DNA of 64,000 nt from positions 96,001 to 160,000 of the forward strand of contig JBCCHT010000025.1 in assembly GCA_039028615.1 (NCBI GenBank), written 5' to 3'. The position numbers and the translations under genes are program-made. The notes beneath the pieces are model-generated. The model was given only the letters and a program-made list of their open reading frames with translations. It searched no databases and was not told the origin of the DNA. The stretch's first letter is position 1, and every line of letters starts with the position of its first letter. The stretch is from Myxococcota bacterium (GTDB lineage: Bacteria; Myxococcota_A; Polyangia; Nannocystales; Nannocystaceae). This document shows, in pieces, positions 1 through 64,000 of this stretch.

Positions 1-567
1 GGGGACCGAGGCCCCATCCCGCTGGGGGACGACGGCGTCGTGGAGCTGGTGGCGGGTGAGCGCCACACCTGCGCCCGCTTCGAGACCGGCGGCGTTCGCT
101 GCTGGGGCGCCAACGAGTTCGGGCAGCTCGGCTATGGCCACACCGACTCCATCGGTGACGACGAGTGCCCCGCCGTGGCGGGCGACGTCGCCATTGGAGC
201 CCCGATCGTCGCGTTCGACGCTGGTGCGAGGCATACCTGTGCCATCTCGAGCGAGGGCGGCCTGTACTGCTGGGGCGATGGCCTGGACGGGCAACTCGGC
301 TACGGCACCGACGACGACATCGGTGACGACGAGTCGCCGCAAATGGCCGGTAGCCTCGATCTGCAGGGGCACCTCGCGACGTCCGTGTTCATCGGCCCGA
401 CCGCGTCGTCGACCTGTGTGCGGCTCGAGGACGGCCACGTGCGCTGCTGGGGTCTGAACGACCTGGGTCAACTCGGCTATGCCGACACCGAGACGCGGGG
501 AAACACACCTTCGACCACGCCCGGCCGAATTCCCGACGTGGTCGTGGCCGACGACGACGATGACTAG
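1..567 (+). CDS. RCC1-repeat (BLIP-II-like beta-propeller) protein, 5' end outside window
   Basis: Frame open from base 1; repeated AGxxHTC...CWGxNxxGQLG motifs. Confidence 0.9.
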   Translation, partial: GDRGPIPLGDDGVVELVAGERHTCARFETGGVRCWGANEFGQLGYGHTDSIGDDECPAVAGDVAIGAPIVAFDAGARHTCAISSEGGLYCWGDGLDGQLGYGTDDDIGDDESPQMAGSLDLQGHLATSVFIGPTASSTCVRLEDGHVRCWGLNDLGQLGYADTETRGNTPSTTPGRIPDVVVADDDDD

Positions 568-610
568 CCCCTAGCCACCGCAAAGGCACCCGCGCCGCGG
601 CCGAAGGCGT

Positions 611-1240
611 ATGATCCACACCATGGCCAGCGACACCGAGCTGCTCACCGCATGGCGCAACGGTGACGGCACTCATGGCCAGGAACTTTGTCTGCGGTAC
701 ATCGACGCGGTCGCCCGCTTCTTCGCCAACAAGCTCGGCGACCAGACCAACGACCTCGTCCAGGAGACGTTCAAGGCGCTCGTGGAGGGGCGAGACCGGA
801 TCAGCGACGACACTCGCTTCCGCTCCTATCTGTTCGGCATCGCCTACAACGTGCTCAAGCAGCACCTCAAGCGACGCTATCGCGCCCCCGAGGACCTCCA
901 ATCTCGCTCGCTCCAAGACCTCGCGCCGGGCGTCGAGACCATCCTCCGGGGCGCCGAGCAGCTGCGCCTGCTCAAGGCGGCCCTGCGTCGCATCCCGCTG
1001 CAGCACCAAGTCGCGCTCGAGCTGCGTCACTGGGAAGAGCTCTCCAGTGCGGAGATCGGCGAAGTCCTCGGGGTGGCCCCCTCGACCGTCCGTACCAACC
1101 TGGGTCGAGCTCGAACCCTGCTCGAGGCCGAGCTCGAGAAGGAGACGACCCACCTCGAGGCGGTCCAGAGCACCATCTCCAATCTCGACGCGTGGGCCGA
1201 AGAGCTCCGCGACGTCGTGAACCAGGGCAAGGCTTCGTAG
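611..1240 (+). CDS. ECF sigma-70 factor with short C-terminal extension (alternative start 623)
   Basis: SDxELLxAWRxGD, DLVQETF, FRSYLFGIAYN, region-4 EIGEVLGVAPSTVRTNLGRAR. Confidence 0.92.
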   Translation: MIHTMASDTELLTAWRNGDGTHGQELCLRYIDAVARFFANKLGDQTNDLVQETFKALVEGRDRISDDTRFRSYLFGIAYNVLKQHLKRRYRAPEDLQSRSLQDLAPGVETILRGAEQLRLLKAALRRIPLQHQVALELRHWEELSSAEIGEVLGVAPSTVRTNLGRARTLLEAELEKETTHLEAVQSTISNLDAWAEELRDVVNQGKAS

Positions 1241-1246
1241 CGCCCG

Positions 1247-1284
1247 AAAAAACGCGGCCTTCGTCGCCGAAGGCCGCGTCCTTT
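1247..1284. terminator. Bidirectional intrinsic terminator between convergent genes
   Basis: 12-bp stem ACGCGGCCTTCG/CGAAGGCCGCGT (1252-1279), A-run before and CTTT after. Confidence 0.8.
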
Positions 1285-1303
1285 CGTGGGTGCTCCGCCC
1301 GCG

Positions 1304-4300
1304 CTAGCGGTTGAGGCCCAGGTCCTTGCGCAGCTTCAGGTACGGGATGCTGACGCTATAGCCGACCAGGTCGCGGATGCGGTCCTTGAACGGCACCGCC
1401 ATGCCCTCGTCGCCCTGCTGGGTCAGCACGCGCGCGGAGGCGTCGATGCTGTCGCAGAGCACGAAGCCAGCGCGACCGGCCGTGTACGCGACGCCCTGCA
1501 CCCAGCCCTTGAGATCGGGCTCGCCCTTGTCGAGCACCTTGCGGGCGAGGGTCCCGAGCTGATCGACCTGCGCCGGGGTCATGAACTTGCCCAGGTGCTT
1601 GGCGAGGCGCTCGGCCTCGGCGTTGGAGTCGGGCGGCGCCTCCATGCCGGCCAGGACCGCGGCCCCGTAGAACACGTGCCGCAGGCTGACGATGGAGGGC
1701 AGCACGGAGGCGAGGACGTGCCCGGGGCGAACCCGCGAGATGGCGCCCGCGGCCCGGAACTTGAGGCCGACCTCGCTCTGGTCGATGAGGGTGTCACGCC
1801 CGGCGAGCACGGTGGGGAACACCCGCCGCCGATCGCCTTCACCGTCGCACAGGGCGTCGATCCGTAGGCCGCCCGGCTCTTTGCGTCGCGCGAAGTAGTC
1901 GGGCGCGGGCACTTCGTAGATCTGCGCGGCGTAGGCGAGGTAGCGCGCCAGCGGATCCTGCGACTTCATGCTGAGCTTGGCCCGCTGGTCTCGCTCGATG
2001 GAGTGATGGGCGTGGGTGTGCCCCTCGCGAGCGGCGACCATCGGCCACACGATGGAGAAGATCTCGGTGATCCGAGGATCTTGGAGCGGGTGGTACAGGT
2101 TCTTGCGCCACTGCTCGCGGTTGACGACGCTACGGATCTGCGGCTCCTTTTCCGCGACGGCGTCGGCAAGGGCCTGCTCGGCTTCGTTGGCCTGCTTGAG
2201 GAAGGCCAAGGTCCGCGCGACGGAGGTGGCGCGCGTTCGGTTGCCTCGCTTTTCGTACAGCTCGACCAACCGGTGGTAGACGGAAAACTCCATCGGGTCG
2301 TCGTTGATCAGGGCATGCGCCTGCGAGATGGCCTTGTCGACCTCGTCGGAGCCGAGCGAGATCGCCAGGTCCATGATCTTCACGCGGCGCTGGCGGGCCT
2401 GCGGGTCCTTGTCGGAGCCGAAGCGCACCGCCTGCGAGAACGCAGCCAAGGCCGTCTTGGCGTCGCCGAGCTTCTCCTCGTAGACCTCGCCCAAGCGAGC
2501 GAAGAGCTCGACGCGGTCCTTCTTGGGCGCGTCCTTGGGCAGCGACTTGAGCCGGCCGCGGAGGTGCTTGGCCAGCTCCTTCCAGGCGCCCTTCTTCTCG
2601 AGCTGGTCGGCGATGCCGCGGAAGGCCTTGACGTGCATGGGGTCGGCCTCGAGCACGCGGCGAGCCCACGCGACGAAGCCGTCGGAGTCGGCGAGCTGGT
2701 CGCGGAAGATCGCCGCCCCCGCGTAGAGGTACTTGGCCCGCATCGAGTCGGCGTCCTGGGCGTCGACGAGCAAGTCGAGCACCCGGGTGACGTCGCGCCA
2801 GCGACCCGCCTTGGTGAACGCGCTGAGCAGCTCGTGCAGCACGGCGGGATCGGTGGGCCCCATCTCCATGATGACCTCGAGGGTCCGCGCCGCGTCCTCG
2901 GGCGCTTCGAGCTCGGTGGTCTGGATCTGGGCGATCTCCTTGAGCAGGGCGATGCGCTCGTCGTGGACCGCGGCCTGCTCTTCGCCGTCGAGCTTGGCCC
3001 CGCGCTTGGCGAGCAGCTCGGCCAGCCGTTGCTTGGCCTTGACCCGACCGGCCGCGTCCTCGGCCAGCTCGACGAGCTTGTCGATGGCGGCCCGGTTCTC
3101 GCCGTCGATGTCGAGCGAGCGCTCGACCAGCTGCACGGCCTTGGGTCGCTCGCCCATGCCCATGCGCGCGGTGGCCATGAGCAGGTAGGTCTGCGAAAGC
3201 TCGGCCGGGGCGATCTTGTCGGCCCCGCCCAGCACGACGGACTGGTAGCTCTTGAGCGCGTCTTCCCAGCGCTCGGCGTTCATGTCGATCTCACCGAGCA
3301 GGCGTAGGACGTCGAAGTTGGTGGCGTCGGCATTGCGCGCCTTCTCGAGGTACTCGCGCGCGCGGTCGGGCTGCTCGACGGCCAGGGCACAGCGCCCGGC
3401 GACCGACAGCGCGCGCACGTTGAGCGCCTTGTCGTCGCGGGCCTGCGAGCGGACCTGAGCGACCCAGGTCTGCGCGATGGGCCAGGCCCGCACCATGTCG
3501 CCCTCGGCCACGAGGTGGTCGACGAGCATGCCCGTCGCCTCGCGGTGGTCGGGGTCGAACTCGACGAGCTCTTCGAGCAGGGTCAGCCCCTTCTCGGGCT
3601 GGCCCAGGGTCTCGAGATAGACCTTGGCCGCGTCGAAGAGCAGCGAGACCTTCTCGGCCCGGTTGGGGTGAGCCCGACCGGCGGACACCTGGGCGACGAT
3701 GGCCTTGAGCGGCTGGTCCTGCTGCCGGTAGAGGTCACGCAGCGCGAGCCAGGCGTCGTAGAGCGAGGGATCGAGCTCCACCGCCTCTTCGAGCGCCTCG
3801 AGGGCGCCCGCCTGCTTGCCGATCTGCTCGCGCAGCTGGCCACCCCGCCACAGCAGCGCGGCCTTGCGCTTGGGGTCGATGCTGTCGTCGTCGACCTGCT
3901 GGCGAATGAGGGGGCCGGCCTTGTCGAACTGCTCGCGCGCCAGGTAGCGCTCGAGCAGCTGGTCGCGCCAGCGGTGATCCTCGGAGTCCAGGGCGGTCAG
4001 CGCCTCGAGAGCCTCGATGGCGGCGTCCTCGTCGGCGAAGCTGCCCTCCTTGCGCAGGTCGAAGACCTTGCTCCACGCGTCCACGCGCACGGAGGTGTCG
4101 GCGTCCTTGCTGCCGCCGGCCCGCATGAGCAGGGCGCTGAGGTCGTCGAAGCGATCGTCGCGTCGGTACCAGCGCTCGAGGGCCTCTGCCGCCTCGCGCA
4201 CGACCTCGTGCTCGAAGCCGAGCAGCTCCACCACGCGCTCGCGAGCGGTGGCCGCCCGGGGCTTGCCGTCGGGCTCGGCGTCGAGGTGCCGCGCCTGCTC

Positions 4301-6517
4301 GGCCCACAGGGCCGCCTGATCGTCCTTGCGATCGCTCAGCTCGGCCAGCGACTCCAGCGCAGCGATGAGCGCCGTACGACGAGCCGCGTCGCCGTCGGCC
4401 AGCCCCCGCAGGAGCTCGACCTGCATGCGCACCGAGTCGGCATGGGCCGGGTCGACGTCGAGGATCTTCTCGAGCTGCGTGATGGCGGCGGCCGGATCCT
4501 TCAGCTGCTCGGCGGCCAGCGACGCCGCCTCGCTGCGAAGCTCCACGATGGTGGCCGCGTCGTCGGTCGCGCCCGCGCGCTGATCGAGCAGGTCGACCAG
4601 GCTCTCCCAGTCTTCGAGCTCGCGCGCGAAGGTCTCGGCCGACTCCAGCGCCTCGGCGTGCCCGGGCTCCTCTTCGAGCGCGGCCCGCAGGGTGGCGAAG
4701 GCCCCCTCGACGTCGCCGAGGTCGTCGTGCAGCACGGTGGCCGCGTCGCGCAGGCTCTGGGCCTTGTCCGCGCCCTCCTGGTGCTCCGCGAGGTTGAGCA
4801 ACGCGCCCACCAGCTCGGCCACCTGACCCGCCTTGCGATGCAGCGGCACCACGGCGGACAGGGTGGCGGCGTCCGCCTCGATGGCGATGGCCTTCTCGTA
4901 GGCGACGAGAGCTCGATCCGAGGCGCCCAGGTGCTCGGCGTAGGCCTGGCCCAGCGCCGCGTACAGGCGGGCTTGATCGGCGGGCTGCGGCGCCCGCTCG
5001 GCCACGATTTCCATGCTGTCGGCGAGCGGACCCCACTGCCCGGTCACCTCGGCCAGCCGCTGCAGCTCGGCCACCAGGGTGACCTGCTCCGCGACGGGTA
5101 CCTCTTCGATGAGGCTCTGGACCTCGCGCAGCGCACTGCCGGGCGCGCTCAGCTTCTGCTCGTAGGTCTCGACCAGCTCGCGGCGCAGCGCGATGCGATC
5201 GGCCTGAACCTCGACGAGCTTGACCCGCAGGCCCAGCACCTCGGCCACCTGATCCCAGCGTCCGCCCGAGCGGGCGTCGGCCTCGATGCGCGCGATGGCA
5301 TCGAGCGCCTCGCGGTGGGTCGGCTTGCGGTCGAGGATCTGGCCCCAGGCGTCGAGATCGTCGGCGTCGTCGGGAATGATGATCGGCTGCGAGCCCGCGG
5401 CCGCGACCGGCTGGGCCTCGCCCGGAGTGGAGGCGATCTTCTGGGCCCGGGCGGCCACCGCGGCCACGTCGGGGCGCTCGGACGCATCGGGATGCATGGC
5501 CTCGGCGAACAGCTCGTCGAGCCGCGGGTCGAGCTGCATCGTGCTCGGCCGCACCAGGGCACCGACGGCATCGCGGCCGGTCACCAGGCGGTACAACAGA
5601 GCGGCGAGCGAGTAGGTGTCACTTCCCGGCGTGGCCTCGCCGGCCAGGCGCTCCGGGGCGACGTAGCCTCGCGCCACGTCGGCTGGGCTCGGCCCGACCA
5701 GACCGCCCAGACCAAAGCCGCGCAGCACGGGACCGGCGGGCGCCATGCTCACCAGGTCGGGACCCACCGCTCCGTGGCAGACCCCTTGCTCGTGGGCGGC
5801 GGCGAGGCCCTTGCCCAGCGGCTCCACGATCGCCAGCGCGTCCTCGAGGGACTGCGGCGCGTCGGCCAGGCTCTGCGACAGCGGCTTGCCCGGGCTCGCG
5901 TCGCGCGTGACGGCAACCGCGTGGCCCTCGGTCTCGACGGCGCGATAGCCCGCCGCGGCCGGCACGGTGATCGACTCGAGCTTCTTGACCTGCTCGGTCA
6001 GCGCGCTCGCCTCGGCCTCGGACACGCCGCGGCCCAGTCGCTCGACGTCGTGCTCACCATCGTCGGTGCTGGTCGCCAGCACCACGATGCCGCCCGCCCG
6101 CGCCCGAACGGCGCGAAGCTCCGTGCCCTCGGCCACCAACGCCACCGCGGCGTCCAGCTCGGCCGCCGCCTTCAATCCGTCGGCGCAGGCCTCGGCCTCG
6201 CCGCGTGCCCACGAGGCCCACGCCAGGCCCAGGCGCGCCAGGCCGGCCACCGCTTCGCGATTCTCCAGAGCGGCAAAGCAACGCGCCGCCAGCTCGTCGT
6301 GACCGCCATCGACCAAGGCCGTGCCCGCCCGAAGCAGGGTGTCGTCGGATTCTTTGGCGAGCTCGTCGGCGGACAACGCCTCGACTCGCTGCGCGACCAC
6401 GCGGGACGGCACGACGTGCGCTGCATCGGCTCGGCGAGACAGGCCCGCCGTACGCTGCATCAGCTCGGTGCCTTCGGTCTGGTTTTCGTCCTGGGTATCC
6501 TCGGGTGTATCGACCAT
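1304..6517 (-). CDS. Large TPR protein with N-terminal pseudokinase-like domain and AgmK-type C-terminal domain
   Basis: Degenerate kinase motifs (CHGAVGPD, LRGFGLG, YVAPE, SDTYSLA), >1000 aa of TPR-like helices, C-terminal TAGRAGFVLCD...YLKLRKDLGL seen in myxobacterial TPR proteins. Confidence 0.8.
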   Translation of the reverse strand: MVDTPEDTQDENQTEGTELMQRTAGLSRRADAAHVVPSRVVAQRVEALSADELAKESDDTLLRAGTALVDGGHDELAARCFAALENREAVAGLARLGLAWASWARGEAEACADGLKAAAELDAAVALVAEGTELRAVRARAGGIVVLATSTDDGEHDVERLGRGVSEAEASALTEQVKKLESITVPAAAGYRAVETEGHAVAVTRDASPGKPLSQSLADAPQSLEDALAIVEPLGKGLAAAHEQGVCHGAVGPDLVSMAPAGPVLRGFGLGGLVGPSPADVARGYVAPERLAGEATPGSDTYSLAALLYRLVTGRDAVGALVRPSTMQLDPRLDELFAEAMHPDASERPDVAAVAARAQKIASTPGEAQPVAAAGSQPIIIPDDADDLDAWGQILDRKPTHREALDAIARIEADARSGGRWDQVAEVLGLRVKLVEVQADRIALRRELVETYEQKLSAPGSALREVQSLIEEVPVAEQVTLVAELQRLAEVTGQWGPLADSMEIVAERAPQPADQARLYAALGQAYAEHLGASDRALVAYEKAIAIEADAATLSAVVPLHRKAGQVAELVGALLNLAEHQEGADKAQSLRDAATVLHDDLGDVEGAFATLRAALEEEPGHAEALESAETFARELEDWESLVDLLDQRAGATDDAATIVELRSEAASLAAEQLKDPAAAITQLEKILDVDPAHADSVRMQVELLRGLADGDAARRTALIAALESLAELSDRKDDQAALWAEQARHLDAEPDGKPRAATARERVVELLGFEHEVVREAAEALERWYRRDDRFDDLSALLMRAGGSKDADTSVRVDAWSKVFDLRKEGSFADEDAAIEALEALTALDSEDHRWRDQLLERYLAREQFDKAGPLIRQQVDDDSIDPKRKAALLWRGGQLREQIGKQAGALEALEEAVELDPSLYDAWLALRDLYRQQDQPLKAIVAQVSAGRAHPNRAEKVSLLFDAAKVYLETLGQPEKGLTLLEELVEFDPDHREATGMLVDHLVAEGDMVRAWPIAQTWVAQVRSQARDDKALNVRALSVAGRCALAVEQPDRAREYLEKARNADATNFDVLRLLGEIDMNAERWEDALKSYQSVVLGGADKIAPAELSQTYLLMATARMGMGERPKAVQLVERSLDIDGENRAAIDKLVELAEDAAGRVKAKQRLAELLAKRGAKLDGEEQAAVHDERIALLKEIAQIQTTELEAPEDAARTLEVIMEMGPTDPAVLHELLSAFTKAGRWRDVTRVLDLLVDAQDADSMRAKYLYAGAAIFRDQLADSDGFVAWARRVLEADPMHVKAFRGIADQLEKKGAWKELAKHLRGRLKSLPKDAPKKDRVELFARLGEVYEEKLGDAKTALAAFSQAVRFGSDKDPQARQRRVKIMDLAISLGSDEVDKAISQAHALINDDPMEFSVYHRLVELYEKRGNRTRATSVARTLAFLKQANEAEQALADAVAEKEPQIRSVVNREQWRKNLYHPLQDPRITEIFSIVWPMVAAREGHTHAHHSIERDQRAKLSMKSQDPLARYLAYAAQIYEVPAPDYFARRKEPGGLRIDALCDGEGDRRRVFPTVLAGRDTLIDQSEVGLKFRAAGAISRVRPGHVLASVLPSIVSLRHVFYGAAVLAGMEAPPDSNAEAERLAKHLGKFMTPAQVDQLGTLARKVLDKGEPDLKGWVQGVAYTAGRAGFVLCDSIDASARVLTQQGDEGMAVPFKDRIRDLVGYSVSIPYLKLRKDLGLNR

Positions 6518-6644
6518 CGAGCTCGTTTCCAGCTAAATCGAAAAAGGTCTGCGGAGCGCCGCGCACAGTAGTACCTCCACTGCCGGATTTCGATGGGCTG
6601 GGACACCCTGTCGAGGCGAGGAAGGGTGGGTTAAGATCGCGTCG

Positions 6645-7847
6645 ATGAACGACAACGCTTCGGGCGGAACCAACTCGGCCGATGTCGCGGAGATCGAGGC
6701 ACTGCTCCCACGACTACGTGAGATACGCCACGACCTTCATCAGCACCCCGAGCTCGGCTTCGAAGAGCACCGCACTCAAGGCGTCGTTCGTACCTGGCTC
6801 GAGGGCCTCGGCTACACCCCACGCGAGTGTGCGGGCACCGGCCTCGTCGCCGATCTTCATCCCGACCGCAAGGGACCCTGCATCGCGCTGCGAGCCGACC
6901 TCGACTGTCTGCCGATGCAGGAAACCACCGACCTGCCCTACCGGTCGGTGCATGACGGCCGCGCCCACAAGTGCGGCCACGACGGTCACACCTCCATTCT
7001 CATGGGGGTCGCGGCCATGCTCGCCAAGCATCGCGCCGAGGTCGCCGGGAACGTCCGTTTGCTCTTCCAGCCGGCCGAAGAGGGCGTTCGCGGCGGCGGA
7101 GCCAAAGTCATGGTGGCCGAGGGCGCCCTCGATGGCGTCGACGAGGTCTACGGCCTGCACAACTGGCCACCCTTTCCCCTGGGCGACGTCCGGGTCTGCG
7201 GCGGGGCCATCATGGCCCAGACCCGGGAGTTCACCGTCACCATCATCGGCAAGGGCGGACACGGCAGCCAGCCCCAAGACTGCATCGACCCCATCGTGGC
7301 TGGTTCCCATCTGGTGGCCGCCCTGCAGACCGTGGTCAGCCGCGGGGTGGGCAGCGACGGCGGGGCCGTGCTCAGCGTCTGCCGATTCACCGCGGGGCAT
7401 ACTCACAACGTCATCCCCGACCGCGCCCTGCTCGAAGGCACCGTCCGCAACTTCGACGACGCGCTGGGCAAGCGCATCGCGGCGCGCATGAAGGAAGTCA
7501 CCGCGGGCGTGGCCTCGGCCTTCGGCGTGCGCATCGAGCTGTCGATGGACGAAGGGTATCCCGTGCTGGTCAACGACCCCGGCTGTGCCCGAGCCGTGCA
7601 CCGAGTTGCCGAGCAGGTGGTCGGGCCCGAGCGCATCAGCGACGCCGACCTGCCCATCGCGGGCGGCGAGGACTTCGCGTACCTCGCCCAGGCCGTGCCC
7701 GGGGCCTACTTCTTCCTGGGCGCGGGGCTGCCCGCGGGCGACACGCCCGGCTGCCACCACCCCGACTTCGACTTCGACGACCGGCTCATCCCCACGGGGG
7801 TCCGCATCTTCCTGGGGCTCGTCCGCGATCGCCTGGCGACTACGTAG
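6645..7847 (+). CDS. M20D family amidohydrolase (hippurate hydrolase-like)
   Basis: HQHPELGFEE, ALRADLD, HKCGHDGH, FQPAEEG, GKGGH, GGEDF, HHPDFDFD. Confidence 0.95.
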   Translation: MNDNASGGTNSADVAEIEALLPRLREIRHDLHQHPELGFEEHRTQGVVRTWLEGLGYTPRECAGTGLVADLHPDRKGPCIALRADLDCLPMQETTDLPYRSVHDGRAHKCGHDGHTSILMGVAAMLAKHRAEVAGNVRLLFQPAEEGVRGGGAKVMVAEGALDGVDEVYGLHNWPPFPLGDVRVCGGAIMAQTREFTVTIIGKGGHGSQPQDCIDPIVAGSHLVAALQTVVSRGVGSDGGAVLSVCRFTAGHTHNVIPDRALLEGTVRNFDDALGKRIAARMKEVTAGVASAFGVRIELSMDEGYPVLVNDPGCARAVHRVAEQVVGPERISDADLPIAGGEDFAYLAQAVPGAYFFLGAGLPAGDTPGCHHPDFDFDDRLIPTGVRIFLGLVRDRLATT

Positions 7848-7931
7848 ACCTACACCCGGCCGGCTCGCGTCGATTCTCGTGACAACCGGTCGGGGCGGCG
7901 GTGCAATGTCTGTCGCCGTCAACGCCGACCC

Positions 7932-9143
7932 GTGAGCGCCCTCGATTTCCGGACCGTCTACCGACGCTACTACCGCCTCGTCTGGTGGGTAGTGCAGGGC
8001 AGCGGCGTGCCCGAGGCCTGGCGGGAAGACGTGGTCCAGGACGCCTTCGTCGCCATCCACCGCCGCCTGCCCGAGCGCGACCCCGACGATGCCCTGCGCC
8101 CGTGGGTCATCGGCCTGGCCCGCAACGCCGCCTTCACCCACCGCCGCAGCGCCGCTCGCCGCGAGGCTCGCCATGCCGCGGTGCCCACCCCCGACATACC
8201 CACAGCGGTCGACAGCGCCGTGGCCTACCGGCAGGCCTGGGATCAGGTGCACCACTTCCTCGACGGGCTCGACCAGGACCAGCGGGAGGCGTTCGTGCTG
8301 TGCGACCTCGAGGGGCTGCCGCCCGCGGAGGTCGCCAGCACGCTGCGGGTGTCTCGCAACACGGTCTACTCCCGGCTTCGGCTCGCGCGCGGCAAGCTGG
8401 TCGACCACTTCTCCGAGCGACGGCCAGCCCAGCTGCCGGGGTTGCTCCGAGCCGCGCGCACGCAGGGAGGGCCGACGACCGAGCACAAGCGCCGCACCTG
8501 GGCCGCGCTCGCGTTGCAGCTGCCGCTGGCCGAGTCGGTGACCGCCGCGGGCACGGGGATCACGGGAGCCTCGAGCTCGGTGAGCACGGGATTGACCGCA
8601 GTGGCGATGAGCTTGGGGATCTCCGCCGTCGCGGTCGGGGTCATCGCCATCGGAGCGCGGGTGCTGGGCCCGTCGACGCCCACCGAGCGTCCGACCGTGG
8701 CCGAGCGTGCGCCCGATGAGAATGAGCCGCGCCGAAGTGCCCCGACCGAAACGCCGGACGACGCACCGCCACTCGGACCTGCCCCGACCGCAGCTCCACC
8801 CATCGTCGAAGCACCTGCCACCGACACCGCCCCCTCACCGTCCAAGGGCAACCGGGCCAAGCCGACGTCACCCAACACACTCGAAGACGAGGTCGCGCTG
8901 CTGCAGCAGGCCACTCAACGACTGCAAGCCAACGATGCCGTCGGTGCCCTGACGATCCTCGATCGACACGTGAAGCGCTACCCGAGCTCGGACGTGAGCA
9001 ACGAACGCGTCGCCATCCGGGTCCGGGCCCTGTGCGCCAAGGGAGACACCCGCACCGCCGAGAGCGTCGCGGCATCGTTCGTCAGTCGCCACCCCAACAG
9101 CCGACTCGCCGCCTCGCTGAAAGAGCCGTGTCCGAAGCCATGA
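7932..9143 (+). CDS. ECF sigma factor fused to membrane segment, Pro-rich linker and TPR-like domain
   Basis: EDVVQDAF, LRPWVIGLARN, EVASTLRVSRNTVYSRLRLAR; then hydrophobic helix, P/T-rich linker, LEDEVALL...RYP...RALC. Confidence 0.85.
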   Translation: MSALDFRTVYRRYYRLVWWVVQGSGVPEAWREDVVQDAFVAIHRRLPERDPDDALRPWVIGLARNAAFTHRRSAARREARHAAVPTPDIPTAVDSAVAYRQAWDQVHHFLDGLDQDQREAFVLCDLEGLPPAEVASTLRVSRNTVYSRLRLARGKLVDHFSERRPAQLPGLLRAARTQGGPTTEHKRRTWAALALQLPLAESVTAAGTGITGASSSVSTGLTAVAMSLGISAVAVGVIAIGARVLGPSTPTERPTVAERAPDENEPRRSAPTETPDDAPPLGPAPTAAPPIVEAPATDTAPSPSKGNRAKPTSPNTLEDEVALLQQATQRLQANDAVGALTILDRHVKRYPSSDVSNERVAIRVRALCAKGDTRTAESVAASFVSRHPNSRLAASLKEPCPKP

Positions 9144-9155
9144 GCGACGGAGGAG

Positions 9156-9509
9156 TCATTCGCCCGAACCCAGCACCTCGGAGTTGGTCGTCTCGACACG
9201 AAACGGACGACCGCGCTCGTCGGGATTCCAGCCGCCTTCGAGCCCGCGCTCGATGAGCCATTGGATGTGCCGCGGGGTAAAACTCGGATAGTCGTCGGAG
9301 CCACCGCGGTGGCCGGTCGAGTGATCGAGCCACCCGTCGCGGGTCCGTAGCCCGTGCACCTGCAGCACCGCTCCGTCGCCCGGCTCGGCCTGGATGGTCA
9401 GATTGATCCGGTACTCGTCGGTGCCATCGATCTTCGTCGTGGAGAACTGATAGCGATAGCGCCGACCATCGACGGTGATGGGTCGGCTCTTGGCACGGCT
9501 CAAGGTCAT
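9156..9509 (-). CDS. Hypothetical protein (117 aa)
   Basis: Globular-looking ORF (SRPITVDGRRYRY...LEGGWNP) filling the gap between flanking genes. Confidence 0.7.
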   Translation of the reverse strand: MTLSRAKSRPITVDGRRYRYQFSTTKIDGTDEYRINLTIQAEPGDGAVLQVHGLRTRDGWLDHSTGHRGGSDDYPSFTPRHIQWLIERGLEGGWNPDERGRPFRVETTNSEVLGSGE

Positions 9510-9659
9510 GGTGGCGGTATGGAGTGACCGGCCACGATCGTACCAAAGAGTCGATCCGCAGTCGTTTGCGGCCTCGCAGGCACAATTTGGCCGAACCGAA
9601 CAATGCCGCCTCGAATTTCGAGATACCGGAGTCGTTCGCCCGCGGTCACATTGAATCTC

Positions 9660-10106
9660 ATGTCATGGATTTCTCGTTTGTATACGGTGCTCGTCGTGGG
9701 AGGAGTTGCAGCCACCGGCTGTGACCCCGAGCCCAACGACGACGCGGCCGACACCGCCGCGCCGAGCGGTACGACCGGAAGCGATGCGACCGAAGAGCAA
9801 ACTTCGGCGGTCGCGACCAGCGACGCGGCAACGACCGATGCCGCGACCACCGACGCCGACACGGGAGCGGTGACCGGTCCGGGACCGATGGGTACCACCG
9901 ATGCGGCCGAAGACACGGCCAGCGAAGAGTCGGGCCCGACCGGCGAGTCGTCGACCGGCGAGACCATGACCACGATGGGCGACATGTGCTGCCCGGACGA
10001 GTGTTGGATCGAACCGTGCGAGTGCACGGACGGCTCGTGCTGCTGGCTCGAGCCCCACGTCGACGGTTGCTGCGAACCCCCGCAGGAGCCGCCCGATGGA
10101 GGCTGA
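9660..10106 (+). CDS. Small lipoprotein with acidic Thr-rich linker and Cys-rich C-terminal peptide
   Basis: Signal + lipobox ATGC; T/D/A linker; terminal segment with 9 Cys; overlaps next gene by 11 bp. Confidence 0.8.
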   Translation: MSWISRLYTVLVVGGVAATGCDPEPNDDAADTAAPSGTTGSDATEEQTSAVATSDAATTDAATTDADTGAVTGPGPMGTTDAAEDTASEESGPTGESSTGETMTTMGDMCCPDECWIEPCECTDGSCCWLEPHVDGCCEPPQEPPDGG

Positions 10107-10779
10107 GGCCCGCGCGGAGCTGGCTCGCCTGTGGGCCTTTCGGTGTCAGAGCGAGCACGAAGCCCGGGCCCGTTTCGCGTGGCTCGAGCCTCGACTGGCC
10201 AAGCACGATGCACCGAAGTCCGTGGTCGACACGGCCACCCGCGCGGTCGAGGACGAGGCCCGTCATCGTGGATCGTGCGAGACCATGGCGAAGCGCTTCG
10301 GACACCAAGGCCCCACGCATCGCGCCCACGGCCTGCCGCAGTGGGGACCCACCGAACTCACCGAGCGCCAACGGACGCTGTACACCGCGGTCACCATGGG
10401 CTGCGTGATCGAATCCATGAACGTGACGCTGCTGGGCGAGACGCTACGCGTGGCCCAGGACGAACAAACGCTGCGGGTGGTCCGCGAGATCATGCGCGAC
10501 GAGGTCCAGCACGCGCGCCTGGGCTGGGCGTACCTGGCCGCGGTGGCCGACGACGCCGATTTCCTCGGGCCGCTGCTGCCTCGCATCCTGGCCGCGGCCG
10601 CGGGCTCCGAGCTGTCGGAAGAGGCGCCGGAGTACCTCGCCGTGCCCAGCCATGGCCTGTTGCCCGCGAACGAGCTTCGACGGCTGTTCTACGTCACGCT
10701 GCAAGACGTCGTGCTGCCGGGGCTGTCGCTGCACGGCATCGATGTGAGCGCGGCCGAGCGCTGGCGCCGAAGCAACTGA
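10096..10779 (+). CDS. Ferritin-like diiron-carboxylate domain protein
   Basis: SEHEA, EDEARH, GCVIES, RDEVQH (two ExxH motifs). Confidence 0.85.
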   Translation: MEAEARAELARLWAFRCQSEHEARARFAWLEPRLAKHDAPKSVVDTATRAVEDEARHRGSCETMAKRFGHQGPTHRAHGLPQWGPTELTERQRTLYTAVTMGCVIESMNVTLLGETLRVAQDEQTLRVVREIMRDEVQHARLGWAYLAAVADDADFLGPLLPRILAAAAGSELSEEAPEYLAVPSHGLLPANELRRLFYVTLQDVVLPGLSLHGIDVSAAERWRRSN

Positions 10780-10834
10780 GGGCCTGCCGACCCCAAAAAG
10801 GGGGGTCGCGGCCCCCATGGAATGACGAATAACG

Positions 10835-10852
10835 TTCCGAAATTTATCGGAA
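10835..10852. promoter_or_regulatory. Palindromic operator-like site upstream of the M23 operon
   Basis: TTCCGA-AATTTA-TCGGAA inverted repeat in an AT-rich intergenic patch. Confidence 0.4.
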
Positions 10853-10922
10853 AAATCGTCCGAGCGACGCAACGATCGCGACACGAGGTCGACAAGGGAG
10901 GTCGAGGCTGCCCGGACGACCC

Positions 10923-11612
10923 ATGTATACGCTGCGCGACTCTCCGTACACCTATCAGGCATGCCACGCCGCCGACGTTCGGCGCCCCCGCATGTCGTAC
11001 CGCTCGCTCGACCCGCGGTGGGCGGTCAGCCTCGCCCGGTCCATGTGTCGCGACGACGACAACCGGCTGGCCATCGAGTCCCTCGTCAAAGATGCCGTCG
11101 GCCATGTCGGCCGCGGTGCCGACCTGCACGAGCGCTTCTCCGAGCTCGTCATCTGTGGCCGCATCGTCCTCAACGAGGTCATGCCGCCCGACGTCTACCC
11201 CCTGTCCGATCCCGCGTTCGAGCCCCCCGTTCCCCTCGTCGAGCTCGACCCCGTAGAGCCTGAGCAGAGCCCCCGCACGTGGTTGTCCATCGAGCTGGTG
11301 CACAGCGCGGGGCTGTGCACCGAGACGGTCGAGCTCGAAGTCCTCACCGCAGATGGTCGCGAGGTCTACGGCCGCATCGACGCCCGGGGCACCTGGCGCA
11401 GCGAGGACATCGACCCCGGTACCTGCACCGTGCGCCTGCTCGAGCACCCCGTGCTCGCCCGTCAGCCCCGGTCGCTCCCGCGGACCCAGCTGCCCCGCGA
11501 GGGTGAAATCGCCTGGGTCGCCGGGTCCGAGCCGCGCCTGGACCTGCGCACCGCGGCGCACCATCGCATCGTCATCATGCAGCCGCCGCAGCACTACTGC
11601 CTGTCGGCGTGA
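10923..11612 (+). CDS. Hypothetical protein with C-terminal beta-sandwich (transthyretin/carboxypeptidase-regulatory-like) segment
   Basis: WLSIELV...GRIDARG...IDPGTCTVRL pattern; first gene of an apparent operon. Confidence 0.65.
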   Translation: MYTLRDSPYTYQACHAADVRRPRMSYRSLDPRWAVSLARSMCRDDDNRLAIESLVKDAVGHVGRGADLHERFSELVICGRIVLNEVMPPDVYPLSDPAFEPPVPLVELDPVEPEQSPRTWLSIELVHSAGLCTETVELEVLTADGREVYGRIDARGTWRSEDIDPGTCTVRLLEHPVLARQPRSLPRTQLPREGEIAWVAGSEPRLDLRTAAHHRIVIMQPPQHYCLSA

Positions 11613-11660
11613 GCCGCCCCGCTCCTTCGCCTCGCGTTGATACCCTCGGTTCGGCCTCCC

Positions 11661-13040
11661 ATGGTCTCCCTTCTCCCCCGCTGCGTCGCTCGGCCCACCG
11701 TGGCCGGCCTTGTCCTCACCGTGATGGCAGCCGCCGGGTGCACCAGCGCGAACCCGCCGAGCCCTGCCGAGCAGGCCGACCCCGATCCCTCGGGCGCGCC
11801 CCCTCCCCACCCCACCGGGCTCGACATGGACTTCGCCTCGTGGGCCTCCGTGCGCATCGATGGCGAGACCGTCGCGAGCCGCTCCGACGTCTTCGTCCCC
11901 GTCGACCCCGGGCCCCATACCGTCACCGTCGAGACCTCGTGTCAGAAGGTCGAGTTCGAGGTCGATGCTCCCGCCCGTCGGCGCACCCGCATCGGCCTCG
12001 ACCACGCCACCGCGCTGCGCACCGCCACGCTCGAGCTCGAGGTCGCCGGGCCCGAGGGTAAATTGGCGCCCTACCGCGTCCTCCTCGGTGACCGGCAGAT
12101 CGGTGAGACCACGGGTTTTTTCAAGGTCTTGCTGCCCGCGTGCACGAGCCACATCGTCGTCGCCAGCGAGGGCTTCGGGCGCTTCATCGAGGACATCGAC
12201 TTCAGCGCCGACGCCACGCAGCGTCGCACCATCACCCTGGCGCCTGGCCCCGACATGGTGCGCATCGCGGGCGGTGCCTTCACCCCCGGTATGCCGGCCG
12301 ACCTCGAGGTGGAGTGCTACGACCAGCCGCCTCCCCGCCGCCAAGTCGAGGTCCCTGCCTTCGACCTCGACCGCACCGAGGTCACCGCCGCGCAGTGGAT
12401 GGCCTGCCGCGACGCAGGCGGCTGCCAGCCCGACCGCACCAAAGACGGCGTCACGAAGCCCGCCCTGGGGGCCGACGCCAAGGCCTGCAACGTCGTCATT
12501 CGGCCCGGCCGCGCCACGCTCGTCACCGGGCGCGAGGCGTACCCCATGAACTGCATCTCCCAATGGGAGGCCGAGGCCTACTGCGAGTGGGCGGGCAAGC
12601 GGCTGCCCACCGACCTCGAGTGGGAGTTCGCCGCTCGCAGCCGCAACAGCGAGGCCGTGTTCCCCTGGGGCACCGACGACTCGGCCTGCAACAACGCCCC
12701 GCTCGATCCCCAGGTCGCCTGCCAATTCGACGAGGGTGCACTCGCGCCTCCCTGCTCGTTCGCCAAGACGAATACCGAGCAAGGGGTCTGCGACATGGCG
12801 GGCAGCCTCTCCGAGCTCACCCGCTACGCCGAGTTCCCCGGCCGCGACGACACCGAGAAAAAGCGCGAGCTCGAGCGGCTCTTCGGCGCCAGCCACCGCA
12901 GCACCCAGTACACCATGGGCACCAGCTGGGGCAGCGTGAGCGTGTGCGACCAGTTCATCAACGGCCAGTGGAGCACGTGGCACCGTGCGCCGCGCGAAGG
13001 CTTCCGTTGTGCCCGTAGCGTAGACACCTCGACCCCCTAA
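11661..13040 (+). CDS. Lipoprotein with PEGA-like region and FGE-sulfatase (SUMF1) domain
   Basis: Lipobox AAGC; DRTEVT, YCEWAGKRLPTDLEWEFAAR, FPWG, DMAGSLSE, GFRCAR. Confidence 0.88.
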   Translation: MVSLLPRCVARPTVAGLVLTVMAAAGCTSANPPSPAEQADPDPSGAPPPHPTGLDMDFASWASVRIDGETVASRSDVFVPVDPGPHTVTVETSCQKVEFEVDAPARRRTRIGLDHATALRTATLELEVAGPEGKLAPYRVLLGDRQIGETTGFFKVLLPACTSHIVVASEGFGRFIEDIDFSADATQRRTITLAPGPDMVRIAGGAFTPGMPADLEVECYDQPPPRRQVEVPAFDLDRTEVTAAQWMACRDAGGCQPDRTKDGVTKPALGADAKACNVVIRPGRATLVTGREAYPMNCISQWEAEAYCEWAGKRLPTDLEWEFAARSRNSEAVFPWGTDDSACNNAPLDPQVACQFDEGALAPPCSFAKTNTEQGVCDMAGSLSELTRYAEFPGRDDTEKKRELERLFGASHRSTQYTMGTSWGSVSVCDQFINGQWSTWHRAPREGFRCARSVDTSTP

Positions 13041-13128
13041 GACGCCTCCTTCATCGCCCTCGCCCCATTGGCCATCGCTCGCTCCGAGCCGATGGGAGGG
13101 GCCCTCGTACCCGCGAAGCGTTGCGACC

Positions 13129-16100
13129 ATGACCATCTACCGTAATCCCGTCGACGGGGCCAACATCCCCAAACGCCTCCCCTGCATCGATCTCGACCCC
13201 GAGACGGGCAAGCGCATCGGCAACGCGTGCAAGGCCAAGTGGGATGTGTACGAGGGCTCCTCGTTCAACTGTCCCAATCGCAGCGGCAGCGGGCGTTGCT
13301 CCAAGGCCGCCTTCCTCTACCCTCGCAAGCGTCGGAGCAACGGCAAGGACTTCCACTTTCACCAGGGCGTGGACATCGGCCGCACCATGGGCTTGCCCAT
13401 CCGCTCGGTCACCGCGGGCAAGGTCCTCGTCGCCATCGACAAGTGGGAGGGCAGCTGGAGTCACTACGGGCGCATCATCGTCATCGAGTCGAGCACCACG
13501 CCCTACTACTTCCTCTACGCCCACTGTGACACCGTGCTGGTGTCCAAGGGCGACATCGTCAAAGAGCGCCAGAAGATCGGCACCGTCGGCAATACCTTCT
13601 TCAGCAAGAAGTACCCCACGGGCACGTTCAGCTCCGCGCCGCACCTTCACTTCGAAGTGCTGGCGAGCATGAAGTCGAGCTACCTGCGTCGCGAGACGCA
13701 GCTCGGCGAAGACCTCACCCGCGAAGGCGGCAGCGACCAACCCCGGCTCGACCCGCGCTACATCCTCGAGCAGCTCGGCCCCTGGGGCATGAGCGCGGTG
13801 CACGTGCCCACGGGCGGCATGCTCGACCGCGAGCGCGCCGACCTGCTGCACGAGACCATCGAGTCCTCGCCCCACGGCGGCTTCTTTCCCTTCGGCGCGC
13901 ACAACCACTGGCACGGCGGTGTGCACCTGCCGGCCCCGCGCGGCAGCAAGATCGTCGCGCCCTTCGACGCCACCATCGTGGCCGCGCGGCTCGACCCCGA
14001 CCCCGCCACCGCGGTCACGCCCGACGGCAGCACCAACTTCATCCTGCTGCGCCACCAGATCCCCGAGCCCTTCTACGCCCAGTTCCAAGGCGACGCCCCC
14101 ACCGAAGATCCCAAGAAGCCCGGCGGCGCCGCCAAGGAAAAAGACCGCGCGGTGGGCCTCAAGACGCGCTGCGCCAACCTCCCCGACGACGTCCTGGTGG
14201 TCAAGCAACGGCTGCACGACAAGGGCTACTACAAGCCCAGCAAAGAGGCGCACCTCGTCGACCCCTCGCCGGGCTCCACCCTCAAGAAGGCGATCACGGC
14301 GTTCCAAGAGGCCGAGGTCGACGGCATCAAGCCCGATGGCGTCATCGACATCCCGGGCGGCAGCTGGACCGCGCTGCACGACGGCGCGCCGCCCGAGGAT
14401 CCCGAGCCCTCCGAAGAGCCCGAGCCCCAGCCCGACACCCCCACCGACCCCACGCGCGTCGTGTACTCGCTCATCATGCACCTCGACGCGGTGACCATCG
14501 ACGCCAAGCTGGCCAAGACCATCGAGTGGCTCAAAGAGGTCGAGATGGAGACGGATCCGTCCGTCCCCGACCCGGAGGAAGAAGAGGCCAAGAAGGCCAA
14601 AAAGGAGCACGAAGAAGACGTCGCCGAGGCCGAGCACACGCTGTCGGGGGCCGTGGGTGCGCCCAACAAAGACGGCGAAGAAGCGGCGAACGAGCCCGAC
14701 GACGTGACGTGGGTGCAAAAACGCCTCACGCGCTTCGAGTACTTCCACGGCGAGATCGACGGAGTGTGCGACGAGGCGCTCGTGCAGGCGATCCGCGACC
14801 TGCAAAACGACCACCACAACGCGTTCAAGAACGACGACAGCGGTGACGGCCGCGTCGACACCAACGGCGGCACGGTGGGCCTGCTGCGCCAGACCAAGAG
14901 CCAGCTGTTCGGCGGAGGCGGGGGCGGAGGCGGCTCGGTCGACCCGGTGTTCGTGCACCGCACGGCCATCCGCAACGAGCACGGCACGGCGCAGGTCATC
15001 ACCGGGCTCGACATCAAGGTCAGCAGCGGCGACGCCCTGTGGCTGTCCGGGCAGGGGGCGGGCTACAACGCCGACGGCACGGGCACCACGCTGGTCGACC
15101 AGGTCCACTGGGAGATCTTCTCCGAGCACCGCATCGACACCGACTGGGAGGAGCCCATCGACGACGACACGGACGACGTCACCGTCGATGCCGTCGACAA
15201 ACTGCTCGAGTTCATCGAAGAGGGCTCCCCCGAGCTCGAGCAGGACGGCATCCTCACCCCCGACGAGGTTCGGCGCTTCTACGCCAGCGGCCGCGGCGAG
15301 TTCCTGCGCTGGACCCCGTGCCGCTTCGTCAACCAGTGGTCCGTCGACGTCAGCGCAGCGGTGAAGAAGCTCGAAGAAAAGGGCTTCGACACCGACGGCC
15401 TGCCCGAGCGCATGTGGCCGTTCATGTGGTGGAACGACGCCGCCGACGAGCTGCCTTCGAACCGCTTCGTCTGGCACTACAACCCCGTCGAGTTCCTCGC
15501 CCGCTACTCCGAGTTCCTCGCCGCGGCTGGTCCCCCCGAGGACATCGACCCCAAGACGCACCCCACGCTGCGGGTCCGGGTGCTCTTCGACAACCACATG
15601 CCCATGCCCAACGTGGAGGTCGAGCTGCTCTACGGCATCCACGTCAAGCGCACCGTGTTCACCAACGACATGGGCATCGCCCGCTTCCCCGGGGTGGCCG
15701 TGGGCGAGTACGGCGTGCGCGTGGTCGAGCCCGCCCTGGCCCCCGTGGCCGTCGAGCTCAAGCCCGACGAGACCACCGAGATCGACATCGTCACCGACGA
15801 GCCCGGCCCGCCGCCGCCGCGGGGCTCCATCCAGGTCATCGTCCGCAAGCACACCAAGACCATCGCCGGCGACGACATCGAGGTCTGGCTCACCCACCCC
15901 GCGCACGGCCCCATCACCATGGACTTCACCAGCAAGGGCAAGGTGTGGTTCGAGAACATCCTGCAGGGGGAGTACGGCCTCGAGGTCGGCACCGCCGATC
16001 CGGTCGAGATCACCCTCGACAAGAAGAAAAAGAACATCACCGTGGTGCTACCGCCCCCTCCGGGCACGCTGCGGCTCGAGGTCGAGATCGACAAGGCCCC

Positions 16101-16563
16101 GGGGGCACGCCAGACGGTCACCATCACCAAGGACGGCAAAGACCTGGCCAACAAGGAGACCGGCGAAGACGGCGTGGTGGAGTTCGAGCTGCTCGAGGGG
16201 CGCTACAAGGCCTTCATCGGCAAGAACAAGAAGAGCGTCCGGGTCAACGGCCACGAGACGATGAAGTACAAGTGGAAGCTGTCCGCCAAGGACGCGCCCG
16301 AGCCCGCGCCCGAGGAAGAAGAGGGGCGCCTGTCGGTCATCCTGCGGAACTACTACGACGGGGAGCCCGTGACGCCCGCGGTGGTGTTCGTGACCAACAT
16401 GCTCGGAAGCAGCCCCGAGGTGCAGCAGGTCGACTACGACGGGGTGGCCACCTTCGAGCTGCCGCCGGGTGAGTACTTCATCGAGGCGGAAGGGGCGAGC
16501 GCATCGGCGGGGGTCGGCGCGTGGTCGACCACCTGGGTCGAGCTCGAAGTGGACTACGACTAA
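13129..16563 (+). CDS. M23 peptidase with peptidoglycan-binding domains and C-terminal beta-sandwich repeats (putative antibacterial effector)
   Basis: HQGVD, YAH and PHLHFE M23 motifs; second degenerate M23-like WHGGVH; two DVxxVxxRL...G PG-binding domains; no signal peptide. Confidence 0.85.
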   Translation: MTIYRNPVDGANIPKRLPCIDLDPETGKRIGNACKAKWDVYEGSSFNCPNRSGSGRCSKAAFLYPRKRRSNGKDFHFHQGVDIGRTMGLPIRSVTAGKVLVAIDKWEGSWSHYGRIIVIESSTTPYYFLYAHCDTVLVSKGDIVKERQKIGTVGNTFFSKKYPTGTFSSAPHLHFEVLASMKSSYLRRETQLGEDLTREGGSDQPRLDPRYILEQLGPWGMSAVHVPTGGMLDRERADLLHETIESSPHGGFFPFGAHNHWHGGVHLPAPRGSKIVAPFDATIVAARLDPDPATAVTPDGSTNFILLRHQIPEPFYAQFQGDAPTEDPKKPGGAAKEKDRAVGLKTRCANLPDDVLVVKQRLHDKGYYKPSKEAHLVDPSPGSTLKKAITAFQEAEVDGIKPDGVIDIPGGSWTALHDGAPPEDPEPSEEPEPQPDTPTDPTRVVYSLIMHLDAVTIDAKLAKTIEWLKEVEMETDPSVPDPEEEEAKKAKKEHEEDVAEAEHTLSGAVGAPNKDGEEAANEPDDVTWVQKRLTRFEYFHGEIDGVCDEALVQAIRDLQNDHHNAFKNDDSGDGRVDTNGGTVGLLRQTKSQLFGGGGGGGGSVDPVFVHRTAIRNEHGTAQVITGLDIKVSSGDALWLSGQGAGYNADGTGTTLVDQVHWEIFSEHRIDTDWEEPIDDDTDDVTVDAVDKLLEFIEEGSPELEQDGILTPDEVRRFYASGRGEFLRWTPCRFVNQWSVDVSAAVKKLEEKGFDTDGLPERMWPFMWWNDAADELPSNRFVWHYNPVEFLARYSEFLAAAGPPEDIDPKTHPTLRVRVLFDNHMPMPNVEVELLYGIHVKRTVFTNDMGIARFPGVAVGEYGVRVVEPALAPVAVELKPDETTEIDIVTDEPGPPPPRGSIQVIVRKHTKTIAGDDIEVWLTHPAHGPITMDFTSKGKVWFENILQGEYGLEVGTADPVEITLDKKKKNITVVLPPPPGTLRLEVEIDKAPGARQTVTITKDGKDLANKETGEDGVVEFELLEGRYKAFIGKNKKSVRVNGHETMKYKWKLSAKDAPEPAPEEEEGRLSVILRNYYDGEPVTPAVVFVTNMLGSSPEVQQVDYDGVATFELPPGEYFIEAEGASASAGVGAWSTTWVELEVDYD

Positions 16564-16569
16564 AACGAC

Positions 16570-16597
16570 CGGTGGCGGCCCATCGAGGCCGCCACCG
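16570..16597. terminator. Hairpin between convergent genes
   Basis: 11-bp stem CGGTGGCGGCC/GGCCGCCACCG just after stop 16563. Confidence 0.6.
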
Positions 16598-16669
16598 CCG
16601 ATCTCGCGAACGAGACTCGACACGCTTCCGCTCCCACCAGCCCAAGGCCGGGGGAGCGGCAGCGCCAGT

Positions 16670-19600
16670 TCACCGCGTACGGCGTCGACGGCCGCGGCGG
16701 AGCAGCAGCATGCCCATCAGCAGCAGGAAGGCGCGCGGGCCTCCGCTGCTGTTGCCGGTCTTGCAGCTGTTGCAGCCCTCGTCCACCGCGGAGGCGTTGG
16801 GCGAGGAGTCCCCGGTGGAGCCGGTCGCCCCGTCGTCCGAGCCGCTGCCCGTGTCGGTGCCGCTGCCCGTGCCTTCGGTGTCGCTGCCCGCGGTGGTGTC
16901 CGCGGGCGACTCGGTGTCGGACCCGGTGCCGTCGGGGGTGTCGGTGGTGCCGTCCGACTCGCCACGGCTGGTGGAGCCGCCTTCGTCGGTCGAGCCGCCT
17001 TCGTCGGTCGAGCCGCCTTCGCTGCTGCCCGACTCGCCCCCATCCGTGGTTCCCGAGCTGCTCGACTCCCCACCATCGGTGGTTCCCGAGCTGCTCGACT
17101 CGCCACCGTCCGTGGTCCCCGAACTGCTCTCGCCGCCCGTGGTCCCCGAGCTGCTCGACTCGCCACCGTCCGTGGTCCCCGAGCTGCTCGACTCGCCGCC
17201 ATCCGTGGTGCCCGAGCTCCCCGAGCTCCCCATCATCCCTTCGACGGTGAACTCGTGGTAGTCGACGTCGGGCGCATCCAGCGGGTGCGTCTGGGCCAGC
17301 TGCGCGACCGTCGAGTCGACGGCCTCGATGTAGTAGTCCACGCCGGGCGGCAGCACGAACGCGGCATCGATCTCCGCCTCGTGGGTGTCGCCGACGGTCT
17401 GCGGCATGTCGACGCTCGTCCACATCCCCATGCCGGAGGTGCGGTAGTAGAGCGTCACGCTGGTCAGCCCGGTGGCGTCGGTGATGTCGGCGGTGACCGT
17501 CACCCCGAAGCCCTCCTCCTGACCGTCCACGATCGGGGTGTGGACGATGACGGGCGGGTCGACGTCGATGGGTCCGACGTCGAAGTCGTAGAGGACACCG
17601 GGTGCACCGAGCGGCGCGAAGCCGGTGTTGGAGCCGCCAAACGCGAGGTCGGTGGCCTGGATGTAGTACTCGACGGCCGGCAGGGCGACCGCGCCCCCGG
17701 GAATCGTGCCCGAGTAGAGACCGCCGCCCACCAGGGGCATGGCGGCCGCCACGAAGGGCCCACCACCCGCGGTGCGGTAGTACAGCAGCACCGAGTCGAC
17801 ACCGGAGGGATCGGCCACGGTGGCCTCGATCGTCACTGGCATCCCCTCGAGCTGACCGTCGGTGATCTCCACGTGGCTGATCGCCGGGGGATCGACGTCC
17901 TGGTCGATGACCTCGACGTTGTGCCAGGTCGCCGGAGCGGTGCCCGGGTCCCACGACTGGTTACCCAGGGTGTCCTGAGCCGAGATGTAGTAGTCGACCC
18001 CGGGCGCCACGACAGAGGGAATCTCCGCCGACCACAGGCCCGCGCCGAAGTTGGTCATCGCGATCTCGGTGAAGACCCCGGCGCCCTCGTCTCGCCACCA
18101 GACCGAGGCACTATCGACCCCGGCCCCGTCGTTGAGCGTGGCCTGCACGACCACGTTCGAGCCGCTGAGCACGGGGCCCATCACCGGCGTATGCGCGATG
18201 GTGGGACCGGCCGTGTCGTTGGTGTCGACCGTGAAGGACAGCGGGGCGCCTGCCCCACCGGCCGGCGCAACGCCGACGTTGGCGGCCGGCGACGCGTCGG
18301 TCGCCAGCACGTAGTACTCCATCAACGGAACCTCGACGTCCCCGGCGGGGATCGTCGCCTCCCAGTTGTCGCCCACCGTGTTCGCGAAGGGCACGGGGCT
18401 GAAGTTGCCGCCCTGCACGCGATAGAAGAGCGTCGCGCTGGCGACCCCGCTCGGGTCGGTGATCGAGGCATCGACGGTGACCGCGACCCCCTCGAGCTGG
18501 CCGTTGGGGACCGGCGCGATCAGGATCGTCGGCGGGTCGACATCGGGCGGCGGGATCACGGTCACGGTGGTGACCGCGGAGGTTCCCGTGTTGAGGTTCC
18601 CGTCCACCGCCTCGGCGTAGATGTCCATCGACGGCGCCACCATGGCCGCACCGGGGATCACCGCGGTGTAGGGCCCGGCCCCCACCGCGGGGACGGAGGC
18701 GTACACGGCCTCGGCCGTCTCTTTGTAGTAGACGGCGACCGAGGTGATCCCGGATTCGGCGTCCGTGGCGTTGATGGTGACCAGCAGGTCGTCGCCCTCC
18801 ACGTGAGGCTCGGCGATCGGCTCGAGGGTCACGACCGGCGCGGTCGTATCGGGATAGATGACCGTGACCGGGTAGTCGGTCGCCGGAGCGCCGACCGGCA
18901 GCACGGACATGTTCCCCAGGCTATCGCTGACGTCGATGTAGTACCCGACGATCACCGTGCCGTCGGGGATCGAGCCCGCCGGAACCGTAGCCTGGTAGTC
19001 GTTCCCGCCGATGTTGGCCATCGGCGCGTCCGCGTACCCGCCACCATCGAGTCGCCACCGCACCACCGCGGTGTCGATCGGCGAGGCGTCGGTGAGCGTG
19101 GCCACCACCACCAGCGGATCGCCGAAGTCCAGCTCGGTGATCGCGGTGTGGGTGATGATCGGCCCCGTCATGTCCGCGGCGATCACGGTGAAGGTGTGCC
19201 AGCTGCTGAACGGGTCGGTGGACACGTTGGCCCCCGGCGACCCGTCGACCGCCTCGATGAAGTAGTCCACCCCCGCCGTGGTGACCGACGCCTCGGGGAT
19301 GCTGGACGTGTAGACGTCCCCGGCCCCCGCGACCATGGCCACGATGGTGAAGGTGGGTGCCCCCGCGATGCGGTAGTGCAGGTTCGCGGCCGTCACCCCG
19401 GAGGGGTCGACGATCGTGGCGCTGATCGGCACCGCCATGCCCTCGGTCTGGCCGTTGGGCACCTCGGTATGGACGATGGACGGGCCATCACCATCGACGG
19501 CGCCCACCGTGAACGAGTGGAACGAGCCCGGGGCCCCCACCGGATCGGAGGAGGAGTTGCCGAGCGTATCGTTGGCCTGGATGTAGTAGTCCACGCCCGG

Positions 19601-22600
19601 AGTCGACACCGCCCCCGAGGGGATGTCGGCCTCCCAGACATCGCCGCCCACGTTCGCCGCGTTGACGAACGAGAAGATCGGCAGCCCGCCTTGGGTGCGG
19701 TAGTAGACCCGCACGAAGGACAGACCCGAGACATCGGTGACCGTCGCGCTCACCGTCACCGCGGCGGCCGGAGCCTGACCGTTGGCGACGGGCGTGTGCA
19801 CGATGACCGGCCCTTCGGCGTCGACCGTGTCCACCGTGAAGGTGTGCACGGACGCAGGCGCACCCGCGGGGTCGGTGCCGAAGTTGGCCGACGTGTCGGA
19901 GGCCTCGATGTAGTAGTCGACCCCGGCTGCCGTCACGTCGATGCCCGGGATCTGAGCCTGCCACGTGTTGCCGCCGATGTTGGCCATGGCCGAGCTGCTG
20001 AACCCGGCCGCCCCGACGTCACGGTAGTAGACGGTGGCTGCCGCCACCCCGCTGGCGTCGATGATGTCCGCGGTGATCGTGACCGGGTTGCCCGCGATCT
20101 GGCCGTCCGCGATCGGCGTGTGGTTCATGGTGGGCGGGGTCGTGTCCGAGCCCGCGCCTTCGACGACGGTGAAGTCGTTGAGGATGATCGGCGCCCCGAT
20201 GGGGTGCGTGCTGACGTTGGGCACCGCGTTGGTGTCCGAGGCCTCGAGGTAGTACTCGATGCCGGGCGGGTTGACGTCCACGGCCGGGATGCTCGCCGAC
20301 CAGACATTGCCGCCGCCGTCGGACATGGCCAACACCGTGTACGGGTCGGCGCTGCCCAGCGTGCGGTAGTAGACGTAGGCCGACCCGACGCCGGTTGCAT
20401 CGGAGATGGTGGCCTGGATGTTGACCGGCGCGCCCTCGTTCTGGCCGTCGACGACCTCGGAGTGCACGATGTCGGGCGGGTTGTTCTCGGTGACGACCAG
20501 GAAGTCCCACACCGCCGCGGCCGGAGCTCCGGCCGGGGTGATGCTCGAGTTGCCGAGCGGGTCGTCGGCGACGATCCAGTACTCGACACCGGCCGTGGTG
20601 ACCGAGGCGCCGGGAATGACGCCGCTGTAGGTGTTGCCGCCAACCAGCGCCAGGGGCACGAAGCCGGCGCAGTTGGTCAGCTCGCCGATCGCCCGGTAGC
20701 AGGCGAAGGCCGAGTTGACGCCCGAGGGGTCGGTAATGTCCGCGACGATCGCGACGTCGTTGCCGGCGATCTGCCCGTCGGGGATCTCGGCATGGATCAC
20801 GTTGGGACCGGTGGTGTCCGCTCCCATGCCCGTGATGTGGGCCACCGTGGTGTCGACGTCGGTGAGCCCGACGTTGTCGGTGACGGTCAGGGTGACCGTG
20901 AAGTCGCCGACACTGTTGTAGGTGTACTGCGGGTTGGGATCGTTGGACGTACCGACTCCGTCGCCGAAGTCCCAGCTCCAGCTGACGATGGTGCCATCGC
21001 CGTCGGTGCTGGCCTCGTTGAAGTTGACCGGGTTACCGACGTCCTCGAACACCTCGACACCCGCATCCGCCACCGGGCGCATGTTCACGTCGAACTGCAC
21101 GCGGTGGTGATCCTCGGCGCCGTCGTTGTCGATGATCGTGATGTAGGCGAACTGCCCGTTGCCGTTGGTATCGAAGGTGTAGTTGGGCGACAGGCCCGCG
21201 ACGACCTCGCCCGTGCTCTCGATCGTCCAGTAGGCGGTGTCGATGGTGCCGTCGGGGTCCACCGCGGCCGAGCCGTCGAGCACGATCGGCTCGTTGTGCG
21301 GCTGAAGCACCGTGTCGGGGATGCCGTCCGCCCGCGGCTCCTGGTTGGCCGCCGGATCGAACTCGAACGCGCCCATGTCGGGGGCCGCCCCGATGGTCCG
21401 CGGGTTGCCCCGGATGTCCAGGGTCGGCAGGTTGGGCGCGGACGGATCACCGCCGTTGACCGCGAGCGACTCGGCCCACACCGCACCGTCCCACCAGCGA
21501 GGGAACGCCTCCCAGTCGTCGTCCTCGATCAGCGGGTCGATGAAGATGTTGCCGATGTTGTTGCTGCCCGAGGGCGCCTCGGCCCGGTTCGAGGTGTCGA
21601 AGAAGACGTTGCTACGGTGTCGCTGGGTCGACGAGGTCTCGCCGTAGATCGCGTAGGTGCGACTGTTGGCGATGATGTTGTTGTAGATGTCGTAGTTGCC
21701 CGACGAGCTCGTGTAGTAGATACCGTAGCGCTGGTTGACGATCGTATTGTTGATGATGTCGAGGTCGTTACCCGAGTTGGTGACCCGGATCCCGTACCCC
21801 GTGCCCGCGTAGTTTGCGTGGGTGATGTACGAGCTGCGGATCGTGCCATCACAGCCCCCCGTGAAGTACATCCCGTAAGCGTTGAGGCCGTCGCCAATGA
21901 TCGACACGCGCTCGATGTCGACGTCGTTCGTCGCGTTGTCCACGTCGGATCCGTAGATGCCGTACGCGTCGACGTAGAGCATCTCGGTATCGGAGATGAC
22001 CGGACCCGAGGGCCCCGTCATCCGGATACCGGTGTTCGGGTACTCGATGCGAACGTTGCTGACGTTGGAGGTACCCGCGTCGAAGAAGCGCAGGCCCTGC
22101 CAGTCGCTGGGCTCGGGGTTGATGGTGTCCGGCGCGAGCGTGATGGGTGCACCGCTGTCGTCGGTGACCAGGGTGCCGCCGCTCAGCACGCGAATCGCGG
22201 ACCGGGAGGAGACCTCGCCGCCTCCCATGTCGTCGCCATCGACCTGGAACAGCAGCACGGACCCCGGCTGTAGCGTCACGGTGGACCCGGTCGGGACGAT
22301 GATGTCCCCTGGGACCTGGTGGCTGCCCGCCAGGAAGGTATGGTCTTCCCAGAAGTAGCCCATCATCGGCACGGTCAGGTGACCAACATAGGGTTCGACG
22401 CCGATATAGCCATCGAGCCCCTGGTTGCGGTTGGGTGATCGCGACGTGGGCCGGTAGTCACCGCCCGCCAGGTCCGCGTACAGAGGGTTGTACCCAAAGC
22501 ACCCACTGCTATCGATGAGCCCGCCGTTGCCCCCGCCATTGCCCCAGCGGTTGGTGTCGTTGCAGTTGACCCCTCCACTGGTCGCCGAGCTCACGTTGTG

Positions 22601-25267
22601 CGTGATCGAGCAGGAGTTGAAGGTCATGGTGCCGCTGAAGGTCCGAGCACCGTACAGGCCGTTACCCACGATGGTGTTGTGGGTGTGGTTCTGAGTCCGC
22701 GCCTCGATCCCCTCTTGCCCGTTGTTGGCGAGGGTGAGGTTCGACAGGTTGGACGTGGTCACGTTGGCGTAGATGCCCTCGGTCCCGCTGTTCCAGACGC
22801 CTCCGACGTCCCAGTTCAGCGTGCTGCCGCCCTGCACGTGGAGCCCGCGCGCCCCGCTGTTCTCGATCGTGACGTTGGTGAGCGTGGGCGAGCCACTGCC
22901 GGTGAGGTAGATCCCGTCCTGCGTACTGTTGGTCACCACCAGATCGGTGAGGTTCAGGTTCGGGGTGTTGGAGTTGATACCCCGGTAGTTGTTGTTGAGG
23001 GTCGTCCCCGTGATGGTGGGACCACCGCCCGTGATGAAGATGCCGGCGTCGCTCGACTCCTCGATGACCGCGTTTTGGATGATGTGGTTGCTCGAACGCA
23101 GGTCGAGGCCGTTGCGCGCGTATCGGATGTTCGTCTCCGAGACGTTGAACGACGGCGACGACGCGATGATGACCAACCCGGTCCAATCGCCGGGCGCGGG
23201 TACGGCCGCCGCCGAGGTCATGTTCGCGAAGTTGGAGACGGTGCCGTCGGCCTCGAGCTCGCCCGCCACGTAGATCTCGACGAGGTCGAGATCGGTACCG
23301 GCCTCGAGCGTGTCGCCGATCACCATCTCGAGCGTCGCCCCCGGCTGCACGGTGACCGTGGTGTCGGGGTGAATGAGCATGTCCCCCGATAGCTGGTAGG
23401 TCGTGTCGGCCGCGAAGACATGATCGACGTACCAGGCCCCGTGGAAGCCGGCCGGGCTCGGTGCGCCGACGTAGTCGATTGCGCCCGCGGCTCCCGTGCC
23501 GTCGAGCGGACTCCACCACCGAGCCGGCGAGCGCTCGGTGGGCTCGAAGTTCCCGTTGGCGGCGTCGACCAGCAGCGCGTCGGCGCGAAGGTTGTCGTAG
23601 ACCCGAGTGCCCGAGGACGGCACGCTGCCGCCCCACCAGACGTTCTCGCGGATGTCGGTGTTGGAGCAGTTGTAGGTCGACGCGCTGAAGACGGTGTTGC
23701 TCGAGAAGAAGACGTTGCGCGTCAGGTCGAGGCAGGTCGACGAGCTGGGATAGTTCCGAATCGCGTAGCTCGTGGCGCCATAGAACGTGTTGAACGAGGC
23801 GACCATCGTGCCGCTGCTCGAGGCGGTCGAGTACACGCCGTACTGGTTCACCCCCGCGAAGATGTTGTTCGTCAGCACCCCCGCCCGCTGATAGTTGATG
23901 CGCGCCCCGGTGTTGAAGTCGGTGATGCTCGAGTTGCTGAGCTGCATCGACCCCGAACCCGAGTACGTGTGGTAGATGCCGTAGTCGCTGTTCGACGCCG
24001 GGTTGCCGGTCATCGTGACCCCATCGACGACGGTCGTGGTGCCCGAGGCCTGCACACCTCGAGCGCAGCCGTTGAGCGTGCCGCCGTTGAGCGTGAACTG
24101 CCCGGAGGTGTTGACGCAGTATCCCGTCGTGCCCCCGCCCGTGGCCGTAAAGTTGTTGACGACCAACGTGCCGTTCGTCTGCAGGAGGCCAGTGGCGTTG
24201 AAGGTCGACACCGTGACGTTGTCGACGGTGTGGTTACCCACGCCCGGAGACGTGAAGCGCAGCGCAGTGTCGGCGTGACGGAGCTCGGCGTACGAGAACG
24301 AGCTCGAAGACCCGCTCTGCAGGATGATGCCCTCCCAGCTGTTGGAGCTCGTCAGCGTCTCGTGCTCGAAGATCACCGGGTTGGCGGCCGTGCCCTGAAC
24401 GTCGAGCGTGCCCTGCACGTCGATGAAGCGGCCCGTATCGCCGGCCCCCATGTGGACCTCGACACCCGCCTCGATGGTCAGGGTCACGCCGGCCGAGATG
24501 GTGAGGTCACCCGCGCCCGGGCCGATGATGTAGGGGCTGCCCGCCAGGTCCCAGGTGGTGTCGACGTTGATCGCCGTGCCGGGAGCCACCGGGGTCATGT
24601 GCGTGACCACGGGACCGATGGTCACGTCGAGGTCGTCGGGCACGGGGGGTGAGCTGCTGCTCGAGCTCGAGTCGTAGTCACTGCCGTCGGACGAATCCTC
24701 GGAGAAGATTCGCTGGCCCACGACGTGGACCTCGGGATTGAGCCCCGCGAGGTCTTCCACCCCGCGGTTGCCGGTCACGATCAGGTCGCCACCGATGAAC
24801 CCGAGCCCACCGAGACCCATGAGCGAGGTCAGCTGATCGTTGTCGACGACGATCAGGTTGCCCTCGATCTCGATGATGCACTCGAGCCCCTCGAGGTCCT
24901 CGAGCTCGGAGGCGAGGATCACCAGATCGCCGGCGATGATGGTGTAGCCCTCGAGCGCCGCCACATCTTCGGCGGTGACCAGCGCGACATCACCCTCGTA
25001 GACCTTGTCTTCGTCGGGGCAGACGAGCTCGCCATCGTCGGACGCGGCCGCATCACTGGCCGTTTCACCGCCGCTCCCCGTGGCCGAGTCGGAGCCCGCG
25101 GTCGTGCCCGTGGACCCCCGCGCGGGCTCGGTATCGACGGTCGCGACCGACGTCGCCCCCGTCGTCGTCCCAGCAGGAGGCACCGCATTGTCTGGCCCGT
25201 CGCACGACAGCAACACACCCAACGAAAGCACCGCGGTTCGCCATGACCGACGCGCAAGCAATCCCAT
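16670..25267 (-). CDS. 2865-aa surface protein: receptor-L-like region, right-handed beta-helix regions, PKD domains, 11 Ig-like repeats, MYXO-CTERM-like tail
   Basis: Lipobox LLSC; Asn/Gly-rich beta-helix stacks; PDMGAFE; WSWDFGDG PKD; repeated PPxIxH...YYIEAxD units; GCNSC + hydrophobic + RRRR terminus. Confidence 0.88.
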   Translation of the reverse strand: MGLLARRSWRTAVLSLGVLLSCDGPDNAVPPAGTTTGATSVATVDTEPARGSTGTTAGSDSATGSGGETASDAAASDDGELVCPDEDKVYEGDVALVTAEDVAALEGYTIIAGDLVILASELEDLEGLECIIEIEGNLIVVDNDQLTSLMGLGGLGFIGGDLIVTGNRGVEDLAGLNPEVHVVGQRIFSEDSSDGSDYDSSSSSSSPPVPDDLDVTIGPVVTHMTPVAPGTAINVDTTWDLAGSPYIIGPGAGDLTISAGVTLTIEAGVEVHMGAGDTGRFIDVQGTLDVQGTAANPVIFEHETLTSSNSWEGIILQSGSSSSFSYAELRHADTALRFTSPGVGNHTVDNVTVSTFNATGLLQTNGTLVVNNFTATGGGTTGYCVNTSGQFTLNGGTLNGCARGVQASGTTTVVDGVTMTGNPASNSDYGIYHTYSGSGSMQLSNSSITDFNTGARINYQRAGVLTNNIFAGVNQYGVYSTASSSGTMVASFNTFYGATSYAIRNYPSSSTCLDLTRNVFFSSNTVFSASTYNCSNTDIRENVWWGGSVPSSGTRVYDNLRADALLVDAANGNFEPTERSPARWWSPLDGTGAAGAIDYVGAPSPAGFHGAWYVDHVFAADTTYQLSGDMLIHPDTTVTVQPGATLEMVIGDTLEAGTDLDLVEIYVAGELEADGTVSNFANMTSAAAVPAPGDWTGLVIIASSPSFNVSETNIRYARNGLDLRSSNHIIQNAVIEESSDAGIFITGGGPTITGTTLNNNYRGINSNTPNLNLTDLVVTNSTQDGIYLTGSGSPTLTNVTIENSGARGLHVQGGSTLNWDVGGVWNSGTEGIYANVTTSNLSNLTLANNGQEGIEARTQNHTHNTIVGNGLYGARTFSGTMTFNSCSITHNVSSATSGGVNCNDTNRWGNGGGNGGLIDSSGCFGYNPLYADLAGGDYRPTSRSPNRNQGLDGYIGVEPYVGHLTVPMMGYFWEDHTFLAGSHQVPGDIIVPTGSTVTLQPGSVLLFQVDGDDMGGGEVSSRSAIRVLSGGTLVTDDSGAPITLAPDTINPEPSDWQGLRFFDAGTSNVSNVRIEYPNTGIRMTGPSGPVISDTEMLYVDAYGIYGSDVDNATNDVDIERVSIIGDGLNAYGMYFTGGCDGTIRSSYITHANYAGTGYGIRVTNSGNDLDIINNTIVNQRYGIYYTSSSGNYDIYNNIIANSRTYAIYGETSSTQRHRSNVFFDTSNRAEAPSGSNNIGNIFIDPLIEDDDWEAFPRWWDGAVWAESLAVNGGDPSAPNLPTLDIRGNPRTIGAAPDMGAFEFDPAANQEPRADGIPDTVLQPHNEPIVLDGSAAVDPDGTIDTAYWTIESTGEVVAGLSPNYTFDTNGNGQFAYITIIDNDGAEDHHRVQFDVNMRPVADAGVEVFEDVGNPVNFNEASTDGDGTIVSWSWDFGDGVGTSNDPNPQYTYNSVGDFTVTLTVTDNVGLTDVDTTVAHITGMGADTTGPNVIHAEIPDGQIAGNDVAIVADITDPSGVNSAFACYRAIGELTNCAGFVPLALVGGNTYSGVIPGASVTTAGVEYWIVADDPLGNSSITPAGAPAAAVWDFLVVTENNPPDIVHSEVVDGQNEGAPVNIQATISDATGVGSAYVYYRTLGSADPYTVLAMSDGGGNVWSASIPAVDVNPPGIEYYLEASDTNAVPNVSTHPIGAPIILNDFTVVEGAGSDTTPPTMNHTPIADGQIAGNPVTITADIIDASGVAAATVYYRDVGAAGFSSSAMANIGGNTWQAQIPGIDVTAAGVDYYIEASDTSANFGTDPAGAPASVHTFTVDTVDAEGPVIVHTPVANGQAPAAAVTVSATVTDVSGLSFVRVYYRTQGGLPIFSFVNAANVGGDVWEADIPSGAVSTPGVDYYIQANDTLGNSSSDPVGAPGSFHSFTVGAVDGDGPSIVHTEVPNGQTEGMAVPISATIVDPSGVTAANLHYRIAGAPTFTIVAMVAGAGDVYTSSIPEASVTTAGVDYFIEAVDGSPGANVSTDPFSSWHTFTVIAADMTGPIITHTAITELDFGDPLVVVATLTDASPIDTAVVRWRLDGGGYADAPMANIGGNDYQATVPAGSIPDGTVIVGYYIDVSDSLGNMSVLPVGAPATDYPVTVIYPDTTAPVVTLEPIAEPHVEGDDLLVTINATDAESGITSVAVYYKETAEAVYASVPAVGAGPYTAVIPGAAMVAPSMDIYAEAVDGNLNTGTSAVTTVTVIPPPDVDPPTILIAPVPNGQLEGVAVTVDASITDPSGVASATLFYRVQGGNFSPVPFANTVGDNWEATIPAGDVEVPLMEYYVLATDASPAANVGVAPAGGAGAPLSFTVDTNDTAGPTIAHTPVMGPVLSGSNVVVQATLNDGAGVDSASVWWRDEGAGVFTEIAMTNFGAGLWSAEIPSVVAPGVDYYISAQDTLGNQSWDPGTAPATWHNVEVIDQDVDPPAISHVEITDGQLEGMPVTIEATVADPSGVDSVLLYYRTAGGGPFVAAAMPLVGGGLYSGTIPGGAVALPAVEYYIQATDLAFGGSNTGFAPLGAPGVLYDFDVGPIDVDPPVIVHTPIVDGQEEGFGVTVTADITDATGLTSVTLYYRTSGMGMWTSVDMPQTVGDTHEAEIDAAFVLPPGVDYYIEAVDSTVAQLAQTHPLDAPDVDYHEFTVEGMMGSSGSSGTTDGGESSSSGTTDGGESSSSGTTGGESSSGTTDGGESSSSGTTDGGESSSSGTTDGGESGSSEGGSTDEGGSTDEGGSTSRGESDGTTDTPDGTGSDTESPADTTAGSDTEGTGSGTDTGSGSDDGATGSTGDSSPNASAVDEGCNSCKTGNSSGGPRAFLLLMGMLLLRRGRRRRTR
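16970..17220 (-). repeat. Coding tandem repeats: ~33-bp GGESSSSGTTD units and 18-bp EGGSTD units (linker)
   Basis: Repeated gagctgctcgactcgccaccgtccgtggtcccc and gagccgccttcgtcggtc units. Confidence 0.85.
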
Positions 25268-25789
25268 CGTCGTGCTCTAACACCCGCAAAAAACCCTCTC
25301 AAGTGAACCCACGAGCCGGTTTCGGGGCTCTCCTTCATCGTTCGCCCGACGCTTCGCCCCGCGTTCGATCGGGTTGGCACGTGACAACGAGACGAATTCT
25401 CGGAGCGGTTGCCGGTTCGCTGCGCACGGATCCTCGAGTGCCTACACGGGCATTCATCACGAACGCGACGACCGATTCGAACGCCCTCGTACTTTTGGTC
25501 AATTCGTGCAGAAGTGATCGGGAAAGTGCCGAAGCTCTACCGTCGACCCCGTCGTTCGAGCTTGGGACGCTCGTGGATCGATGCGGACCGTCGACCCGCA
25601 TGGCGAAACATTTTTCGCGGGGTGCAACGCCTACAGGTCGGACTCGGATCGAGACCACGACGTGATCGAGCCCTCGCCCCGACGTTGCTCGCATCACGCG
25701 AACGACGACGTCGGAGGGAGGGCTCGCAGGGCATCCCTCCTTCGAGCGCGAGGAGGCACTCGGGAGGGCGCGACTCGGGCTCGATGCCG

Positions 25790-26050
25790 CTAGCGTCGTT
25801 CCGACGGAGCGACCACCGAGATGCTGGTCCCGCGCAGGTCCACCTGGGCAATGGAGATCGAGACTTCGGAACCGTCTTGGAACTCGATCTCCAGGCTGAC
25901 ATCGCGGTCTCCGACCGCGAGCTCATGAAGCCATTCGTGATCACCCGGATCGATGATCCCGGTGCTCGTGTCGTAGGTCCCGCCCCGGAGCAGGACAGTG
26001 GTGCCGTCGCGAGCCTCTGCCGACAGCCGCTGGATGATCTTCGTCGCCAT
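25790..26050 (-). CDS. Small hypothetical protein (86 aa)
   Basis: ATG at 26050 gives a non-overlapping, beta-rich-looking ORF (MATKIIQRL...). Confidence 0.55.
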   Translation of the reverse strand: MATKIIQRLSAEARDGTTVLLRGGTYDTSTGIIDPGDHEWLHELAVGDRDVSLEIEFQDGSEVSISIAQVDLRGTSISVVAPSERR

Positions 26051-26129
26051 GGCTGCATGGAACCGCCATGCGCACGACGACGCAACCCCCGTAAGCAGGG
26101 GGCAGGCGCACATCCGCGAGCCTTCTCCG

Positions 26130-27092
26130 CTACGAAGAGCCCGGCCCGTCGCCGCCGCGGTCGATGAGGAACATACCCAGCCGCTCGAGCCCTCGACCGA
26201 AGCGGTCTCGACCCGGCCGCCCCTGCACGCGACGGCGCGCTTCCACATAGGCCGGATGCACCCGCAGGCGGCTCGGCAAGCGCGGGACCACGGCACGCAA
26301 GGTCGCCATCGAAGCGCGATGGATCCGTTGCTCGGTCGCACCATAGGGAAGCTCGTACGCCTCGCGGAGCCCGGGCGGCATCAAGCCCGCGGTGACGATT
26401 TCGAGCCAGCGAAACAAGGGTCGCCGAATCCACTGTGGACTCGACAGCAGAAACCGTCGCATCTCGATCGCGGGCTCGCCCACCGCCAGGCAATCGGACT
26501 GCCACATGCGCTGGTTGTACGCGAGGAAGTCGGCCCAGGTCGGCGGCAGCACGGCCGGGCTCACCCCGAACAGCGCCGCGAAGCGCCACGACTCACGGTA
26601 GTAGGTCTCCTTGTCCTCGTCGCTCAGCGGCCGCACGCACTGCTCGTAGACCAGCACCGAGGTCTCCACGAGGGTGGCATAGACCCACAATAATGCATCC
26701 TCGTCGTTGGCTTCGTAGCGATCGCCCTTCCGCTGCCGCCCCACGTCCTCCGCCACCGAGCCCACCATCCGCTCGTGGATCGCTCGCACGCGTCGCGCCG
26801 ATCGTTCCGCCGCCTCGTACGGCCCGAAGATCATCGCGTACACGTTGTCGAAGGTTCGCTTGAACCGCCCCAGCGGGTCGGTCCGGGTATGCGAGTGCTG
26901 ATCGATCGCATGCGCCACGAACGGGTGAGCCGTCTGCAACAGCGCAGCGCGACCCGCCCCCACGAACACGATGATCTCCCGGTTCAGCCGCCACGAGACG
27001 CTATCGGGCGCATAGATCCCCGCCTCGGGCTCGCTCACCTGCGCGCGCACCCAGGCGAGCCGGGATTCGAATTGATCGCGCTCGACGGTCAT
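26130..27092 (-). CDS. Oxygenase MpaB family protein (DUF2236)
   Basis: RAALLQTAHP, DPLGRFKRT, VRAIH, YEAND...LLWVYATL. Confidence 0.9.
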   Translation of the reverse strand: MTVERDQFESRLAWVRAQVSEPEAGIYAPDSVSWRLNREIIVFVGAGRAALLQTAHPFVAHAIDQHSHTRTDPLGRFKRTFDNVYAMIFGPYEAAERSARRVRAIHERMVGSVAEDVGRQRKGDRYEANDEDALLWVYATLVETSVLVYEQCVRPLSDEDKETYYRESWRFAALFGVSPAVLPPTWADFLAYNQRMWQSDCLAVGEPAIEMRRFLLSSPQWIRRPLFRWLEIVTAGLMPPGLREAYELPYGATEQRIHRASMATLRAVVPRLPSRLRVHPAYVEARRRVQGRPGRDRFGRGLERLGMFLIDRGGDGPGSS

Positions 27093-27116
27093 GACCGCGG
27101 CCGCATTGTAGCGGCC

Positions 27117-28526
27117 CTACGTCAGGATCGAGTCGATGAGCCCCGAGTACGCCGACGGGGTGCCCAACACCCGGTCGACGCCATTGGCTGCCAGCAAGGT
27201 CGTATACAGGTCCGTGCTGGAAGCCCCGACGTCGAAGATCTGCCCCGTGCGGATGCGGCCGTTACAGCCGCTGACGGCATGGAACACGCTCTCGAGGTCG
27301 TGCGGCGCCCCGTTGCCCAGCTCGGTGCCCATGGTGATGAGGGCGTTGTCCAGCACGGTGCCGCCGTTTTCATCCGCGTAGTTAGGGTCGTCGAGCAGCT
27401 GGAGGAAGTACACCATCTGGCTGAGCAAGAAGTGGGTATGCCAGCGCATCTCGGTGTTGGCCGCCCCGGGGTTGTAGCTGTGCCAGTACTCGTGGCTGCC
27501 CGCGCTGCCGATGGGATGCGAGGCGTCGGCGAACTGAATGGTCTCGCCGCCGTAGTCCCAAGGCCCTTGTAGGTGCAGCCGCTCGCCCGCGGACTGGAAC
27601 ATCACCATGCCGAAGCGGGTGAGGTCGCAGTGCACGGCCATGGCGTACAGCTCACACATGCGCTGCCAGTAGGTGACCCACTCGTTGACCAACAAAATGG
27701 GCCCGCCCCCGCCTCCGTCGACGTCCTGGCCGTGCAGCAGCGGCAGGGTGCCGGGGTGGTCGGGCAGCTCGCACGCCAGGTCCTCGGGGAACAGCTTCTT
27801 CTCGAGCTCGCGCACCTTGTCGAGGTGGTCGGCGATCTTCGAGCGCGACGAGGCGCCGAGCGGAGAGCCGCTGCCCGTGTAGTGCTGGTACTGGTCGAGC
27901 ACCGAGTCGAGGATGCTGCGCTCGTAGTGTGCCGCCCGCAGATCGTCGGGATCGGTGCTGGTCCCCGCGTCGCCGAAGATCCGATCGAAGAGCGCGTCGG
28001 GGCTCTCGATGGGCACGTCGACCGCGGTGCCGTCTTCCTTCCAGCAGTGCACGAAGCGGGTGAGCGACAGGTCGTTGTCGAGCTTGCGACGGAAGAAGCT
28101 CCCCATCATCAGGGTGGTGACCAGCGTGTCGGGCCCCTGGGGATACTTGGCCGCGAGCAGGGCCTGGTCGACGGAGGGCCCGCCCGCTTCGCTGGTGGTG
28201 GGCGGCTCGACCCCCGTGAAGATTCCGCCACCCCCGTCGAAGTGGTTGTTCTCGGAGCCGTCGCACTCGTACAAGTTCACACCGCGCAAGATCGCCAGCT
28301 TGTCGGCGACGGCGGCCAGCGGTGACATCGGCCCGGACAGGCCCTCGGCCTGAATCTGCTTGGGGATGCCGAGCCCGAAGAACAGGTTGAACGCCCGCGC
28401 GGGCGGCTCGGCCTGGCCCCCGTAGGCGCTTTCGATGCGCATCTCGTCGAGGAAGGGCAGACCGATGGCGACCGTGCCCGCGCCTCGCAGCAGGGTCCGA
28501 CGACTCATGACGTTGCGGTTTCGCAT
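27117..28526 (-). CDS. DUF1552 protein, Tat-type signal
   Basis: SRRTLLRGAG..IGLPFLDEM; SILDSV; HLDKVRELEK; CDLTR; TVLDN. Confidence 0.9.
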   Translation of the reverse strand: MRNRNVMSRRTLLRGAGTVAIGLPFLDEMRIESAYGGQAEPPARAFNLFFGLGIPKQIQAEGLSGPMSPLAAVADKLAILRGVNLYECDGSENNHFDGGGGIFTGVEPPTTSEAGGPSVDQALLAAKYPQGPDTLVTTLMMGSFFRRKLDNDLSLTRFVHCWKEDGTAVDVPIESPDALFDRIFGDAGTSTDPDDLRAAHYERSILDSVLDQYQHYTGSGSPLGASSRSKIADHLDKVRELEKKLFPEDLACELPDHPGTLPLLHGQDVDGGGGGPILLVNEWVTYWQRMCELYAMAVHCDLTRFGMVMFQSAGERLHLQGPWDYGGETIQFADASHPIGSAGSHEYWHSYNPGAANTEMRWHTHFLLSQMVYFLQLLDDPNYADENGGTVLDNALITMGTELGNGAPHDLESVFHAVSGCNGRIRTGQIFDVGASSTDLYTTLLAANGVDRVLGTPSAYSGLIDSILT

Positions 28527-28529
28527 CGG

Positions 28530-30230
28530 TTACTCCGCCCTCACGTGTCGAAAGCTGTCGTGGGTGACGATGGCGGTGACCAGGGCGTGGTAGGAGCCCC
28601 CGGCCTCGGCCGCCGCGGTGGCGATCTGCTCGGACATGCACGCGTCGTCCAGACCGAGGGGTCGGCCCATCGCAAACTGCAGGGGCTTGCGGACGCCGAC
28701 GCACCAGTCGGCCTGCTCGTTCTCGGCGATCACGTGGGCGAACTCTTCGGTCGTCTCGAACGGAATGCCCTGCCCGGTCGCGGGATCGGTGAGCCACCCG
28801 TCTTGCTGCAGCGGGTTGCCCAGCTCGTCGTGGCTCTGCCAGCGACCGATGCCGTCGTAGGGCTCGAAGGCCCAGCCCATGGGGTCGAACTGGCCGTGGC
28901 AGGCATTGCAGGTGGCGTTCGCCAGGCGCTGCTCGGAGTAGTAGCGCGGCGACTGGCCCGGCTCGAGCTCCCCCATGCTGGTGTCGACCTCGGCCGGCGG
29001 CGCAGCGACGGAGGAACACAGCACACCACGCAGCACGAACAGCCCGCGCTCGACGATGGAGGGCCGGTTGCCGTGCCCGTTGATCGCCTGCACGCCCGCG
29101 TGGGTGAGCACGCCGAGGCGATGCGGCACCTCGGCCAGCGAGTAGCGCTGCCAGCCCTCCCCCGGGTTCTCGATGCCGTAAAGCGCAGCGAGCTGCGGGG
29201 TGGCCCAAGTGAAGTCGGCCGTGAGCAACGCGGTGATCGGCGCTCGCTCTTCCCACAGCAGCTCCTCGGCCACGCGCAGGGTCTCCTCGCGCATGTCGTT
29301 GGCCAGCGCGACGGAAAACTCGGGGTACTGCTCGGGGTCGCGGTTGATGGTGGGCAGCCCATCGAGCGCCAGCCAGTCGCCCACGTAGCGCAGCGCGGTC
29401 TCCTTGGCGCGCGGCTGTGCCAGCATGCGCTCGACCTGCGCCTGCAGCTGCTCGGTGGTGTGCAGCTGTCCCGCCGCGGCGGCCTCGAAGAGCGCGTCGT
29501 CGGGCGAGCTGCTCCACAACAGGTAGGACAGACGGGAGGCGACTTCGTAGTCGCTCAGCTCGCGGAGATCACCCGGCTGCCCGTCGGCGGGCAGCTCGTC
29601 TTCGAGGCGGTACAGAAACTGAGGCGCCTGCAGCAAGGCATGCAGCACCAACGCGGCCCCCGTGCCGAAGCCATCGCCTTCCTCCAGCGCCGCGGTGAAG
29701 TTGCGACGCAGGGACTCGACCTCGGGCTCGAGCAAGGGACGACGCCACACCAGGCGCCCGAGGCTGCCGATGAAGCCGCGCTCGCACTCGGCCGTGAACT
29801 CGGTGCACGCGGCATGGGCGTTGAGCACCGCCAACGGATCGGGCAGCTGCGCCACGATCAGCTCCGCGAGGTCGTGATAGGCCTCGATGTGATCGTAGGT
29901 GACCAGCAGACCGCTGACCTGATTCGAAAACCCTTCGGAGCGCAGGTCGGCGGGCAAGAGCGCTTCGGCGTCGGACGTGATGTCGACCCCGAACATGTCG
30001 TGCACCGTGTTGACGTACTCGACGGTGGTCAGCCGCCGCACGACCGACGCGCCCTGCTCGCTGGCGCAGGCCTGCGGGCCCCCGTCGTCAGTGCCGTCGT
30101 CGTCACCGCCGTCGTCATCGGCGGCCGTGGGGACGCCCTGGCCCGGGTCGCTCGCCGGGTCGACGCCCGAGTAGCAGCCCAGCGCCCCTGCGCCCGCCAA
30201 TCCCCAACCCGCGACGATCCACCGCCGCAT
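28530..30230 (-). CDS. DUF1592/DUF1588-family (PSD, cytochrome c-like) lipoprotein
   Basis: Lipobox ALGC; RRLTTVEY; PQFLYR; EVASRLSYLLW; heme motif CNACH; start refined to ATG 30230. Confidence 0.9.
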   Translation of the reverse strand: MRRWIVAGWGLAGAGALGCYSGVDPASDPGQGVPTAADDDGGDDDGTDDGGPQACASEQGASVVRRLTTVEYVNTVHDMFGVDITSDAEALLPADLRSEGFSNQVSGLLVTYDHIEAYHDLAELIVAQLPDPLAVLNAHAACTEFTAECERGFIGSLGRLVWRRPLLEPEVESLRRNFTAALEEGDGFGTGAALVLHALLQAPQFLYRLEDELPADGQPGDLRELSDYEVASRLSYLLWSSSPDDALFEAAAAGQLHTTEQLQAQVERMLAQPRAKETALRYVGDWLALDGLPTINRDPEQYPEFSVALANDMREETLRVAEELLWEERAPITALLTADFTWATPQLAALYGIENPGEGWQRYSLAEVPHRLGVLTHAGVQAINGHGNRPSIVERGLFVLRGVLCSSVAAPPAEVDTSMGELEPGQSPRYYSEQRLANATCNACHGQFDPMGWAFEPYDGIGRWQSHDELGNPLQQDGWLTDPATGQGIPFETTEEFAHVIAENEQADWCVGVRKPLQFAMGRPLGLDDACMSEQIATAAAEAGGSYHALVTAIVTHDSFRHVRAE

Positions 30231-30443
30231 TGCCACACATCTCACCCTATTACTTACATTGTAGGGAAATGAGGGTGGCGGCAACGTGGATTTGGGGAAA
30301 AATCGGCTCGTCGTCCGCCGTCGGGGTTGGCCAGACCACGCTTGCCACGCCCACCGACGATCGATCCCGCGAAACGAGCGAGATCGCTACGCCGCGGGTC
30401 GTGTCGCGTCGGCCGGCCGAAATCATCTCGGTGGCACGATGGG

Positions 30444-30482
30444 AAAAAAAGAGCCCCGTCGCTTGGGGAGGCGACGGGGCTC
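30444..30482 (-). terminator. Rho-independent terminator ending ncRNA candidate B
   Basis: Perfect 12-bp stem GAGCCCCGTCGC/GCGACGGGGCTC followed on the minus strand by T7. Confidence 0.85.
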
Positions 30483-30739
30483 GAACTCGGGACTCTTGTC
30501 TTTTGGGGGATGAGGGGTCGAGTCGCGAGGGCCAATGCTGGACAGCAGCGCTCTATTGGGGGGGGAGGAAGGAGAGTCTGCTGTCGTCGATAGGCCGGGG
30601 ATATAGGCCGCGGGACATTGAACCGCGGCGCGAGGTCCACTGAGCGATTGGTCTAGGTAGACCCGTAAAGGGTCTGACTCGGAGCGGAAGGATTGGGGGG
30701 GGAGGGTTTCCGCTGCGAGTGCCGCTCAGCGACAACGCA
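30444..30739 (-). ncRNA. Candidate structured ncRNA B (~295 nt) with four C-rich loops
   Basis: Hairpins 30451-30482, 30486-30529, 30541-30585, 30677-30720; minus-strand loops CUCCCCAA, CAUCCCCCAA, CCUCCCCCCCCAA x2; closing stem 30640-30646/30723-30729. Confidence 0.65.
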
Positions 30740-30745
30740 GCTACT

Positions 30746-30781
30746 TAGTGGGATTCGCTCACCAACCGATCACGAAAATCG
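30746..30781 (-). promoter_or_regulatory. Duplicated promoter-like element (GTGATC-N17-CACTA), copy B
   Basis: 28/36 identical to 31103-31138 without gaps; lies just upstream of the first stem of RNA B. Confidence 0.6.
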
Positions 30782-30865
30782 GAGAAAAAAAGCGTGAGCA
30801 AAAAGGCGCCGATTCCGGTCGTAGGGCCCTCTCGACGGGCCCACAGGCCTGATTGGCCTGGAACC

Positions 30866-31096
30866 AAAAGGAAGACCCAGACCGCGTTGGGGGCTCGCGG
30901 GCTGGGTCGAGGAGGAACGGATTCCGACTGTTGAGCGCGCGTCGGAATCCGGACGGAAATTGGTGCTGCGTGGGGGCTCGCAGCGGGTGCATCGGCCACA
31001 CTGGTTGGGGGCGGCGAGAAGAAAAAACCGAGCGCGAACCCGGGGCCCAGGAAGAGGGCTCGACCGGGCTCGACGCCCAGTGCGGTGACGATGCGA
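30866..31096 (-). ncRNA. Candidate structured ncRNA A (~230 nt) with three C-rich motifs
   Basis: 5' stem 30989-31004/31077-31094; hairpins 30965-30984, 30918-30951, 30874-30908; loops AGCCCCCA(A); last hairpin followed by UUCCUUUU. Confidence 0.55.
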
Positions 31097-31102
31097 CGGA
31101 GG

Positions 31103-31138
31103 TAGTGGAAACGGCCGATCAACCGATCACGGAAATCG
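31103..31138 (-). promoter_or_regulatory. Duplicated promoter-like element (GTGATC-N17-CACTA), copy A
   Basis: Direct repeat of 30746-30781 with identical spacing. Confidence 0.6.
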
Positions 31139-31204
31139 ACATGAAATCCGATTTGAAGTGTTTTTCTTACCGAACGCGCGACAACGAGCGCCTCGAGCCA
31201 CCCA

Positions 31205-31960
31205 CTAGGGCCGCACGCCCTCGAAGATGACGTTGTCGGCCAGGGCCCGGCCCCGCGTCAGTCCGGACTCGTCTTTGATGGTCCAGGCCAATAGAGGGAT
31301 GCCGAGCCGACGCAGCAGCCTCGGCGCGGGCTCGCGCAGCGAGGCCAGCTCGTAGCCCACGTAGTGCGGCCGGACCCAGGGCGCGGCGAGCAAGTGCTGC
31401 ACGATGGGTTTTTCGTGGGGCTTCATCTCCCAGTCCCGCGTGCGGCCGGCCAGCATGCCGCGCGGCAGGTCGGGCGCATGCTGCCGCAGCCAGTGCAGCG
31501 AGCGGGGGTTGAACGACTGCACCACGTAGCGCCCCGGCCAGCGACGCAGCACGTCGAGCACCCCTTGCTCGAGCCGCCCGATGGGGGACTCCGCCTTCAG
31601 CTCCACCACCACCGGGACGCGATCGGCCACGCACTCGAGCACCTGGTCGAGCGAGGGCACACGCTCGTCGCAGCTCGCCAGCTGCAGGCAGGTCAGGTCG
31701 TCGAGCGTGCAATCGCGAACCGCTCCCGGGCGGCCCGTCATGCGCTCGAGGGTCTCGTCGTGGAACACGACCACGCCGTCGTCGCGCGTGCGGTGCACGT
31801 CGAGCTCGATGGGGTAGCCCGCGGCCGCGGCCGCATCGAAGGCGGCCAGCGAGTTTTCCGGCCGCAGCTCGTCGTGCAGGCCACGATGAGCCACCGGCCG
31901 CCGCAGCAGCCACCCTGGCGCGTCTCCGCCCCGAATCAACGATCGCACGCGCGCCATCAT
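31205..31960 (-). CDS. Glycerophosphodiester phosphodiesterase family protein
   Basis: AHRG, PENSLAAF, IELDV, VVFHD, VELK, QSF, AWT. Confidence 0.93.
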   Translation of the reverse strand: MMARVRSLIRGGDAPGWLLRRPVAHRGLHDELRPENSLAAFDAAAAAGYPIELDVHRTRDDGVVVFHDETLERMTGRPGAVRDCTLDDLTCLQLASCDERVPSLDQVLECVADRVPVVVELKAESPIGRLEQGVLDVLRRWPGRYVVQSFNPRSLHWLRQHAPDLPRGMLAGRTRDWEMKPHEKPIVQHLLAAPWVRPHYVGYELASLREPAPRLLRRLGIPLLAWTIKDESGLTRGRALADNVIFEGVRP

Positions 31961-32039
31961 GCGACGGCCCCCCCGACGGGACAATCGCCCGGATCACCGA
32001 GCCCCCGAGATGCGCGCGCAGGGCTGGTAGGCTTGGGCC

Positions 32040-32918
32040 GTGGGCCCCTTGTTGACCGGAGGCTGGCGCGTCGACCCGCCGTCGGACCGCGACTATGACC
32101 TCGAGCACGAGGCCGTGCGGGCAATCGCGGAGCACATGGAGCTGCGCCCCGAGGACGCCCCCACCCTGCCGACCTCGGCCGACCTGCGCGATGGCTTCGG
32201 GCCTCCGGGCGACCAGGGGCCGCTGAACTCCTGCTCGTCGTTCGCGGCCGCGGCCCTGTTCGAGCACGGCATGAAGCGTCAGGGCCGGCATGCCGAGCCC
32301 GGCTCCCCGCTGTTTTTGTACAAGGTGCAGCGCGACCTCATGTCCGAGCGCGGCGACAACGGCTCGTACCTGCGCACGGCCATGGAGGCGCTGGCGCTGG
32401 CGGGCGTCTGCCCCGAGCGCTACTGGCCCTACGATCCGGCCCGCCTCGACCACGACCCGCCCGCGTTTTGCTACGCGGTCGCCGACAACTACGAGGCGTC
32501 CGTCTACTACCGGCTCGATCACCCCGAGCAAGCGCCCACCGAGCTGTTGCGCTCGCTCAAGGTGCACCTCGCCCGCGGCCTGCCCGTGATGTTCGGCTGT
32601 GCGCTGTTCCCCAGCCTCGACGCCGTCAACCAGACCGGCATGCTCGCCGAGCCCGGGCCGAACGACCCCATCGTCCTGCTGCACGCCTTCGTCGCCGCCG
32701 GGTACGACGACGAGAAGGTCGTCTGCGACGTCACCGGGACCGTCCGCACCGGGCGCGGCGCGGTGCTCGTGCGCAGCTCGTGGGGCCTTTCTTGGGGCGA
32801 GCAGGGCCACGCCTGGCTGCCCTACAGCTACGTGCTCAAGGGCATGACCCGCGACTATTGGGTGCTCGTGTCCTCCAACGGGCTGAATCGGCAGCAGTTC
32901 GAGGAAATCTACACCTGA
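32040..32918 (+). CDS. C1 (papain-like, xylellain-type) cysteine protease
   Basis: DQGPLNSC, SPLFLY, HAFVAAGYDD, RSSWG..WGEQG. Confidence 0.9.
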   Translation: MGPLLTGGWRVDPPSDRDYDLEHEAVRAIAEHMELRPEDAPTLPTSADLRDGFGPPGDQGPLNSCSSFAAAALFEHGMKRQGRHAEPGSPLFLYKVQRDLMSERGDNGSYLRTAMEALALAGVCPERYWPYDPARLDHDPPAFCYAVADNYEASVYYRLDHPEQAPTELLRSLKVHLARGLPVMFGCALFPSLDAVNQTGMLAEPGPNDPIVLLHAFVAAGYDDEKVVCDVTGTVRTGRGAVLVRSSWGLSWGEQGHAWLPYSYVLKGMTRDYWVLVSSNGLNRQQFEEIYT

Positions 32919-32920
32919 GG

Positions 32921-33886
32921 ATGCGCTCCGCTCGGAACCTTCACCCTGGCTGGTGCGTCCAACCCGAGGTGAGCCTGGCCGTCCGCGTCCCCCGTGCCCT
33001 GCTGCCCATCGCGGGGGGCTTCGCGCTCGTCATTGGCCTGGTCGGGTGTGGGTCCACCAGTACCCCCGAAGACAGCCCCGAGACGGTCAGTCGCAGTCCC
33101 CGCTCCGACGGCAGCTCCCTCGGTGGGTCGAGCTCGTCGCGTCGCCAGCCCATCGCGCTGCCCCCCGTGCCGCCGGGCGAGGCCACGCTGCGGGTGCTCA
33201 GCTTCAACATCAACTTCGCCGTCGGGCACGACCCCCGCAACATCGCCGCCGTCGCCGGGGCCGATGCCGACCTCGTGCTCCTGCAAGAGACGACCGAGCT
33301 GGCCGAAGAAGCCTTCGTCGCCGCGCTGGGCGAGCAGTACCCCCACGTGCTGTTCCGCGAGTGCTGCCGCGCGGGGGGCCTGGGCGTCATGTCCAAGTAC
33401 CCCATCGTCGAGCAGCTGTACCTCGAGCCCACCGTGGGGTGGTTCCCCGCCTGGTACGTCGTGGTCGAGACCCCCGTCGGCAAGGTGCAGGCGCTCAATG
33501 TTCACCTGCGTCCGCCCATGAGCGACGGCGGCAGCTGGGTCGAGGGCTACTTCAGCACGCGCGGGATCCGGCGCGAAGAGATCGAGGACCTGTGGCCCGC
33601 CATCGATCCCGACGATCCCATGATCATCGCGGGCGACTTCAACGAAAACGCCGAGGGCTTGGTGGTCGAGTTTCTCGCCGGGCATGGGCTGGCCAGCGCG
33701 CTGCCGCAGGTGGAGCCCAAAGCGAAGACCTGGCACTGGCAGACGAAGGTCGGGAAGATCCGCGCCATGCTCGATCACGTGGTCTACGGCGGGGGTCTGC
33801 GGCTGCACGACGCCGAGGTGCTCGACGAGGGGTATAGCGATCACTTCCCCGTCGTCGCCGTGCTCGGGGCCGCGCCGCCGCAGTAG
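32921..33886 (+). CDS. Endonuclease/exonuclease/phosphatase-family lipoprotein (start 32921 or 32969)
   Basis: Lipobox LVGC; SFNI, LLQE, AGDFN, LDHV, SDHFP. Confidence 0.88.
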   Translation: MRSARNLHPGWCVQPEVSLAVRVPRALLPIAGGFALVIGLVGCGSTSTPEDSPETVSRSPRSDGSSLGGSSSSRRQPIALPPVPPGEATLRVLSFNINFAVGHDPRNIAAVAGADADLVLLQETTELAEEAFVAALGEQYPHVLFRECCRAGGLGVMSKYPIVEQLYLEPTVGWFPAWYVVVETPVGKVQALNVHLRPPMSDGGSWVEGYFSTRGIRREEIEDLWPAIDPDDPMIIAGDFNENAEGLVVEFLAGHGLASALPQVEPKAKTWHWQTKVGKIRAMLDHVVYGGGLRLHDAEVLDEGYSDHFPVVAVLGAAPPQ

Positions 33887-33901
33887 CCCGGGCGGGCCCG
33901 G

Positions 33902-34981
33902 CTAGGCGCCGCGGTATCGTTCGAAGCGCTTCAGGTACATCGCCCGCAGCTCCTGGAAGCTCGAGTCCGAAGCGGAGTACGAGTCGATGATCGGGTTATA
34001 CGGCTCGCCGAGTCCCAGCCGGGAGCGAATGCGGCCGCCGAACATCTGCAGGCGCTTGCGAGCGAGGCGGGCGACGCCGCGGAAGTCGGTGACCTCGGCC
34101 GCCAGCTCTCGCTTGGACGCGCCGTAGCTCACCGTGTCGAAGAGGCTGCCGAAGGTGGCGAGCATGGGGTCGTCGATGTTGCCGTCGAAGTAGCGGTAGG
34201 CGAGCCAGGCCATGACGTCGGCCCGGTCGCCGCGCAGCGACAGCGAGAGGCTGAAGCCGTCGATCCACACCGAGTGCCACGAATAGGGCGTGTTGATCAG
34301 CATGTCGCCCGCCTCGAGCACGACCTGGGCGGCGAGGTCTTGCAGCTCGCGCTCGTCGTCGTCGTGCTCCACGGCCAGGCTCGCGCCCTCGCGATCGCGC
34401 CGCACCAAGTAGGTGAAGTTGCTGATCGCCACGGGCACGAACGACTCGGGGAGGCGCTCGATGGAGTACCAGCCCTTGCGCCCGTGGAGCTGAAAGAGCA
34501 GGTTGGCGTCGATGGCATTGTGCCAGCCGGTGGTGGTCTGCCGCTGCGTGCTCGAGCCGAAGATGATGTGGCCGGGGTTCTGATCGTCGGCGTAGACGTC
34601 GGCGGGCAGCACCTGGCGCTTGAGCCGACGGATGACGTCGACGGTCTGCTCGTCGATGTTGGGCGTGCCCGTGCCGAAGCTGCCGTAGACGTCCTGCCCC
34701 GCGTTCATGCTCGACCACAGCTTCGACCACGAAAACTCGCCGTTGAAGTCGCGGAACTCCCCCACTCGCCCGAGGTCGGCCTTGAGCAGGCGATCGGCGG
34801 GGAGGAAGGTCGAGGCGTCGAAGGACGGAGGCGTGAACGCGTTGCGCACGACCGTGGGGACCTGGAAGCCCGCCGACCACTCGACGAGGCGACGCTCGGT
34901 GATGGGCACGGGCGCGTCGAGCTCGACGATGCGCACGCGCCCCGACTCGTCTTTGCCGACCACTTCCGTGCCTTCGACCAT
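33902..34981 (-). CDS. JmjC/cupin-like 2OG-Fe(II) oxygenase with HxA iron site
   Basis: TGWHNAIDANLLFQLHGRKGW and LEAGDMLINTPYSWHSV. Confidence 0.8.
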   Translation of the reverse strand: MVEGTEVVGKDESGRVRIVELDAPVPITERRLVEWSAGFQVPTVVRNAFTPPSFDASTFLPADRLLKADLGRVGEFRDFNGEFSWSKLWSSMNAGQDVYGSFGTGTPNIDEQTVDVIRRLKRQVLPADVYADDQNPGHIIFGSSTQRQTTTGWHNAIDANLLFQLHGRKGWYSIERLPESFVPVAISNFTYLVRRDREGASLAVEHDDDERELQDLAAQVVLEAGDMLINTPYSWHSVWIDGFSLSLSLRGDRADVMAWLAYRYFDGNIDDPMLATFGSLFDTVSYGASKRELAAEVTDFRGVARLARKRLQMFGGRIRSRLGLGEPYNPIIDSYSASDSSFQELRAMYLKRFERYRGA

Positions 34982-35117
34982 CGATTCGACCGTTCTTTGT
35001 CGCGCCCCCGCGAGCGTTCGAGAGTATAGCTCGGGTCACGGGCGGGAAACATGCATCCGCGGGCCCGAGCCCGCGCGGTGCTAGCCTTGCGATTCGCCTC
35101 CCGGGTGCCCGGACCTC

Positions 35118-37031
35118 ATGGCCGCCATCGACATCAAGACGCTCGGGCGTAGCTCGCTCACCGGAGGCTTTGCGCAGGCGTGGCGGATCCTGTCCCGCTT
35201 CATCCTCACGCCGATCATCATCGCGCAGCTGGGCATGGAGGGGTACGGCGCGTGGACGCTGGTGTTCAGCCTCGCCGCGTACGTGGACATGTCGAACCTG
35301 GGCCTGGGGCTGGCCTACTCCAAGTTCACGGCGGAATGCGTCCGAACGAAGGAATACGAGCGTCTGGAGCAGATCCTGGGGGCAGGCATCGCGGCCATCG
35401 TCCCGGTGGGGCTCGTGGGCTTCGGGGTCGCGTGGTGGTTGGGCGAGTCGATCGTCTCCGTGCTGCGGGTGCCGGCCGAGCTCGTGCCCGATACGGCGTT
35501 CGCCATGCTCGTGGTCATCGCGGCCATGGTCTTGCGCATGACGGTGGGCTGTCGGCTGGAGATCTTGGCCGGCCTGCAGCGCATCGACCTGACCTTCCGC
35601 CTGAGCGTGCTGGCGTCGATCATCGAGTTCTGCGTCTCGCTGCCGCTTTTGCTGCTCGGCTACGGGATCCGCGGGCTCGCCATCGGGCACGCCGCGGGCC
35701 AGGCCACCATGTTCGCGCTGGCCTACTTCATGGTGGGCAAGCGCCTGCCGCAGGTTCGCATCTCGCCGCGCCGCGCCACCCGGCAGGGCCTGCGCGAGCT
35801 GCTGTCGGTCGGCGGCCGCTTCCAGATGCTCGCCATGTGGAACACGGTCATGGGCCAGGGCATCAAGCTGTTCCTGTCGTGGCTGATGGGTGTGCAGTGG
35901 CTGGGCATCTACGAGCTCGCCGACAAGCTCGTGCAGCTGGGCAAGACCGCGTCCGAGGCGGTCATCGCCCCCTTGATGCCCGCGTTCGCCAGCCTGCGCG
36001 CCGGGGGTGAAGCGCTGCGCGAGCGCATGCTCTTTCTCAAGGGATCCAAGGCCGACGTGGTGCTCGGCGGGATGTCCTTCGCCTTCCTCGGCTTGTTTGC
36101 TCCGTCGATCCTGCTGTTGTGGACGGGCCAGCCCCAGCCCTGGGCTACCTGGGCGCTGCAGGTGCTCGCGGGAGGCGAGGCGGTGATGCTGCTGACCTCC
36201 ATCGTCAGCTCCAGCCTGCGCGCCCGCGGGCAGGTGGGCCTCGAGTTCCGCTGGGCCGTGCTGAACTTCACCCTCTCGCTGGTGCTGCTGGCCGTGCTCG
36301 TCCCAACGATGGAGTTCGAGGGGCTGATCTATGCGCGGGTCATCGCGCGGCTGTTCAGCACCACCTGGTACCTGCACTCGTTCTTCAAGGTCTCGCAGAT
36401 CACCTGGGGCGAGTACCTGCGAGAGACCCGGCTGCCCGTGCTGCTGCTGCTCTTGCTCGGCGTGGGGGCGGCCATCCTGTTCGCGCGAGCGCTGGTGCCC
36501 TGGCCCGAGCTTTCGGGTCTCTCGCCGCGCTGGGCTGCCGTGCTCGACGTCGCCGTGTGGAGCGTGCCCTACCTGCTGCTGCTCGGCGCGGGGGTGTGGC
36601 GGATCTGCCTCGTCGCCGATGAACGCGTGGCGCTGGCCGACTTCGGGCGGTCGTTGCTGCGGCGGGATCGCGAGCCCTCCCAGGCGCCCGAGGTCATCAT
36701 TGTCGGGTCGGCCACGGATGCGCTGGTGGAGGCGGCCGGCGTCGTGGGTCGGGTGCAGGTGATGAGCGTGTCCGAGTCGGGGCAGTACCTGCTGTCGGGT
36801 GGGTCCGCGCGGCTGGTGCTGGTGGTGCTCGAGCCCGACGGTGATCCGTCGGAGCTGTGGTCGTGGACCATCGAAAACCGGCCCGAGCTGGCCGAGGCGA
36901 TGGCGTTCGTGGGCGGCATCGAGCACTCGCTGTACGCGGAGCACGGGGTGCGGCACTACGCCGAGACGCCCAATGCCGCGCAGTTCGAAGCGGACTGGCC
37001 CCAAAGCGAGTCGGCGCCCAGCGACGGCTGA
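35118..37031 (+). CDS. Wzx-like oligosaccharide flippase (MOP/MATE-like) with C-terminal soluble domain
   Basis: TPIIIAQLGMEGYG, DxxNLGLG, about 13-14 hydrophobic helices. Confidence 0.85.
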   Translation: MAAIDIKTLGRSSLTGGFAQAWRILSRFILTPIIIAQLGMEGYGAWTLVFSLAAYVDMSNLGLGLAYSKFTAECVRTKEYERLEQILGAGIAAIVPVGLVGFGVAWWLGESIVSVLRVPAELVPDTAFAMLVVIAAMVLRMTVGCRLEILAGLQRIDLTFRLSVLASIIEFCVSLPLLLLGYGIRGLAIGHAAGQATMFALAYFMVGKRLPQVRISPRRATRQGLRELLSVGGRFQMLAMWNTVMGQGIKLFLSWLMGVQWLGIYELADKLVQLGKTASEAVIAPLMPAFASLRAGGEALRERMLFLKGSKADVVLGGMSFAFLGLFAPSILLLWTGQPQPWATWALQVLAGGEAVMLLTSIVSSSLRARGQVGLEFRWAVLNFTLSLVLLAVLVPTMEFEGLIYARVIARLFSTTWYLHSFFKVSQITWGEYLRETRLPVLLLLLLGVGAAILFARALVPWPELSGLSPRWAAVLDVAVWSVPYLLLLGAGVWRICLVADERVALADFGRSLLRRDREPSQAPEVIIVGSATDALVEAAGVVGRVQVMSVSESGQYLLSGGSARLVLVVLEPDGDPSELWSWTIENRPELAEAMAFVGGIEHSLYAEHGVRHYAETPNAAQFEADWPQSESAPSDG

Positions 37032-37256
37032 AAGATCGACGGGGTGGCGTCAGGCCTCGGCCTGGCCCCGGATATCCACTGATCGCCAACGTCATCGTCT
37101 TCGTTCGTCGCGCGCGTCGGAGGGCTCCCCCGTCCCCCGTTTTGGGTGGGTCCATCCGTTCGTAGCGGCGCCATGTCCATCGCCCGAGAGCCGGCTGAAC
37201 CGGGCCCGCTGTCGTGTTTTCACGCGCTCACGCCTATGGAGCGCTCCCGTGACCCC

Positions 37257-38810
37257 ATGAACGACCGATCGCTCCTTCGTCATCACCTCCTGCCCGCGCT
37301 GGTGCTGCTCTTGCCGAGCTGCACGACCGGCGTCGAACGCCCCACGACGGGGATCTCGGCTGGTCCTCAGCCCGCCGACGACAACGACGACCCCGGCGAC
37401 GGCTTCACGTCTACGACCGGAGGCTACGAGCCCGAAGGCACCGACGAGACGGGCGACGTGCCCGGTCCCGGGAACGCAGACGAGACCGCCGGGCCTGGGC
37501 CCGACCCCGGCGGCACCGAAGACACGGGAGGGCCTCCCGATCCAACCGGCACCATGGACTGCGATGCGGGCCCCTGTTGCAACGGCGGCCAGTTCGAGCC
37601 CGCGGGCACCGTCTGCGACGACGATGTGGACAGTGAGCTCGGCTGTCCGTGGGGTGTCGCCAACGGGTCCGACGTCGGTCGACGTACGCGCGATCGGACC
37701 TGCAGTGGCGCGAGCGCAGCCTGTGACGGGCCGCTCGGCGAGTGGGAAGAGTGGACGGTCGAGGACGACTGCAGCAGCACGGAGTTCTGCGATCCCGGGG
37801 CCTCGACGTGCAGCGCGGCGCCTCCCACCTGCAACGGTGGACCCTGCTGCGACGGCACGGGCGACTTTCGCCCGGCCGGGTTCGTGTGCGAGGCCGATGC
37901 CGAGACGGAGTATTCGTGCCCCTGGGGCACCAGCAATGGTGACGACGTCGGCGTTCGTCATCGCGACCGCACGTGCAGCGGCGGCAGTGAAAGCTGCAAT
38001 GGCCCGCTCGGTGCGTGGGGGCCATGGCAGACGCACGACAACTGCTCGAACAGCGAGGTCTGCTCGCCGGGTGATGCCACCTGCAACCCAGCGCCCCCCA
38101 TGCCTCCCGAGCCGGACTGCGCATCGGGAGCCTGTTGCGACCCGAGCGGCTTCTACCGCCCCGCGGGGTACGTGTGCGACGTCGATGCCGACTCGGACTA
38201 CGGCTGCCCCTGGGGCACGAGCCCCGGCGACGATGTCGGCGTTCGGTACCGCGACCGCACGTGCTCCGGCACCAGCTCCAGCTGCAACGGCGCCTACACG
38301 GGCTGGAGTTCGTGGCAGACGCAGGATTTCTGCACGAGCGACGAGGTCTGCGATCCCGGCGACCCGAGCTGCGACCCCGCGCCCTGCACCGAAACCGACT
38401 ACTGGAGCCCGACCACGACCTCCAACGATCGGTGGGATCGAAATGGCGTACAGCTGCTCCGCTTCGAGAAGCAAGAGGTCAACGGCAACCTCATCGAAGC
38501 TCGTGTCTGCAAGATCGGCGGCGGCGACTTCACGAACGACATCCACCTCGACTACGAAGAATGGGCCAAGTACTTCGGCTGGTTCATGGTCTCCGACACC
38601 ATCGACAGCATGGGCGCCGACTGCAGTGACTGGGTCGATCTCGACACCAGTACCTGGAGCGAGGGCGAGTCGATCGGCGCCCAGATCCGCGTCGTGTCCC
38701 CGGCCTGGTGCGCTCCCCAGTGGGACGACCAGTGCAACGTGGACCCGAGCTGCGGCACCTGTTGGTACTGGCTCTCCGACACCGTCATGACTCGGACTTG
38801 CCGGCCGTAG
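37257..38810 (+). CDS. Cys-rich lipoprotein with three ~90-aa disulfide modules
   Basis: Lipobox LPSC after ATG 37257; three repeats each with 10 Cys. Confidence 0.85.
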   Translation: MNDRSLLRHHLLPALVLLLPSCTTGVERPTTGISAGPQPADDNDDPGDGFTSTTGGYEPEGTDETGDVPGPGNADETAGPGPDPGGTEDTGGPPDPTGTMDCDAGPCCNGGQFEPAGTVCDDDVDSELGCPWGVANGSDVGRRTRDRTCSGASAACDGPLGEWEEWTVEDDCSSTEFCDPGASTCSAAPPTCNGGPCCDGTGDFRPAGFVCEADAETEYSCPWGTSNGDDVGVRHRDRTCSGGSESCNGPLGAWGPWQTHDNCSNSEVCSPGDATCNPAPPMPPEPDCASGACCDPSGFYRPAGYVCDVDADSDYGCPWGTSPGDDVGVRYRDRTCSGTSSSCNGAYTGWSSWQTQDFCTSDEVCDPGDPSCDPAPCTETDYWSPTTTSNDRWDRNGVQLLRFEKQEVNGNLIEARVCKIGGGDFTNDIHLDYEEWAKYFGWFMVSDTIDSMGADCSDWVDLDTSTWSEGESIGAQIRVVSPAWCAPQWDDQCNVDPSCGTCWYWLSDTVMTRTCRP

Positions 38811-38982
38811 TTCTTCCCTCCGACTCGCGCCCCCCGGACGCGTGTCGGGCCAACCCGGAGCCGGCCTCGCAACGATGCCGGCTCGTCCGCGTGGAGTCGC
38901 CGTGACCGCCCTCCACGTGCTCGTTTTCAACGATTCCAGCCCATTGGGACGCCCGGGGTCGCAGGCGCTAGGATGCCGGCCA

Positions 38983-39606
38983 ATGGAGGACTGGGAGCTG
39001 TTCCGGGCGTGGAGCGACGGCGATCGAAAGGCGGGCGAGGCCTTGGTCCGGCGTCACGTCGGCGTGCTGACGCGATTTTTCCGCAACAAGGTCCGCAACC
39101 CCGACGACGCGGCCGAGCTGACCTCCGAGACGCTGCTGGCGTGCACCAAGAACAAGGACCGCATCGAGCCGACGTCGTTTCGATCGTACCTGTTCGCGGT
39201 GGCCATGAACACGCTGCGGCACTACTACCGCAAGCAGACCAAGCGAAAGCGAGAGCTCGACGACTTCGAAGAGCTGTGTGCGGGCGACTCCGATCACCCG
39301 CAGTCGCTCAGCTCGTTGGCCGAGATGGTCTCCGAGGGTCGCTTGCTCGTCCGAGCCCTGCGACGGCTCTCCCTCGACCAGCAGATCGTGCTCGAGCTCG
39401 AGTACTTCGAGACGCTCAAGGGCACCGAGATCGCCGAGCTGCTCGGCATCCCGCCCCAGACGGTCTACACCCGCAGCCGTCGCGGCAAGGAGCGGCTCAA
39501 GACGGTGATGACCGAGCTCGCCGACAACCCGCAGCTCGCTCAGTCCACCATCATGGGCCTCGAGACCTGGGCCCTGGAGATCCGCAAAGAGATGGACCGC
39601 ACCTGA
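38983..39606 (+). CDS. ECF sigma-70 factor, paralog of 611..1240
   Basis: ELFRAWSDGD, FRSYLFAVAMN, EIAELLGIPPQTVYTR, C-terminal STIMGLETWA; start refined to ATG 38983. Confidence 0.9.
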   Translation: MEDWELFRAWSDGDRKAGEALVRRHVGVLTRFFRNKVRNPDDAAELTSETLLACTKNKDRIEPTSFRSYLFAVAMNTLRHYYRKQTKRKRELDDFEELCAGDSDHPQSLSSLAEMVSEGRLLVRALRRLSLDQQIVLELEYFETLKGTEIAELLGIPPQTVYTRSRRGKERLKTVMTELADNPQLAQSTIMGLETWALEIRKEMDRT

Positions 39607-39619
39607 GCGGCCCCCCTTC

Positions 39620-40726
39620 CTAGCTGCGGGTCACCGAGTAGATCCGCAGGTCGCCAGCCGCCCCCGTGTCCTCGAAGTCGTCGCAGCTCGGCGGCTGCCA
39701 GTTGTGGCTCACCGAGCCGTCCGCGAAGAACTTGATGGGGCACACGATGTCCTCGCGCTCGGTGTTCGAGACGCGGGGCGTCCCCACACACAGCACACCG
39801 TACTCGTCCCAGACCGCCTCGAGCTGCTGGTACTCGCCCAGCCCGGCTTCCACCTCGGCCAGCGTGACGGGCCCGTCGGTGTTGTCCACGGCGGAGAACA
39901 CGTTGCCCGGATAGGTGTAGGGCTCACCGTCGGCGCAGTAGTCGGCGCGGACGACCCGGGTGGCGAGCAGGAACTCGTCCTCGGTCGAGTCGGTGGCCTC
40001 GTAGCCGAGCGCCATGGTCTTGCCGGGCACGCCCGCCATGCAGGCGATGTGTCGTAGCTCCGCGGCTTGGATCTCCATGTCCCCCGTCGACCCGTCGACA
40101 TGCAGGTAGTTGGCGACGCGAGCAAAGCGACCATAGTCGGCACTCTCCTCGCACAGCGACACGCGAATGCCGTTGGTGGGATCGACCCGGACCAGCTCGT
40201 ACAGGTCGTAGTCGTTGGGGCCGACCATGTGATCGACGACCTCGAGGTCCACGAAGTACTCGCCGCCGAAGTCGTGCGCCATCTGGAAGTGCAGCGTGAG
40301 GCCGATGAGGTCTTCGCCGACGAGCGTCGCGTCGGGCTCCGCCACCGAGTCGGCGCCCCACACCTGGAACTGGAAGTCGCCCTCCATGTCGAGCCGGATC
40401 CGCGCGACGTCGTCGGACGTGTCGAGCACGGGGGTGTCCAGCGCGCCGAAGATGGTGTCGGGGTGAGACACGCTCGTCAGCGTCGACGTGTAGCCGTAGC
40501 TGTTGATGAAGGGCGTGCCCGTGTCGTTGAACTCGTGCAAGTCGCGAGCGCTCGACGAGATCCACGCGTTGGTGTTGAGCGTCATGCGACGCCCGTTGTC
40601 GACCCGACCCGTTCGCAGGTCTTGATCCGAGTCGGCTCGCGTTCCCACGCTCTGGTCACACGCGGTCGCGCCCAAGGTCATGCACATGGCCAAGATGGAG
40701 ATCGTGTTCGAGCCGTTCATGCCCAA
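39620..40726 (-). CDS. ADYC-domain lipoprotein
   Basis: Lipobox ATAC; TRVVRADYCADG..YT..G; LEAVW...GVLC..TPR. Confidence 0.85.
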   Translation of the reverse strand: MGMNGSNTISILAMCMTLGATACDQSVGTRADSDQDLRTGRVDNGRRMTLNTNAWISSSARDLHEFNDTGTPFINSYGYTSTLTSVSHPDTIFGALDTPVLDTSDDVARIRLDMEGDFQFQVWGADSVAEPDATLVGEDLIGLTLHFQMAHDFGGEYFVDLEVVDHMVGPNDYDLYELVRVDPTNGIRVSLCEESADYGRFARVANYLHVDGSTGDMEIQAAELRHIACMAGVPGKTMALGYEATDSTEDEFLLATRVVRADYCADGEPYTYPGNVFSAVDNTDGPVTLAEVEAGLGEYQQLEAVWDEYGVLCVGTPRVSNTEREDIVCPIKFFADGSVSHNWQPPSCDDFEDTGAAGDLRIYSVTRS

Positions 40727-40915
40727 GGGGGTGCCCTCGACTCGTCGATCTATTCACGCCCGATCGAAGAAAAAACAAATGCGCCGAGAAGTGCCGTTGA
40801 TGGGCTTTCACATGTCTTGGCTACTGTTGTCGCCATCGGTGGTTTTGCGTTGCCAGTGCCCCGGGTTGCGTAGATACGGCGGGCCGGCGAGGCTGGGCTT
40901 GCCGGTCGACCAACG

Positions 40916-43900
40916 ATGGCGTCCCAGGAACGAGACGACGAATCCAGCGAGCTCGGGAGCAAGACCCGAGACGCCCGCGAGCCGAATACTCGCGAGGATG
41001 GGCTCACGCCCGAGCCGGCCTCCGAACCCCGAGGCGGACGCGGCCAGCGACGCCTCGAAGACCTGGTCCTGCAGCAGCTATTCGACGTGGAACCCGAGGC
41101 GGAGACCATCGGGCGCTACCGCGTGCTCGAGCGCATCGGCCAGGGGGGCATGGGCACCGTGTTCTCCGCCTACGACGAGGGTCTCGATCGCAAGGTGGCG
41201 ATCAAGGTGCTCGACTCGCCGGGTGAGAACACGGCCGCCTCGGCCCGACTGCAGCGCGAAGCCCAGGCGCTCGCCCGCCTCTCCCATCCCAACGTCGTGA
41301 CGGTGCACGAGGTCGGCGAAGCCGATGGCGAGCTGTTCGTGGTGATGGAGTTCCTGCGCGGCCAGAGTCTCGACGCGTGGATCCACGAGCGTCCCGCGTG
41401 GCCCGAGGTGCTCGAGGTCTTCGCCCAGGCCGGTCGCGGGATCGTGGCCGCCCACGCGGCAGGACTGGTGCACCGCGATCTCAAGCCCCACAACATCATG
41501 CGCACCGACGACGGCGCGGTGAAGGTGCTCGACTTCGGGCTCGCCCGGGCCGACGACACGCACACCGACGACGACGTCGAAGGCCCCTCGGAGCCCGCGT
41601 CCTTCGATGCCCAGCTCACCCGCACGGGCGCGCTGCTGGGCACCCCCGCGTATATGGCCCCGGAGCAGCATCGCGGGGAGCCGGCCGACACTCGGACCGA
41701 TCAATACGGCTTTTGTGCTGCCCTGCATCACGTGCTCTACGGGCGGCTGCCCTTCGCGGCCGACACGATGCAGGTGCTGGTCGCCAAGATCCTCGCCAAC
41801 CGCATCGACCCGCCGCCCAGCGATTCCCAGGTGCCCTCGTGGCTGGCCCGCGTCGTCCGCAAAGGACTGAGCGCTGCACCGGACGAGCGCTGGCCCTCGA
41901 TGCAGGCCCTGCTCGATGCGCTCGCGCGCGACCCCGCGAAGATCCGCCGTCGTCGGCTGACCATCGCGGGGCTGGGGCTCGCCGCGGTGCTCAGCGGCTA
42001 CGGGCTGTCGGAGCTGCGCACCGAGGCGGCCAACGCCTGCCCGAGTCCCCAGGACGAGCGCGAGCTTCTGTGGTCCGCCGCGCGCCGCGAGTCCGTGCAG
42101 GCGGCGTTCACCGAGGCCAACCCCCGGCGGGGCGCCGACACGCTGTCGCGCACGGCCGAGCCGATCGCGACCTATGTCGATGCGATGGGGCAGATGCGCA
42201 CCGAGGCCTGCGAGGCTCGCCGTGAGGGCGGGCAATCCGAGCGCCTCTTCGGCCTGCGCACCGCGTGCCTCGACATCCGTCGGGCGGGCGTCGATCAGCT
42301 GCTCGAGCGGTTCGAGCACGCCGACGCGGCCGCCGTCGACAATGCCGCCTGGGCCGTCGCCAGCCTTCCCCGCGTGGAGCCTTGCGGCGACGTCGAGGCG
42401 CTGCTGGCCTCGGTGCCTCCGCCCGACGATCCCGAGACCGCCGAGCAGGTGCAGCTGCTACGCGAGACGCTGGCCAGCGCCCGCTCGATGGGCCTGGCGG
42501 GCGCCTACGACGATGCGCTCTCACGGGCGAAGTCCGCGGTCGAAACCGCCGAGCGCTTGGACTACGGCCCGGCGATCGCCGAAGCCCAGCTGCGTCACGG
42601 CGACATCCTGCGCGAGGCCAACGATCACACGGCCGCCTACGACGTGCTCTCGCGCGCGATTCGATCGGCACTGGGCGCCATGCACTACGAGGCCGCGGCC
42701 GAGGCCGTGGCGCTTCGCAACTGGATCGAGGCCGACCGCCTCGATCGCCCGAAGCAAGCCTTGGCCACCGACGAGATCGCCGATGGCATGCTCGAGGCGA
42801 TCGGGCGACCGCCCCGGCTCCAGTGGTTGCTGCTCAACAACCGCGCCGTCGCTCAGGCCCGCGATGGTCGGCTCGTCGAGGCGGAGCGCTCCTATCGCGC
42901 CGCCCTCGAGGCCGCCCGGGCCCCCGGTGAAGGAGCGCTGCCGGTCGAGGTCATCTCAACGCTGGCCAACCTCGCCATCCTGCAGTCGGAGGGACTGGGG
43001 CGACCGGGTGCCGCCGCCAAGGAACTCCGCTCGGCCCGCGAACGGGCGGTGGCGCTGCTGGGCCCCGAAAACCCCCGGGTCTTCGCCCTGACCTCCATGC
43101 TCGCCGAGTTCCTCGGCGCCGCGGGTCGCCCCCAACAGGCGCAACAGCAGCTGGAGCTCGCGCGCCAGCATGTGCCGCCCGATGCCTATAGCCGGGTCCA
43201 GCTGCAGATCGACGCCGCCCAGCTCGCTCACCAGCGTCGTGACTACGAGGCCTCGCTGCGCAACGCCGAGTCTGCGCTCACCCTCGCCCGGCAACAGCTC
43301 GCCGACGACTCCTTGGTCTCCGTCGCGCTGTGGCGACGCGGCAGCGCTCGGGTAGAACTCGGCCAGACCGACGCGGGGCTCCAGGATCTCGAGGACGCGG
43401 TCGCGCGGGAGCTGAAGCGCTCGGGCCCCGACAGCGAGAGCGTCGCGCTGGCTCGGACCTTTGCCGGACTGGGTCTGCAGCGCCTCGGTCGAACCGACGA
43501 AGCGATCGCCCAGCTGGAGCAGGCACTGGAGATCACGGTCGCGCTGGGACCCAGCGCGCAGCCGGCCGTGGGGCGTCGCTTCTTCGACCTCGGGGACGCG
43601 TACCTGCAGAAGGGCTCGCTGTCGAAGGCCTCTGCGCTCCTCGGTCGCATCGCCGAGGCTCAGGACGCCGCGGGCTTCGCCGCCGACAGCATCTATCGAC
43701 TGCAGCTCGACCTGCAGCGAGGCGCGCTCGCGGCCGCCCGAGGGGAGACCGCCGCCGCCCGGACGATCTACCAGCGGGTGTGCCCGCGGCTGGCCGCCCG
43801 GGTCGAGCCCGACACGCCCGACCTCGTCTCCTGCCGCCAGGCACTCGCGCGACTCACGGACGACACGTCGCCAGCGAATTCCGGCGCGGAGCCGGGCTGA
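40916..43900 (+). CDS. Membrane Ser/Thr protein kinase with TPR region
   Basis: GQGGMG, VAIK, HRDLKP, DFGLA, GTPAYMAPE; TM segment; TPRs. Confidence 0.95.
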   Translation: MASQERDDESSELGSKTRDAREPNTREDGLTPEPASEPRGGRGQRRLEDLVLQQLFDVEPEAETIGRYRVLERIGQGGMGTVFSAYDEGLDRKVAIKVLDSPGENTAASARLQREAQALARLSHPNVVTVHEVGEADGELFVVMEFLRGQSLDAWIHERPAWPEVLEVFAQAGRGIVAAHAAGLVHRDLKPHNIMRTDDGAVKVLDFGLARADDTHTDDDVEGPSEPASFDAQLTRTGALLGTPAYMAPEQHRGEPADTRTDQYGFCAALHHVLYGRLPFAADTMQVLVAKILANRIDPPPSDSQVPSWLARVVRKGLSAAPDERWPSMQALLDALARDPAKIRRRRLTIAGLGLAAVLSGYGLSELRTEAANACPSPQDERELLWSAARRESVQAAFTEANPRRGADTLSRTAEPIATYVDAMGQMRTEACEARREGGQSERLFGLRTACLDIRRAGVDQLLERFEHADAAAVDNAAWAVASLPRVEPCGDVEALLASVPPPDDPETAEQVQLLRETLASARSMGLAGAYDDALSRAKSAVETAERLDYGPAIAEAQLRHGDILREANDHTAAYDVLSRAIRSALGAMHYEAAAEAVALRNWIEADRLDRPKQALATDEIADGMLEAIGRPPRLQWLLLNNRAVAQARDGRLVEAERSYRAALEAARAPGEGALPVEVISTLANLAILQSEGLGRPGAAAKELRSARERAVALLGPENPRVFALTSMLAEFLGAAGRPQQAQQQLELARQHVPPDAYSRVQLQIDAAQLAHQRRDYEASLRNAESALTLARQQLADDSLVSVALWRRGSARVELGQTDAGLQDLEDAVARELKRSGPDSESVALARTFAGLGLQRLGRTDEAIAQLEQALEITVALGPSAQPAVGRRFFDLGDAYLQKGSLSKASALLGRIAEAQDAAGFAADSIYRLQLDLQRGALAAARGETAAARTIYQRVCPRLAARVEPDTPDLVSCRQALARLTDDTSPANSGAEPG

Positions 43901-44105
43901 AGCTCGATTCTTCTCGAGCTGCACTTTTTTTTCGACGACCGCGAATAGTCCCGATGGGGGCGGTCATTCCCCTTGTGAGCGCTGGACAGCGACGCGGGCC
44001 CCGAACCGACAGCGGGCACGAAGCTGGCCACGAACATGACCCTCCGCGGACCCGAGCGAGCACGCTCGAACGGCCCTCCGCATATCAGGACGAAAGCAAT
44101 CAGCT

Positions 44106-45461
44106 ATGAACACGCACACCCGTATCTTCCGCGCCCTTTCCCTCCCCAACCGTCGTCGTGGCCTCGGCCTCGGCTTGGCGGCCCTCACCGGCCTGTCCAT
44201 GCCCGCCTGTGATGCCCCCGAGGACGGCGAGTTCGCCGAGCTGACCGAAGAGGACAGCGACGGCAGCGAGTCCGATGCCGTGCCCCAGCTCGATGATGCC
44301 GAGCTCGTGGTCGAGCAGACCCCCGTCGCCCTCACGACAGTCGACATCAATGCCAGCACCTACGGCACCAACCTCGAGCTGACCATGTCGGGCAGCAACG
44401 TGCTCGTCCTCAACCGCAGCACCGGAGCCCAGCTCGCCTCCATCAACGTCAGCGGCGTCGACCGAATCGTCTACACTGGCACCAGCGGCGACGATACCCT
44501 CGTGGCCACCACCGTGACCGTGGCCATCGAAGCCTGGGGCAAGAAGGGCGACGACTACATCCGAACCGGCATGGCCGCGGACAAGATCTACGGTGGCAAC
44601 GGGGCCGACACCCTGCTCGGCAGCCAGGGCAACGACTACGTCTTCGGTGGCCCGGGCGAAGACACCCTCTACGGTGGAAACGGGGCAGACGTCCTCGAGG
44701 GCTCCAAGGGCGAGGACGTCCTCTACGGGCAGAATGGCAACGATATTCTCTTCGCTCACAAGATCAACGACACCAGCGACACGTGGGACGACACGCTCGA
44801 CGGCGGTAGCGGAACCGACTTCATGTGGATCGACTCCGGCGACAGCTCGACGAACGTCGAGAACGACCGCTCGAACGCCATCATCTCCATCCCCCACCTG
44901 TGGTGCACCGTTTACGGCGACGAGCTCGTCACGATGAAGAGCCGGTCGTCCGGCGAGTTCGCCAGCGCGGACAACGAGACGACCAACCTGGTCGGGGTGT
45001 ACCTCAAGACCGAGCCCTCGGCGGGCACTTCGGAGAAGTTCTACGCCCACTGCGACATGAGCGACACCTACCCGTACAAGCTGTTCTACCAGCGCTCGGG
45101 CTACGGCTTCGGCGACATTTGGGCCGCGAGCTGGGGTCCCTGGTGGGGCAACGACGAGATCGCCGATGGTATCTACGCCGGGCCCAACGGCAACCTCGAC
45201 GTGTCGGCCGACCACACCTTCGAACACCACCGCAACATTCTCGAGGGCATCTACCTCAGCGACAGCCTGGAGGACGCCATGGACGGCTACACGGGCAGCG
45301 GCCAACTCCCCTTCTACGACGGCGCCACCGCGAGCTGGACCTTCGGCTCCGACGATGAAACCGGGATCTGGAAGGTCGGAAACCCCTACATCACCTACGA
45401 CGCCGACGGCGTCGTCACCAACGAGAACCTGTTCCAGGTCACCCGCGTCGCGACCTGGTAG
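44106..45461 (+). CDS. Lipoprotein with RTX/hemolysin-type Ca-binding repeats
   Basis: Lipobox MPAC; GGNGADTL, GGPGEDTL, GGSGTD nonapeptides. Confidence 0.85.
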   Translation: MNTHTRIFRALSLPNRRRGLGLGLAALTGLSMPACDAPEDGEFAELTEEDSDGSESDAVPQLDDAELVVEQTPVALTTVDINASTYGTNLELTMSGSNVLVLNRSTGAQLASINVSGVDRIVYTGTSGDDTLVATTVTVAIEAWGKKGDDYIRTGMAADKIYGGNGADTLLGSQGNDYVFGGPGEDTLYGGNGADVLEGSKGEDVLYGQNGNDILFAHKINDTSDTWDDTLDGGSGTDFMWIDSGDSSTNVENDRSNAIISIPHLWCTVYGDELVTMKSRSSGEFASADNETTNLVGVYLKTEPSAGTSEKFYAHCDMSDTYPYKLFYQRSGYGFGDIWAASWGPWWGNDEIADGIYAGPNGNLDVSADHTFEHHRNILEGIYLSDSLEDAMDGYTGSGQLPFYDGATASWTFGSDDETGIWKVGNPYITYDADGVVTNENLFQVTRVATW

Positions 45462-45489
45462 TTCACTGAACCGAGGTCTCCCGACCTCG

Positions 45490-45533
45490 AACGAGACCGC
45501 CCGCCGCCGAGAGGTTGCGGGCGGTCTTTCGTT
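45490..45533. terminator. Terminator hairpin between convergent genes
   Basis: Stem AGACCGCCCGC/GCGGGCGGTCT followed by TTCGTT. Confidence 0.75.
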
Positions 45534-45539
45534 GGGCGC

Positions 45540-46658
45540 TCAGGCCGATTTTTTGAGCAGCCTCTCCAGGCCGGCCTTGCGGAGCCGGGCGATGAACTCC
45601 TCGCGACTGTTCCCCACCGCCCGCGCCGCCGTGAGGAGGTCCCAGTCGACGGCCACCAACGTCGACAGCAGCAGGCCGCGGCGGGACTGGGCCGCGGACA
45701 GGCGCGCCGTCTTGAGAAACGCCAGCTGGCCCTGGTCGTCGAGGATCACCTCGCCCACGTGGTTGACGTCCTGGCGACGAAAGGTGGGCCGAAACCGCAT
45801 CAGGCGATAGCGATCCATGGAGTGGAGCTGCTGCATCTCGTAGTCGGCGTCGAGCAGGTCGCTGGCCATGAACGCGGCGAAGCGATTCCACTCGCGTCGC
45901 AGCCCGCCGACCGCCTGCTCGAGATCGTCGAAGGAGCGCACCGATGCGGCATCGATGGGGCTCCACAGCGCCGCCGTCTCGGGATAGAGCACCGCGTACT
46001 GCACGAGCAGGTCGGCGACCATGTCCTCGAGCATCGTGCGGTGCAAACGGCGGTAGTCCTCGGGCCGCGGCGTGATGAAGGCAGTGGAGAACGCATCGGC
46101 CACGAAGACGAGCGAGCCGACCTGGCCGGGACACAGCTCGAACACCCGCAGGGCATCGGCGAACCCGCGCAGGTCGAAGGCCCGAGAGACCCACTCGCTG
46201 CGCGGCGACAGCCCCCACGACAGCACCTCGCGGGTGTACTCGGGCCAGACCACGTTGGGACCGGTGAAGCCGACGCTGAGGTAGGCATCCATGCCCATGT
46301 GCTGGGGCAGCAGGCGAAGCTGCCCCCGCCCGATGCGCCGAGACAGCCGCTGCATGACCTTCACGTCGAAGACGTCCCGCGGCTTGGCCTTGCGCGGCAG
46401 CAGACGGGACCCGAGGTTCGCCCAGGGCTCCCCGTCGTCGAGTGCGGCCACCATCGCGTGCGGGATATACGAGGTGTAGGCCGTGCGTCGATCGAGCTGG
46501 ACCGTGGTCAGGTCGGCCGCAGTGGGCAGCGAGTAGAGCCGCAGGTCCTCGATGGGCGTCTCGCGGAGCAAGGGTACGATCCGCACCGCGCCGAAGACCT
46601 GCGAAGGCGCCGCCACGAGCCCCTCGAAGCTCAGCCGTCGTCGCTCGAAGCGTTTCAT
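45540..46658 (-). CDS. ARPP-2-like domain protein with C-terminal Fis-like HTH
   Basis: APSQVFGAVRIVPL, YIPH, FELCPGQVG, DYRRLH; DWDLLTAARAVG..REEFIARL tail; 4-bp overlap with upstream gene. Confidence 0.65.
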   Translation of the reverse strand: MKRFERRRLSFEGLVAAPSQVFGAVRIVPLLRETPIEDLRLYSLPTAADLTTVQLDRRTAYTSYIPHAMVAALDDGEPWANLGSRLLPRKAKPRDVFDVKVMQRLSRRIGRGQLRLLPQHMGMDAYLSVGFTGPNVVWPEYTREVLSWGLSPRSEWVSRAFDLRGFADALRVFELCPGQVGSLVFVADAFSTAFITPRPEDYRRLHRTMLEDMVADLLVQYAVLYPETAALWSPIDAASVRSFDDLEQAVGGLRREWNRFAAFMASDLLDADYEMQQLHSMDRYRLMRFRPTFRRQDVNHVGEVILDDQGQLAFLKTARLSAAQSRRGLLLSTLVAVDWDLLTAARAVGNSREEFIARLRKAGLERLLKKSA

Positions 46659-48181
46659 CGGCGGCCTCCCGATGCGTCGTGCACGAGCGCCTGCACCCGT
46701 CCGTGGAGAAAATCCTGGAGTCCCGCGAGCGCCCCGTCGTCGGCGGCGAAGCGGGCAAACTCGAGCATGACCGGCAGGTCTTCGGCGTCACGCACCCCGA
46801 TGGTGGGAATGCGGGGCGTGAGCGTGCGCGGAGAGAAGTCGTCGGCATCGAAGACGGGGTTGGCGTGCACCACCACCGTCTCGCCGCCGGGATCGAGCGA
46901 TTGCCGAAACACCCGCAGCACCTCCCCGGCCGCACCGGGCGGGTCGTTGTCGAAGCCGTCGGAGAGCACCACCAACAACGAAGGCCGCTGGCGAAGCGCG
47001 CGAATCAGCGGCGACGCGAGATCGGTCGACCCCTGCGGCACCACGTGGAGCGACGAGTCGGGCAGGTCCGGGTCCAGCGGCGGGGGATGGGTCCACTCGG
47101 CCCGATAGTCCTGGGCGGCCGCGCGCAGCAGGTAGTGCCCGGCCAGGGTCACCGCGAGCGGGCGACGACGCTTCTCGGACGAGCCCGACATCGAGTAGCT
47201 GTTGTCGAGCACCGCGGTCACCGAGCCCAGGGAAAAGCGCTGCTGCTGCACCACCCGCTGCGCCGCGCGGGTCAACGCCGCATGAAGCTCGGGGCCCCGA
47301 GTCCGACGCTCTTCGGCCGATCGCGTGACCACCCAGCTGCACAAGCGCGTCAGCGGCAAGGCATCGAGGTCGACCTCCACCTCCACGCCCTCGCGCGCCG
47401 TGCTCTGCTGCAGACGCAGGCGCTCTCGCTTGGTCATGCGCGGCTCGATGCCCTTCAAGAAGGTCACCCGATCGATGCCGTGCGTCCCGGCGAAGCCCTC
47501 CGCCACCGTATAGGGCAGCTCGTAGATCGCCCGCGTGTCGTAGTGCGCCCGGCGATAGGCGTCGAGCAGCGAGTGCTCGTAGGCCCAGCCCTTCTTTCGA
47601 CCCTGCCGCTCGCCGAACAAGAAGCGCCCGAGCTCGGCGGGCAGCTTCATGTGGCAGTGCCGCACCGCGGCCCGCAGCGCCGTGCGGTACTTGACCGCGT
47701 CGAAGTTCAGGTCGCCACGCTCGCTCAGCCACTGCTTCACGATCGCCCGCGTGCGCCGATTGTTGACCCGGCGAGCCACCAGCGTGCGAAACAAGCGATA
47801 GGCCTGAGGCGGCGGCAAGCGTCGCAGCGCCGCCGAACACAGGCGCCCCTCTTCGCGCCACGCCTCGCCCGAGACCTCGCGGCTCGACGCCAGCAGGTTC
47901 ACGATGACCTTGGCCGTGTTGTAGTGGTTGAGCCCTACCGCGAGCGAGCGGGCGTACAGCCGACGGTAGTTGCCGCGGATATACTCGTGCAGGAACTCGA
48001 TGGAGATCGCCTGCCCGTCGGCACTGCCGTAGAACTCGCGCTGCCCCGTGCTCGAGAACGCCGCGTTGACGAACGTGACCAGGTCCTCGCGCTCGACTCG
48101 AGAGGCCGCGCGCGCCGAGCCGCCCTTGGGCAGTCGGTCGTGATCGGGTACTTGGGTGCGAGGCGGGCTCTGGGTCGTCAT
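46655..48181 (-). CDS. TROVE/Ro60-like helical protein with C-terminal vWA domain
   Basis: Basic helical N-terminal region; MIDAS VLDNSYSM, GSTDLA, VVLSDG. Confidence 0.7.
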   Translation of the reverse strand: MTTQSPPRTQVPDHDRLPKGGSARAASRVEREDLVTFVNAAFSSTGQREFYGSADGQAISIEFLHEYIRGNYRRLYARSLAVGLNHYNTAKVIVNLLASSREVSGEAWREEGRLCSAALRRLPPPQAYRLFRTLVARRVNNRRTRAIVKQWLSERGDLNFDAVKYRTALRAAVRHCHMKLPAELGRFLFGERQGRKKGWAYEHSLLDAYRRAHYDTRAIYELPYTVAEGFAGTHGIDRVTFLKGIEPRMTKRERLRLQQSTAREGVEVEVDLDALPLTRLCSWVVTRSAEERRTRGPELHAALTRAAQRVVQQQRFSLGSVTAVLDNSYSMSGSSEKRRRPLAVTLAGHYLLRAAAQDYRAEWTHPPPLDPDLPDSSLHVVPQGSTDLASPLIRALRQRPSLLVVLSDGFDNDPPGAAGEVLRVFRQSLDPGGETVVVHANPVFDADDFSPRTLTPRIPTIGVRDAEDLPVMLEFARFAADDGALAGLQDFLHGRVQALVHDASGGRR

Positions 48182-48335
48182 CGGAAGTCACCGAAGGGGT
48201 GGCTCGACGACGATTCGAGCACGAGTTGGAAGAAGCGCCGGCCGGGGCGAGAAAGCGCGGATCACGTCAACGCGTCCAATCGAGTTCGGAAATCCGCACC
48301 GAAGTCCCGCAGCCGACCTCTTTGGCTTAACACGC

Positions 48336-49502
48336 CTACCGATGCGAGGCCAGCCAGGTCGCCCACTTTTCATAGTCGTCGACCGCCCACTCCTGCTCAC
48401 TCGCCCAGAACATCGCCCCCCACACCCGGGCGCGGATCGTGGCGTCCTCGCCCCGCAGCGCCCCCATGACGATCGCCTCCCAGGCCTCGCGATCGGCGAT
48501 GACCTCCTGACGAATGCGTCGGTACTTGTCGAGGTCCTCCTCGCCCACGCCCATGCCTTCGTCGGAGATCAGCATCTGCAGTGCCACCAACACGGCGTGC
48601 TGACGCTCCCACCACACCGTCGACTCGGTCATCTCGCGCAGGGCCGCGGCGTCGGCAAAGGGGTTGGCGCTCTCTCGCTCGGGGATGCCGAAGTGGTAGA
48701 TCTCGCCGCTCATCGCCTCGGACACGGAGCGCTTGGCATCCATGGTCACCGTGCCGGTTTGGCGATCCCAGGTGAAGTACCAGAAGCGACCGGGGCAGCC
48801 CGACGGGCAGTCGTCGCCCTCGCCGTACTCGAACACGACATGGGTGACCTCGGGTCGCTGCACGAGATAGGGCCGAGTCCCGCCGTCCATGGTGGGCATG
48901 TCCATCGCGGAGAAGGCCTTGTCCACGCCCTCGACCTCGAGCAACGCTTCGACCAGGTTCTCGTGGTCGAACTGCCCTTCGAAGTGCGCGGTGAGGCCCA
49001 AGAACGTGCTGACCTCGGTGTGGTGAACACCCAGCCGCTCGAGCGCCTGGTCGAGCGGCGCGTAGCCGAGCGGCTCGGGCAGGGCGGCACCGCGGCACTT
49101 CATCTGCTCCTCGAAATCCGAGGACTCGCCGATGGGCAGCCCCGTCGCCGCGACCGCCTGCGGAGAGAGCTGGAGCTCGATCTCCGGGTAGTGCGCGGCC
49201 ATGATCGCGAAGGAGCGGAAGTCGATCTCGGGCTCGAGCTGGTGAATCTGCTCGACCGCTTTCAGGGCCCCGGCCATCGCCTCGTCGGAGATGCGGATGT
49301 CCTCGGAGAGCCCCTGCAACATATAGAGCGCGGTGCGTTCCTCGATGAAGGGCTTGCGCGTAAGCGTGCTGGGCAGCTCCGAGGCCTGAGCGTGCCGGAC
49401 CGGGCTCCCGCACTCTTCAGCCCTTCGCGGGGACGAATGCGCGCAGGCGATTCCCATCGCACCGAGCACCAGGACATGAACAAGGCCGCGTGATTGCATC
49501 AT
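48336..49502 (-). CDS. Hypothetical lipoprotein with DCPSGC motif
   Basis: Lipobox GIAC; long ORF filling the gap. Confidence 0.7.
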   Translation of the reverse strand: MMQSRGLVHVLVLGAMGIACAHSSPRRAEECGSPVRHAQASELPSTLTRKPFIEERTALYMLQGLSEDIRISDEAMAGALKAVEQIHQLEPEIDFRSFAIMAAHYPEIELQLSPQAVAATGLPIGESSDFEEQMKCRGAALPEPLGYAPLDQALERLGVHHTEVSTFLGLTAHFEGQFDHENLVEALLEVEGVDKAFSAMDMPTMDGGTRPYLVQRPEVTHVVFEYGEGDDCPSGCPGRFWYFTWDRQTGTVTMDAKRSVSEAMSGEIYHFGIPERESANPFADAAALREMTESTVWWERQHAVLVALQMLISDEGMGVGEEDLDKYRRIRQEVIADREAWEAIVMGALRGEDATIRARVWGAMFWASEQEWAVDDYEKWATWLASHR

Positions 49503-49584
49503 GTCCGGGCTCGCTGGGACCGCATACCTAGCAGTACCAGATCCGCCCGGCCGTGCAACCGCCGCGGCCCCTTGCCGAGCGACT

Positions 49585-49974
49585 TCAGAACTCGTCGGCG
49601 ATGCTGATGAAGCGCAGGTTGTTCGAGACCGCCTTGCCGATCTTGAACGAGCCGCCGTCGATGAAGCTGTTCGTATCGCGGAAGGCGTCGTTATAGATGG
49701 CCGTCCACATCAGACCGCGGGGCTTGCCGTCACGGCGACCGGGGACGTCGGTGCCCGAGGTGAGCTTGATGCTGCCGCCCTGCGTCCCCATCCACGTTCC
49801 CAGCGACGACCAATACGCTCGAAAGGCATCGACACTCGGCTCACCGAGCACCTCTCTCACCCGGAGCTCGGTCGGATCGTCGAGCAATTCATCCAGTTGT
49901 GCTTCCGACATCACCGCGAACCTCACGAGTTCGATCCGCATCCGCTCCGCGAGCTGTTGATCTGAGAACGACAT
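49585..49974 (-). CDS. Hypothetical protein (129 aa)
   Basis: ATG 49974 (MSFSDQQ...), globular composition. Confidence 0.6.
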   Translation of the reverse strand: MSFSDQQLAERMRIELVRFAVMSEAQLDELLDDPTELRVREVLGEPSVDAFRAYWSSLGTWMGTQGGSIKLTSGTDVPGRRDGKPRGLMWTAIYNDAFRDTNSFIDGGSFKIGKAVSNNLRFISIADEF

Positions 49975-50177
49975 TGCCCCGGCGTACGCGGCACGCCGCG
50001 ATCCGTTACGAACATTTCGAGGGTGACGACACGCGAATCCGAGCAACCGGAGGCCCGCGCTCATGGCCCTAGAACTGCTCTAAACCCGCGAATTCGACCA
50101 GTCGTCGGTTTTCGGTGGTCCACTGGGGCTCGAGATGACTCCAACAACTGGCAGAGGTCCGTCGCATTGACGACGAG

Positions 50178-51650
50178 TCAATCAACTCGCCCGCGATAAA
50201 CCCCACGACCGCCGTCTCCGCCGTCCGCGGTCGCGAACACGATGTCACCATCGAAGGGGTCGCCCGCGTTGAGCCGCGGCGATTGTCGGTACGCATTCCA
50301 GTCGAGCGTCTGCCAGCTGCCCGTGGCCGGATCGATGAGCCGTAGCGCGCCGTGCTCGGTCGAGTCCTCGTTGGCGATGGTCAAGATCCGCTCGTCGGCC
50401 AGCCACCGTCGACTGGTGTGCACCCGATCGGCGACGCGCTCGACTTCGCCGCCATCGAAGGGCACGAAGCTCAGGCTGCCCTCGTTCGCCACGGGCACGT
50501 CGTCGGTCTCGAAGATCTCCACGCCGGAGCCACGGCGCGACACCGTGCCCTGATGGCGAGCGAAGACCCGCGGGGACTCGCCCGGCACCCAGCGCAGCTC
50601 CTCGGTCTCGCCGTCGACCCGCCGGGCCAGCCACAGCTCGCCATCATCGAGCAGACCGCGAATGTCGGTCCGGGCCGGCGTGTCGATCCGAGCCCCGCCC
50701 TCGAGCCAGAACAGCAGCGGCCCCTGGTCGTCGTCGCGCACGAGCAGGTAGTCGCCCAGGTACGGGTTGGCCGTCCACTCGAGATGCGTATTGAGCAGGT
50801 GCGTGTCCGTGTGGTCTTCGCGATCGTGCAAGAAGACGGGGCCGACCGGCGTGTCGGGTTCACCCTCGGCGGGGTCGAGCGCCTGCCATACGAGCCAGCG
50901 ACCGTCCCCCGAGGCCCGAAACTCGCGGACCCCGGTCAGCTCGGTGGTCACCTCACCGCCGTCGAGGTCGACGTGCTGCACCTCGCCCGCTTCGGTCAGC
51001 ACGAGTGCCTCGCCGCCCTTGGCCCACAGCGAGGACGTCCAGTTCGATCCCGGGCCGTAGAAGGTGTTGCGGGCGGTTCGAACGCCAGAGGCGAGGACCT
51101 CGGGCGTGTCCGCCGGATCGGCCGGGTCTCGCAGCAGCACCAGGTCCCCAAAATCGCGATCGACGTCGGCCTCGACCGTCACCAACCCGACATCCGTGGT
51201 TCGCAGCGGACACCAACCCCCGAAGATCTCCCGTGGCGCCTGCGCCCCGCTCGGGTCGATGACCCACGCTCCGTGCCCGCCATCGCTGCAGGCCACGTCG
51301 ACGGCACCGAAACGGCTGGTCAGCGTGAGCCCGCGAGCCACGACCAGGGGCCGCTCCCCGCAAGGGTCGATGGCGTGGATCCGCAGCTCGAGGGTGGGCG
51401 GCAAGCTGGACAGCGGCAGGGCCGGGTCGACGACGAACGTGCTCACCAACACGCGCTCGGGGTCGGCCCCGCGATCGACGCGATAGGCGTGCTCACCCGC
51501 TTCCAGTGGCAGTAACCGATGCGGTCCATCGGTGCCGCAAACCGCGGACCAGGTGGCGAGCGGGGGCTCGTCGACGACCATCGGATCGACCGCATCGTCG
51601 CGACACCCAGCCCCAATGAGGGTCATGCCGAGCGCGAAACGTCGAATCAC
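50178..51650 (-). CDS. Hypothetical lipoprotein, probable beta-propeller
   Basis: Signal + lipobox GAGC after GTG 51650; repeated short beta strands, SGDGRWL. Confidence 0.7.
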   Translation of the reverse strand: MIRRFALGMTLIGAGCRDDAVDPMVVDEPPLATWSAVCGTDGPHRLLPLEAGEHAYRVDRGADPERVLVSTFVVDPALPLSSLPPTLELRIHAIDPCGERPLVVARGLTLTSRFGAVDVACSDGGHGAWVIDPSGAQAPREIFGGWCPLRTTDVGLVTVEADVDRDFGDLVLLRDPADPADTPEVLASGVRTARNTFYGPGSNWTSSLWAKGGEALVLTEAGEVQHVDLDGGEVTTELTGVREFRASGDGRWLVWQALDPAEGEPDTPVGPVFLHDREDHTDTHLLNTHLEWTANPYLGDYLLVRDDDQGPLLFWLEGGARIDTPARTDIRGLLDDGELWLARRVDGETEELRWVPGESPRVFARHQGTVSRRGSGVEIFETDDVPVANEGSLSFVPFDGGEVERVADRVHTSRRWLADERILTIANEDSTEHGALRLIDPATGSWQTLDWNAYRQSPRLNAGDPFDGDIVFATADGGDGGRGVYRGRVD

Positions 51651-51762
51651 GCGTCCAGCATAGCAGCCGAGCGAACCACGCCAGTGGGGGCCCGTAGCCC
51701 GCGGCCGGTGCTGGGCGCCCCCACCCTCGACGGTCTTGCTCGGCCGCGCTAGCTTGGCACCC

Positions 51763-53028
51763 ATGGCTTATCGTTTGGATGGATTGAAGATGAAGATCGT
51801 CGCCGGGCTGGGCCTGTCGCCGCTGCTGCTGACAGGCACGTCGGGGTGCGTCTCGCGTTCGGTCGATGGTCCCGACGACGACATGGGCGGGGACGGCAGC
51901 AGCGGCATGGCGGAGACGTCGGGGTCCTCGGCCACGACCGCGATGTCGACCACGTCTCCCGTCACCACCCTGCCCCCCAGCGACGAGGGCACCACCTCGG
52001 TGCCGCCCGAGCAGATGTGCTTCCCCTCCGACGACTGGCTCGAGTGGGAGATCTGGTGGGGCGTCGATGCCAACGGCGACTGCGTGTGCGATCAAGAGTG
52101 CCAAATGGTCGTGCAGTCGCAGTGGGACGAGGAGAACTGCTGCGGCAGCTGCTGGTACACCTTTGGCGAAGTGCTCTGCTCCGAGCCGCTCGCCGGCCAG
52201 TGCCACTTCATCGTCACCATGTACGAGGAGGGCTGCGGCAAGGGCCGGCCGCTCATCGTGAACGACGAAGCCCGGGTCGCATGCGTGACCGAGCGCGACG
52301 ACTGGCAGCGCGGCGACATGCCGCGGGTGGACGGTCTGTCCCCGAGGCAGCGCCGAGAGCTCGCCGCGTACTGGACCGATGCGGCACTCGCCGAGCATGC
52401 CTCGGTGGCCTCGTTCGCTCGCTTCATGCTCGACCTGTCTGCCCTCGGGGCTCCGCCCGAGCTGCTCGCGGACACCAGCGCCGCCATGCACGACGAGATT
52501 CGCCACGCCCAGGTCGCCTTTGCCCTCGCGTCGGGTTACGGCGGCACGGCGGTGGGCCCCGGGCCCCTGCCCATGCACGGCCTGAACGCGGGGCAGAGCG
52601 CCGAGTCCATCGTGCGGGCCGCGGTGCGCGAGGGGTGCGTCGAAGAGACGCTCGCCGCGGCCGAAGCCGAGCTCGCCGCCCATCGTGCAACCGAGCCCAC
52701 CGTCAAAGCTGCGCTCACGGCCATCGCCGAGGACGAGGCGCGCCATGCCGTGCTCGCGTGGCGCTTCGTGGACTGGGCAGTGCAGCAAGACCGCTCGCTG
52801 GCAGCGGCGGTGCGTGACGAATTCGATCGCGCCATCGCGGCGGCACAGCGTGCCTCCGTCGCCCCCAGCACCGACCTCGAGCCCACCGTGGCCGCCGCCC
52901 ATGGCGTCCTGTCGGCGGACGCTCGCCACACGCTGCGCGCCCGGTGCCTGCGGGGCACGGTCGCCGTGTGTGCGAAGGCGATGCTCGTCGACCGTACCGA
53001 CGTCGAGTCGGCGTCGACGCTCGCGTAG
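51763..53028 (+). CDS. Lipoprotein: Ser/Thr linker, Cys-rich segment, ferritin-like diiron domain
   Basis: Lipobox TSGC; 10-Cys segment ending CGKGRP; AEHASVASF, DEIRH, EGCVEET, DEARH. Confidence 0.88.
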   Translation: MAYRLDGLKMKIVAGLGLSPLLLTGTSGCVSRSVDGPDDDMGGDGSSGMAETSGSSATTAMSTTSPVTTLPPSDEGTTSVPPEQMCFPSDDWLEWEIWWGVDANGDCVCDQECQMVVQSQWDEENCCGSCWYTFGEVLCSEPLAGQCHFIVTMYEEGCGKGRPLIVNDEARVACVTERDDWQRGDMPRVDGLSPRQRRELAAYWTDAALAEHASVASFARFMLDLSALGAPPELLADTSAAMHDEIRHAQVAFALASGYGGTAVGPGPLPMHGLNAGQSAESIVRAAVREGCVEETLAAAEAELAAHRATEPTVKAALTAIAEDEARHAVLAWRFVDWAVQQDRSLAAAVRDEFDRAIAAAQRASVAPSTDLEPTVAAAHGVLSADARHTLRARCLRGTVAVCAKAMLVDRTDVESASTLA

Positions 53029-53108
53029 AGCGAGGCGGAGACCCCCGTGCAGCGGTACGGACCCTTCATCTTGTTCGTACCGCGGCATGGGTCTACGTTG
53101 GCCTCGCG

Positions 53109-54278
53109 ATGAATCGACGCTCGCGGTATTCGACTCTGGGTTGGGCCTTGGTACTCGCGAGCTGCGGCGGCAGCGAAACCGAGCCCGCCGATGCGGCAGG
53201 AAGCAGCGGGTCCTCGCTCGCCAGCTCCGATGGCTCCGCCGACGCAGCATCTTCGGGTGACGGCAGCGACGGCCCCACCGATCCCACCGACCCCGGGTCC
53301 ACGAGCAGCGCGGACTCCAGCAGCGACGACGGCCCGCCGGGTGATTGCGAGGCCGAGGGTTTTCACGTCGACGGCGGTACGCTCTACGACGACCACTGCA
53401 ACCCGTTCGTCTTTCGCGGGCTCAACTACCCCTACGCGTGGTTTGCCTGGCGTGACGACACCGAGCAGCAATTCGCCGATATCGCGGCCGCAGGGGCCAA
53501 TACGATGCGGATCGTGCTGGCCAACGGCGAGCAGTGGGAGCGCATCGACGGACGGCAGCTGACCCAGGTCATCGACTGGGCGAAGAGCCAGCGACTGGTC
53601 GTCGTGCTCGAGATCCACGACGCCACGGGATGGTCGGAGCAGGCCAGCGCGGCCGATCCTCAGACCGCGGTCGACTACTGGCTCAGCCCCGACATCCGCT
53701 CCGCGATCGATGGCAACGAAGCGTTCGTGATCATCAACATCGCCAACGAGCCGCTCGGCAACGACACCACCGATCAGTGGGTGCCCTTCCACTCGGGGGC
53801 GATCGCCGAGCTTCGTCGGGCCGGCCTGCGACACACGCTCATCGTGGACGCGCCCAACTGGGGTCAGGACTGGAGCGGCACCATGCGCGACGGCGTGGCG
53901 GCGCAGCAGATCTTCGACGCCGACCCCGATGGCAACGTCGTGTTCTCCGTGCACATGTACGACGTGTACGGCACGGAGCCGAGCGTGCAGAGTTACTTCG
54001 ACGAGTTCCTCGCCTCGGGCCTGCCGCTCATCGTCGGCGAGTTCGCGGCCGACCACGGGCCGAAGAACCCGGTGGCGGCCGAAGCGATCATGGCCGCGAG
54101 CGAAGCGGCGTCGGTCGGCTACCTGGGGTGGTCGTGGTCGGGCAACTCGGCCGAGCTGGCGTCGCTGGACATCGTCGTCGATTTCTCCGGGGCCAACCTC
54201 TCGCCCTGGGGCGAGATGCTGGTCAACGGTCCCAACGGGCTGCAAGCCACCGCGCAGACCTGCAGCTGCTACGAATAG
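53109..54278 (+). CDS. GH5 (subfamily 8-like) endo-beta-mannanase lipoprotein
   Basis: Lipobox LASC; LEIHDATG, NIANEP, DAPNWGQD, FSVHMY, IVGEF, GWSWSGN. Confidence 0.92.
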   Translation: MNRRSRYSTLGWALVLASCGGSETEPADAAGSSGSSLASSDGSADAASSGDGSDGPTDPTDPGSTSSADSSSDDGPPGDCEAEGFHVDGGTLYDDHCNPFVFRGLNYPYAWFAWRDDTEQQFADIAAAGANTMRIVLANGEQWERIDGRQLTQVIDWAKSQRLVVVLEIHDATGWSEQASAADPQTAVDYWLSPDIRSAIDGNEAFVIINIANEPLGNDTTDQWVPFHSGAIAELRRAGLRHTLIVDAPNWGQDWSGTMRDGVAAQQIFDADPDGNVVFSVHMYDVYGTEPSVQSYFDEFLASGLPLIVGEFAADHGPKNPVAAEAIMAASEAASVGYLGWSWSGNSAELASLDIVVDFSGANLSPWGEMLVNGPNGLQATAQTCSCYE

Positions 54279-54362
54279 GCGCGCATCCGCTGCCCCCGAG
54301 ATAGCGAGGGCAGCCGATGCGCGCTGGAGGGTGGTGGAGGCAGGGGAGTACTGCCCCACCGA

Positions 54363-55400
54363 TCAGTTGACGGTCGTCTCGGGGGGGCCGTCGCCCTCGG
54401 GCTCGAACTCAGGATCGAGCACCATGATGAACTTGTCGAACTCGAGGCCGTCCTCGCGCATGCCGAACGCGATGGTGTGCACGCCCGGTGTGTCGATCTG
54501 CAGCCAGATGTTGGCGTCGCGACGGCTGACGCCGTTGGCCGCCGACACGCCCGTGTGCTGAGAGCCGCCGCGGCGATTTTGCGTCCAGCCCCACCCGCCG
54601 GGGAACTGCATGCGCATGCTGCTGGGATCGATGAGGTCGTTCTCCGGCCACTCGCCGTCGAGCCCCACGTGGATCCCGTTGGCGGCCGGCCCCTGCCCTC
54701 GCGCCCGCGCCCAGACGTAGTAGCGACCGGTCTGCGTGAAGTTCACGCGGTACTCGAGCCGCGGCGCCTGGCTTTGGTTGTTGACCACGCCGAGGTTGCC
54801 CGTGTTCTGCTCGTGATCGGTCCGGCGACGATCGGGCAGCGGCTCGACATAGGCCCCGCCCGCCGCTTCGGCCGGATCGATGTCGTCGCCGTCACAGGTC
54901 GGGTACTGGTTGCACTCGGGTCGATTGTCGTTGGTGCACGGCGTGTCGGTGACGCAGGTGACCTCGGGGTCGTCCACGCCATCTCGGAAGGTGTACCAGT
55001 ACGCCTGCGTGAACTCGTTGTTGAGCTCGACGTAGTAGTGCTCGGCCTCCACCGACACGAGGCCGTCGACCTCTTCGAACTCCCAGTCCACCATGGGGCC
55101 GCCGGTCGAGCCGGTCTCGTCGCTGCCCGGTCCGGTGGTCTCGCTGCCGTCGTCGGACTCGTCGGAAGGATCGAAGGTCGTCGCCCCATCGCTCGTCTCG
55201 CCGGGCGTCGGGGTGGCATCATCGGTGGTCGCAACGGGCTCGTCGCCCGACGTGGATGCCATGCCCGAGCCGAAGCTCGGCGTGTCGGAGCTGCCTTCCG
55301 TGCCGACATCGCCACAGCCGGCGACGGCCAACAGAGTCACGAGGGTCGAGCTCGCGAGCAACGAGCGCGAAGCGAAGGTGGGTGTGGCTGAATCAAACAT
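54363..55400 (-). CDS. Lipoprotein with carbohydrate-binding-like jelly-roll domain (GH115 C-terminal-like)
   Basis: Lipobox VAGC; FEEVDGLVSVEAEH, LEYRVNF..TGRYYVW, MREDGLEFDK. Confidence 0.75.
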   Translation of the reverse strand: MFDSATPTFASRSLLASSTLVTLLAVAGCGDVGTEGSSDTPSFGSGMASTSGDEPVATTDDATPTPGETSDGATTFDPSDESDDGSETTGPGSDETGSTGGPMVDWEFEEVDGLVSVEAEHYYVELNNEFTQAYWYTFRDGVDDPEVTCVTDTPCTNDNRPECNQYPTCDGDDIDPAEAAGGAYVEPLPDRRRTDHEQNTGNLGVVNNQSQAPRLEYRVNFTQTGRYYVWARARGQGPAANGIHVGLDGEWPENDLIDPSSMRMQFPGGWGWTQNRRGGSQHTGVSAANGVSRRDANIWLQIDTPGVHTIAFGMREDGLEFDKFIMVLDPEFEPEGDGPPETTVN

Positions 55401-56832
55401 TGCGGAATCCCGTGATCTCGGTTGGTTGGTAGTCGGGCCATCGCTCGGGAATCCCCGAGTCCACGCCGTAGGCCGCCAGGGCCTGGTGATAGACGTCGGA
55501 GGGGATCAGCGGCTGGTCGTACCAGCCCGCGTTGAAGCGGTCGCCGCCGCCGAGCACGGCGTGGAAGGTGTCGGCCGGGTCGTGGTTTTCTCCGTACTCG
55601 GTCCCGAACAACACCAGGCTGTTGTCGAGCACCGTGCGCCCGTTGAGCTCGACGATCGCGTCCATCGCCCGCAGCGTCTCGGCCACCAGACCGATGGAAA
55701 AGTGCTGATAGCGGCGGATGTGCTCGGGTCGATAGTCGTGGAAGATCCGGTCGTGCGGGGTGCCGTCGCCCAGCACTTGCTCGAAGTCGAGGCTGCCGCC
55801 CAGGGCGTCGTAGACCCCGCTGAAGCGAATGTGACCGCCTCCGCCCACGCTGAGCAGGCTGCCGAAGCGCACCGCGTCGCACGAGATGCCCAGGGCGAGG
55901 ATCTCCCCGATGAGGGTCATCGCCTCGCGTGCGACCTGCCAGGCAATCTGGGGCGCGCCGGGTCCGGTCGCTCCGTTGGCCGCGTCGTAGAACGAGTACC
56001 CGTCGGGGTCGTTGATGTCCCCCGCCTCGGGCGGGTCGCACACCAAGGGAATGTCGGGCTCTTCGTCGTTCGGCGCGAGCTGCGTCTCGACGTCGCGAAT
56101 CGCCGACAGGTGGTTGTCGATCTTCGCCTTCGAGGCGGCCCCCAGCGGCGAGGCATCCGAGGTCAGGTGTTGGTACTGGTCGAGCACGCTGTCCAGCACG
56201 CTGCGATGCACATGGTTGCGAACCAGCTGATCGGGGTCCGGCTCGCCGCCGCTGCCCGGATCGGGGGGCTCGAACATCCCGAAGAGCAGGTCGAAGATCC
56301 GCGACGGACGTCGCTCGGGTCGCTGCCCTGGGCTGCCGTCCTCGTTCCAGTGGCGCGTGAACTGAGACACCGCGCCCGTGCGCGACCAGATGCCGGCCGA
56401 GATCTCGGGCACGGCCACGTTGGGCACCCCCGAGGGATGGAGCGCGCGCTTCATCACCTGCTCCATGCTCGGGCCGCCCGCCTGGTAGTTGCCGCCGTCG
56501 CCTTGCTGCGGCACCCCGGTGAAGGTCGCCGCCGACGTGCTGAAGTGCGGCGTCCCGCTCGCGCTCAGCGGCCCCCCGTCGACGCGGGTGAACATCGCCG
56601 CCTTGTCGGCAAAGGGCGCGAGCGGCTGCAGCGGGCCCTCGAACTGCTCGAGCTGCATGGCGCGGGCGATCCCCAGGCCAAAGGACATGGTGAAGAGCCG
56701 ACACGGGGTGCCGTCGTCGGCCTCGGCGCGTGCGCTCGGCATGAACTCCTCGAGGAAGGGCAAGCCGATCGCGATGCTCCCCGCGCCGCGCAGCAAGTGT
56801 CGTCGAGTGAAGGTACGGGTCATCGTGCTCAC
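55393..56832 (-). CDS. DUF1552 protein, Tat-type signal (second copy)
   Basis: TRRHLLRGAG..IGLPFLEEF; SVLDSV; HLSAIRDVE; TVLDNS. Confidence 0.9.
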   Translation of the reverse strand: MSTMTRTFTRRHLLRGAGSIAIGLPFLEEFMPSARAEADDGTPCRLFTMSFGLGIARAMQLEQFEGPLQPLAPFADKAAMFTRVDGGPLSASGTPHFSTSAATFTGVPQQGDGGNYQAGGPSMEQVMKRALHPSGVPNVAVPEISAGIWSRTGAVSQFTRHWNEDGSPGQRPERRPSRIFDLLFGMFEPPDPGSGGEPDPDQLVRNHVHRSVLDSVLDQYQHLTSDASPLGAASKAKIDNHLSAIRDVETQLAPNDEEPDIPLVCDPPEAGDINDPDGYSFYDAANGATGPGAPQIAWQVAREAMTLIGEILALGISCDAVRFGSLLSVGGGGHIRFSGVYDALGGSLDFEQVLGDGTPHDRIFHDYRPEHIRRYQHFSIGLVAETLRAMDAIVELNGRTVLDNSLVLFGTEYGENHDPADTFHAVLGGGDRFNAGWYDQPLIPSDVYHQALAAYGVDSGIPERWPDYQPTEITGFRNV

Positions 56833-58517
56833 TCCGCGGGCGCGCTGCGCTTGAAGGTCAGTTGACGGTTTTCGGCCACCGACATCGCCAGGCCATCGAA
56901 GGTCTCCTCGGCGGCCACGAAGTCGTCGGCGGCTTGCTCGATGGAGCCCACCGCGGCCGAGGCCCGTGCCCCCGAGGCGTACTCCATCATGTTCTCCACC
57001 AGGCAGCGGCGGATCTGGTCCTGTCCCGCCAGCTGCCCGAGCATGTCGGCAGCGGAGGCAAAGGAAAGCTCGGGGCGGTCATCGAACGCGGGCAGCGTGC
57101 CGTTGGAGTACAGCGAGCGCCCCTCGGCATCGACCGTGGTGTAGCGCCCCAGCAGATCGAAGCGCTCGAAGCCATACGCGATGGGCTCGAAGAGCGTGTG
57201 GCACGAGGTGCACTGCGGCTCGATGTTCATGCGGAACTCGCTGGCCTCCCGCGGGGTCATCGATTCCGTCTGCTGCGCCGTGTCCATGATCTGCTCGGCC
57301 ACGTCGTCCGGCGGCGGCGTGAGGTGCTGACACAAGACGCGCTCGGTCATGAACACACCGCGTCCCACGAACGAGGTCGTGCCCAGCGCTGCCAAGAACC
57401 CGGGATGGGTCAGCACACCGCCGCGGGCCTGGAGCGTCGACGAGTCGTAGAGGCTCAGCCCCGGCTGCGGGTTCGCGACGCCAGCCAGCTCGGCGACGGC
57501 GGGGGTCATCATCAGCTCGCGCCCGTCGAAGAGCGCGGCCAGGGACTGGTCGTCAGCCGAGATGTGCTCGAAAGTCGCCATCAAGCTACTGACGAGCTGG
57601 TCGGCCACCTCGGGCTCGGCCGCGACCAGGCTGGCGATGGAGACCAAGGAGTAGTCCGCCCAGAACACCTCCCGGCTACGAGCGAAGCGGGGGTCGGCGA
57701 TCATGCGCTCGACCTGCGCCTCGATCCCGGTGGCATCGACGGCCCCTTCACCGCCCGCTTGGGCGGCGAACTCGAGCAGCTCGAGATCGGGTGCCGACTG
57801 CCACAGGAAGTAGGAAAGACGACTGGCCAGCTCGTAGCCCGTCACCAGCCGAATCTCGTCCGGCGTGCCGTCCGTCTCGACCTCGAGGCGATACAGGAAC
57901 TGCGGCGACTGCAACATCGCCTGCACGATGCCCGTGACCACATCCTCTTCGGTGGTGCCCGGCTCGGCCGCGATGGTCTCGGCCAGCTCGTCGTAGTCCG
58001 CCACTTCGTCGTCCTGCAGCGGGCGACGAGCCAGGCGCAGGCCGAGCCCTCGAATGAAGCTCTCGCGACACGAGGGGTCGGCCATGCCGACGCAGCCGCC
58101 GTGGATCTCGGTGAGCCCGTCGGCGTCGAGACGCTCGGTCACCGAGCGCGCCACGAAGGCGTAGGCGAGCACGTACTGCGTGTTGAAGAACTGCGACGCG
58201 ACCGCGGTGGAGTAGGCCCCCTCGATGGGGATGTCCCGCGGCAGCTGCTCGCGCTCCTCGTCGGTCAGCTCGACACCGAGCACATCGAGCACCGAGTACT
58301 CGTATTGCGTCTCCGTCAGCCTTCCCACCAAGGGTGGCGGCACGCTGTGCGGGTTGACGTCCTCGGGCACGCCATCGTCGTCACCGTCCGTCTCGCCGCC
58401 CGTGGCCGTGTCCGTACCGCCGTCGTCCGCCGTCATGGCGGGCGAGCCCGAATAACAGCCGACCAGGCCAGCGATCGCAGCAATTGCCACGCGCCGCGTT
58501 CTTCGCCGAAGCTTCAC
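56829..58517 (-). CDS. DUF1592/DUF1588-family lipoprotein (second copy)
   Basis: Lipobox LVGC after GTG 58517; RLTETQY; SPQFLYR; ELASRLSYFLW; CTSCH. Confidence 0.9.
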   Translation of the reverse strand: MKLRRRTRRVAIAAIAGLVGCYSGSPAMTADDGGTDTATGGETDGDDDGVPEDVNPHSVPPPLVGRLTETQYEYSVLDVLGVELTDEEREQLPRDIPIEGAYSTAVASQFFNTQYVLAYAFVARSVTERLDADGLTEIHGGCVGMADPSCRESFIRGLGLRLARRPLQDDEVADYDELAETIAAEPGTTEEDVVTGIVQAMLQSPQFLYRLEVETDGTPDEIRLVTGYELASRLSYFLWQSAPDLELLEFAAQAGGEGAVDATGIEAQVERMIADPRFARSREVFWADYSLVSIASLVAAEPEVADQLVSSLMATFEHISADDQSLAALFDGRELMMTPAVAELAGVANPQPGLSLYDSSTLQARGGVLTHPGFLAALGTTSFVGRGVFMTERVLCQHLTPPPDDVAEQIMDTAQQTESMTPREASEFRMNIEPQCTSCHTLFEPIAYGFERFDLLGRYTTVDAEGRSLYSNGTLPAFDDRPELSFASAADMLGQLAGQDQIRRCLVENMMEYASGARASAAVGSIEQAADDFVAAEETFDGLAMSVAENRQLTFKRSAPAE

Positions 58518-58580
58518 GTCTTGCCCCCTCCCGAGCACCAACCGGAGCCACCACGACGGCGGCCCGCATGTACGAGGAGG

Positions 58581-58611
58581 TATTCCTCCCGCGGCCCCGG
58601 ACTCGTCACTC
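58581..58611 (-). promoter_or_regulatory. Putative ECF promoter GAGTGACG-N18-GAATA for DUF1592 operon
   Basis: Same bipartite motif and spacing as 60181-60211. Confidence 0.65.
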
Positions 58612-58832
58612 GAACGACAAAGTAATTGTCGTTCGCATCCATGCCGCAGCGTCATGCGGTGCTCCAGGCACCGGAACAGCCGCGACCCCGCGTCCGTGTC
58701 GCTCGACTCGAAGCTCGAGAGCCCTCGGGCCAACCGACGTGGATCTCGGTCGGTGGGCAGATTCCGATCGCCGAGGCCGAGCCGCTCTGCGCGTGCTGAT
58801 CCTCGGCGAGTTGCTTCCGACTCGACGAACGA

Positions 58833-59618
58833 CTACGGCGTGGCGGGAGCCACTGCGACGGGGCAGGCCTTCTCGAGCTCGGCTCTTCGTGCACCTCGCC
58901 GGGTCGACAGCAGCGTGCGCGCCGCGTCGATCCGCCCGGCACCGCACAGCGCCTTGAGCTTCAGCAACACGCGCTCCTCACCGAAGACACTGCCGGGATA
59001 CTTTGTCTGGTGCTCTCGCAGCTGCCCGAGCGCCTGACTGTAGCGACCCCCGGCCAAGCTCTGGCGGGCGGACTGCAGCAGCGCCATCTCGGCGCGCAGA
59101 TCTCCGGTCGATGTCGACGGCACGTCCTTGCGTCGCTTGTGCCCCCGCGAGGTCGAGCGGCGTCGACGGGGCCGCGCATCGGTGGCGGGCTCGGGCGCAG
59201 CTTCGGTGTCGGCCTCGGGTGTGATCGACTCGGCCTCGTCCTCCGCCTCGGGACTCGAGGCCGTGGTGCGGCCCCCGGCGGAGTACGCCTCGCCGCCCAC
59301 TTCGGCCGAAGCACGAGCGTAGCCCGCTTGGATCGGCTCTTTCGCGGGCACGATGGAAGACATCGGGGTGAAGGTCGACGCCATCCACAGCATGAGACCC
59401 GCCGCGAGTGCGCCCCCGAGGCCGATGGCCAGCCACAGTCGCCGGCCCCCCGCCGCTTCGTCGGACGGCGGTGCTTCGCCGATGCGCGGCGGTGCATCGC
59501 GCTCGACGGAGGCCTGCAGCTGCTCCCAGACCGAGGCGCGCTCCGAGGCGGGGACCTCGGCCCCGCTCGTCAGCTCGTCGAGCAACCGTCGGGCACTGGG
59601 TTGGAGCTCACTCACCAT
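58833..59618 (-). CDS. Putative anti-sigma factor (single TM, linker, TPR-like tail)
   Basis: Overlaps ECF stop; TM; LRAEMALL...KYP...KALC. Confidence 0.75.
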   Translation of the reverse strand: MVSELQPSARRLLDELTSGAEVPASERASVWEQLQASVERDAPPRIGEAPPSDEAAGGRRLWLAIGLGGALAAGLMLWMASTFTPMSSIVPAKEPIQAGYARASAEVGGEAYSAGGRTTASSPEAEDEAESITPEADTEAAPEPATDARPRRRRSTSRGHKRRKDVPSTSTGDLRAEMALLQSARQSLAGGRYSQALGQLREHQTKYPGSVFGEERVLLKLKALCGAGRIDAARTLLSTRRGARRAELEKACPVAVAPATP

Positions 59619-60174
59619 GGCGCTTCACCTCCGCGCGGTAGCGAGCGGCAAAGCGCTCGAACTTCTTCCGGGCCAGTCGCAGCCGCGAGTACACGGTGTT
59701 GGTCTTGGCTCCCACTGCGACCGCGACGTCGGGTGCCGCGACGCCCTCGACGTCGTGCAGCACGAACACGGCTCGTTGCTCCTCGGGCAGCCCGGCCAGG
59801 AACGTCTGCAGCAGAGCGTGAGCCTGGCTCTGCTGCAGCACCGTCTCCGCCGTGGCGACCGGCGCCTGGGGGGAGGGCACCGCCTGGAGTCGACGCTCGC
59901 GATGCACCCCAGTCCTGGCCCGCGCCACCACGTTGCGGGTAATGCCGAACAACCAGTTGCGGATCTTCCGCTCGCGATCGAAGTCGTGCCGTCGTCGATA
60001 CGCGATCAGGAACACGTCGTGCACGATGTCGCCGACATCCTGCGGAGGTGCGCCCATGTGTTTGGCGATGCGCCATACGAAATCGACGTGTTCCTGATAC
60101 AGCGCCGCCAGGTCGGTGGGGTCGACCTCGCCCGTGGCCCCGCCCGGGAGGCATCGGAGCTCTTTTGGCGACAC
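59608..60174 (-). CDS. ECF sigma-70 factor
   Basis: HVDFVWR, DIVHDVF, IRNWLFGI, NTVYSRLRLAR. Confidence 0.92.
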   Translation of the reverse strand: MSPKELRCLPGGATGEVDPTDLAALYQEHVDFVWRIAKHMGAPPQDVGDIVHDVFLIAYRRRHDFDRERKIRNWLFGITRNVVARARTGVHRERRLQAVPSPQAPVATAETVLQQSQAHALLQTFLAGLPEEQRAVFVLHDVEGVAAPDVAVAVGAKTNTVYSRLRLARKKFERFAARYRAEVKRHGE

Positions 60175-60180
60175 GACCCA

Positions 60181-60211
60181 TATTCATGCGAACGGGTCGA
60201 TTCCGTCACTC
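60181..60211 (-). promoter_or_regulatory. Putative autoregulatory ECF promoter GAGTGACG-N18-GAATA
   Basis: Ends 6 bp before the ECF start codon; duplicated at 58581-58611. Confidence 0.65.
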
Positions 60212-60263
60212 CAAACCCGCTCGAATTCACGTTTTTTTGGGGTCTACGACCCCCTGGAGGGCC

Positions 60264-61244
60264 CTAGGAGCCGGTTTTGCGCCGATCGCTCGCCCCGATC
60301 GCCCCCATCCGCACCCGCAGGTAGCCGCCCGCGCGAAACTCGGCGGCGCCCGATCGATAGATCTCCGCCACCGGTTCGGGGTCGGCGACGAAGCGATGCT
60401 CGATGAAGGGCACCATCCCGTCCACGAATACGCCGAGCCCCACCGGGCCCGCGATGGTGACCTCCACCGCGCCCCGCAGCCCGGCCGCCGCCCACAGCCG
60501 CTGCTCGCGTCGGGTGCTGGGCAAGCCCTGCCCGCGCGCGTCGATCGACCCCAGCTCGAGTACCCCGCACATCGGAAACGCGAACCGCTTCACCGCCTTG
60601 TAGGCGCAGCCCCGCAGGGCGCCGCGGAACACCTGAACCTGCATCGAGACGTCGTCGTTGGGGGGCGCGGCGACGATCTGCTGCGGGAGATCGAAGGCGC
60701 CACCGAGCTCCACCCGCCACGCCGACCCGGCAAGGCCGAGGGTGGCCTCCACCGCGGCCCCCGTTGGCCAGGCCCCGCGTCGGACCCCGCCCGCCAGCGC
60801 ACCGTAGATCCACGCCCGCGCCTGGGCTGGCTCTGGCTTCGGCTCCGGCTCCGGCTCCGGTTCGGGCTCGGGCTCCGGCTCGGCCGTTGTCTCCTCCACC
60901 GCGCCGAAGTTGGGATCGAGCGCCACCGCGATGATGAAGGCCGTGCTCTCGACCAAGGCTTGGCAACGATCGGCGCCGATGGTCCGGCGTTGTACCGAGC
61001 CGCCGCGCCCAAGCTCCAGCTCGAGCCGCCAGCCCCCCGCGTCGCTGCCCGTCACCTCCCCGCGTACCACCAGCGGCACCGCGGGCGACGTGGCCTCGGG
61101 CGACCGCATGCTCGCCACCGTTCGTTGCAGCACGTCCACGCCCGGGCATCCCGCGGGCGCGTCCCACTGCACCGTGTACGCGGGGGACTCCTCGGCGGCG
61201 GGGCTCGCCAGCGCCAGGGCGGCCGCAGTGATCAAGGAGAGCAT
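60264..61244 (-). CDS. Secreted protein: small Cys-bridged N-domain, (PE)n linker, probable outer-membrane beta-barrel
   Basis: Signal peptide; WDAPAGCP; PEPEPE; alternating Gly/aromatic strands. Confidence 0.7.
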   Translation of the reverse strand: MLSLITAAALALASPAAEESPAYTVQWDAPAGCPGVDVLQRTVASMRSPEATSPAVPLVVRGEVTGSDAGGWRLELELGRGGSVQRRTIGADRCQALVESTAFIIAVALDPNFGAVEETTAEPEPEPEPEPEPEPKPEPAQARAWIYGALAGGVRRGAWPTGAAVEATLGLAGSAWRVELGGAFDLPQQIVAAPPNDDVSMQVQVFRGALRGCAYKAVKRFAFPMCGVLELGSIDARGQGLPSTRREQRLWAAAGLRGAVEVTIAGPVGLGVFVDGMVPFIEHRFVADPEPVAEIYRSGAAEFRAGGYLRVRMGAIGASDRRKTGS

Positions 61245-61263
61245 GCGAAGGATCGAACCCGGC

Positions 61264-61971
61264 TCACTGCAGCTCGAAGGTGACCTCGGCGAGCGGGCCC
61301 GGTTCACCCATCCCGTTGTCCATGGGGTAGGGCTGCGCGCCCACGGTGTGCTCACCCACGGTCAGCATCCACGGCGCCAGGTCGGCCTCGATGTTGCCCC
61401 CGAGCGTGAACGGCACGATGTTCTCGGTGCGGATCTCCATACCATCGACGTAGAACACCACGCTCCCGACCTCGGGGCCCGACGCCTCGGCGGCCAGGCT
61501 CAGCGCTGCACCGCCGTAGTTGGCGGGATCGACCATGTCCCCGTCGACGAGCGGCCCGAGCAATACGTCGGTGTCGGCGTTGGCGAGGCGGAACCCGACG
61601 ATCTCGAGGAAGGGCTCCCCCGTGCTCGAGCTGCTCGAGCTGCTCGAGCCGGTCTCGGACTCGCTGCCCGAGTCGGTGCTCGAGCCACTGGTGGTCCCGC
61701 TCGTGGTGCTCGTCTCCGCCCCCGTGTCGTCATCGACCGATCCGCTGGTCGCCGACATCCCGGGGGGAAGCGAGGGCAGCCCCGTCGTCTCGTCGATGCT
61801 CGTGGTGATGCTCGGCGGAAGGCCCGTCGTCGAGCCCCCGCCGCCGCCCCCGTCCCCGCGCTCGCCCAGCGAGGTGGAGATCGAGCAGGCCATGAGCCCC
61901 GCCGCGGCCACGAGCACGCCCGGTGGTCCGTGACCACGAGCAGGGCGCCGCCGTGCGAGCAGAGAACTCAT
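61264..61971 (-). CDS. Lipoprotein with Ser/Thr linker and C-terminal Ig-like domain
   Basis: Lipobox LMAC; GSVVFYVDG...TENIVPF...GEHTV. Confidence 0.75.
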   Translation of the reverse strand: MSSLLARRRPARGHGPPGVLVAAAGLMACSISTSLGERGDGGGGGGSTTGLPPSITTSIDETTGLPSLPPGMSATSGSVDDDTGAETSTTSGTTSGSSTDSGSESETGSSSSSSSSTGEPFLEIVGFRLANADTDVLLGPLVDGDMVDPANYGGAALSLAAEASGPEVGSVVFYVDGMEIRTENIVPFTLGGNIEADLAPWMLTVGEHTVGAQPYPMDNGMGEPGPLAEVTFELQ

Positions 61972-62159
61972 GGCCACGCATCCTACCGGACTGCGATGCC
62001 CGACACCCGCGAGACGTTGCGCGCGCTAAAGAGGTTTGATGGGGCGCAACGCCACAAAAGTACGTCGCCAATTCGGTGCGGCGGCGTACCCCGATGAGGG
62101 ACGCCATGGGGAAACGGCGAGCGGCGCCGACCGCCGAGGCGCTATGCTGAGCGCCGCCC

Positions 62160-63377
62160 ATGAGCTTCGCTCGCCGCTCGTTTCGCTCCCCCTGGTCATG
62201 GCTCCCCGTGCTGGGACTCGCGCTCGCGTGTCAGCCCGTCATCCGCACCTCGAGCCCGTCCAGCTCTGGTGCACCACCTCCGGCCCGACCGACGACCACG
62301 CCCGCTCCGACCCCCGCGGCCCGACCCGCCCCCGTCAACCCGATGGTGGAGCTGGCCTCGGGCTCGCTGCACACCTGCGGGCGCCGCAAGACGGGCGACG
62401 TGTTGTGCTGGGGTCGCAACGACTACGGGCAGCTCGGCGATGGTCGTCGTCGCGACTCGGTCCGCCTGGTGAAGGCCGGCAGCCTCACCGATGCCACGCA
62501 GCTGGCCGCGGGCCACGACTTCACCTGTGCGCTGCGCAAGGGCGGCAGCGTGGTGTGCTGGGGCAACAACTTCGACGGCCAGCTCGGCGACGGGCGAGGC
62601 GCTCGCTCGGGCGCCATGAGCCTGCGACCGACTCGCGTGGGCGGCCTGGGCGAGGCGGTACAGATCAGCGCGGGCCAGTACCACGCGTGTGCGCTCGAGC
62701 GCGGCGGCACGGTCAAGTGCTGGGGCAGCAGCGAGAACGGACAGATGGGCGACGACTCGGCGCGGGCCTTCGCCCGACCGATGGCCATCGAGCGCCTGGG
62801 CCCCGTGTCGCAGGTCGCCTCGGGGTGGTCGCACGTGTGCGCGCTGGAGAAGGCCGGCCAGGTGAAGTGCTGGGGCCGCAATACCGAGGGGCAGCTCGGC
62901 GACGGCAAATCGGGCAGCCGGATCAAGCCGGTCGTGGTGACCGGCATCAAGACCGGCGTCGAGCTCGTGTCCGGGCACAACCACACCTGCGCCCGCACCC
63001 GCGACGGCGGCCTGTGGTGCTGGGGCGACAACTCGGCGGGACAGCTGGGCGCGGGCGCCCGGGGTGAGCCCAAGGCCTATACCCCCGTGCGCATGCAAAA
63101 CCTCGGTCGGGTGGTCGCGCTCGAAGGCGGCGCCCGGCATCACTGCGCGCGTCTCGACTCCGGGCGCGTCACCTGCTGGGGCAACAACGACGCGGGGCAG
63201 CTCGGCACTCGGGCCACGCCTCGCCCCTCACCGCCCACGACCCTGCGCGGCATCGAGGACGCCATCGACGTCGCCCTCGGTGAGCGACATACCTGCGTGT
63301 TGCGAAAGAGCGGCAACGTGTCGTGCTTCGGCGACGCCAAGGAGAGCGCCCTGGGCCCCTACGGCCCCAAGCGCTGA
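62160..63377 (+). CDS. RCC1-repeat lipoprotein
   Basis: Lipobox ALAC; seven GxxH(T)C...CWGxNxxGQLG-type blades. Confidence 0.92.
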   Translation: MSFARRSFRSPWSWLPVLGLALACQPVIRTSSPSSSGAPPPARPTTTPAPTPAARPAPVNPMVELASGSLHTCGRRKTGDVLCWGRNDYGQLGDGRRRDSVRLVKAGSLTDATQLAAGHDFTCALRKGGSVVCWGNNFDGQLGDGRGARSGAMSLRPTRVGGLGEAVQISAGQYHACALERGGTVKCWGSSENGQMGDDSARAFARPMAIERLGPVSQVASGWSHVCALEKAGQVKCWGRNTEGQLGDGKSGSRIKPVVVTGIKTGVELVSGHNHTCARTRDGGLWCWGDNSAGQLGAGARGEPKAYTPVRMQNLGRVVALEGGARHHCARLDSGRVTCWGNNDAGQLGTRATPRPSPPTTLRGIEDAIDVALGERHTCVLRKSGNVSCFGDAKESALGPYGPKR

Positions 63378-63386
63378 ACTCGAGGC

Positions 63387-64000
63387 TCAGCGGCAGCTCG
63401 TCGCGTCTGCGGCGTGCGTCTGCAACACCGCGTGCAGCGAGGCTTCCATCAGCTGCTGGGCGTCGTCGCTCGGCAGGTCGATACCCACGTGGATATGCCC
63501 CGCCGCGAGCACGTCGGGGTAGGTCCGCGCGTAGGCTAGTCCGTGGAGCCCGAGGAATCCGCTGAGGTAGTTGCCGCTGGTGCCCGTCTCGTCGATCTCG
63601 ACCGACGTCAGATCGAGGACCTCGGTCGCCGCGACGATGGCATCGACCGGCAGCTCGGTGGGCAGCACGTTGCCCGCCCGCCAGGTGCTGATCGCGTCCC
63701 ATGAGCGCTCGTCGATGGAGTCGCGGGTGGGGTGTGTCTGGTCGCCGTAGCCGTCGGAGCTCCAGTCGAACGCGACGGACTCGCCTCCGCCGTGTCCGCC
63801 TTCGATCGCCTCGATCTCCCAGCCGATGCTCCCGCCCCGGCTGGTGGTGATGAGGATGGTCGGCTCGAGCTCGTCGACGATGCGCCAGAAATCCTCCGAG
63901 GTCGCCTGGTAGTCCACCTGCAGATCGAAGTCGCGAGAGCCGACGCGGCCCTCGGAGCCGAAGGGATCGTTGCTGGGGTCGCCGTCGGGCGGGAACTCGG
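63387..64000 (-). CDS. Pyroglutamyl-peptidase (C15)-like domain protein, 5' end outside window
   Basis: Frame open to window end; WEIE, ELPVDAI, SGNYLS, AGHIHV. Confidence 0.6.
   Translation of the reverse strand, partial: EFPPDGDPSNDPFGSEGRVGSRDFDLQVDYQATSEDFWRIVDELEPTILITTSRGGSIGWEIEAIEGGHGGGESVAFDWSSDGYGDQTHPTRDSIDERSWDAISTWRAGNVLPTELPVDAIVAATEVLDLTSVEIDETGTSGNYLSGFLGLHGLAYARTYPDVLAAGHIHVGIDLPSDDAQQLMEASLHAVLQTHAADATSCR

Follow-up and report, generated by a model that had tools for sequence, protein, structure and literature searches.

Two candidate C-rich-loop sRNAs share a putative ECF-type promoter with a kinase-sigma factor operon in Nannocystaceae

CsrB/RsmZ sponges are built of repeated short-loop hairpins, the number of which varies between species. 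GsrN of Caulobacter crescentus is an ECF-activated sRNA whose C-rich loop pairs with G-rich leaders and whose homologues usually lie beside the sigma locus, according to the available sections of PMC5869019. The RpoH-dependent RSs0680 cluster provides a precedent for C-loop RNAs controlled by an alternative sigma factor (PMC4615179, in the part available), and Hfq is reported as absent in myxobacteria (PMC5568312, excerpts). ECF sigma factors associated with kinases comprise the groups ECF43, 59-62, 217, 267 and 283 and some of ECF210 (PMC7826278, excerpts), and the available supplement passages of that paper name no Nannocystaceae. Our literature search, from which subscription papers were excluded, found no sRNA of the Nannocystaceae described.

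The stretch of DNA analysed here, referred to as the window, spans 64,000 nt (G000:C25:96001-160000) of the 12.3-Mb genome G000, which is 96.7% complete. The locus of interest is a 921-nt gap between a GDPD gene (31205-31984, minus strand) and a DUF1592-family/DUF1552 operon on the minus strand. Six ORFs, each 80 aa or longer and with GC3 of 0.60-0.68, overlap with it. Against seven homologous loci they gave only short matches of 21-84 aa with E-values from 4e-4 to 8e-3, one of them containing a stop, and no conserved reading frame was found, in line with the original prediction that the gap holds no credible ORF. We propose, with a probability of about 0.5 for the reading as a whole, that the gap encodes two base-pairing sRNAs, A and B, which would serve a small kinase-ECF regulon as its post-transcriptional arm. 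Elsewhere in the window, a 2865-aa ORF (16670-25267, minus strand) contains many repeated extracellular-looking domains and ends in what we take to be a MYXO-CTERM-like sorting tail.

Structure and distribution of RNAs A and B

The minus strand of the gap carries seven CCCC(C)A motifs, ending at 31006, 30971, 30888, 30694, 30557, 30504 and 30464. Six of them belong to hairpin loops, and the seventh is in the 5' domain of A, within its multiloop; these positions agree with the original description, and the stems proposed then agree in position with the folding of both units. The folding z-score is -6.3 for the A region (0 of 200 shuffles equally stable) and -10.0 for B (0 of 100). The motif count by itself is moderately unusual, with seven or more CCCC+A in 11 of 2000 shuffles, and the crude C-loop-hairpin count of five was matched by 289 of 2000 shuffles; by a crude C-loop-hairpin detector the gap ranks in the top 6 of 3464 intergenic regions. 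Across 16 units, C makes up 38-53% of the unpaired positions and G 2-14%. The highest count of C-loop hairpins by the crude detector (eight) came from a long intergenic stretch at G000:C18:157704-159942 (minus strand), which may be an uncalled gene or repeat.

RNA A (30866..31097, minus strand) is ~232 nt long, with its start placed from the putative promoter and a 3' end that may reach ~30785. Its 5' domain (30990..31094) has a long closing helix GCAUCG/CGAUGC and an inner C-rich element, which lies in a multiloop in G000 and in a GCCCCCAAA hairpin loop in relatives. Further along the minus strand are a hairpin with the loop AGCCCCCA (30966..30985), a hairpin (30918..30951) whose loop contains the self-complementary GCGCGC (30940-30935) and whose stem, helix 3, covaries, a single-stranded anti-Shine-Dalgarno (anti-SD) linker CCUCCUC (30909..30915), and a terminator-like hairpin with the loop AGCCCCCAA and a weak U-tract (30866..30908). 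The linker is invariant in six aligned units; it reads CACCUCCUC in 4/7 units and contains CCUCCU in 6/7, the GCGCGC loop is likewise found in 6/7, and the A of one congener lacks both. Through tandem hairpin expansion the number of C-motifs ranges from 3 to 10 across the seven units. The loop sequences drift (CCCCAAA, CCUCCA, CUCCCAA), whereas the anti-SD linker does not.

RNA B (30444..30740, minus strand) is ~297 nt long and consists of a closing helix that bears a long C-rich loop (~30693), a UUCAAUGU hairpin, two further C-loop hairpins (~30556 and ~30503) and a terminator. The latter (30444..30482, minus strand) is a conserved intrinsic terminator, called by the terminator scan, with a 12-bp stem, the loop CUCCCCAA and U7. 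The earlier statement that each unit ends in a hairpin plus U-rich tract with the motif in its loop thus holds for B in full; the tail of A, UUCCUUUU, is weaker than that of B and was not called by the terminator scan.

Both RNAs are conserved in relatives. B was found in eight genomes or contigs, namely 6/6 genomes of the genus plus two metagenome contigs, and A in seven (G000, G001, G002, G004, G005, L219 and L221), usually in tandem. A DNA search of 61 genomes recovered both halves or the promoter in 4/5 congeners, all with the tandem locus, A before B and the upstream motif at each unit; the fifth, G003 (92% complete), has B alone, and A was not found in it. A metagenome pattern scan gave seven loci, two of which are complete A+B tandems. 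A covariance model of the B 3' half built from six genomes gave these two, which had no part in building it, scores of 80.7 and 80.2 bits, and gave no match among 37 chance promoter-pattern loci (32 viral and 5 metagenomic). Over 73 genomes its strong matches were restricted to the six of the genus; three weak ones (E 0.003-0.01) resembled terminators, two of them sitting right after an ORF end. A 19-nt hairpin pattern occurred in 7/301 genomes of the phylum, below its reversed control. The overall range is narrow, at three genera. The flanking genes differ over four tandem loci, GDPD being retained in G004 alone and DUF1592 in G001 alone, which indicates that the A+B pair moves as a module.

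Covarying stems accompany this conservation, as the original prediction had anticipated. In the 3' half of A, 11/25 pairs are changed on both sides (0 of 500 column shuffles), and in that of B 7/23 (2 of 500), while the closing 5' helix of B alone shows weak covariation (3/12 pairs; 60 of 500 shuffles). The covariation is supportive rather than proof, because the controls ignore kinship and the structures derive from the same alignments. The antisense strand has a lower free energy than the sense strand in 13/16 units, so that fold energy cannot settle the strand. In the closing helix of B, eight sequences contain 11 G-U cells versus one C-A cell on the minus strand. We take the minus strand as the sense strand because of this 11:1 ratio, the promoter orientation and the U-tracts. 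With lengths close to the ~230 and ~295 nt first suggested (the ends being predicted ones), A and B are very probably two real minus-strand ncRNAs.

The upstream element and its link to a kinase-ECF operon

The element shared by the regions upstream of A and B, recognized in the original prediction, is a 36-nt repeat with 78% identity between the two. From its sequence it appears to be an ECF-type promoter, GTGATCGGTT-N12-C(C/A)ACTA, with the consensus (G/A)TGATCG(G/A)TT-N12-C(C/A)ACTA, which stands 5-6 nt upstream of the conserved 5' ends of the RNAs. Putative promoter A (31103..31130, minus strand) has a -35 GTGATC(G) at 31130-31125, a 16-nt spacer and a -10 CACTA at 31107-31103; putative promoter B (30746..30773, minus strand) has GTGATC at 30773-30768 and CACTA at 30750-30746. 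The motif precedes 10/10 tandem units of G000, G001, G002, G004 and G005.

A position weight matrix (PWM) built from 16 sites, including all four strong G000 sites, found only these four above 30 bits in the 12.3-Mb genome, the next site reaching 21.0 bits and none in the reversed genome reaching 14. Promoter A is the top site of the genome at 50.6 bits, and promoter B scores 46.8 bits, both being training sites. The remaining two form a divergent pair on contig C3, before an operon of a small ORF, a Ser/Thr kinase and an ECF sigma factor. One site faces the small ORF (97 aa), the kinase-TPR gene (893 aa) and the ECF gene (G000:C3:88541-89158), and the other faces a 125-aa ORF. The same divergent layout is present in G001, G004, G005 and G017. 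The tie between the upstream element, as a putative ECF-type promoter, and a kinase-ECF operon is new relative to the original prediction.

Among the closest named relatives of the ECF gene are records labelled Nannocystaceae or Nannocystales, including Paraliomyxa miuraensis at 87%. Orthologues of at least 70% identity occur in 14/73 genomes of the order, the next matches being at most 65% identical, and form one clade with a support of 1.00. The exact motif pattern was found in 11/14 orthologue-bearing genomes, the other three having PWM sites of 24.8-44.2 bits, compared to 1/59 genomes without the orthologue and 0/73 for the reversed pattern. The three genera in which the motif accompanies the ECF are related, so these counts are not independent. 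In a comparison of 63 loci around ECF homologues, the site is present in 12/13 close orthologues (the 13th has little upstream DNA) and in 3/50 others; some of these genomes also served to train the PWM, and the training set has sites in common with some of the loci tested. Two of the three other site-bearing loci, L122 and L125, encode ECFs of another clade with 48-49% identity. Their kinase-ECF operons start with GTGATCGATT-N14-ACTA directly upstream of the kinase gene, which makes them an independent case of the same geometry. The other 13 motif sites in these two genomes stand before ordinary genes or nothing clear, and no C-rich RNA was found at them.

In the sister genus g15, the motif stands upstream of a third C-rich RNA, C, in 8/8 genomes, and no motif site faces the ECF operon. 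RNA C is ~220-270 nt long with C-rich loops and a terminator, and it is divergent from the ECF gene in G019, G028, G036, G061, G063 and G065, the six genomes in which the linkage is visible. In its alignment 9/54 pairs are changed on both sides; loci L067, L068, L069, L070, L085, L185 and L190 share invariant CGGCGA..CGCG/CGCGAUGAACGCCG helix ends and CACCCCACCACCC loops. The B 3' half model did not detect RNA C at five loci, and we regard C as a separate candidate sRNA family. Together, C and A/B show the same promoter motif attached to multi-C-loop RNAs in two genera. The distance from C to the ECF gene is ~0.8 kb in G019, G028, G036 and G063, too short for a full kinase, and in G028 a short ORF between them resembles the N-terminus of the kinase.

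On this evidence the A/B promoter is likely read by the kinase-linked ECF. The gene order, compared with the kinase-associated ECFs in the excerpts of PMC7826278, suggests that the kinase would control the sigma factor; with acidic residues retained at its DAED position (GLED), the ECF gives no indication, by this feature, of being activated by phosphorylation.

Several further features of the regulon were observed. Immediately upstream of the ECF start codon, most of the 13 orthologues viewed have a TG-TAnnnT-like element (L038:~10520-10540; loci L102-L113, L120), which suggests a leaderless housekeeping transcript of the sigma gene. The two small unannotated proteins (L038:6489-6866, minus strand, and L038:7310-7603, plus strand) may have beta-sandwich folds, a weak assignment; neither gave a Pfam family or a usable Atlas feature match, and structure matches were below TM 0.5. 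The 125-aa protein has CCCCCA in place of an SD before its ATG, and in G005 it is reduced to ~35 codons with the leader kept. Extra motif sites in two genomes (L065:6029, plus strand, and L170) precede a small ORF starting ML(Q/E)YFGFY, an orthologue of which was not found in G000. The window's own ECF gene (~38980-39606) belongs to the ECF expansion of G000.

Proposed mode of action and alternative readings

In our model, A and B act in trans as sRNAs, each of them transcribed on its own. The C3-encoded ECF, in an operon with the TPR-containing Ser/Thr kinase, would read GTGATCGGTT-N12-C(C/A)ACTA, and upon a kinase signal it would switch on its own operon, the divergent small ORF and both RNAs. 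The exposed C-rich elements, i.e. the CCUCCU linker of A and the CCCUCCCC and CUCCCC loops of B, would then pair with G-rich leaders and Shine-Dalgarno sites and change mRNA translation or stability, probably without Hfq; the pairing, like the direction of the regulation it would exert, is part of the model. Sharing their promoter signal with a kinase-linked sigma factor, A and B probably carry the effect of its switch on translation.

Genome G000 uses Shine-Dalgarno sites of the GGAG/AGGAG type, with GGAG at 172 of 803 unambiguous starts versus 28 further upstream; the 16S tail was not found in the assembly. A duplex scan of the loops against the leaders of 8762 roughly called genes placed 114 of the top 200 sites of the A linker, and 97 of the top 200 of the B terminator loop, at the SD position, a clustering that is partly circular because the start calls used the SD score. 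By contrast with the linker, the GCCCCCAA loops of A had no positional preference in the scan, and their complement UUGGGGGC has no peak at starts (TTGGGGG, at G000 start codons). As anti-RBS elements the loops are thus neither the sole nor the best candidates, which corrects the original reading, and the best-conserved putative seed of A is the anti-SD CCUCCU linker, which had been missed. No specific mRNA target stood out among the 8762 genes. Kinase mRNAs, in which the P-loop ATG GGG GTC complements the GACCCCCA loops, were considered as targets and rejected, as GGG is not enriched (27/89 vs 109/405, p=0.51), and the start sites of seven ECF operons showed no conserved G-run that would point to feedback.

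Neither Hfq (PF17209) nor ProQ was found in G000 at 96.7% completeness. The genome encodes KhpA/KhpB-family genes and CsrA with a FliW-like neighbour; csrA and the adjacent fliW-like gene lie at L213:1043-1809, downstream of a sigma-54 regulator gene. The SD use, the C-rich unpaired parts, the invariant linker and the lack of detectable Hfq or ProQ together favour pairing with G-rich leaders initiated by loops and linker, a mode that we liken to GsrN (PMC5869019, excerpts) and to the cuckoo proposal (PMC4615179, excerpts). Base-pairing is thus rather likely to be the main action of A and B.

Alternatively, the (A/G)CCCCCAA hairpins of A could titrate a C-rich-RNA-binding protein, with Rho or a KH protein of the KhpA/B kind as candidates, in the way that CsrB titrates CsrA, and B or the A linker may still base-pair. 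We consider such a protein sponge somewhat unlikely. It would fit with the expansion of A from 3 to 10 C-motifs over seven units, the KhpA/KhpB-family genes, and the co-regulated small ORF having CCCCCA just before its start and no visible SD in G000, G001 and G005. CCCCCAA also peaks at -30..-21 of predicted starts (26 versus 2-14 in other bins); however, other A/C-rich words peak in the same bin (CAACCCC 23, ACCACCC 20), so the peak is not motif-specific. Moreover, the A loops drift while the linker is invariant, and the hairpin number varies in cuckoo RNAs too, whose loop motif is read as anti-SD in the available part of PMC4615179.

An extended form, in which A is also an expandable multivalent scaffold, seems to us doubtful. 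Here the 3-10 C-loop hairpins would titrate a C-rich-RNA-binding protein, the palindromic GCGCGC loop would dimerise A by loop kissing, and the kinase-switched, four-promoter ECF would act mainly through RNA. The 9-mer of the GCGCGC loop has a computed self-duplex energy of -13.7 kcal/mol, and GCGCGC is the same hexamer as in the HIV-1 dimerisation loop. If true, this arrangement would define a counterpart of the CsrA/CsrB system that is built on C-loops, in myxobacteria lacking Hfq.

A and B could also be real RNAs, but with a different sigma factor reading the motif, or with the motif serving as the operator of a transcription factor that also controls the kinase-ECF operon. G000 has ~87 ECF-like and 336 kinase-like genes by rough gene calls, and 68 of the ECFs have a kinase within 1.5 kb, so the motif could be read by another paralogue; the co-occurrence of motif and ECF follows kinship, and in most of the 13 orthologues viewed a TG-TAnnnT-like element precedes the start of the ECF gene itself. 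Nevertheless, the motif is bipartite and non-palindromic with fixed spacing, 5-6 nt before conserved RNA ends, its physical linkage to this ECF holds across three genera, and it appears again before the operons of a second clade of kinase-ECF pairs, while the pattern lies within 350 nt upstream of 0/87 ECF-like genes and at most 4/336 kinase genes of G000. We therefore regard this reading as distinctly unlikely.

Very unlikely is a set of cis-elements or repeats, be it a 3' UTR of GDPD, a leader or attenuator belonging to the DUF1592-DUF1552 operon, or hairpins of the REP type. The genes on either side are both encoded on the minus strand and C-loop hairpins are common in G000 intergenic DNA (1.3 per kb by the crude detector), yet the neighbours change across the four tandem loci, each unit has its own putative promoter, and the region is single-copy in G000. 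Finally, a functional plus strand, with G-rich GGA loops serving as a CsrA sponge, is extremely improbable despite the presence of CsrA and the more stable antisense folds, since promoters, U-tracts and G-U cells all point to the minus strand, the A loops have no GGA on the plus strand, and csrA adjoins a fliW-like gene (below cut-off, E 7e-14). That neighbourhood presumably points to protein control of CsrA.

Comparison with known systems

Searches against Rfam 15 found no family at the gathering cut-off in the window and no match at E<=1 in three relative loci. The best weak match by E-value was ar14 (E 0.038; 23.8 bits versus a cut-off of 58.8), and the 6C RNA (RF01066) scored 20.4 bits versus 47, which is in agreement with the novelty originally suggested.

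The -35 GTGATC of the A/B element is common to ECF11 promoters; however, the -10 of ECF11 is CGTA instead of CACTA, and ECF11 has a ChrR-type anti-sigma, compared to a kinase-TPR partner here, with no ChrR-like gene seen in the operon (PMC7826278, excerpts). The arrangement of an ECF beside a Ser/Thr kinase with TPRs is that of the kinase-associated ECF groups in the same excerpts. Genomes of the G000 type contain dozens of kinase-ECF pairs, and this locus gives one of them a concrete, putative promoter and a predicted four-site regulon, half of it sRNA, which makes testable the role of a myxobacterial kinase-linked ECF, kinase gating, and sRNA action without Hfq or ProQ. Both promoter pairs are present in the genome of the cultured strain Paraliomyxa miuraensis SMH-27-4 (L120), so that a laboratory host exists.

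Pxr of Myxococcus and Cystobacter resembles A and B in being a myxobacterial hairpin sRNA with tandem paralogues, each with its own promoter, and no Hfq (PMC5568312, excerpts). It differs in being a 108-nt RNA with a sigma-54 promoter that lies after nla19 and occurs only in Cystobacterineae, as far as these excerpts state; A and B are set apart by their 230-300 nt, the ECF-type promoter, the occurrence in Nannocystaceae and the upstream GDPD gene. A separate array of ~7 C-loop hairpins with CUCCCCCG loops at G000:C6:248620-248970 (minus strand; L223, L224), directly 3' of a well-conserved NtrC-like sigma-54 regulator gene, recalls in its place that of pxr after nla19. A similar array is present in G004 (L229), partial in G002 (L242), absent in G001 (L234) and not evident in the other loci viewed (25 in total); the ECF-type motif is absent at the C6 array.

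With CsrB/RsmZ, A and B share repeated hairpins of variable number, but the loops here are C-rich, and 0/4 GGA triplets on the sense strand of A and B are fully unpaired. Compared to GsrN (PMC5869019, excerpts), they likewise have C-rich loops, activation by an ECF and pairing with G-rich leaders are proposed for them, and RNA C also lies beside the sigma locus. By contrast, the sigma factor of GsrN is controlled by PhyR/NepR rather than linked to a kinase, several C-loops are present here, and Hfq was not found in G000. No sequence likeness of A or B to GsrN was found.

The cuckoo RNAs (RSs0680/CcsR, ar14 and SmelA075; PMC4615179, excerpts) also consist of modular hairpins with C-rich loops in variable number, with covarying stems, alternative-sigma control and clustering. 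However, their CCUCCUCCC loop motif occurs in 1/16 units here and in neither G000 unit, and compared to their 2-4 adjacent simple hairpins, A and B are longer units with branched 5' domains, at least five hairpins and a putative promoter each. In their proposed mode of action, A and B thus resemble known C-rich sRNAs governed by an alternative sigma factor, yet by the features compared they belong to none of the four families cuckoo, 6C, CsrB and Pxr.
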